Positions 1 through 24,000 of a stretch of 24,000 bases of DNA are shown in pieces (within the stretch, counting starts at the first letter, position 1; each line of letters begins with the position of its first letter). Made by a program: the position numbers and the translations under genes. The notes beneath the pieces were generated by a model, which worked only from the letters and a program-made list of their open reading frames with translations, was not told the DNA's origin and made no database searches. Origin of the DNA: Schleiferiaceae bacterium (lineage in GTDB: Bacteria > Bacteroidota > Bacteroidia > Flavobacteriales > Schleiferiaceae); NCBI GenBank assembly GCA_041739275.1, contig JBGSOF010000022.1, positions 27,313-51,312 on the forward strand, read 5' to 3'.

Positions 1-412
1 TCGAGCCAACATCAACTCAGCAGTCGCTCGGGCAATTCTGACGTTCCCATCGTCGAAAGGATGAAGGGTAACAAACCACAAATGGGCTATTGCGGCTTTC
101 AGTACCAAATCCAACTCATTTTCCTCTTCAAACCCTTGTAAGAATTGATTCATTTCAACTTCCAATCGATCCGAACTCGGAGCTTGAAAATGAACTTTTT
201 CTCTTCCCAAAAGACTCTCCTTCAATTTCGAACGACTTCAACACATCGAGGGTCAGGGTGCTCAGAACCGCTTCATCTTGCAATTCAAAGCCCAATGACT
301 CCATTTTGCCCAAAATCCGGCCATGGCGATTCCTCGCTTCCCCTAGTGCTTTCATTACGCGCCCCGATTCCCAAGTAAACTGGGGCCAATGAGGCTGATC
401 GTAGATACCGGT
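1..412 (-). pseudogene. Fic/DOC family protein remnant (DUF4172-type N-terminus), disrupted; the 3' end runs off the window
   Basis: The minus frame ending at nt 1 reads ...GREKVHFQAPSSDRLEVEMNQFLQGFEEENELDLVLKAAIAHLWFVTLHPFDDGNVRIARATAELMLAR. This is the Fic motif HxFx[DE]GNGRxxR with the second G changed to V. A different minus frame (412..155) reads IYDQPHWPQFTWESGRVMKALGEARNRHGRILGKMESLGFELQDEAVLSTLTLDVLKSFEIEGE, the usual N-terminal half. The halves are out of frame. EIEGE and HPF are only about 50 codons apart, whereas I recall a much longer spacing in this family. After the in-frame TAG at 413-415 the first start codon is the ATG at 355, downstream of conserved N-terminal residues. Confidence 0.6.
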
Positions 413-428
413 CTATTCCACGCATTTT

Positions 429-480
429 TTGCGGTGAATACACCCATTATTCACTGCGCAATCCCCCATTCACCGCAATG
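429..480. repeat. 11-bp perfect inverted repeat TTGCGGTGAAT / ATTCACCGCAA with an internal related direct copy
   Basis: TTGCGGTGAAT at 429-439 is the exact reverse complement of ATTCACCGCAA at 468-478. A third related copy, ATTCACTGCGCAA, lies at about 449-461, so CCCATT..TCAC(T/C)GC..CAAT occurs twice in direct orientation. The motif sits between the GT4 stop (555) and the Fic remnant 5' end (412). Confidence 0.45.
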
Positions 481-554
481 AACGCGTCGATTGTACCGAG
501 CCAAGATTCTATATCTCCCATGTAAACCATCAATTCCCAGACTCTGCTTTGAAC

Positions 555-1823
555 TTAACCCACCAGAATACGCAAATCGTCCAAGACAAATTGAGCCTGA
601 GCGTCGCGTCCAAAGGCCTTGCGCTGTTCGACTGAGGCTCCGTCAGATTCCAATAGCCGCAAAATCGATTGTGCCATAACTGCTGAGTCTCGATAGTCGC
701 AAAAGACCCCTGCCTCACTCTGACTCACGAGCACAGCGGCATCGCTCTCCACAGGACCGATCCCCAAAATCGGTCGGCCCGAAGCAATGTATTCAAAGAG
801 TTTTCCCGGTATTATTCCCTGATTCCCTGTCTGTTCGGGAATGAGCAAAAGCAAGACTTCGGCCGAAGACATTCTCAATACCGCCTCAGAATGAGGGATC
901 GGATTCTCAAACACCGCCGAGATTCCCGAATCTTCAATTTGCTTGCGGAGAAAAGCGTCACAAACACCGATTAAGCGAAGCAGCGGCGCTTGATCGCCCA
1001 AAGCGCGAAGCGTTTCAATCAAACCATCGAGCGTATAAATGCGGCTCATAGTCCCCAGATAGACCAATTCTGACTGTTTTTGAGCAGGCGAGTCTGCTGT
1101 CGCTACGTCAGCAAAATCTTCGGGATCGTAGCCATTGGTGAGCAGCCGCACGCTGGGACCCGCGCCTTTGCTCGCCAGTCGATGGAGCAGAGACGGGCTC
1201 GATGCGTACACGCGGTCGGCAGCTCTGAGAACCTTGGCCTCCATACTCGAATCAATCGAGCGAGCGAGAAATGCCGGCTTGAGTTCGGATGCGTAATAAA
1301 TATCGGTCCAAGGATCTCTAAAATCAGCGACCCACTTGATTTTCAATAACTTTTGGAGACGCAGCCCGATCAAATGTGTCGAATGCGGCGGCCCCGTGGT
1401 GATGCAGAGGTCGAAAGGGTCGATCGCGTTTAGCCGAAGAGCTTCTGCAATGGCAAAGCGATTCCAACCTCTGCGCGCATCGGGAAGAAACACGTTGCCC
1501 CTGACCCATTTGGCCATTTTTTGCCTGAACCCCGGTCGTTCGCTCTCGTTGGCAAAGCCCGAAAAAGGGATTTCTTTTCGACCTGTCCACTTCAAGTAGA
1601 GCGAAAACGGATCGAGATTGTCCGTTCGAAAAACCTCGACCCCCCGCTCTACTTTTCGTTCAAGCCCCGGGTCCTTGAGAGGGTATGCGGCCTGTGCGGC
1701 ATCGACGGTCAACACCGAAATCTCGGCACCCAATTTCTTCAAATATCGACTCAAACCGAGCCATCGTTGAACCCCCGGCCCCCCTGCAGGAGGCCAGTAA
1801 TAGGTAATCAGCAAGATCCTCAC
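555..1823 (-). CDS. Glycosyltransferase, GT4/GT1-fold family
   Basis: 422-aa ORF. The N-terminus MRILLITYYWPPAGGPGVQRW is typical of GT4 enzymes, and the C-terminal region has IIPGKLFEYIASGRPILGIG. The start is GTG at 1823, overlapping the upstream ORF stop (GTGA). Confidence 0.85.
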   Translation of the reverse strand: MRILLITYYWPPAGGPGVQRWLGLSRYLKKLGAEISVLTVDAAQAAYPLKDPGLERKVERGVEVFRTDNLDPFSLYLKWTGRKEIPFSGFANESERPGFRQKMAKWVRGNVFLPDARRGWNRFAIAEALRLNAIDPFDLCITTGPPHSTHLIGLRLQKLLKIKWVADFRDPWTDIYYASELKPAFLARSIDSSMEAKVLRAADRVYASSPSLLHRLASKGAGPSVRLLTNGYDPEDFADVATADSPAQKQSELVYLGTMSRIYTLDGLIETLRALGDQAPLLRLIGVCDAFLRKQIEDSGISAVFENPIPHSEAVLRMSSAEVLLLLIPEQTGNQGIIPGKLFEYIASGRPILGIGPVESDAAVLVSQSEAGVFCDYRDSAVMAQSILRLLESDGASVEQRKAFGRDAQAQFVLDDLRILVG

Positions 1824-2017
1824 GGAGTTTCGCCTTTAGACTCGTCGAGCTCTTCGAAGGGAATATAAGTGCCTACCGCCTTCGAGGGTCGGCTGAGATT
1901 TCCGGCATCAAAAGCTTGATTTTGAGAAGATCTTGAGGCTGCGGTGGTGGAAAACATCCTTCTGAGCCAAGAAACCAGCCAAAAGAACAAGAGGGCGAAA
2001 AAAGCGAAACGCATCAT
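1820..2017 (-). CDS. Small hypothetical membrane protein (65 aa), translationally coupled to the GT4 gene
   Basis: The ATG-ATG start is followed by a hydrophobic segment, FAFFALLFFWLVSWL, then a polar tail. Its stop overlaps the GT4 GTG start by 4 nt. I recognise no homology. Confidence 0.45.
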   Translation of the reverse strand: MMRFAFFALLFFWLVSWLRRMFSTTAASRSSQNQAFDAGNLSRPSKAVGTYIPFEELDESKGETP

Positions 2018-2050
2018 AAAAAAAGGGTTGCCGCAACGCGCGACAACCCC
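2018..2050 (-). terminator. Rho-independent terminator downstream of the T9SS cargo gene
   Basis: The minus strand reads GGGUUGUCGC-GCGUU-GCGGCAACCC, a 10-bp stem with one G-U pair, followed by a U7 run (plus-strand A-run 2018-2024). It lies 24 nt after the stop at 2074. Confidence 0.7.
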
Positions 2051-2073
2051 TGCAAATTAGAAACACTTCGGCT

Positions 2074-3996
2074 TTAGCGCAGCACGGTTACTGTGCCCGA
2101 ATGAAACTGAAGCCGGGTGTCGTAGTCTTTCAGATACACTTTGACGGCGTAAGTCCCCATCGGACATTCTTCGCCCGTATTGTTGATTTTTCCGTTCCAC
2201 GAAATTCGCGGGTCGTTGCTTTCAAACACTTTAACCCCGATTTTGGAGAAAACTTCGAGCTTGAATTCGCGCCAGTCCCCAATCGGATGGAATTGATATA
2301 CGTCATTCACCCCATCTGCATTCGGGCTAAAGGCATTGATCCAGCGCAGTGTAAGTGGGTCTTCGCAATCCACGCGCTCCACGCGAATCGTGTCTCTGTG
2401 GGTGCCGCAACTGTCGGTCAGCTCTACCCAATAATTGCCCGTTTTGCTAACGATAATGGTGTGTCCGGCATCGCCCGTGCTCCATTCAACATCGCCCTCT
2501 TCTTCAACAGTAAGAATGAGATACTGCCAAGAGCACAGGGTGGTATCCTTGCCCAAATCGAGCTCGGTGCCTTCGTTTTCGCCGATCACCACGGTATCTG
2601 AGGCAGGACAGCCATTTGAATAAGCCTGAACAAAATAGATGCCCGGGCTCAAAACGGTGAGATCAGTACTCGTCTCGCCCGTCGACCACAATACCGAATC
2701 AATGGGCACTGTAGACTGATATTGAAGCAAATAACTTCCACCTTTACACATCAGTCGGTCAGGGCCCAGCGAAACTTGATGGCTGAATTCGGTCATTTCG
2801 ATGGTGTCTGAGGCCGAACATCCATTCAGAAATACCTCTACCCAATAGGTCCCCGTGCTGGAAGCCACGAACAAAGGACCGGTCGATCCATCAGACCATC
2901 GAATTGAATCGGCCATTTCGACATATTCGAGCAAAGCGCTGTTGGGGATGCAAATCGAACGATCGGGGCCGAGATTCGGCTCAACGGGCGGAGTGAGCCA
3001 CGAAACGCGAACACTGTCGGTCGCAATGCACCCACCGGGCAAAATCGCCGTGAGCGAATACCAACCCGAATCGGGGTAGTTCAGAACAAGCGTATCGGCA
3101 ATCGAACCAGTCGACCACAAAAACGACTGTGCCGCAGCTGCAGTGCGCAAGACGATTTGATCGCTTGGGCAGGCAGTCGCTGTTTGACCAAGGCCGAGGC
3201 ATTGACATTCGCTGTACTGAGCGAGCGCTAGAGCGTCGGCACCGTCGAGTACTCTCGAGTAAATGCGCAAGTCGTCGACACTGCCGCGAAAGCCGTTGGA
3301 ACAAAATGCCCCTCCGCTGCCGAGAACTCCCCCGAGTACGAGTTGCGCGTTGGAGCTTGCGAGATCTCCCAAAATGCCTGAGCCGGCTAAAAGCGCGGTC
3401 GACTGGAGATTGCCATTGACATAAATCTTTACCCGATCGGCCCCATCGTTGCCCGAAGCGCTGCCGTCGAATGTAAAGAGCAAATGCGTCCATTGGGCGG
3501 GCGCCAGAACAGAGTTCGAACCGACCGTGCGATACTGCGTGGCCGCTCCGTTGCCCATGTAGCCGGTGAGCGCAGGAGCACCGCTCAGGCTGCGGAGCAA
3601 AAGCGAACGCTGATTCGAACCGCAGGGCGATTGCGAGAATTTGCTCAAAATAGCGGCGTCCGAATGCACAGAGTCGGGGCGTACCCAAAGCCCAATCGAA
3701 AATTGAACTCCGTTGCCCGAGAGTTGGTTGCCGAGGATGTTTCCGAATTTCAGATGAGCTCCCGTTCCGTCTAGAACGTAGGCTCGATCGGGGCAGCCGA
3801 AGCGATCGGGAGTCGTTGCCGCCCCGACCACCGTACCATTGACCCCACCCACATCGGCAGCAGCCGAGCCCTGATCGAAGCTCCAGTGCCCGACGAGTTG
3901 TTGGTTGAGGTTGGTTTGTGCCGCGGAAGAAATCGATCCCATCCCGCACGCGGCAAGCAGCAAGCGTGTGAAAATGTTGTCCATCTTTCCTTTCAT
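2074..3996 (-). CDS. Secreted LamG (concanavalin-A-like lectin) domain protein with four Cys-flanked WSTG repeats and a T9SS type-B C-terminal sorting domain
   Basis: 640 aa with an N-terminal signal-like segment LLLAACGMGSISSAAQ. The LamG-like region spans about aa 35-255 (WSFD..., LWVRPD, DDLRIYSRVL). Four repeats of about 60 aa fall in aa 276-542. The C-terminus INAFSPNADGVNDVYQF...SWNGK...GTYAVKV matches the gliding-motility/T9SS type-B CTD signature (FSPNGDGxND). Confidence 0.9.
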   Translation of the reverse strand: MKGKMDNIFTRLLLAACGMGSISSAAQTNLNQQLVGHWSFDQGSAAADVGGVNGTVVGAATTPDRFGCPDRAYVLDGTGAHLKFGNILGNQLSGNGVQFSIGLWVRPDSVHSDAAILSKFSQSPCGSNQRSLLLRSLSGAPALTGYMGNGAATQYRTVGSNSVLAPAQWTHLLFTFDGSASGNDGADRVKIYVNGNLQSTALLAGSGILGDLASSNAQLVLGGVLGSGGAFCSNGFRGSVDDLRIYSRVLDGADALALAQYSECQCLGLGQTATACPSDQIVLRTAAAAQSFLWSTGSIADTLVLNYPDSGWYSLTAILPGGCIATDSVRVSWLTPPVEPNLGPDRSICIPNSALLEYVEMADSIRWSDGSTGPLFVASSTGTYWVEVFLNGCSASDTIEMTEFSHQVSLGPDRLMCKGGSYLLQYQSTVPIDSVLWSTGETSTDLTVLSPGIYFVQAYSNGCPASDTVVIGENEGTELDLGKDTTLCSWQYLILTVEEEGDVEWSTGDAGHTIIVSKTGNYWVELTDSCGTHRDTIRVERVDCEDPLTLRWINAFSPNADGVNDVYQFHPIGDWREFKLEVFSKIGVKVFESNDPRISWNGKINNTGEECPMGTYAVKVYLKDYDTRLQFHSGTVTVLR

Positions 3997-4012
3997 TGTG
4001 TTGGTTGTGAAG

Positions 4013-4020
4013 CAAAGATA
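4013..4020 (-). promoter_or_regulatory. Candidate Bacteroidota -7 promoter box TATCTTTG (TAnnTTTG) for the T9SS cargo gene
   Basis: The minus strand reads TATCTTTG, 16 nt upstream of the ATG at 3996. It exactly matches the TAnnTTTG consensus and lies in an AT-rich spacer. Confidence 0.4.
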
Positions 4021-4066
4021 TATAAGTTCTAATATAATCCCTTCAAAAATTTAATACTTGACTCAA

Positions 4067-4088
4067 TAAAAAAAGCCGATTACTCGGC
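4067..4088 (-). terminator. Rho-independent terminator downstream of carB
   Basis: The minus strand reads AGCCGA-GUAA-UCGGCU, a 6-bp stem, followed by a U run (plus-strand A-run 4067-4073). It lies about 27 nt after the carB stop at 4115. Confidence 0.6.
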
Positions 4089-4114
4089 TTTAGCTTTAAA
4101 AGACTTGTATTTTC

Positions 4115-6961
4115 TTACTTACTCAAGTACAGATTTCGCTCTGCATAGAGTTTTTTGAAAATAGGGTCTTTCAAATTAGGGATGAAAAAGATCGCTTCTC
4201 CCGTTGATTTCATCTCCGGTCCGAGTGCCTTACTGACATCAGGGAACTTATTGAAAGAAAATACTGGACTTTTTATTGCAAACCCCTCGAGTTTTGGGTT
4301 GAATTCAAAATCAGAGAGTTTGTTGGCCCCCAGCATGAGTCGGGTGGCGTAGTTCACATAAGGTTCTCCATAGGCCTTGGCAATAAACGGCACGGTGCGC
4401 GATGCCCTCGGATTGGCTTCGATGATGTACACCACGTCGTCTTTGATGGCGAATTGTATGTTGATCAAGCCCACCGTGCCGAGCGCCTTGGCAATGGTCT
4501 CGGTGTGATCTCGTATTTGTTGAATGATGAGTTCGCCCAAGTTGAAAGGCGGCAAGGTGGCGTTCGAATCGCCCGAGTGAATTCCGCAAGGCTCGATGTG
4601 CTCCATAATGCCGATGATGTAGACCGACTCGCCGTCGGAAATAGCGTCGGCCTCGGCTTCGATGGCACCGTCGAGGTAGTGATCGAGCAGCACTCGGTTG
4701 CCCGGTATGTCCTTGAACAAGTTGACTACGTGGTGTTCGAGCTCTTCGTGGTTGATGACAATCTTCATCCCCTGCCCTCCGAGCACATAACTCGGGCGAA
4801 CCAGCATGGGGAAACCGAGCTGCTGCGCAAGATCTCGCGCTTCGTCGGCATTGGTAATCACCCCAAATTCGGGATAGGGGATGCCGTGTTCCTTGAGCAA
4901 GGTGGAAAAACGACCGCGGTCTTCGGCCAAATCGAGTGAGCGAAAGCTCGTGCCCAAAATCGGAATTCCGTATCGATCGAGTTTTTCGGCCAACTTGAGC
5001 GCGGTTTGTCCGCCCAATTGCACAATCACTCCAATCGGCTGCTCGTGGCGGATGATGTCGTAAATGTGTTCCCAAAACACGGGCTCGAAGTAGAGCTTGT
5101 CGGCGGTATCGAAGTCGGTTGAAACCGTTTCGGGATTGCAATTGATCATAATGGTCTCGTAGCCGCACTCGCGCGCTGCCAACACCCCGTGTACACAGCA
5201 GTAGTCGAACTCGATGCCCTGACCGATTCGGTTCGGGCCCGAGCCCAAAACCACCACCTTGGGCCTTTCGCTGCGAACGCTCTCATTCTCGGCCGCGAGT
5301 TGCCCCGGCATGCCCGACAAGCTTTCGAAGCTCGAGTAGTAATAAGGTGTCGCGGCGGGGAATTCGGCTGCGCATGTGTCGACGATCTTCCACACCCTTT
5401 CAATTCCCTCGTCTACGCGCCTGCGGTGGACTTCGCTCTCGAGGCAACCCAGCATATGCGCAATCTGCCGATCGGCAAAGCCCTTGCTCTTGGCTTCGCG
5501 CAACAATTCGGCGGGGATCTCTTCGAGAGAGTAAGCCTCGATGCGCACTTGCACCTCGACCAAGTCTTTGATTTGCTTCAAGAACCAAGGGTCGATGCCG
5601 GTCAACTCGGCGATGCGTCGAATCGGAATCCCCAGCTGGAGGGCGTCATAGATCACAAAAACCCGATCCCAGCTGGCATAGGTCAGCTTTTTGACCACCA
5701 AGTCTTGATCGGTCAAGCCCTTGCCATCGGCACCGAGACCGTTTCTCTTGACTTCGAGCGATTGAGCGGCTTTGTGAAGCGCCTCTTGAAAACTGCGGCC
5801 GATGCCCATCACCTCTCCGACCGACTTCATCTGCAGACCCAAACGACGGTCGGTTCCCTCGAATTTGTCGAAGTTCCAGCGGGGTATTTTAACGATGACA
5901 TAATCGAGGGTCGGCTCAAAAAAGGCTGAGGTAGAACCGGTGATCGAGTTGCGCAGTTCGTCGAGTCGATAACCGATGGCCAGTTTTGCCGCGATTTTGG
6001 CGATGGGATAGCCCGTGGCCTTGCTCGCGAGCGCGGACGATCGAGAAACCCTCGGGTTGATCTCGATGGCGACGATTTCCTCTTTTTCGTCGGGGCTCAA
6101 GGCAAACTGCACATTGCAGCCTCCCGCAAAATTCCCGATCGAGCGCATCATCAAAATAGCCAGATCGCGCATTCTCTGATAGGCCGTATCGCTCAAAGTC
6201 ATGGCGGGAGCCACGGTAATTGAATCGCCCGTGTGGATCCCCATCGGATCCATGTTCTCGATAGAACAGACGATCATGACGTTGTCGGCCGAGTCGCGGA
6301 GGAGCTCGAGCTCGAATTCTTTCCAACCCATCAGGGCCTTGTCGATCAGCACCTCGTGTATGGGCGATGCCTCCAGACCCCGTTTGAGCAAAAGGTCGAA
6401 GTCTTCTTTTTGATATACGATCGAAGCACCCGAGCCTCCAAGGGTAAACGAAGGTCTGATGCAGAGCGGGAAACCAAATTCTTGGGCGATCTCTTTTCCT
6501 TTCAGGTAAGAAGTGGCTGTGCGGCTGGGCGCAACTCCAACTTCGAGGCGCTCCATCAATTGCCGAAACTGCTCGCGGTCTTCGGTCAGATTGATCGCCG
6601 CAATATCGACCCCGATAATTCGCACCCCATGTGCTTCCCAGATGCCCATTTTATCGCACTCGATGCACAAGTTCAGGGCAGTTTGCCCCCCCATGGTCGG
6701 CAGAACGGCATCGATTTGACGCTCTTCGAGAATCGTCTCGATCGACTCGGGGGTGAGCGGCAACAGATAAATGTGCTCGGCCATGACGGGGTCGGTCATG
6801 ATGGTCGCCGGATTGCTGTTGATGAGCGATACCTCGATACCTTCTTCGCGCAGCGATCGAGCTGCTTGAGATCCGCTGTAGTCGAATTCGCAGGCCTGAC
6901 CGATGACGATGGGCCCGCTCCCGATGATGAGGACGGAGCGTATGGAGCTGTCTTTGGGCAT
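4115..6961 (-). CDS. carB: Carbamoyl-phosphate synthase large subunit
   Basis: 948 aa. The N-terminus IRSVLIIGSGPIVIGQACEFDYSGSQAARSLREEGIEVSLINSNPATIMTD matches CarB. The second ATP-grasp half begins KVVVLGSGPNRIGQGIEFDYCCVH. The duplicated CPSase architecture is unmistakable. Confidence 0.97.
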   Translation of the reverse strand: MPKDSSIRSVLIIGSGPIVIGQACEFDYSGSQAARSLREEGIEVSLINSNPATIMTDPVMAEHIYLLPLTPESIETILEERQIDAVLPTMGGQTALNLCIECDKMGIWEAHGVRIIGVDIAAINLTEDREQFRQLMERLEVGVAPSRTATSYLKGKEIAQEFGFPLCIRPSFTLGGSGASIVYQKEDFDLLLKRGLEASPIHEVLIDKALMGWKEFELELLRDSADNVMIVCSIENMDPMGIHTGDSITVAPAMTLSDTAYQRMRDLAILMMRSIGNFAGGCNVQFALSPDEKEEIVAIEINPRVSRSSALASKATGYPIAKIAAKLAIGYRLDELRNSITGSTSAFFEPTLDYVIVKIPRWNFDKFEGTDRRLGLQMKSVGEVMGIGRSFQEALHKAAQSLEVKRNGLGADGKGLTDQDLVVKKLTYASWDRVFVIYDALQLGIPIRRIAELTGIDPWFLKQIKDLVEVQVRIEAYSLEEIPAELLREAKSKGFADRQIAHMLGCLESEVHRRRVDEGIERVWKIVDTCAAEFPAATPYYYSSFESLSGMPGQLAAENESVRSERPKVVVLGSGPNRIGQGIEFDYCCVHGVLAARECGYETIMINCNPETVSTDFDTADKLYFEPVFWEHIYDIIRHEQPIGVIVQLGGQTALKLAEKLDRYGIPILGTSFRSLDLAEDRGRFSTLLKEHGIPYPEFGVITNADEARDLAQQLGFPMLVRPSYVLGGQGMKIVINHEELEHHVVNLFKDIPGNRVLLDHYLDGAIEAEADAISDGESVYIIGIMEHIEPCGIHSGDSNATLPPFNLGELIIQQIRDHTETIAKALGTVGLINIQFAIKDDVVYIIEANPRASRTVPFIAKAYGEPYVNYATRLMLGANKLSDFEFNPKLEGFAIKSPVFSFNKFPDVSKALGPEMKSTGEAIFFIPNLKDPIFKKLYAERNLYLSK

Positions 6962-7057
6962 ATTAAATGGAGTCTACTGTCGAGGTTGGGAGGTGAGGAG
7001 CAAGATTTTCAGCAGAAGATCAAAAGAACTCGAGCAGGACTTTGCTCGCAAATGGGC

Positions 7058-7086
7058 AAAAAAAAGGTGTCGCCGGGGGCAACACC
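7058..7086 (-). terminator. Rho-independent terminator downstream of rpmH
   Basis: The minus strand reads GGUGUUGCC-CCC-GGCGACACC, a 9-bp stem with one G-U pair, followed by U8 (plus-strand A-run 7058-7065). It lies 33 nt after the rpmH stop. Confidence 0.75.
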
Positions 7087-7119
7087 TATTTCAAATCGTT
7101 CTCGGGCGCAAACCGCAAA

Positions 7120-7278
7120 TCAACCCTTGTGTTTGGCTTCGTCGGAAACCGTAAGACGGGCGCGTCCGCGCGCACGGCGGGCTGCCAAAACGCGACGGCC
7201 GTTGGGCGTAGACATACGCTCGCGGAAACCGTGTTTGTTGCGGCGCTTGCGGTTCGAGGGTTGGAATGTCCTTTTCAT
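7120..7278 (-). CDS. rpmH: 50S ribosomal protein L34
   Basis: This gene is absent from the ORF track because it is under 60 aa. Hand translation of the minus strand gives [52 protein letters not shown] (52 aa), the canonical L34 sequence. The ATG is at 7278-7276 and the TGA at 7122-7120. Confidence 0.95.
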
Positions 7279-7349
7279 AATCTGGTCGGCCTTGGGCGGT
7301 GTGTACTTTTTACCTTGGTCTTGAGGTCGTAGCCCTCTAAAACGGGCTG

Positions 7350-7357
7350 CAAATATA
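7350..7357 (-). promoter_or_regulatory. Candidate -7 promoter box TATATTTG (TAnnTTTG) upstream of rpmH
   Basis: The minus strand has an exact TAnnTTTG match 71 nt upstream of the rpmH ATG, within the divergent intergenic region shared with the SDR gene. Confidence 0.3.
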
Positions 7358-7415
7358 ATTAAAGAATCCTCAAATTCGCCAAAATCGAATTCAACACCCC
7401 CCTAATTCTACGGCT

Positions 7416-8198
7416 ATGATTTTCAGCATGAATGGGAAGAAAATTTGGATTACCGGCGCATCCTCAGGCATCGGACGTGCACTGGCCATCGAAGCCTCTC
7501 GGGCCGGAGCCGTCTTGCTGCTCAGCGGACGGAACATTGCGGCACTCGAAGAAACCCGCTCGCTCTGCGCCCGAACCGAAAGCGTTGCGTTGTTGCCCTT
7601 CGATTTGTCTGAAACCGAAAGTATTCAAACCGTTGTGAATCAGGCTCAAAGCCTTATGGGCACCCTGGACTTGGTGGTGGCGAATGCAGGCATTGGGCAA
7701 TGGGGCAGCGCTTTGGAAACTTTAGACGAGGTAGAAGCAAATTTGTTCAAGGTCAATTTTGAAGCAGTTCGATTGATGTTGAAGTCGTACGCCCGAGCCT
7801 GTGCACAAACAGGACAGCCGGGTCATTTTATGGCGATCGGAAGCATCGCGGCTAAGTTTGGCCAGGCGCGCTTGGCTGCTTATTCTGCCTCAAAAGCGGC
7901 TTTAACGCGCTATCTCGAGAGCTTTTGGCGAGAGAGCCGCGGGTCTTCGTTCAAGTTGCAATTGCTCCATCCCGGCATGGTGCAAACCGAAATCATGAAA
8001 CACAGTTTAGGCCCCGACGGCCTTGTTCTTCCCCAACATAAAGAACACAAAGGGATGTCTCCCAATCGCTTTGCACGCGCATTTTTTCGCTTTGCCGCAA
8101 GCAATGCGTTCGAAGGGTACATCGGTGGCTCGGAACTGCTGGCCGTACCTTTTCACGCCCTTTTTCCGAGGCTTTTTTATCGAATTCTAGGCAAATGA
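7416..8198 (+). CDS. Short-chain dehydrogenase/reductase (SDR) family oxidoreductase
   Basis: The protein has the cofactor motif ITGASSGIGRA (TGxxxGxG), NAG in VANAGIG, and the catalytic motif YSASKAAL (YxxxK). The alternative start M5 is at 7428. The stop overlaps the acpH ATG (ATGA). Confidence 0.9.
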   Translation: MIFSMNGKKIWITGASSGIGRALAIEASRAGAVLLLSGRNIAALEETRSLCARTESVALLPFDLSETESIQTVVNQAQSLMGTLDLVVANAGIGQWGSALETLDEVEANLFKVNFEAVRLMLKSYARACAQTGQPGHFMAIGSIAAKFGQARLAAYSASKAALTRYLESFWRESRGSSFKLQLLHPGMVQTEIMKHSLGPDGLVLPQHKEHKGMSPNRFARAFFRFAASNAFEGYIGGSELLAVPFHALFPRLFYRILGK

Positions 8199-8794
8199 AC
8201 TACTTGGCGCATCTCTTTTTAAGTGGAGAAGACGACGAAATCCGATTTGGCAACTACTTGGGAGATCACCTTCGGAAAGCGCAGTGGGCGGAATACTCCG
8301 AACGCGTTCGAATCGGTCTCGAGCTCCATGCCCTCATCGACCATACCACCGACCGCCACCCTATGGTGATGGCCAGCAGACAGCGAATGCGTCCGAGCCA
8401 GCACAAATTCAGCCCTGTGGTGCAAGACCTGCTTTACGATCATTTCTTGGCTAAAAATTGGGCGCGCTTTCACTCAGTTCCGCTCGAAGTGTACACCCGA
8501 AATGCGTACGAAAGACTCCAAGCCTTTCAACCGCACATGCCCGCTTCGGTGCTTCGAATGTTTGAGCATATGCGAACCCACGACTGGCTCGAATCGTATG
8601 CGAGGCTCGAAGGATTAAACAAAGCCTTGGGGGGGATGGCGCGCCGCACTCGTTTTGTTTCAGATATGGAGCGTGCTGTCGAAGATCTCGCCTCCGAAAT
8701 GGACGCCTATGAATCTGATTTCATGAGGTTTTTCCCCGATCTACAAACCGAGGTACGCCGCTTTCTGGGGCCCGAGTTCAGCCTGCCGTTTTGA
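8195..8794 (+). CDS. acpH: Acyl carrier protein phosphodiesterase (AcpH family)
   Basis: The N-terminus MNYLAHLFLSG...GNYLGD, then HALIDHTTD and LLYDHFL..NW, parallel E. coli AcpH (MNFLAHLHLA...GNLLAD, HRRIDVMTD, VMWDHFL). Confidence 0.8.
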   Translation: MNYLAHLFLSGEDDEIRFGNYLGDHLRKAQWAEYSERVRIGLELHALIDHTTDRHPMVMASRQRMRPSQHKFSPVVQDLLYDHFLAKNWARFHSVPLEVYTRNAYERLQAFQPHMPASVLRMFEHMRTHDWLESYARLEGLNKALGGMARRTRFVSDMERAVEDLASEMDAYESDFMRFFPDLQTEVRRFLGPEFSLPF

Positions 8795-10043
8795 GCAAAC
8801 CGAGCTTGCGCAAATAATAACGCGGATTGCTCCAATGGGTCATAAAGCTGTCGTCGAGGAGCAATCGATCGAGCAAGCGCCTCATGCGCGGACTGTTCTC
8901 GAAAAAACCGATCAGTGCCTCAATTCGACTTTCAGATTCAAACCACTTTTGTACCCATTGAGACATGCGGAGTTCGCTCCACAAAATCGAATAGACGCGT
9001 CGGTCGTATTTCGCGAGAAATCTCGCATCCAAGCGGTTCAACTTCAGGGCTTCGGCAGCCATTTCGCCGGCGTATGTCCCACTGCGCAAGGCATTTCCAA
9101 TTCCTTCGCCGGTTAAAGGATCGACCAAGGACGCAGCATCACCGCACAACAGATAGCCTGCTCCGCTCAAAACGCGCTTTTTAGACCCGAGCGGAATGCC
9201 CATGCCTTTGATCGATTCGAGCATGCGCGCATCTTTGAACCGCGGCGCCAAAAGTGGGTGAGATTTTAACGTCTCTTCGAGAAGAGTGCGCAGGGGCTTG
9301 CCGAGTTTCGGGAGCATGTCGGACCTCATACCGATGCCTACATTGGCCCGGCCGTTCGGCAAGGGAAATACCCATAAATATCCGGGCAGAGCTTCGCGGA
9401 TAAAGTGCAGTTCGATCAGGGGTTCGTCGCGATCCCAGCGCACGCCTTCACAATAAACCCGCATGGCGGCGCAGAAGTGTTTTCGATCGAGCTCATGACC
9501 CGCAATTTTCTTGGCTACCATCGAATTCACTCCATCTGCCCCGATTAAAATCGAACAGCGAATCGTTTGTCGGTCTTCAGAGTGCAGCACCCATTCGCTG
9601 CCTTCGCGTTCGATTCGATCGACCGAACAAGCTTCCATAAAGCGAATGAGTTCGCGTTCGCGCAAGCAGTCGGCCAGCATGTGATCGAAGGCAAAGCGCG
9701 GCATCACATAGCCTTCGAGCTTTTTCTTCGATTTGCTGAGCTCCATGTCGAAAGCCCGCCCCGTGGGAGAAACCACGCTCAAGCCCGGCATCTTCATTTT
9801 CTCGGCCGAAGCTCGAAATCGATCGGCCAAACCCGGCCTCAGAAGGTCGAGATCGTCGATTTGATGCACCACGTCGGGGCTCAAGGCGTCTCCGCAAATT
9901 TTATCTCTCGGAAAGCGTGCCTTATCGAGAACCAAGGTGTCTATGCCCGCCTTTTCGAGCGCAAGAGCCGCGGCAACCCCGGAGGGACCCGCACCGACGA
10001 CCACGGCCGAAGCGCGCAGTTCAGATGAAAATTCCTCACTCAA
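8778..10043 (-). CDS. Geranylgeranyl-reductase-family FAD-dependent oxidoreductase
   Basis: The protein has the dinucleotide fold VVVGAGPSGVAAALALEKAGIDTLVLDK followed by RDKICGDALSP, typical of the GGR family. The maximal ORF extends to 10118 but would overlap the upstream gene by 79 nt. A TTG at 10043 overlaps that gene's TGA (TTGA) and gives MSEEFSSELRASAVVVGAGPSG. Confidence 0.8.
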   Translation of the reverse strand: MSEEFSSELRASAVVVGAGPSGVAAALALEKAGIDTLVLDKARFPRDKICGDALSPDVVHQIDDLDLLRPGLADRFRASAEKMKMPGLSVVSPTGRAFDMELSKSKKKLEGYVMPRFAFDHMLADCLRERELIRFMEACSVDRIEREGSEWVLHSEDRQTIRCSILIGADGVNSMVAKKIAGHELDRKHFCAAMRVYCEGVRWDRDEPLIELHFIREALPGYLWVFPLPNGRANVGIGMRSDMLPKLGKPLRTLLEETLKSHPLLAPRFKDARMLESIKGMGIPLGSKKRVLSGAGYLLCGDAASLVDPLTGEGIGNALRSGTYAGEMAAEALKLNRLDARFLAKYDRRVYSILWSELRMSQWVQKWFESESRIEALIGFFENSPRMRRLLDRLLLDDSFMTHWSNPRYYLRKLGLLKTAG

Positions 10044-11125
10044 AGCCTTCGAAACAGCTCTTGAACTGCCTTTCGATCGATGCGGTTGTGCCAATCGTGC
10101 CCCAAGGCATGAATCCACATATGCGGCAGATTCAGGCTGACATCGGCCATGGCTTCGATGACCTCATCAGACCAAGTGGCCGAGAGATTCTGCGGCAGTT
10201 CGATGCCGAAGCGCTCGACCATTTCCTTGAATTCGGCGACGGCTTCTCCATAATAATCTTCCAAATGATTGAAAGCAATGCAGTTGGCATATCCGTGTCG
10301 GTATCCCAAAACCTTCGACAATCCGTACGAAAGCGCATGGCAAACCCCCACTTCGCTGTAGGTGAGGCTGAGTCCGCCAAAGAGCGAAGCCACCACGAGC
10401 TTGTCGTCGTTGTCGGGAGTTTGACCTGCATCTGCTCCGAGAAACACCTCTCGGCACAGCTTGAGACTTTGCTCGCCGTAGGCCCTTGAAAATGCGTTTT
10501 TATGGATTCCGGTTTCGCTCTCAACACAGTGGATGTAGGTGTCCATGCCTGTGTAAAACCATTGATTTCGGGGCACGCTCTCGCACAATTCTGGGTCGAG
10601 GATGAGTTCGTCGAAGACCGTCCACTCGCATTTGAGCCCGAGTTTTTTCTCGGGGCCCGTCAAAACGGCCGTGGTGCTGCATTCGGCTCCGGTACCCGCA
10701 ATGGTGGGAATTCCCAAGTGAAATACCCCGGGGGTTTGAATCAAATTCAGGCCTTGATATTGTGTGGAACTGCCGGGATTGGTCAACATCAGGCTCAGTG
10801 CTTTGGCCGTATCCATGGCGCTCCCTCCGCCCACTCCCACGACTCCTGAAGGCAGTCCTTTCAATTTCAATGCCTCGTCGCGAAGGCGATCAATTTGTTC
10901 GGTGGTCGGCTCGTGTACGTCGAAATTCTCGAAAAAAACGAGATCGCTCGATTCAATGCCCAAGCGCTTTAAAAGGGCATGCTCGCGGAATAAATGGTCG
11001 ATTACGAAGACAAAATACCCGTTGTTGTTCCCACGCCTCGGCGATAGCCGTTCAGAGCACTGATCGACCGAGCCCCGGCCGTAAATGAGCTTAGATACCC
11101 CATGCAATACTTTGTGATTCAGCAT
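10040..11125 (-). CDS. Iron-containing (group III) alcohol dehydrogenase family protein
   Basis: 361 aa. The protein has GVGGGSAMDTAKAL (GGGSxxDxAK), IPTIAGTGAECS, and the metal-ligand region GMDTYIHCVE plus VCHALSYGL. It starts 1 nt after the aminotransferase stop. Confidence 0.85.
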   Translation of the reverse strand: MLNHKVLHGVSKLIYGRGSVDQCSERLSPRRGNNNGYFVFVIDHLFREHALLKRLGIESSDLVFFENFDVHEPTTEQIDRLRDEALKLKGLPSGVVGVGGGSAMDTAKALSLMLTNPGSSTQYQGLNLIQTPGVFHLGIPTIAGTGAECSTTAVLTGPEKKLGLKCEWTVFDELILDPELCESVPRNQWFYTGMDTYIHCVESETGIHKNAFSRAYGEQSLKLCREVFLGADAGQTPDNDDKLVVASLFGGLSLTYSEVGVCHALSYGLSKVLGYRHGYANCIAFNHLEDYYGEAVAEFKEMVERFGIELPQNLSATWSDEVIEAMADVSLNLPHMWIHALGHDWHNRIDRKAVQELFRRL

Positions 11126-11126
11126 A

Positions 11127-12320
11127 TCAGCAGTGTTTTTTCAAAACATCGACCAAAGTCTGTCCGAGCTCTTCGATTTGCGCTTCGGACCAATGGGCAC
11201 GGATGCCCAAAGAGATTAACCGACCAATACTGTGCTGGCTTTGAGGTAATTCGAGCGCGTTGTAATCTTGGGGAGCCCCGAGGTGGTGAATGGCCATTTT
11301 GAAGGGAGAGCGCAGGTTCTTAAGGTGATCCCACTGATTGATAAAGTGGTACATATTGGTATACCAATAATTGACCCCTACCCCTTTGCCGGCAAGTTCC
11401 GAGGCTGCCCGGGCTGCTGCTCCGGCATCGGGCAGAAAGAAATTCAAGAAGGTGGCGCTGTCGCCCTCGGCATCGGGCATCGGTCGAAATCCAAGCCCCG
11501 GGCATTCGCTCTGAAGCCTTGATTTAAGTTGAGTCTTCGCAGCGCGGTTCCGGTTTCGGACATCTTCGATTCTGCGCATTTGGGCGAGCCCTACAGCGGC
11601 ATGTAATTCGCTGATTCTAAAATTCGTGCCCAATATCGGATGCTGTTCCATTCCGCGATTGTCGCCGATGTGGTCGTGTCCGTGGTCTGAAAACTGGTGC
11701 AAAACATGATACACCTCTTCGTGATTTGTGACGCACACCCCGCCTTCGGCTGCAGTGGCAATTTTGAAAAAATCGAAGGAATAGGCTCCGGCGCGACCAA
11801 ACAAGCCTACCGACCGGCCTTTGTAGAAAGCGCCAAGCGCCTGACCCGCGTCTTCGACCAACACCAGATTGCGCCGAGCGCAAAGCGCGAGTATTGAATC
11901 CATGTCGGCCGCTGCTCCGCACATATGCACCAGCATTACGGCTTTGGTCTTGGGGCTCAGAACCTTTTCGATGCTCTCGGCCGTGAGGCAGAGGTTGTCG
12001 TCGACTTCGGCAAAAACGGGAAGCCCTCCGCCGAGCAAAACACCTTCAACCGTGGCGATATACGTAAAAGGCGGCACCACGACTTCGTCTCCAAAGCCCA
12101 ATCCCGCCGCGGCCATGGCTGCCGCAACGGCCGTAGAACCGCTGCTCACCGCATGGGCATAAGGAGCTCCGGTAAATCGGCGCACCTCGGCCTCAAATTC
12201 TCTGGCCTTCCAACGCCCTTGGCGCAAGGCGTCGTGATTGTATCGAAACAAGCAACCTGTTTCGAGCACTTCGTTCACTTCGCGGCGCTCTTCGGCACCG
12301 AATAAATCCATTCCGGGCAT
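11127..12320 (-). CDS. DegT/DnrJ/EryC1/StrS-family PLP-dependent aminotransferase
   Basis: The family features include AVSSGSTAVAAAMAA, VLVEDAGQALGA, and the Schiff-base lysine context YSFDFFKIATAAEGG. The ORF track starts at a TTG (12392). The ATG at 12320 (MPGMDLFGAEERREV) matches my recollection of the usual N-terminus of this subfamily. Confidence 0.88.
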   Translation of the reverse strand: MPGMDLFGAEERREVNEVLETGCLFRYNHDALRQGRWKAREFEAEVRRFTGAPYAHAVSSGSTAVAAAMAAAGLGFGDEVVVPPFTYIATVEGVLLGGGLPVFAEVDDNLCLTAESIEKVLSPKTKAVMLVHMCGAAADMDSILALCARRNLVLVEDAGQALGAFYKGRSVGLFGRAGAYSFDFFKIATAAEGGVCVTNHEEVYHVLHQFSDHGHDHIGDNRGMEQHPILGTNFRISELHAAVGLAQMRRIEDVRNRNRAAKTQLKSRLQSECPGLGFRPMPDAEGDSATFLNFFLPDAGAAARAASELAGKGVGVNYWYTNMYHFINQWDHLKNLRSPFKMAIHHLGAPQDYNALELPQSQHSIGRLISLGIRAHWSEAQIEELGQTLVDVLKKHC

Positions 12321-12466
12321 AAAAAACCGTTGTTTTATTTGGAAGGCAGCCGTTCGTCCAAGCGCGGTTCGACTCGGCTCTTTCAAAAGCAAAGGTAGAA
12401 GCCGAAGCTGCTCGAATGGTTGCTTGCGCGCCGCAAGAGCTCGAAGGGCTTGTGTACCTTTGGTGT

Positions 12467-13282
12467 ATGAATTTGTCGCTGATCAACCCAAAATATACCG
12501 AGGCCGAAGCCATTAAAAGCCTGAGGCTCGATTTCGACCGCGCTGTTCCGTGCCGACACTTGAACATGCCCGGCTTTTTGAAACCTGAACTGGCCGAGGC
12601 GCTTCACGCGCATTTTCCGCCCATCGACAGCCTGAATGTCAAGCGAAAGAGCTTGAACGAAGACAAGAGCGAGGACTATCACTTTGAGCGTTGGCACCCT
12701 GCTTTTTCAGAACTGCGGCAGATGATCGCGGGCGAGGACTTTGCCCGATGGATGACGGAGGTTACGGGCATTCAAGATTTGCGCACCACCGACGATTCAC
12801 TCGGCAGCGGTGTTCATCAGGGCAAGAACGGAAGCTACGTGGACGTGCACATAGACGTCAACATGAATCCCGAAAAGCAACTCTGGAGGCGGATTAATTT
12901 GTTGATTTACCTCAACCGCAACTGGAAGCCCGAATACGGTGGCGATCTGGAGCTGTGGAATAAAGAAATGACGGTGTGCGAACTCAAAGTTCCCTGCGAT
13001 TTTAACCGGGCCGTGATCTTTTATACGGACGAGAATTCTCCGCACGGGTACGCCAAAATCAATGTGCCTGAAGGCGAGACCCGGAAGAGCTTTTACAGCT
13101 ATTTCTACACCCCGATCGGCGAAGGATTTCGCTACAGCGATTCGCGTTTTGTTTCGAGACCCGACGACAGCACGGCCAAAAAACTGGTGACCGGCGTAAA
13201 GGAAACGCTCAAGATCAACGGCAAGCGCTTTTTAAAGGCTCTCGGGGTAAAATCTCTTGATTTTCAGGATAAGAACCGCTGA
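12467..13282 (+). CDS. 2OG-Fe(II) oxygenase superfamily protein (prolyl-4-hydroxylase-like)
   Basis: The HxD motif is in VDVHIDVN and the distal His is in ENSPHGY. INLLIYLNRNWKPEYGGDLELW is typical of the 2OG-FeII_Oxy_3 type. The ATG at 12467 (MNLSLINPKY) is preferred over the upstream track start at 12416. Confidence 0.78.
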   Translation: MNLSLINPKYTEAEAIKSLRLDFDRAVPCRHLNMPGFLKPELAEALHAHFPPIDSLNVKRKSLNEDKSEDYHFERWHPAFSELRQMIAGEDFARWMTEVTGIQDLRTTDDSLGSGVHQGKNGSYVDVHIDVNMNPEKQLWRRINLLIYLNRNWKPEYGGDLELWNKEMTVCELKVPCDFNRAVIFYTDENSPHGYAKINVPEGETRKSFYSYFYTPIGEGFRYSDSRFVSRPDDSTAKKLVTGVKETLKINGKRFLKALGVKSLDFQDKNR

Positions 13283-13284
13283 TT

Positions 13285-15081
13285 TTGGCGAAGAGATACC
13301 CTCCTGAAAACGAGGAGAAAAAGCCGAAAGCAAGTCTCAAAAGTCTCAAGCGCTCGCTGAGGCTGTACAAGTACATCAAGCCCTATCGCGGGGCCTTTGT
13401 GCTCGGTATGGTCTTTTTGTTCCTCTCGAGCGCGGCCAATTTGGCCTTTCCCAAGTTTCTGGGGGAATTGGTGAGCGCGAGTTCCAAGCCCGATTTCGCC
13501 CAACAATTAGGGCGTATTGCGCTGATTTTGGCGGGGTTGCTCGTGGTTCAGGCGGTATTTTCGTATTTTAGGATTCTGCTGTTCGTCCGGGTGGCCGAAA
13601 AGGGGTTGGCCGCGCTTCGTCAGGCGACGTATTCGAAGATGCTTCGCTTGCCCATGGCGTTTTTCGACCAAAAGCGAGTAGGCGAATTGACGAGTAGGAT
13701 CGCGTCAGACATCAACGTGTTGCAGGATGTCTTTACGTCGACCTTGGCGGAATTCATTCGGCAGTTGATCATTATTGTGGGGGGCATCGGCTTGTTGCTC
13801 TACACTTCTCCGCGGCTGACGCTGATTATGCTGGCTTCGCTGCCGCCTGTGGTGCTGCTCTCGGTGGCCTTTGGGCGTTTTATTCGCCGGTATGCCAAAG
13901 ATGTTTCAAAGATGATGGCCGAGGCTACGACCGTGGTCGAAGAAACTCTTCAGGGCATTGCCAGTGTAAAGAGCTATGCGAATGAGCACTTTGAATTGGG
14001 GCGATACAAAGCGAAAACAGACGCGGTGGCGGCTACCGCGATCAAGGGTGGGGTGTATCGAGCCGGTTTTGCTTCGTTTGTGATTCTCGGTTTGTTTGGA
14101 GCCGTGGTGTTGGTGATTTGGCAAGGCAGTTTGGACATTGCACGAGGCAGCATGGACGCGGGCGATTTGTTCAGTTTTGTGCTGTATTCGAGCTTTATCG
14201 GAGGGTCTATTGGGGGGATGGCGGATGTGTACGCTCGCTTGCAGCGGGCTTCGGGGGCGACGGAGGAACTGCTCGACATTTTTGATCAAGAAGAGGAGCC
14301 GATTCGGCTGGATCCGCCTTTGACTCGCGACCGCTCGCTTCGCGGTGCGCTTGAGTTTGAAAACCTGCGTTTTGCATATCCTTCTCGCCCCGCTTTTGAG
14401 GTGATTAAAGGGCTGAATTTGACGATTGAACCGGGTACGCGAGTGGCTTTGGTGGGTTCGAGTGGGGCAGGCAAGAGCACGCTGATGGCCCTTTTGCTTC
14501 GATTCTACGCGCCGGTTTCGGGTTGCATCAAAATCGATGGACGCAACCTGAACGATTGGGATTTAAGTGGTTATCGTTCACAATTGGCCCTGGTGCCCCA
14601 AGAGGTTTTGCTCTTTGGGGGAACCATTGAAGAGAATATTCGCTACGGCAAGCCGGGGGCTTCTTTGGAGGAAGTGATGGACGCGGCGCGCAAGGCCTAC
14701 GCCCATGATTTTATCGCTTCGTTTCCCGATGGATATCAAACGACGGTGGGCGAGCGCGGCATTCAGTTGAGCGGGGGTCAGCGGCAGCGAATTGCAATTG
14801 CTCGAGCTTTGTTAAACGATCCGGCTCTTTTGCTCTTGGACGAAGCCACTTCTGCCCTCGACAGCGAGTCGGAGTTTTTTGTGCAGAGCGCGCTCGAAGC
14901 ATTGATGACGAACCGCACCAGCTTGGTGATCGCCCATCGCTTGAGCACCATTCGCCAAGCCGACCGCATTCTTGTACTCGACGAAGGCCGCATCGTGGAA
15001 GACGGCTCGCCCGATGCCCTGCTTGCCCGCCCAGACAGCCGCTTCAAAACCCTCTGGGAGCGGCAGTTGTTGGATGATTGA
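13285..15081 (+). CDS. ABC transporter, fused permease/ATPase (ABCB/MsbA-like exporter)
   Basis: 598 aa with an N-terminal six-helix-type TMD. The ATPase motifs are Walker A GSSGAGKST, signature LSGGQRQRIAIARAL, Walker B LLLLDEATSALD and H-loop VIAHRLSTI. The TTG start lies 2 nt after the oxygenase stop. Confidence 0.93.
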   Translation: MAKRYPPENEEKKPKASLKSLKRSLRLYKYIKPYRGAFVLGMVFLFLSSAANLAFPKFLGELVSASSKPDFAQQLGRIALILAGLLVVQAVFSYFRILLFVRVAEKGLAALRQATYSKMLRLPMAFFDQKRVGELTSRIASDINVLQDVFTSTLAEFIRQLIIIVGGIGLLLYTSPRLTLIMLASLPPVVLLSVAFGRFIRRYAKDVSKMMAEATTVVEETLQGIASVKSYANEHFELGRYKAKTDAVAATAIKGGVYRAGFASFVILGLFGAVVLVIWQGSLDIARGSMDAGDLFSFVLYSSFIGGSIGGMADVYARLQRASGATEELLDIFDQEEEPIRLDPPLTRDRSLRGALEFENLRFAYPSRPAFEVIKGLNLTIEPGTRVALVGSSGAGKSTLMALLLRFYAPVSGCIKIDGRNLNDWDLSGYRSQLALVPQEVLLFGGTIEENIRYGKPGASLEEVMDAARKAYAHDFIASFPDGYQTTVGERGIQLSGGQRQRIAIARALLNDPALLLLDEATSALDSESEFFVQSALEALMTNRTSLVIAHRLSTIRQADRILVLDEGRIVEDGSPDALLARPDSRFKTLWERQLLDD

Positions 15082-15085
15082 CTTT

Positions 15086-15300
15086 GGGCAGACACATAGG
15101 ACAGACACATAGGACAGACACATAGGGCAGACATCTAGGGGCAGACGTCTAGGGGCAGACGTCTAGGGGCAGAAGTCTAGGGGCAGACGTCTAGGGGCAG
15201 ACGTCTAGGGGCAGAAGTCTAGGGGCAGAAGTCTAGGGGCAGACGTCTAGGGGCAGACGTCTAGGGGCAGACGTCTAGGGGCAGACACGTAGGTCTGCCC
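15086..15300 (+). repeat. Tandem array of 15 units (3 x 13 bp, 11 x 14 bp, plus a terminal hairpin unit) built on GGCAGAC
   Basis: CAGA(C/A) cores occur at 15089, 15102, 15115, 15128, then every 14 bp to 15282. The canonical unit CAGACGTCTAGGGG contains the 8-bp palindrome AGACGTCT. The variants are CAGAAGTCTAGGGG (3 copies), CAGACATCTAGGGG (1 copy) and (G)ACAGACACATAGG (3 copies). Confidence 0.95.
15279..15300 (+). repeat. REP-like perfect hairpin GGGCAGAC-ACGTAG-GTCTGCCC terminating the array
   Basis: 8-bp perfect stem (15279-15286 pairing with 15293-15300) and a 6-nt loop containing GTAG. It lies 92 nt upstream of the RAYT-like ATG. Confidence 0.8.
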
Positions 15301-15391
15301 TTACGGGGTGTAGGGTATGTATTACATTTTGGTGTAGTTTTACGGGGTCGACTGCGCATTGGCGTGGCCTTACCAAAAAACGAAAATCAGG

Positions 15392-16027
15392 ATGAATCGA
15401 TACAACACCTGTATTCGTCGAAGAAAATCTATTCGATTAAAAGGCTATGATTATTCGCAGGCCGGATTGTATTTTATTACCATTTGTGTTCAAAATAGAC
15501 GGCGTCTGTTTGGAGAAATCGTCGGCAGAGTCGAAGACGCGAGTTTGACGGTTACAAATAAAATGGTATTGAACGAAGCCGGAATCATGGTTAAAAAATG
15601 GTACTTCGAATTGGAAAATAAATTTCCAGATATCCGATGCCACGAAATGGTGGTTATGCCCGACCATTTCCATTGCATTATCGAAAACGTCGGCGGAAAG
15701 GGCGAGGACGCGGGTTCGCCCCAACTTCATAAAATAAACGGGTTTGGCCAAAAAAAGGGCGAACACGCAGGTTCGGGCGAACACGCAGGTTCGCCCCTAT
15801 ACAGGGTGGTGCAATGGTTTAAAACCATGACGACGAACGAATATATCCGCGGTGTAAAAAACAATAATTGGCAACCGTTTAATAGGAAATTATGGCAACG
15901 AAATTATTATGAATGCATCATTCGAAGCGAACAATCCTTTAAAACTATTTCGAAATACATTGTCAATAATCCCGCAAAATGGAGTTTAAAACTCACTTGG
16001 AAATACAACGATTATCGACAACATTAA
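15392..16027 (+). CDS. REP-associated tyrosine transposase-like protein (RAYT; IS200-like Y1/HUH transposase family)
   Basis: The N-terminus RRRKSIRLKGYDYSQAGLYFITICVQNRRRLFG, the HUH motif in MPDHFHCII, and the C-terminal block VQWFKTMTTNEYIRG...KLWQRNYYECIIRSE are characteristic of COG1943-type RAYTs. The ATG at 15392 is preferred over the track's TTG at 15359. Confidence 0.85.
   Translation: MNRYNTCIRRRKSIRLKGYDYSQAGLYFITICVQNRRRLFGEIVGRVEDASLTVTNKMVLNEAGIMVKKWYFELENKFPDIRCHEMVVMPDHFHCIIENVGGKGEDAGSPQLHKINGFGQKKGEHAGSGEHAGSPLYRVVQWFKTMTTNEYIRGVKNNNWQPFNRKLWQRNYYECIIRSEQSFKTISKYIVNNPAKWSLKLTWKYNDYRQH
15700..15796 (+). repeat. Three in-frame hairpin-type repeats inside the RAYT ORF, including an exact 18-bp tandem duplication
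   Basis: The copies are GGGCGAGG-ACGCGG-GTTCGCCC (15700-15721, imperfect), GGGCGAAC-ACGCAG-GTTCGGGC (15757-15778) and GGGCGAAC-ACGCAG-GTTCGCCC (15775-15796, perfect 8-bp stem). Bases 15757-15774 equal 15775-15792 exactly. They encode GEDAGSP, GEHAGS and GEHAGSP. Confidence 0.85.
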
Positions 16028-16072
16028 AGCCTATGGCGTCTATCACTCAAAACGTAGGATTCCAATTCCCCA

Positions 16073-17098
16073 CTACCCCACCGCTTTGCGATACGCCTTA
16101 AAATCTGCCCAAACTATTGATGCAGGGCGTTTTGGGGCGAGGCCGTTGTGGCGGGCGATGCGCGCGAGGAGCGACCAGTAGTTGAGGAGCGTTTTTTGCG
16201 CCTCCCAGAACGAAAAACCCGGACTGTAGATGTGTGTCGGCTCGCTCGCCGCACCGTTGAGTTCGATGATACAAAAATCGCGGCCTTCGAGCAAAGCCTC
16301 CCATGAAGCCGCCTTCAGGTCGAAACGCCCAAAATGGAACCCCTGGATAGACGCACTCAACGACTGCATTCGCTCCACCAAACGAGCGTCGATACGTTCT
16401 CGCGCATCGAGAAAAATCGTGCCTCGATTGTGATTTCCAATCGGCTGACAGCGAACAACTTCTCCATGGGCCGGAAGTAGATTCAAAATCAGATCGTCCA
16501 CGCGATCCAAATAGCGACAAAAACGCGGATGCGCCTCCAAGAGCACGCGAACCGTGCGCACACCATCGCCTACCACCTCCATAAACTGCTTGTCGCATAC
16601 CGAAACCACGCGGAAACGATCCTCGCCCGGATAGCGAACGACGAAGACTCCATACTCGAAGGGAAAATCACAGTACTTCTGCAGGATGTGCGGACGCTCG
16701 ATCGCCCCCAATGCCGCCACCGCCTCGGCCTCGTCGCGCAAAAGGCGCACACCAATGCCCCGTTCGCCCACCTCAGGCTTCAAAACCAGAGGAAAAGACC
16801 TGCCCAAACGCTCCAATACCCCTCCCGCCTCCACAGGCTTCAAAGCGCGTTCAACCACCTCGTATTCGGGAACAAATTCGGTTGGAAGCAAGCGCAGCAC
16901 ATCGCTCTTTCGATATCCAAACAACCCTCCGTATTCGATGGCCGGATTGACGGCCGAAAGCCAATCTAAACGACCGAAGCGAATCACATAAAAAACATAC
17001 CGAAAAAACACCAAGGGATATACCCAGGTATAGGGCCAAAACTCCCAAGCCCCGAAAAGCAGCGACATCCGGGCAAACAACCTCACCCCAGCGCGCAC
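16073..17098 (-). CDS. ATP-grasp fold amidoligase-like protein with a hydrophobic N-terminal anchor
   Basis: The ATP-grasp hallmarks are PLVLKPEVGERGIGVRLL (Lys plus Gly-rich loop), ILQKYCDFPFEYGVFVV, GRFDLKA and CIIELNGAASEPTH (the ExN metal site). The N-terminal roughly 40 aa are aromatic and hydrophobic (WEFWPYTWVYPLVFFRYVFYVI). The GTG at 17098 overlaps the NRDE gene by 16 nt. The alternative ATG at 17068 lies 14 nt after the NRDE stop. Confidence 0.72.
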   Translation of the reverse strand: MRAGVRLFARMSLLFGAWEFWPYTWVYPLVFFRYVFYVIRFGRLDWLSAVNPAIEYGGLFGYRKSDVLRLLPTEFVPEYEVVERALKPVEAGGVLERLGRSFPLVLKPEVGERGIGVRLLRDEAEAVAALGAIERPHILQKYCDFPFEYGVFVVRYPGEDRFRVVSVCDKQFMEVVGDGVRTVRVLLEAHPRFCRYLDRVDDLILNLLPAHGEVVRCQPIGNHNRGTIFLDARERIDARLVERMQSLSASIQGFHFGRFDLKAASWEALLEGRDFCIIELNGAASEPTHIYSPGFSFWEAQKTLLNYWSLLARIARHNGLAPKRPASIVWADFKAYRKAVG

Positions 17099-17778
17099 TC
17101 GAGTTCAGAATCGACCGTGAGATCTCGATATCGATACTGCAAACGGCCCGATTCAAAAGCAAACTGACTCACCGCGATCGTCTTCAAAAAGGAACGGTCG
17201 ACCAACATGTCAATCTCAGGCCGATCGGAATGCGTTCGGGAGTGAAAATCCCACTGGCCCGCGCAACTGGGCTCACCCTCTGTCTCTAGCCATTCTGCCA
17301 ACCAAAGCTTGCGCAATTGCTGAGCTTCGAGATCGTATAGGGTCCAGGATGCGCGAATAAAAGGAGGTTCGGGATGATCTACGACCCAACCGGAGCCGTC
17401 CCACACAAATTCAGTGATGGCCTCTCGATCGAAACATATCGAAGTAAATGGCTCAATGCCCGTAGGGTCGAAAGTTTCGGCCCAAGCCTCGACCGAAACA
17501 GCCTGAGCAATTTCAATCGGAATCCTGCCCCTGCTCATGCGATAAGGAGGCTCGTGCCTGTGATGCTTGCGCCCCCCATTGAGCAAATAAACAAAGCGAC
17601 CGCTGCGGTTTGCCGCCATCCAACTTCCCCCGCCTAAGCGATCGAGCGCAAAAAAAACATCTCCTCCGGATTCAGAGTGCCAGCGGGGAAATTCGGCGGC
17701 TCCACGACTCAAAGCCTCGTCTCGGTTGTGTGCCACGGCGAGTCCTGTAGGAGTTCGAACGCAACTGAGCGTACACAA
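17083..17778 (-). CDS. NRDE family protein (TANGO2/DUF833-like, predicted Ntn-type hydrolase fold)
   Basis: The protein begins M-C-T (MCTLSCV) and contains the eponymous AHNRDE motif at aa 16-21. The only in-frame start directly before the conserved Cys2 is the TTG at 17778. Confidence 0.82.
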   Translation of the reverse strand: MCTLSCVRTPTGLAVAHNRDEALSRGAAEFPRWHSESGGDVFFALDRLGGGSWMAANRSGRFVYLLNGGRKHHRHEPPYRMSRGRIPIEIAQAVSVEAWAETFDPTGIEPFTSICFDREAITEFVWDGSGWVVDHPEPPFIRASWTLYDLEAQQLRKLWLAEWLETEGEPSCAGQWDFHSRTHSDRPEIDMLVDRSFLKTIAVSQFAFESGRLQYRYRDLTVDSELECALG

Positions 17779-17785
17779 AGGGCAA

Positions 17786-18301
17786 TCAGGCGCTCAGCGT
17801 TCGGTGGCGACGCGTGCTGTCGGCCAATCCAAACTGTTCAGAAATCGAAAACTCCGGCCGGAGGGCGCAAATGCCAATTCGCATCAAGGCCATATGGTGC
17901 ACCAAATGCTCTAAGTTGTAGGCCAATTCGCGCTCTACGCTGGTCGCGATGCGAATCGGCTCTTCAGACTCGGTTTCGATCATCAGTTCAATCGGTCGAT
18001 CGTCGACCCCGGAGCGCAACATCAAAACCAGACCTCTGCTGATTTCCAAGGCATAAGCGAGTTCGCTTTCGATGCGCAAATCGCGGCTGCGGCGGTCGTA
18101 GCAAATCGAAAATTCTGAGCCTTGAGTGCTCTCGGGGCGAAGCAAGCATCCGAAAAACTCGAGTACGTGCCGGTAGTGCATCCCGACCGAAGAGCCGGCG
18201 AGCACCTCTGAAGGGCGGCGGTAATCGACTTCTCCGAGCCGCTCCAAAACATCGATACAATCTTCAATTAAGCCCGCACAGCGACCGGCAATCCAACTCA
18301 T
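17786..18301 (-). CDS. DinB-superfamily (DinB_2-like) four-helix-bundle protein
   Basis: The His-rich motifs MHYRHVLEF and NLEHLVHHMALMR are spaced as in DinB-fold metal-binding triads. The ATG at 18301 overlaps the DoxX stop (ATGA). The track's longer N-terminus (18367) would overlap DoxX by 70 nt. Confidence 0.65.
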   Translation of the reverse strand: MSWIAGRCAGLIEDCIDVLERLGEVDYRRPSEVLAGSSVGMHYRHVLEFFGCLLRPESTQGSEFSICYDRRSRDLRIESELAYALEISRGLVLMLRSGVDDRPIELMIETESEEPIRIATSVERELAYNLEHLVHHMALMRIGICALRPEFSISEQFGLADSTRRHRTLSA

Positions 18302-18735
18302 AGTTTGCTCCCGATTATAGGAATTGTTCGGCGGTGAAAGTAAACATTTACCGCTGAAAGAACCCAAATCAGCACAGCCATTCCGAAGAGTTGCCCTCCG
18401 TCGGTACCACCCTCAGGCAGCGCAATGGCCACGCCCAGCGGGGTGAACAGGTGAAAACCAATGGCTCCGGTCATCAAACCGACCGCGCCCAAGGCACCGA
18501 TGCCCGCCGTGGCCGGAATCAAAAAGAGTATCCCCACAATGAGTTCCTGAACCCCAATACCGATTCGCCCCCAGGGCTCCATCCCAATGGTCGTAAACAG
18601 CTGTACGCTTACAGGAGCCGCGCTGAACTTGAAGAACAAACTCTGCATCAAGAGTATGGCGGGGAGCAAACGAAGAGACCAATCGAGCCAAGTGGGCAAA
18701 GCGGGTTGACTGCGGAGCGAAAACAAGTGATTCAC
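18298..18735 (-). CDS. DoxX-like family integral membrane protein
   Basis: 145 aa with four predicted hydrophobic helices and the pattern FKFSAAP...F..IGMEPWGRIGIGVQELIVGILFLIP...GAIGFHLF typical of DoxX/DoxX_2. GTG start. Confidence 0.7.
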   Translation of the reverse strand: MNHLFSLRSQPALPTWLDWSLRLLPAILLMQSLFFKFSAAPVSVQLFTTIGMEPWGRIGIGVQELIVGILFLIPATAGIGALGAVGLMTGAIGFHLFTPLGVAIALPEGGTDGGQLFGMAVLIWVLSAVNVYFHRRTIPIIGSKL

Positions 18736-18810
18736 AATTCAAGGAATTTTGGTTATTGAACGCAGCAAAACTCCATCACCAAACGAGATCGCGATGTCGG
18801 GCATCAGACA

Positions 18811-20082
18811 TCAAACCTCTTTTCTTTTAAACGGTCGAATGATGAGTCGGATTCCCTTGTCGTAGCGCAAATAACTCACGGTCCAATTGGTCAAGGCAAC
18901 CAGTCTATTTTTGAATCCAACCAGGGTAACCAAATGGACAAACATCCACAGATACCAAGCGATCAAGCCTTTTGAATGAAACCTGCCGATATCGACCACG
19001 GCTCTATTTCGGCCGATGGTCGCCATGCTTCCCTTGTCTTGATAGCTAAAGGCCTTCCAGCTTTTTTCGTCTTCGCCTCGATTTAAGTTGCGCGAGAGGT
19101 TTTTGGCCTGTTGGATGGCTGCCTGAGCTACTTGCGGATGGCCAAAATCTCCGGGTTTTTCGTGCATCAGCGCAATGTCGCCCAGTGCAAATATGCCTCG
19201 ACAGCCCGCGATTCGATGGTGTCGGTCTACGGCGTATCGCCCGCGCTCGTATGCCTGATCGGGCAAGCCCGGAACCATGGCACCGCGAACCCCCGCCGCC
19301 CAAACAACCGTGCCCGCCTGGATCACGGCTTTGTCGGTTCGAACCTCCCGGCCGTCGTAACCTAGAACGTGATGGTCGAGCCATACCTCTACGTCCATAG
19401 ACTTGAGGAACTTGAGCGCCTCCGCACTCGACTTGGCACTCATACCGGGCAGCAATCGATCGGCCCCTTGAACCAAGTGAACGGTCATTCTGCGAATGTC
19501 GAGATCGGGGTAATCGTTGGGCAAGACGTGTTTTTTGAGCTCGCTCAATGCTCCTGAAAGCTCAACGCCCGTAGGGCCCCCGCCTACAATCACGTAATTC
19601 ATCAAACGTTCGCGCTCCGCCAAATCGGCTGTGAGCAGTGAGGCCTCAAAATTTTGGAGGATCAAACTCCGCAGATCAAGTGCTTCGGGAACGCTCTTCA
19701 TCGGCATCGAAAGCGCTTCGATTTGGGCATTTCCGTAATAATTAGTCGCTGAACCCATAGCGAGCACCAAATAATCGTAGTCAAGCGGCCCGATGGAGGT
19801 TTCGATCTTGTTTTGATCGGGTTGAATGGACAAAAGCGCCCCAACTCTGAAATAAAAATTCTCTTTACCGATAAACGCCTTGCGAATGGGATACGCAATG
19901 GAATCGGGCTCCAAACCGGCTGTAGCAACCTGATAGAGAAGCGGTTGGAAGGTGTGATAATTGTATTTGTCGAGCAGGACCACCTGATACTTTGCAGAGT
20001 CGAGGGTGCGCGCGAGTTTGAGCCCCGCGAATCCACCTCCGACAATGACAATTCGCTTTTGACTGAGTTTGGGGATATTCAC
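18811..20082 (-). CDS. ndh: Type II NADH:quinone oxidoreductase (NDH-2), FAD-dependent
   Basis: The family features are KRIVIVGGGFAGLKLARTL, the signature YHTFQPLLYQVATAGLEP, a second dinucleotide fold VIVGGGPTGVELSGAL, and GDIA near the C-terminus. The GTG start overlaps the upstream DinB stop (GTGA). Confidence 0.92.
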   Translation of the reverse strand: MNIPKLSQKRIVIVGGGFAGLKLARTLDSAKYQVVLLDKYNYHTFQPLLYQVATAGLEPDSIAYPIRKAFIGKENFYFRVGALLSIQPDQNKIETSIGPLDYDYLVLAMGSATNYYGNAQIEALSMPMKSVPEALDLRSLILQNFEASLLTADLAERERLMNYVIVGGGPTGVELSGALSELKKHVLPNDYPDLDIRRMTVHLVQGADRLLPGMSAKSSAEALKFLKSMDVEVWLDHHVLGYDGREVRTDKAVIQAGTVVWAAGVRGAMVPGLPDQAYERGRYAVDRHHRIAGCRGIFALGDIALMHEKPGDFGHPQVAQAAIQQAKNLSRNLNRGEDEKSWKAFSYQDKGSMATIGRNRAVVDIGRFHSKGLIAWYLWMFVHLVTLVGFKNRLVALTNWTVSYLRYDKGIRLIIRPFKRKEV

Positions 20083-20627
20083 CTTTTTGGAAAATCAGGA
20101 TGGTTTAAATAGAGCGATTCTGCCGTTTTGCGATGATGTCTCGAATGCCCTGCCACAATCCAGACCAACGCGCGCGCAGTGGTTGAATGTCCGTTGACCC
20201 GCACGCTTTTGTGCCCGGTTTCTGCGCGAGCCTTTTTTGCAAGCGATTCAAAAACCAGACGAACTGCAGCCCAATCAGAAATCGACTCGTTCAGGCTTTC
20301 GGCAAGGGTCGAAGCACTTATTTGATAATCATTTTGATCGAAGCCGGGCAGGTTTTGCTGTTCGCCGCGCAGGGCGCACAAAAGACGATAGGTAAAAATC
20401 AACTCGGTGTCCGCCAAATGACGGGTCATTTCGATCAAATTCCACTTTCCAGGGCTCGGTCGAAAAGATGCCTCGTCGGCCGATAACGAACCCAAGCGCC
20501 CTTTCCAAAAGCCCAGGTCGTCTGAGAGGGAAACGAGCGGATCTGCCTCGTCGGCCAAAGCATGGATGTACGACTCAAAAAAAGTGGGAAACTCGCCCGT
20601 GAGCGGCTTTTCAATGGGTTCCATCAT
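20079..20627 (-). CDS. DinB family protein (YfiT/thiol-transferase-like fold)
   Basis: 182 aa. The segments GKWNLIEMTRHLADTELIFTYR and WIVAGHSRHHRKT provide the conserved His residues of the DinB fold. Confidence 0.78.
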   Translation of the reverse strand: MMEPIEKPLTGEFPTFFESYIHALADEADPLVSLSDDLGFWKGRLGSLSADEASFRPSPGKWNLIEMTRHLADTELIFTYRLLCALRGEQQNLPGFDQNDYQISASTLAESLNESISDWAAVRLVFESLAKKARAETGHKSVRVNGHSTTARALVWIVAGHSRHHRKTAESLYLNHPDFPKR

Positions 20628-20706
20628 GACTTTGATCGAGAGGCTCGGGCCTTGAGTTCATTAAATGGATAAAAAAAACGCGTGTAACAGAAAAATCAAC
20701 TTCAGC

Positions 20707-21240
20707 TCAACCCCTCGGATTTTCAAAGAAACCATCGAGCAAGCGCCAACCCGAAGGGGTGTAGATGGCGAGGTAACCCAATCTAAGGGTCTGGCGTTCT
20801 TCGGGATGCACAAGCGAGAGCGTGCACAACATTCGATAAATGCTTCGGTCTTCGGGATCGGGAGCCCCGGTCGCAGAGAGCACTTCGAGGATGTAGCCTT
20901 CTCTTCGATAGTCGTCCAAGAAATCGGCAATGTCTCTGCAACTCTGTTCGTACTCTTTTCGAAACTTCGGATAATCCTTGCCCGCAGACTTTTTGAGCTC
21001 ATCGGCCTTGGCCGCTCGTTTTTCTTCAGACAAACCGGCCAAAGAAGCGGTGTACGACTGGTCGACGAAGGATAGATACTCTTGAAGCGAAGGGTACAAA
21101 GCCTTGAGCCTGAGCGGCTCACTTGCAAGCAATCGGGCACTCTCTCCGGCAAAATCGAGCATGCCCACGGTGTCGGACTGAGCGTGCAGATTCGCCGCAA
21201 CAAACCCAGTCAAGACTATAGCGATCAGCGATTTGCGCAT
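20707..21240 (-). CDS. Hypothetical secreted protein
   Basis: 177 aa with a clear signal peptide, MRKSLIAIVLTGFVAANLHAQ. I recognise no family. It is chosen over the overlapping 20661..21203 frame. Confidence 0.65.
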   Translation of the reverse strand: MRKSLIAIVLTGFVAANLHAQSDTVGMLDFAGESARLLASEPLRLKALYPSLQEYLSFVDQSYTASLAGLSEEKRAAKADELKKSAGKDYPKFRKEYEQSCRDIADFLDDYRREGYILEVLSATGAPDPEDRSIYRMLCTLSLVHPEERQTLRLGYLAIYTPSGWRLLDGFFENPRG

Positions 21241-21376
21241 TGGATTCTGCTTTTGTCAAGCCTCGTAAAAATACGCGTTGAAAGCCCCCTAGCACGAAGA
21301 AAAACAAAGAGCCGTCGAGCCCTGAATACGTGTTTGAACCCTATGGCCGATTTTACCCCAAAGAATGGTGTGTGAA

Positions 21377-22507
21377 CTAGCTCAGCCGAACGTTCTCGAC
21401 AATCTCAAGCCCGTATCCCACCAGCCCTACCCGTTTGGTCGGGCGGTTGGTCAACAACTTGATTTTGCGAATTCCCAAATCGCGGACGATTTGCGCACCA
21501 ATACCGTAGTCTCGAGCATCGGAGCCAAAGCTCTTCGGAACATCGGGTTCAGAGGCCGCGCCCATAGCCGCAAAACGCTCGATAAAACGCCTCCTTCCTT
21601 GAGGTGGAAATTCGGGCAATTGATTCAAATAGACCACAGCCCCCCGACCCTCGGCCGAAATGGCGGACAAGGCATTTTGGAGCCCCGCGCTTGGATTTTG
21701 ATGAAGCAGACTCGGCAAATCAACCCAAGCCGGCGCGCTGACCATTCGGGTGAGCACAGCATCGGATTCGCTCCATTCGCCGGTGGTCATGGCGATGTGC
21801 AACTGGTTGTTGGTCGTCTGCTCGTAGAGCCGTGTGCGGAAAACACAGCCTTGATATTGGAGCGCGCTCTCTTCGAGCAGCTGAATCAGAGACTCGTTCT
21901 GCATTCGATAGGCGACTAAATCCTCGATTGAAATCAGCTTGAGGCCGTGCGCTTCTGCGATCTTCACAAGCTCGGGCAAGCGCGCCATGCTGCCGTCTTC
22001 GTTCATGATTTCGACGATTACCCCCGCAGGTTTTAGACCGGCGAGCCGAGCCAAATCAATGGCCGCTTCGGTGTGTCCCGTTCGCCTAAGCACCCCTCCC
22101 GGGCGGGCTCGCAGCGGAAAAATGTGCCCGGGACGAGCCAAGTCGCGCGCTCGGGTATCAGGCTCGACCAATGCCCGAATGGTCTTGGCGCGATCGGAAG
22201 CGCTGATGCCGGTGGTGACCCCGTTGCCGATCAAATCGACGGAAACGGTGAAGGCTGTTTGATGCAACTCGGTATTGTTGACCACCATGGGGTTTAAATC
22301 GAGCTCGTCGCAACGGCTATCGGGCAAGGGAACGCAGATGAGCCCCCGCCCCACTTTCGCCATAAAATTGACTTGTTCGGGGGTGATCAACTCTGCGGCT
22401 GCGACTAAATCGCCCTCGTTTTCGCGGTCTTCGTCGTCGACAACCACCACCATTTTGCCGAGGCGGATGTCTTCGATAGCTTCTTCAATCGTGTGGAGTC
22501 GAATCAT
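21377..22507 (-). CDS. ribBA: 3,4-dihydroxy-2-butanone-4-phosphate synthase fused to a degenerate GTP cyclohydrolase II-like domain (RibBA-type)
   Basis: The N-terminal half has [29 protein letters not shown], the canonical RibB motif. The C-terminal half aligns to RibA ([41 protein letters not shown]). The Zn-ligand Cys region HSECLTGD...CDCG is replaced by VSAPAWVD...HQNPSAG. Confidence 0.9.
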
Positions 22508-23663
22508 TTCGTTGGGTAGGTTCCCAGAGGTGAGAACGGCGTTCGGTTGGCAAAAGTAATCCCTCGATCAGCGCGGCATTCATGCGTACAAAATGCCCTA
22601 TCGATCCAAAGACGGGGCTTCGCCTCAAAGGGCCGAGGCTTAGTATAGTAACGCTAAAAAAAGCAACAAAAAGAACGGTGGCCGGTTCGCTTCCCTCCCA
22701 TGCAGCTAGAAACAATCCGATTCCGAGCCAAATCGCCCAAACTCCGGCAAACCACCGCAAAAACTTGTGGCTCAAGAGGGCATAACCCAGCGGAAATGGA
22801 CTTTTCCAAATCAGCGAAAAGAACCGAAGCAAATTTTGACGATTGCCATGGCCGATGCGCTTTTTGCGCCGATATTCTTCTCGGGCATCGGCGGTATCTG
22901 ATTCCCAAGCCACAGCCGCGGGCTCAAAAAGCACCCGTCCTCCCCTTTTGAGCACCGCCAAATTTTGAAAGAAGTCGTCTACGGTTGTGCCGGGAGGAAT
23001 GGGCTGAAAACATGATCGCTTGAGCAGCATCGCTCCTCCTTCGAGCCCAATAACCAGCCCCCATCGGTCGCTCTCGCAGCTGCGAAGCCGGTTTTCGAAT
23101 TCGAGGTAGCGCGCCTCGTCGACCGCGTGCCCGGAAAAATCGGATGCTGAAACATGGTCGCGCAAGGCCCCACCGACCATATCGGCCTCGCGAGCCAGAG
23201 CACATTCGACCAGCCGAAGCAGCGCCCGGGGCTCGAAGCGCACATTGGCATCGGTGAACAGCAAAAATTCAGCTTGACTCTTTTCGACCAGTCGGTTGAG
23301 CATGTTGGCTTTCCCGAGGCGTTCTTCAGAGATTTCCAGTCGAATGCGCCCCGATTGATCTGCGTATTTGCGGGCAATTGATGTGGTGGCATCGGTCGAG
23401 GCATCTGAACCCAGAGCGATGCGCAGTTTTTCGGCCGGATACTCAGAACTGAGCAGAGACTGAAGGGTATGTTCCAGCACAAGCTCCTCGTTTCGAGCCG
23501 ATAAGACTACTTCCACCTCGGGCAAAAGATTTGAATCGAAGGGATCTAACTGAGGCCTTTGACGAGGCTTTGAAAAAACTCCGAGGCTGAGCGGATAGAT
23601 CAAATAAGGGTGCAAGACCAAGAGCGCGGGGAGGGCAATGCCGAAAATGAATATCCAGATCAC
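22485..23663 (-). CDS. Glycosyltransferase family 2, membrane-associated
   Basis: The protein has an N-terminal TM helix, then VEVVLSARNEE...GSDASTD...GKANMLN...LLFTDAN (the GT2 DxD-type core), followed by C-terminal TM helices. The GTG start overlaps the upstream GT1 stop (GTGA). The 3' end overlaps ribBA by 23 nt. Confidence 0.85.
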   Translation of the reverse strand: MIWIFIFGIALPALLVLHPYLIYPLSLGVFSKPRQRPQLDPFDSNLLPEVEVVLSARNEELVLEHTLQSLLSSEYPAEKLRIALGSDASTDATTSIARKYADQSGRIRLEISEERLGKANMLNRLVEKSQAEFLLFTDANVRFEPRALLRLVECALAREADMVGGALRDHVSASDFSGHAVDEARYLEFENRLRSCESDRWGLVIGLEGGAMLLKRSCFQPIPPGTTVDDFFQNLAVLKRGGRVLFEPAAVAWESDTADAREEYRRKKRIGHGNRQNLLRFFSLIWKSPFPLGYALLSHKFLRWFAGVWAIWLGIGLFLAAWEGSEPATVLFVAFFSVTILSLGPLRRSPVFGSIGHFVRMNAALIEGLLLPTERRSHLWEPTQRNDSTPHD

Positions 23664-24000
23664 CGCCGAGAGTTTAAGGATGTAGACCGACCTGCGCTCA
23701 ATTCATCATAAAAATCAAAGAGATTGCGTCCGATGAGGTCTCGATCAAAATGTTCTCGCACGAATTCTTTGGCTGCTTCGCCCATGCGCTCCATGTTACT
23801 CTGAGGTTCTTCAAAGAAATCGCTCAGGGTGCGGATCCAATCTTCGGGGGTTTCGGCAAGGCGCAAAAAGAGCAGATTTTGCTCGCTAATTCCCTCTGCT
23901 CCAACGCGAGTGGAGACCACCGGACATCCGTGCGACAGGGCTTCGACAATTTTAATGCGAATTCCGCTGCCGCTCGAATAGGGCGCGATGAGTAGAGAGG
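23660..24000 (-). CDS. Glycosyltransferase, GT1/GT4 fold, C-terminal part only (the 5' end lies beyond the window)
   Basis: The frame is open to the window edge. Hand translation upstream of the track start gives ...SLLIAPYSSGSGIRIKIVEALSHGCPVVSTRVGAEGI..., the typical GT-B C-terminal nucleotide-sugar binding region. Confidence 0.8.
   Translation of the reverse strand, partial: SLLIAPYSSGSGIRIKIVEALSHGCPVVSTRVGAEGISEQNLLFLRLAETPEDWIRTLSDFFEEPQSNMERMGEAAKEFVREHFDRDLIGRNLFDFYDELSAGRSTSLNSRR

Follow-up and report, generated by a model that had tools for sequence, protein, structure and literature searches.

A tandem array of fourteen partial REP units that ends in one complete REP hairpin separates an ABC exporter gene from a RAYT gene in the DNA examined here, a 24,000-nt stretch of a Bacteroidota chromosome (hereafter ‘the window’) that also encodes a CHU_C type IX secretion signal protein, carB, ribBA and NDH-2. 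We consider it likely that this locus is a ‘REPtron’, composed of a RAYT of subclass 2.4 and its cognate REP, in which one arm of the hairpin plus its loop has been amplified by slippage-type expansion, with a probably neutral outcome. Partial-REP tandem arrays are a feature of this family as a whole; the array in the window, with 15 arms, is the longest encountered in our survey and is not unique in kind. It represents an extreme example of known RAYT/REP biology rather than a new system, and the finding in the window itself is mostly explained by published biology. Half-REP arrays whose periods are filtered for reading frame inside genes occur throughout the family, and this pattern does not appear to have been described in the REP/RAYT literature that we examined.

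The multiplication of REPs and the cellular role of RAYTs are poorly understood. The observation that the REPs of one RAYT subclass repeatedly spawn half-hairpin arrays, in and around the gene as well as at dispersed copies, provides a testable handle on REP instability, whether this instability results from slippage or from enzyme action. Half-hairpin arrays also explain the hypervariable insert of subclass 2.4 proteins. The pattern should be of moderate interest to REP/RAYT specialists, and it carries two warnings for annotation: half-REP arrays break short-read assemblies, and the recurring peptides GADLRVCP and GEHxGSPL come from hairpin DNA and vary with it.

Structure of the array and its terminal hairpin

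The layout of the array, including its start 5 nt past the exporter TGA, had been described in an earlier reading of this DNA made from the sequence alone (the sequence-only reading), and our analysis agrees with that description base for base (Table 1). Tandem Repeats Finder assigns the array a period of 14 with 11.6 copies, 96% matches and a score of 296, and recognizes within it a second block with a period of 13 and 3.5 copies. The 14-mer, when up to two mismatches are allowed, occurs 11 times, compared with 0.10 occurrences expected from shuffled sequences, and the hairpin pattern occurs once, compared with an expectation of 0.00.

Table 1. Coordinates of the array, the hairpins and the neighbouring genes in the window.
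Feature	Position	Strand	Description
MsbA-like ABC exporter	13285–15081	+	Stop TGA 15079–15081, 5 nt before the array; context only
Half-REP array plus terminal hairpin	15086–15300	+	14 head-to-tail partial units, then 1 perfect hairpin
Proximal array part	15086–15138	+	Four units: 14, 13, 13 and 13 nt
Proximal unit 1	15086–15099		GGGCAGACACATAG
Proximal units 2 and 3	15100–15112, 15113–15125		Both GACAGACACATAG
Proximal unit 4	15126–15138		GGCAGACATCTAG
Ten 14-nt units	15139–15278	+	GGGCAGA[C/A]GTCTAG; order C C A C C A A C C C
Complete REP hairpin	15279–15300	+	GGGCAGAC-ACGTAG-GTCTGCCC; perfect 8-bp stem, 6-nt loop
RAYT / TnpA_REP gene, assigned to subclass 2.4 (Group 4)	15392–16027	+	211 aa from ATG
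Degenerate in-ORF REP	15700–15721	+	GGGCGAGGACGCGGGTTCGCCC; encodes GEDAGSP; just past the HUH motif
In-ORF repeat	15757–15796	+	18-nt partial copy (left arm, loop, GTTC), then the REP at 15775–15796
In-ORF REP	15775–15796	+	GGGCGAAC-ACGCAG-GTTCGCCC; perfect hairpin

Within the uniform block of ten units, the C unit reads GGGCAGACGTCTAG and the A unit reads GGGCAGAAGTCTAG, and the 14-nt unit corresponds to the REP left arm GGGCAGAC followed by the loop variant GTCTAG. The proximal units are likewise composed of a left arm, (G)G[G/A]CAGAC, and a 6-nt block. Read along the array, these blocks are ACATAG (three times), ATCTAG (once), GTCTAG or its A-variant (ten times) and finally ACGTAG in the true hairpin. 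The ATCTAG block is intermediate between ACATAG and GTCTAG, and ACATAG is the commonest loop among hairpins of the same REP family elsewhere. The array is therefore parsed most economically as fourteen repeats, each made of a left arm and a loop-like block of 6 nt, with a single right arm at the end, and its proximal part is the older-looking end. This parse preserves the view of the sequence-only reading that the units are partial hairpins that begin with the left arm. Its further proposal, that each unit ends with the first 4 nt of the right arm, is no better than a division into the left arm and a 6-nt loop variant (ACATAG, ATCTAG or GTCTAG), which fits at least as well.

The left flank of the array is CTTT, not GTAG. 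The units abut without spacers, which distinguishes them from those of a CRISPR array. The array is not crossed by any ORF, and the period of its CTAG motif is not a multiple of three, such that all six frames are blocked; the array is non-coding, as had been supposed. A 10-nt inverted match is also present between TTTGGGCAGA (15083–15092) and TCTGCCCAAA (16104–16113, inside the end of the neighbouring gene), and it may be due to chance.

The complete hairpin is located 92 nt upstream of the RAYT start codon and is the only intergenic REP copy within the 24-kb window. It is a perfect palindrome with three G-C pairs at the bottom of the stem and a short loop, as is characteristic of GTAG-type REPs, and it shares with this type the association with a RAYT. 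Its flanks, CTAG (5ʹ) and TTAC (3ʹ), are each one mismatch away from the GTAG / CTAC ‘double foot’, and its loop ends in GTAG. REPs of subclass 2.4 have been described as having either three G-C pairs at the base of the stem or a ‘double foot’ of the form 5ʹ GT[AG]G ... C[TC]AC 3ʹ (PMC6006769), and Table S1 of that report (Quentin et al. 2018) lists a subclass 2.4 REP with the sequence GTAGGGGCAGAC-CGGCGC-GTCTGCCC, i.e. GTAGGGGCAGAC-N6-GTCTGCCC. By sequence, the intergenic hairpin matches this catalogued REP type. The earlier suggestion of a terminal REP linked to the neighbouring RAYT is borne out both by this entry and by the presence of the same hairpin in or next to homologous genes in a set of 80 loci. 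One homologous locus (L065) carries an identical GGGCAGAC-ACGTAG-GTCTGCCC hairpin 44 nt upstream of its RAYT homologue. No REP partner was found downstream of the RAYT gene in the window.

The RAYT gene and its internal hairpins

The protein encoded downstream of the array scores 25.9 bits against the Pfam family Y1_Tnp, above the cutoff of 23, and 57.7 bits against the NCBIfam family REP_Tyr_transpos, below the equivalog cutoff of 80. The insert splits the latter match into two stretches. A total of 7627 homologues were identified in the protein collection, mostly from Bacteroidota, with lengths of 184–289 aa and a best identity of 65%. A profile built from the RAYT alignment recovers PDB entry 4ER8 (E. 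coli TnpA_REP) with an E value of 0.0014 over the HUH and Tyr regions; a single-sequence search of the PDB with the window protein gave no match. The HUH motif in the window is MPDHFHCII, in which H-F-H is kept and N is replaced by D. Among aligned homologues, 26 of 27 carry NH[FIM]H and one (P0026) carries DHFH. The window protein also carries KLWQRNYYE and KYIVNNPAKW, whose columns are invariant or nearly so in the alignment. The published signature of subclass 2.4 is NH[IFV]H, WQ and YIxNNP (PMC6006769 Table 1), and the window RAYT carries the HuH motif together with both WQ and YIxNNP. As judged from these motifs, the gene is assigned to the published TnpA_Y1 subclass 2.4 (PMC6006769), which is equivalent to RAYT Group 4 (Bertels et al. 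2017, PMC5581495).

Two hairpins inside the RAYT ORF (15700–15721 and 15775–15796) leave its reading frame intact. The first occupies the site where most homologues have an inverted hairpin that encodes GADLRVCP, and its orientation is opposite to that of this usual hairpin of subclass 2.4. The second is part of a repeat that encodes GEHAGS-GEHAGSP and that is the in-frame counterpart of the intergenic array. REPs within subclass 2.4 ORFs were already published in 2018: members of the subclass were reported to have in-frame REPs between HuH and Y, and a variable insertion domain with short repeats (PMC6006769).

The same arrangement is widespread among the 80 homologous loci, which were taken from species-representative genomes and derive from Bacteroidota, Chloroflexota, Gamma- and Deltaproteobacteria, Nitrospirae, KSB1, Marinimicrobia, Planctomycetota and others. 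In 61 of the 80 loci, the RAYT ORF contains one or more perfect hairpins of the REP type, and such hairpins are found within 400 nt upstream of the gene in 20 loci and within 400 nt downstream in 13. The distant flanks, which comprise 1.03 Mb over the 80 loci, contain only 21 REP-type hairpins (approximately 20 per Mb). For comparison, 16-mers flanking Group 4 genes have been reported to occur about 14 times per replicon (Bertels 2017, PMC5581495). Relative to the start of the RAYT match, which approximates the gene start, the in-ORF hairpins have median offsets of +273 nt when inverted and +372 nt when in forward orientation. The loops of GGGCAGAC / GTCTGCCC hairpins in the homologous loci are of the ACRYRG type.

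Two conserved peptides of the homologues, GADLRVCP just past the HUH motif and GEHxGSPL before the RVVQWFKTMTTNEY helix, are translations of these hairpins. The former is encoded by GGGCAGAC-CTACGT-GTCTGCCC, which is the intergenic hairpin of the window with its loop reverse-complemented, and the latter is encoded by GGGCGAAC-ACRYRG-GTTCGCCC. Variation in the stem is two-sided, such that GGGCGCAC/GTGCGCCC yields GAHxGAP, and some homologues have no hairpin at the GEHxGSPL / GAHxGAP site. The two-sided changes and the absence of the hairpin in some homologues place the constraint on the hairpin itself, as DNA or RNA, rather than on the peptide that it encodes. Our literature search found no report of hairpin-encoded peptides (GADLRVCP, GEHVGSPL and others).

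The locus thus shares many features with the published subclass 2.4 REPtron (PMC6006769, PMC5581495), including the protein motifs, the perfect 8-bp stem with three bottom G-C pairs and a 6-nt loop, the variable insertion domain holding short repeats, a distribution that is mainly within Bacteroidota and patchy elsewhere, and REPs of low genomic copy number. The published REPtron, however, has whole REPs and unspecified ‘short repeats’ inside the gene, whereas the window carries an intergenic head-to-tail array of 14 partial REPs that ends in one complete REP, and the feet of this REP are degenerate (CTAG / TTAC).

Partial-REP arrays across the family

Tandem Repeats Finder was applied to 81 loci, and repeat units were filtered with a loose REP-arm pattern. 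This survey yielded 58 arrays that match the pattern, 49 of which have only part of the hairpin in each unit. A few distant members of this latter group are not REP-derived; the REP-derived partial arrays number approximately 40. The sequence-only reading knew of no precedent for the array in the window, a view that these examples and the short repeats and in-frame REPs published in 2018 overturn.

Of the 49 partial arrays, 32 reside inside ORFs, and the period of all but one of these is a multiple of three (12 to 36 nt); the lone exception is a weak call with 62% matches. Another ten lie within 500 nt of the gene, and four of these have periods that are not multiples of three (14, 16, 16 and 17 nt). 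The remaining seven are farther away, and three of these are clearly REP-derived (one in L011 and two in L037). Array periods are therefore frame-filtered inside ORFs and are not filtered outside them. The near-exclusive presence of frame-keeping arrays inside ORFs is as expected if frequent neutral events are filtered by selection. Overall, the periods of the homologous arrays range from 12 to 36 nt (including 12, 13, 14, 15, 16, 17, 18, 21 and 24 nt) and have no preferred phase. A landing pad for proteins on one helical face, which the sequence-only reading had offered as a possible role for the 14-nt period, is rejected because of this variation.

The closest analogues of the array in the window are present in four loci. 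In a cultured isolate of Tenacibaculum piscium (L027), an array of 4.9 left-arm units, each 18 nt long, leads into a complete GGGCGAAC-ACATAG-GTTCGCCC hairpin located 49 nt upstream of the RAYT start. In L037, the left-arm units measure 21 nt (GGGCGGAC-ACGTTTATAACAA) and lie ahead of a complete hairpin, and adjacent REPIN-like copies carry four and seven partial units, respectively. In L011, 4.6 units of 21 nt that are 100% identical follow a complete hairpin, and L017 carries 9.8 right-arm units of 12 nt inside the ORF.

Additional examples were recovered from metagenomes by using three GGGCAGAC arms at a 14-nt period as the query. Most of the 82 stretches returned are unrelated, generic 14-nt repeats, and about a dozen end in a REP hairpin. 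The latter have the architecture (left arm plus loop)n, right arm and CTAC, and are represented by L087, L091/L109, L098/L146, L105/L115/L134, L122 and L139. The GTCTAG unit is absent from all 82 stretches. None of the dozen or so arrays has a RAYT on its contig, so adjacency to a RAYT gene is not required. One stretch (L115) contains six tandem REPIN-like units of 133–147 nt with arm counts of 4, 4, 4, 3, 2 and 3. Array copy number changes quickly between neighbouring copies, as is observed here and in L037.

Two other classes of genetic elements resemble the locus in part. BIMEs and REP clusters of E. coli and Pseudomonas (Nunvar 2010, PMC2817692; Di Nocera 2013, PMC3733652) also consist of tandem, REP-containing intergenic units that often lie just past a stop codon and beside RAYT genes. 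The units of BIMEs, however, are complete REPs in alternating orientation with spacers between them, whereas the window carries abutting half hairpins in one orientation, of which only the last can fold as a REP. True BIME-like clusters are found in L042 and L115, and the array in the window is not one of them. IS200/IS605 elements, which have subterminal hairpins with guide tetranucleotides, likewise combine a Y1 HUH enzyme and activity on single-stranded DNA with a hairpin that carries a tetranucleotide at its 5ʹ side. In contrast to those elements, the window has no distinct pair of left-end and right-end hairpins bounding the gene and no TnpB gene, and its RAYT is apparently single-copy and resides in a housekeeping chromosomal context.

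Origin, possible function and reliability of the array

The array most likely arose when a REP expanded in the manner of a microsatellite, through slippage or possibly with help from the RAYT. The sequence-only reading had proposed slippage, or abortive cleavage and rejoining, at a REP, and either is a reasonable origin. In the series of events that we envisage, the left arm plus loop (14 nt) would have multiplied head-to-tail to give the 14 partial units, which lie on the far side of the hairpin from the gene. This process would have begun with a duplication of the arm plus loop at the hairpin and would have continued through ordinary slipped-strand expansion and contraction accompanied by point mutation. 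Diverged ACATAG and ATCTAG units would then have remained at the distal end, and GTCTAG, together with its C-to-A subvariant, would have expanded in the middle of the array.

Head-to-tail units of high identity, interspersed A and C variants, diverged units at the distal edge and differences in copy number between paralogous copies are all typical of slippage in microsatellites and minisatellites, and the interspersion of the two variants suggests higher-order duplication. The array differs from a microsatellite in that its unit is bounded by a hairpin structure that an HUH nuclease recognizes, and thus the enzyme or hairpin-induced stalling may seed or speed the process. Moreover, in the window, L115, L122 and L037 the duplicated segment is delimited by landmarks of the hairpin (the first stem base and the junction of the loop and right arm), which indicates that the hairpin, or an enzyme recognizing it, probably seeds the first duplication. 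Little flanking microhomology is evident for this first duplication. Two simple rules were considered and rejected. Seeding by GTAGG microhomology, in which the foot and the loop both read GTAGG at a distance of 14 nt, is not general because the left boundaries of the window array, L115, L122, L037 and L087 lack a GTAG foot. A single orientation rule, in which arrays always lie on the head side of the REP, is contradicted by L017, L091 and L098.

A more direct involvement of the enzyme can be envisioned, in which the array is a footprint of RAYT catalysis: single-stranded DNA would be cleaved at CT dinucleotides, and strand transfer between sister copies would lengthen or shorten the array by exactly one arm-plus-loop unit. 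RAYT enzymes are reported to cleave at CT or CA located 5ʹ or 3ʹ of REPs, with the GTAG foot guiding the choice of site (PMC8266576). In a REP with a double foot, GTAG-GGGCAGAC-C/TACGT-GTCTGCCC-C/TAC (slashes mark the sites), the CT sites of the loop and the 3ʹ foot on the REP strand are exactly 14 nt apart, and the bottom strand of the array has CT every 14 nt, with a loop of CTACGT and units of CTAGAC-GTCTGCCC. Every bottom-strand unit starts with CT in both the window and L115, and short repeats are a reported peculiarity of subclass 2.4 (PMC6006769). We nevertheless regard this account as unlikely. The intergenic arrays of homologues have periods of 12, 15, 16, 17, 18 and 21 nt, with no preference for 14 nt, and some 14-nt arrays have no CT at the junction (TT in L122 and L139; AG in L087). 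Arrays also occur on either side of hairpins and in either orientation, and the graded series ACATAG, ATCTAG and GTCTAG resembles point mutation rather than precise joining. The varied periods, the junctions without CT and the placement of arrays on either side lead us to rank slippage first and enzyme-mediated rearrangement second, even though slippage and CT cleavage cannot be separated for the array in the window taken by itself. Quite unlikely, in our estimation, is the bolder proposal that partial-REP arrays, in the window and across subclass 2.4, are footprints left in vivo when RAYTs cleave and transfer strands at the CT sites of the loop and stem foot, with a stronger version holding that a gene-proximal array titrates or regulates the RAYT. 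If the footprint proposal is true, array length and unit phase would record enzyme activity, and the site choice of RAYTs could be read from genomes alone.

We find it improbable that the array is a selected element, i.e. a multi-site platform for binding of the RAYT or another protein that controls RAYT expression, or an RNA element that terminates or stabilizes the exporter transcript. The array is placed between the exporter stop, at a distance of 5 nt, and the start of the RAYT, and REPs have been reported to affect mRNA stability and termination (PMC3733652, PMC2817692). The array also folds better than shuffled sequences (z = -5.65 as DNA; z = -2.92 as RNA); neighbouring C units can pair as AGACGTCT-AGGGGC-AGACGTCT, and several 8-bp stems form in single-strand folding. 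However, the length, sequence and copy number of the unit are unconserved among homologous loci, the unit sequence is private to this genome, the particular GTCTAG unit being missing from the metagenome stretches, and RAYT binding requires a complete hairpin (PMC8266576), which half units do not have. The hairpin at 15279–15300 is followed by TTACGGGG, which offers no T-run for an intrinsic terminator; a terminator scan returned only a weak site at 15299–15315, and the count was not above that of shuffles; and a search of Rfam with E values up to 1 over positions 14900–16200 produced no match. Overall, our analysis gives no evidence for a dedicated function, which is unlikely, and the array is probably a neutral by-product. 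Because it begins 5 nt past the exporter stop and contains several 8-bp stems, it may influence the exporter mRNA at its 3ʹ end as a side effect.

The window was also compared with independent short-read data from the same organism (Logan assemblies of SRR28170466, -67, -68 and -74). A contig of SRR28170474 matches exactly the exporter end and the first six array units (three of 13/14 nt, the ATCTAG unit and the initial C units), and then stops inside the array. This exact match in an independent assembly confirms the left part of the array, and the number of C and A units of 14 nt rests on the assembly of the window itself. Another Logan contig ends inside the in-ORF 18-nt repeat. That two independent contigs stop within such repeats, and that the uniform part of the array (15139–15278; 140 nt) is close in length to a typical short read, which makes copy number hard to resolve, could suggest that misassembly produced the array or at least set its length. 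Such an artefact is highly improbable, as the contig of SRR28170474 agrees exactly with the left end and first units, a collapsed or looped graph does not produce interspersed A and C variants, and comparable arrays are present in many independent assemblies, including that of a cultured isolate.

Hairpins within the reading frame

The RAYT ORF of the window holds its own REP hairpins, one perfect and one degenerate. Because most homologues carry an inverted hairpin encoding GADLRVCP at the site of the degenerate copy, this copy appears to be orientation-flipped relative to theirs. In a subgroup of homologues (loci L014, L022, L034, L043, L056, L062, L066, L072 and L076), the usually conserved GEHxGSPL site, which precedes the WFKTM motif, lacks a hairpin and carries NKKYNAT-like sequence in its place. 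This subgroup shows that the RAYT protein can do without the hairpin-encoded peptide.

Both the 14-mer array and the in-ORF 18-mer repeat terminate independent short-read contigs from the same organism (L169 and L170, respectively; Logan SRR28170474). The full-length RAYT protein is absent from the protein collection because short-read contigs end in both repeats.

Features located in the window and in related sequences
Feature	Position	Strand	Remarks
Laminin_G_3 protein	window 2074-3996	-	640 aa; CHU_C type IX secretion signal
10-nt inverted repeat	window 15083-15092 / 16104-16113		perfect; TTTGGGCAGA / TCTGCCCAAA
Degenerate in-ORF REP hairpin	window 15700-15721		encodes GEDAGSP
Perfect in-ORF REP hairpin with preceding 18-nt partial tandem copy	window 15757-15796		encodes GEHAGS-GEHAGSP
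ORF, 341 aa	window 16073-17098	-	faint similarity only, to RimK and cyanophycin-synthetase-type ATP-grasp domains
RAYT homologue P0059	L004 2960-3790
Matching partial-REP array stretches	L027 9756-9939 vs 10287-10452
REPIN-like cluster	L115 1-800		six units in tandem, 133-147 nt long; metagenome Ga0233403
14-mer array at contig end	L169 6667-6748
In-ORF 18-mer repeat at contig end	L170 10280-10319

Possible hairpin copying and a possibly relocated gene

In the Tenacibaculum piscium locus (L027), the upstream flank and the interior of the RAYT ORF share the same two 18-nt partial-REP arrays. Given this likeness, it looks as if the gene's internal pair of hairpins, one inverted and one forward, was copied out of the gene or into it. 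The homologue P0059 (locus L004) lies in a type I restriction-modification operon, between hsdS and hsdR, with a gap of ~40 nt upstream and none downstream, and near its N-terminus it carries an in-frame array of whole hairpins (six copies of 24 nt, encoding NADLCVCP repeats). This placement, together with the in-frame array, suggests a recent move of the RAYT gene.

A REPIN-like cluster and neighbouring features

Each unit of the cluster in the metagenome stretch L115 combines a forward GGGCAGAC REP, with two to four arms, and an inverted GGGCGAAC REP, and ~30 nt of flank (GGTAATTATAAGCCAGAGCCATATCATAAC) recurs in every unit. The upstream reading frame (LRGNYKPEPYHN) may be similar to the N-terminal part of group II intron reverse transcriptases.

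In the window, the Laminin_G_3/CHU_C protein places the stretch in Bacteroidota. The 10-nt inverted repeat flanks the array and RAYT gene on both sides, its right copy falling in the final codons of the ATP-grasp-like gene, which is convergent; the repeat may be a relic of a REP or a coincidence. A TANGO2-like gene comes next after the 341-aa ORF.

Follow-up and report, generated by a model that had tools for sequence, protein, structure and literature searches.

The window (the whole stretch of DNA analysed here, 24,000 nucleotides) contains a gene for a REP-associated tyrosine transposase (RAYT, or TnpA_REP) in which hairpin units are read in frame, and which is preceded by a related hairpin at the end of a long tandem array. 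REP here is a GTAG-footed, GC-rich palindrome, the presumed single-stranded substrate of this RAYT subfamily. The features are as follows.

15089–15133, + strand: 13-bp tandem units CAGAC-ACATAG-GA, 3.5 copies, partial left arm plus loop (TRF and repeat search)
15125–15286, + strand: 14-bp tandem array GGGCAGACGTCTAG, 11.6 copies, 96% match (TRF score 296)
15279–15304, + strand: extragenic REP hairpin GGGCAGAC-ACGTAG-GTCTGCCC (hairpin 15279–15300), 3′ foot TTAC, 88 nt 5′ of the start codon
15392–16027, + strand: RAYT / TnpA_REP gene of subclass 2.4 (group 4) type, 211 aa (Pfam, NCBIfam, PDB profile, fold)
15659–15679, + strand: HUH motif PDHFHCI, strand β3 (alignment; model strand at residues 92–99)
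15680–15814, + strand: variable β3–αC insert carrying the hairpins, 135 nt, 45 codons, read as IENVGGKGEDAGSPQLHKINGFGQKKGEHAGSGEHAGSPLYRVVQ
15700–15725, + strand: Unit 1, degenerate REP GGGCGAGG-ACGCGG-GTTCGCCC (hairpin 15700–15721), foot CAAC, read GEDAGSPQ
15757–15774, + strand: Unit 2, exact 18-bp partial duplicate (left arm, loop and GTTC; TRF), read GEHAGS
15775–15800, + strand: Unit 3, perfect REP hairpin GGGCGAAC-ACGCAG-GTTCGCCC (hairpin 15775–15796), foot CTAT, read GEHAGSPL
15914–15916, + strand: Cys175, equivalent of His101 of E. coli TnpA_REP (alignment to 4ER8)
15956–15958, + strand: codon of the catalytic tyrosine Y189, motif YIVNNP (invariant in the homologue alignment; aligns with YIYINP of 4ER8)

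The open reading frame encodes a Y1/HUH REP-associated tyrosine transposase, and profile and fold searches agree on this. An HUH motif is combined with a single Tyr on the C-terminal helix, and the Pfam family PF01797 (Y1_Tnp) scores above its cut-off (26.1 vs 23 bits). NCBIfam REP_Tyr_transpos stays below its cut-off (57.7 vs 80 bits) because the insert splits the match. A PDB profile search with 45 homologues returns 4ER8 (TnpA_REP) as its sole match, and 4ER8_A is also the best Foldseek hit in the PDB (E 2.4e-5) of the AlphaFold model (pTM 0.68), followed by the TnpA structures of ISDra2 and IS608. The gene has a GC content of ∼0.40–0.46, compared with ∼0.55 in the flanks. The key motifs of subclass 2.4 are recognizable as WQ (LWQRNYYECIIR, LWQRNYY), YIVNNP and DHFH, the last being the HUH motif, and the conserved block WFKTMTTNEYIRGV (WFKTMTT) begins at 15815.

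Homologues of the protein number 7627 (184–289 aa). Eighty genomic loci were fetched, mostly from Bacteroidota but including Chloroflexota, Gamma- and Deltaproteobacteria, Nitrospirae, KSB1 and Planctomycetes, among others. Both anchor motifs are present in 71 loci (70 homologous ones and the window). The N-to-D variant of the HUH motif (DHFH) occurs in 8/71 loci, the window included, and the remainder have NH[IFVL]H. The residue equivalent to His101, which in E. coli TnpA_REP contacts the GTAG foot (PMC6006769), is His in 66/71 loci and Cys in the window.

A preliminary description of this sequence placed three units of one 8+6+8 architecture between the HUH motif and the conserved C-terminal block. 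Unit 3 is indeed a perfect hairpin, the last two units arise from an exact 18-bp tandem duplication (15757–15793; TRF period 18, 2.1 copies, 100% match), and the translations given for the units (GEDAGSP, GEHAGS and GEHAGSP) are borne out. Unit 1, however, forms only 6/8 pairs, with two mismatches at the top of the stem, and Unit 2 consists of a left arm, a loop and 4 nt and lacks its own right arm. In a fold of the entire 121-nt segment (z ∼ −2.9), the units pair with one another over long range, which rules out three independent local hairpins. With only one perfect intragenic hairpin and with units that cross-pair, the description was right in substance but overstated in giving all three one architecture.

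The upstream hairpin differs from Unit 3 at two adjacent stem positions, and both differences are compensated on the opposite arm, as had been noted. The pattern GGGCNNAC-N6-GTNNGCCC has only these two matches in the 24 kb (expected 0.10), and a pattern search for further REP copies beyond this locus found none within the window. An Rfam scan of 14900–16200 at E ≤ 1 matched no family. The upstream hairpin is also the final unit of the 13/14-bp array (15089–15286, ∼15 copies of arm plus loop), an arrangement which the preliminary description passed over. The array begins, in its 14-bp part, 5 nt past the stop codon of an upstream ABC-transporter gene, and is built of the REP left arm and a diverged loop; the 13-bp units at 15089–15133 are its oldest part. 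GGGCAGAC occurs 11 times (expected 0.67). Shorter, analogous REP-derived arrays adjoin homologous genes. The feet in the window are GTAA (the other strand of TTAC, at the upstream hairpin), GTTG (Unit 1) and ATAG (Unit 3); none is the canonical GTAG, and none fits GT[AG]G. All units share the loop orientation ACGYRG, so that the inverted doublet of a REPIN is not formed. With one orientation, no GTAG foot, and Cys for the GTAG-contacting His, the window copy is a somewhat degenerate member of its family.

Across the 71 loci the insert is 60–360 nt long and always a multiple of 3. In nearly all aligned homologues the HFHCIIEN motif is followed by VGADLRVCP(D/N), then by a hypervariable, repeat-rich stretch, and finally by GEHxGSPL directly before RVVQWFKTM. 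VGADLRVCP is the reverse-complement reading of the hairpin GTAGGGGCAGAC-CTGCGT-GTCTGCCCC, and the loop is therefore bracketed by two inverted hairpins with their GTAG feet pointing outward. Unit 1 of the window sits where most homologues have this inverted copy, read VGADLRVCP(N/D). Hairpins in both orientations are found in 40 of the 71 loci, only the GEH type in 10 (the window included), only the VGAD type in 7, only a single long palindrome in 6, and no clear hairpin in 8. At least one hairpin or long palindrome is thus present in 63/71 inserts, and one at the same offset as Unit 3 in ∼48/57 aligned loci. One sub-clade lacks the doublet and carries one long palindrome of another kind instead, and a double-foot form, GGACGCCCACGTAGGGAC/GTCCCTACGTGGGCGTCC, gives the peptide DAHVGTSLRGRP in one sub-clade. 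The hairpin DNA is also translated in further frames (GQTHGSAPT, GRTHGSAPT) and turns up elsewhere in the gene, the full doublet occurring at a second site in one locus (L044). In-frame stops are seen in another (L025). The preliminary description had asked whether the insert is hypervariable in length and always hairpin-forming; the first holds, the second fails in the 8 loci without a clear hairpin. A comparison of N-half and C-half identity, made to look for domain shuffling at the insert, gives a correlation of 0.30 with only 17 loci past the filter, too little to speak for or against shuffling.

In the AlphaFold model the strand of the HUH motif (residues 92–99) is followed by residues 104–128 with pLDDT <50 and by a helix from 135 to 157. 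As the last hairpin encodes residues 129–136, S-P-L would start helix αC. The insert is accordingly modelled, at low confidence, as a disordered loop between the HUH strand and helix αC, in line with the surface loop that the preliminary description had asked about. A published homology model likewise shows the variable region as a peripheral extension (PMC6006769).

The hairpin DNA is conserved, and the peptide is not. In the terminal G[EA]HxG[SA]PL of 47 loci, each residue is written with essentially one codon: GGC (45/47), GAA (43/43), CAC (46/47), GGT (46/47), TCG (41/43), CCC (45/47) and, for Leu, CTA (42/47). The conserved remainder of the same genes uses all codons, with CTA at 7% of Leu, TCG at 22% of Ser and GGC at 19% of Gly. 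GEHxGSPL changes to GAHxGAPL exactly when a stem A-T pair changes to C-G, as a compensated pair. In the left hairpin, the silent third position of Ala set against the first position of Cys/Arg gives 30 A-T and 13 G-C pairs and 1 mismatch, and the first position of Asp/Asn set against the silent third position of Val gives 37 G-C, 6 A-T and 1 mismatch. When sites are anchored on one arm only (GTAGGGGC), 157/184 form at least 7/8 stem base pairs, the loop consensus is CYRYGT, and the stem classes GAAC (56), AGAC (53), GCAC (17) and GGAC (15) are all perfectly compensated. The conclusion follows from the frozen synonymous sites and compensated stems, taken together with the occurrence of the same DNA in other frames and orientations and in dispersed doublets. 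It agrees with the earlier argument that structure rather than peptide is conserved, since in the 47 loci there is one codon per residue and synonymous changes that break the pairing are not the rule.

The claim that the hairpins covary needs more care. Compensated stem classes do exist, but AGAC and GAAC, the pair that separates Unit 3 from the upstream hairpin, are two standing stem classes of the REP family, one typically on the left and the other on the right of a doublet, and formal covariation at the orthologous position is weak. There, 88.6% of cells are paired and the covariation score is 0.053 vs 0.039 (attained by 21/500 shuffles); strong covariation at the orthologous terminal hairpin is ruled out, the stem being mostly invariant. 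Judged from the sequences, the argument at this position rests on the frozen silent sites, which a DNA or RNA function and repeated gene conversion would explain equally well.

Outside the gene the same elements recur. Directly 5′ and 3′ of homologous genes are doublets of the form GTAG-GGGCAGAC-ctgcgt-GTCTGCCC, a spacer of ∼50 nt, and GGGCGAAC-acgcag-GTTCGCCC-CTAC, with the same asymmetry (left AGAC, right GAAC) as inside the gene. Each orientation has ∼80 hairpins, 67 of them with a GTAG/CTAC foot, and in homologous loci with His at the contact position 137/164 hairpins have GTAG. Copies inside and outside the gene resemble each other within a locus: stem types match in 22/35 comparisons vs 0.43 when permuted (0/2000), loops in 15/29 loci vs 6.1 (0/2000), and an exact 22-mer is shared in 11/29 loci vs 3.3 (1/2000). 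The stem and loop matches bear out the relationship between intragenic hairpins and host REPs on which the preliminary description had made its case depend. Metagenome contigs, scanned for the left-type hairpin with no condition on a RAYT gene, contain at least 136 occurrences. Among the 136 listed, only ∼9 fall within or close to a RAYT gene of the subclass 2.4 kind, 54 are flanked on either side by 1 kb or more that is free of RAYT genes, and some lie inside unrelated genes. Doublets among the matches listed are left-right in 42 cases and right-left in 7, with 20–60 nt spacing. From the dispersed, RAYT-free occurrences and their paired layout it follows that the hairpin is a genuine dispersed REP forming REPIN-like doublets. 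The doublet that flanks the genes and is dispersed in genomes is the doublet that brackets the variable loop within the gene.

The loop grows by tandem duplication of arm-plus-loop units, and in the gene only multiples of 3 are seen. Inserts have ∼10 times the tandem-repeat density of distant flanks: TRF gives 73 rows for 12.6 kb of insert and 536 for ∼1 Mb of flank. The units are typically the interior arm and loop of a hairpin, with a modal period of 18 bp. Intragenic periods are almost all multiples of 3 (12, 15, 18, 21, 24, 27 etc.), whereas extragenic REP-derived arrays have periods of 13, 14, 16, 17, 20 and 22. As periods are limited by the reading frame inside the gene and free outside, the 18-bp duplication of the window and the 13/14-bp array farther upstream come from a single mutational tendency, the first filtered by the reading frame, the second unfiltered. 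A duplication junction at the C/T cleavage dinucleotide of other RAYTs was also considered and is unsupported, the junction lying between GCCC and GAAC or between GCC and CGAAC (one rotation).

These observations make it probable that the intragenic units are copies or fragments of a REP, the presumed ssDNA substrate of the subclass 2.4 RAYT, embedded in frame in a disordered loop. A REP doublet would have entered the RAYT gene at a place that tolerates additional residues; the RAYT itself may have inserted it, or it may have come in through recombination with copies in the flanks. As part of the REP pool recognised by the enzyme, the intragenic copies may then stay hairpin-competent, whether through renewal by exchange with their neighbours or through selection as recognition sites. 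Both the 18-bp duplication in the gene and the 13/14-bp array upstream could stem from slippage or misalignment at the palindromes, with enzyme-mediated cleavage and joining as the other candidate mechanism. That the transposase substrate invaded its own gene at a permissive loop had been suggested in the preliminary description, and is also the published view (PMC6006769). It is supported here, since pairing-breaking synonymous changes are not the rule, the intragenic hairpins are related to the host REPs, and the insert lies in a low-confidence loop. A plain “tolerated junk” explanation does not by itself account for intact hairpins in genes whose proteins are 45–65% identical. Why the hairpins have stayed intact at their silent sites through so deep a divergence could be explained by ongoing exchange with the REP pool, or by a function in cis.

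In the latter case, selection would keep the intragenic hairpins so that the RAYT or a host factor can act on the gene or its mRNA. The pair could serve as a binding site for autoregulation, affect translation or stability, or be cut so that the enzyme remodels or switches the gene. The RAYT, recognising the hairpins of its own gene as ssDNA or mRNA, would thereby limit its own expression or remodel the loop. In E. coli, REPs carried by mRNA are established regulators (background literature), and a selected cis role would explain the frozen silent sites, the perfect pairing retained across genes 45–65% identical, and the exact and constant distance of the right-hand hairpin from αC across phyla, in a gene of ∼50% identity elsewhere. 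Yet one sub-clade has another long palindrome in place of the doublet, 8 loci are without a clear hairpin, the window copy is itself degenerate, and the number, orientation and spacing of the hairpins vary freely; the within-locus likeness to flanking copies is explained as well by gene conversion. We regard a selected cis-acting role, akin to the autoregulatory or recognition site that the preliminary description offered as its alternative, as unlikely beside the preferred reading of embedded REP copies.

Much less can be said for programmed hypervariability, with hairpin-bracketed repeats as a contingency-type cassette that adaptively varies a surface loop for partner or target choice. The 60–360 nt range, the 10-fold excess of tandem repeats and the periods in multiples of 3 would suit such a cassette, but the published model has the loop facing away from both the DNA-binding and the catalytic surface (PMC6006769). 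Repeat growth is the same in non-coding copies, including the 14-bp array of the window, and is therefore a property of the DNA element and not of the protein; we consider an adaptive cassette very improbable. Least credible of all is that GEHxGSPL and VGADLRVCP are functional protein motifs with the hairpin as a codon by-product: H131, G133, S134 and P135 are invariant in a 45-sequence protein alignment and S-P-L begins helix αC in the model, but this reading is refuted by the codon analysis (one codon per residue against free codon use elsewhere in the same genes), and the GEH..GSP to GAH..GAP change only as a compensated pair, the reading of the same DNA in three frames and both orientations, the abundance of identical sequence in non-coding DNA and the disorder of the region in the model all count against it. 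In genome annotation, VGADLRVCP, GEHxGSPL, GQTxxSAPT and GRHAGLPL should be taken as marks of translated REPs rather than as protein motifs.

Few bacterial repeat systems are as abundant as REP/RAYT, yet little is understood of the way they spread. With its own presumed substrate built into the reading frame, a gene of this sort offers a natural experiment on both the insertion and the maintenance of hairpins.

Among known systems, E. coli TnpA_REP (YafM) with its REP/BIME elements (4ER8; Ton-Hoang 2012, Messing 2012, Corneloup 2021) has the same fold and the same catalytic motifs, a substrate in which a GTAG tetranucleotide precedes a GC-rich palindrome, and REPs in inverted pairs. It is, however, a member of subclass 2.2 (group 2); the long stem of its REPs is bulged, and it has neither a REP inside the gene nor a variable β3–αC insertion. 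Its biochemistry is known, whereas subclass 2.4 is known here from sequence and a model; the published RAYT biochemistry found concerns groups 2 and 3 only. The REPINs of Bertels & Rainey are REP doublets that form hairpins. They are matched in the homologous loci and the metagenomes by inverted doublets with 20–60 nt between the hairpins, accompanied by a single RAYT gene, but REPINs are extragenic and are described for group 2/3 RAYTs of Pseudomonas and enterobacteria, and the units in the window are direct, not inverted. The RPEs of Rickettsia and intragenic REPs (Di Nocera et al. 2013, BMC Genomics 14:522) are also small palindromic repeats lying in frame in surface loops and leaving the protein intact. 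Their host genes are unrelated, while the host gene in the window encodes the presumed mobilising enzyme.

The closest relative is TnpA_REP subclass 2.4, defined by Quentin, Siguier, Chandler & Fichant 2018 (BMC Genomics 19:475, PMC6006769) and corresponding to RAYT group 4 (Bertels et al. 2017). The features published for it are the motifs NH[IFV]H / WQ / YIxNNP, a length with a median of 194 aa, REPs of both canonical and “double foot” form and, as a hallmark, in-frame REPs inside its own gene (PMC6006769). The present family resembles it in the W motif (WQ), the Y motif (YIxNNP), an HUH motif of the NH[IFV]H type, the typical length of ∼194 aa, a highly variable, repeat-containing β3–αC insertion, double-foot palindromes, and a patchy taxonomic distribution over many phyla. 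The variable insertion is found in the window as well, and in-frame REPs both there (15700–15800) and in the 63/71 loci. The window protein departs from the subclass in having DHFH for NHFH and Cys at the His101-equivalent position, and its hairpins in having a single orientation and no canonical GTAG foot. Literature searches found no later paper on the function of intragenic REPs and no match to the translated-REP peptide strings. The finding is thus an independent rediscovery of a published hallmark of subclass 2.4, and the locus is a new, rather degenerate member. What is added beyond PMC6006769 is quantitative: conservation at the DNA level, seen in the frozen synonymous sites; the AGAC-left/GAAC-right asymmetry; the joint evolution of intragenic and flanking copies, seen in their within-locus matching; and frame-filtered growth by arm-plus-loop units, as in the 18-bp duplication of the window.

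Among the 81 loci examined, the longest REP-derived array of its kind is that of the window, beginning 5 nt past the stop codon of the ABC-transporter gene upstream of the RAYT gene:

15089-15286, tandem array, ∼15 copies, 13/14-bp repeat unit made up of REP left arm and loop

Its neighbouring AGACGTCT palindromes also pair with each other in perfect 8+6+8 hairpins. Tandem repetition of a larger unit occurs in Comamonas denitrificans (L038:9377-9950), where 132 bp, comprising a complete left and right REP doublet, are present four times directly upstream of the RAYT gene. A further arrangement is seen in a sub-clade of homologous loci (L018, at 6221-6264, with L072, L058, L062, L068, L030 and L010), which have one long ‘double-foot’ palindrome, GGACGCCCACGTAGGGAC|GTCCCTACGTGGGCGTCC, translated DAHVGTSLRGRP, instead of the two-hairpin doublet, and a different sequence, NATIGDAMD, before WFKTM.

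In a comparison of 15400–16100 with its flanks, the RAYT gene has a GC content of ∼0.40–0.46, compared with ∼0.55 in the neighbouring genes. Its closest relatives, which share 65% identity with it, belong to unrelated phyla. Each of these features is consistent with horizontal acquisition. Within the gene, a 15-nt direct repeat (GAAATCGTCGGCAGA at 15515–15529 and GAAAACGTCGGCGGA at 15683–15697, 87% identity) directly precedes each of the two variable sites. The first of these sites (FGEIVGRVEDASLTVTNKMVLNE) carries 11 additional residues, in the position where another REP lies in frame in some homologues, as a second copy. In-frame stop codons interrupt the insert in only one of the 71 loci (L025:1393-1560, IEIVD*GEPACSP*...), which is probably a pseudogene, or a case of REP insertion in a non-permissive frame.

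In-frame insertions of the same REP are also found in unrelated genes, one for a multi-pass membrane protein (L120:3-1790, minus strand), where it is read as KGQTHRSAPT, and one for a large soluble protein (L090:1123-2520, plus strand), where it is read as SRGRPTCLP...VGRHVNNHG. In six metagenome contigs (L082, L084, L102, L129, L151 and L157), REP doublets cluster between genes in GC-rich DNA and form long stop-free stretches of 150–300 codons, which would be called as spurious ORFs, with GRHAGLPL, GQTRRSAPT and VGADLCVCP-like peptides.

The hairpin feet and the residue at the foot-contacting position are as follows:

15301-15304, hairpin foot, GTAA
15722-15725, hairpin foot, GTTG
15797-15800, hairpin foot, ATAG
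15914-15916, codon of Cys175 in the RAYT gene

GTAG is found at none of the feet of the window's hairpins. Taken with Cys175, this could reflect either altered specificity or decay, the numbers being too small to choose between them. In Escherichia coli TnpA_REP the equivalent of Cys175 is His101, a residue in contact with the GTAG foot, and histidine occupies this position in 66 of the 71 loci.
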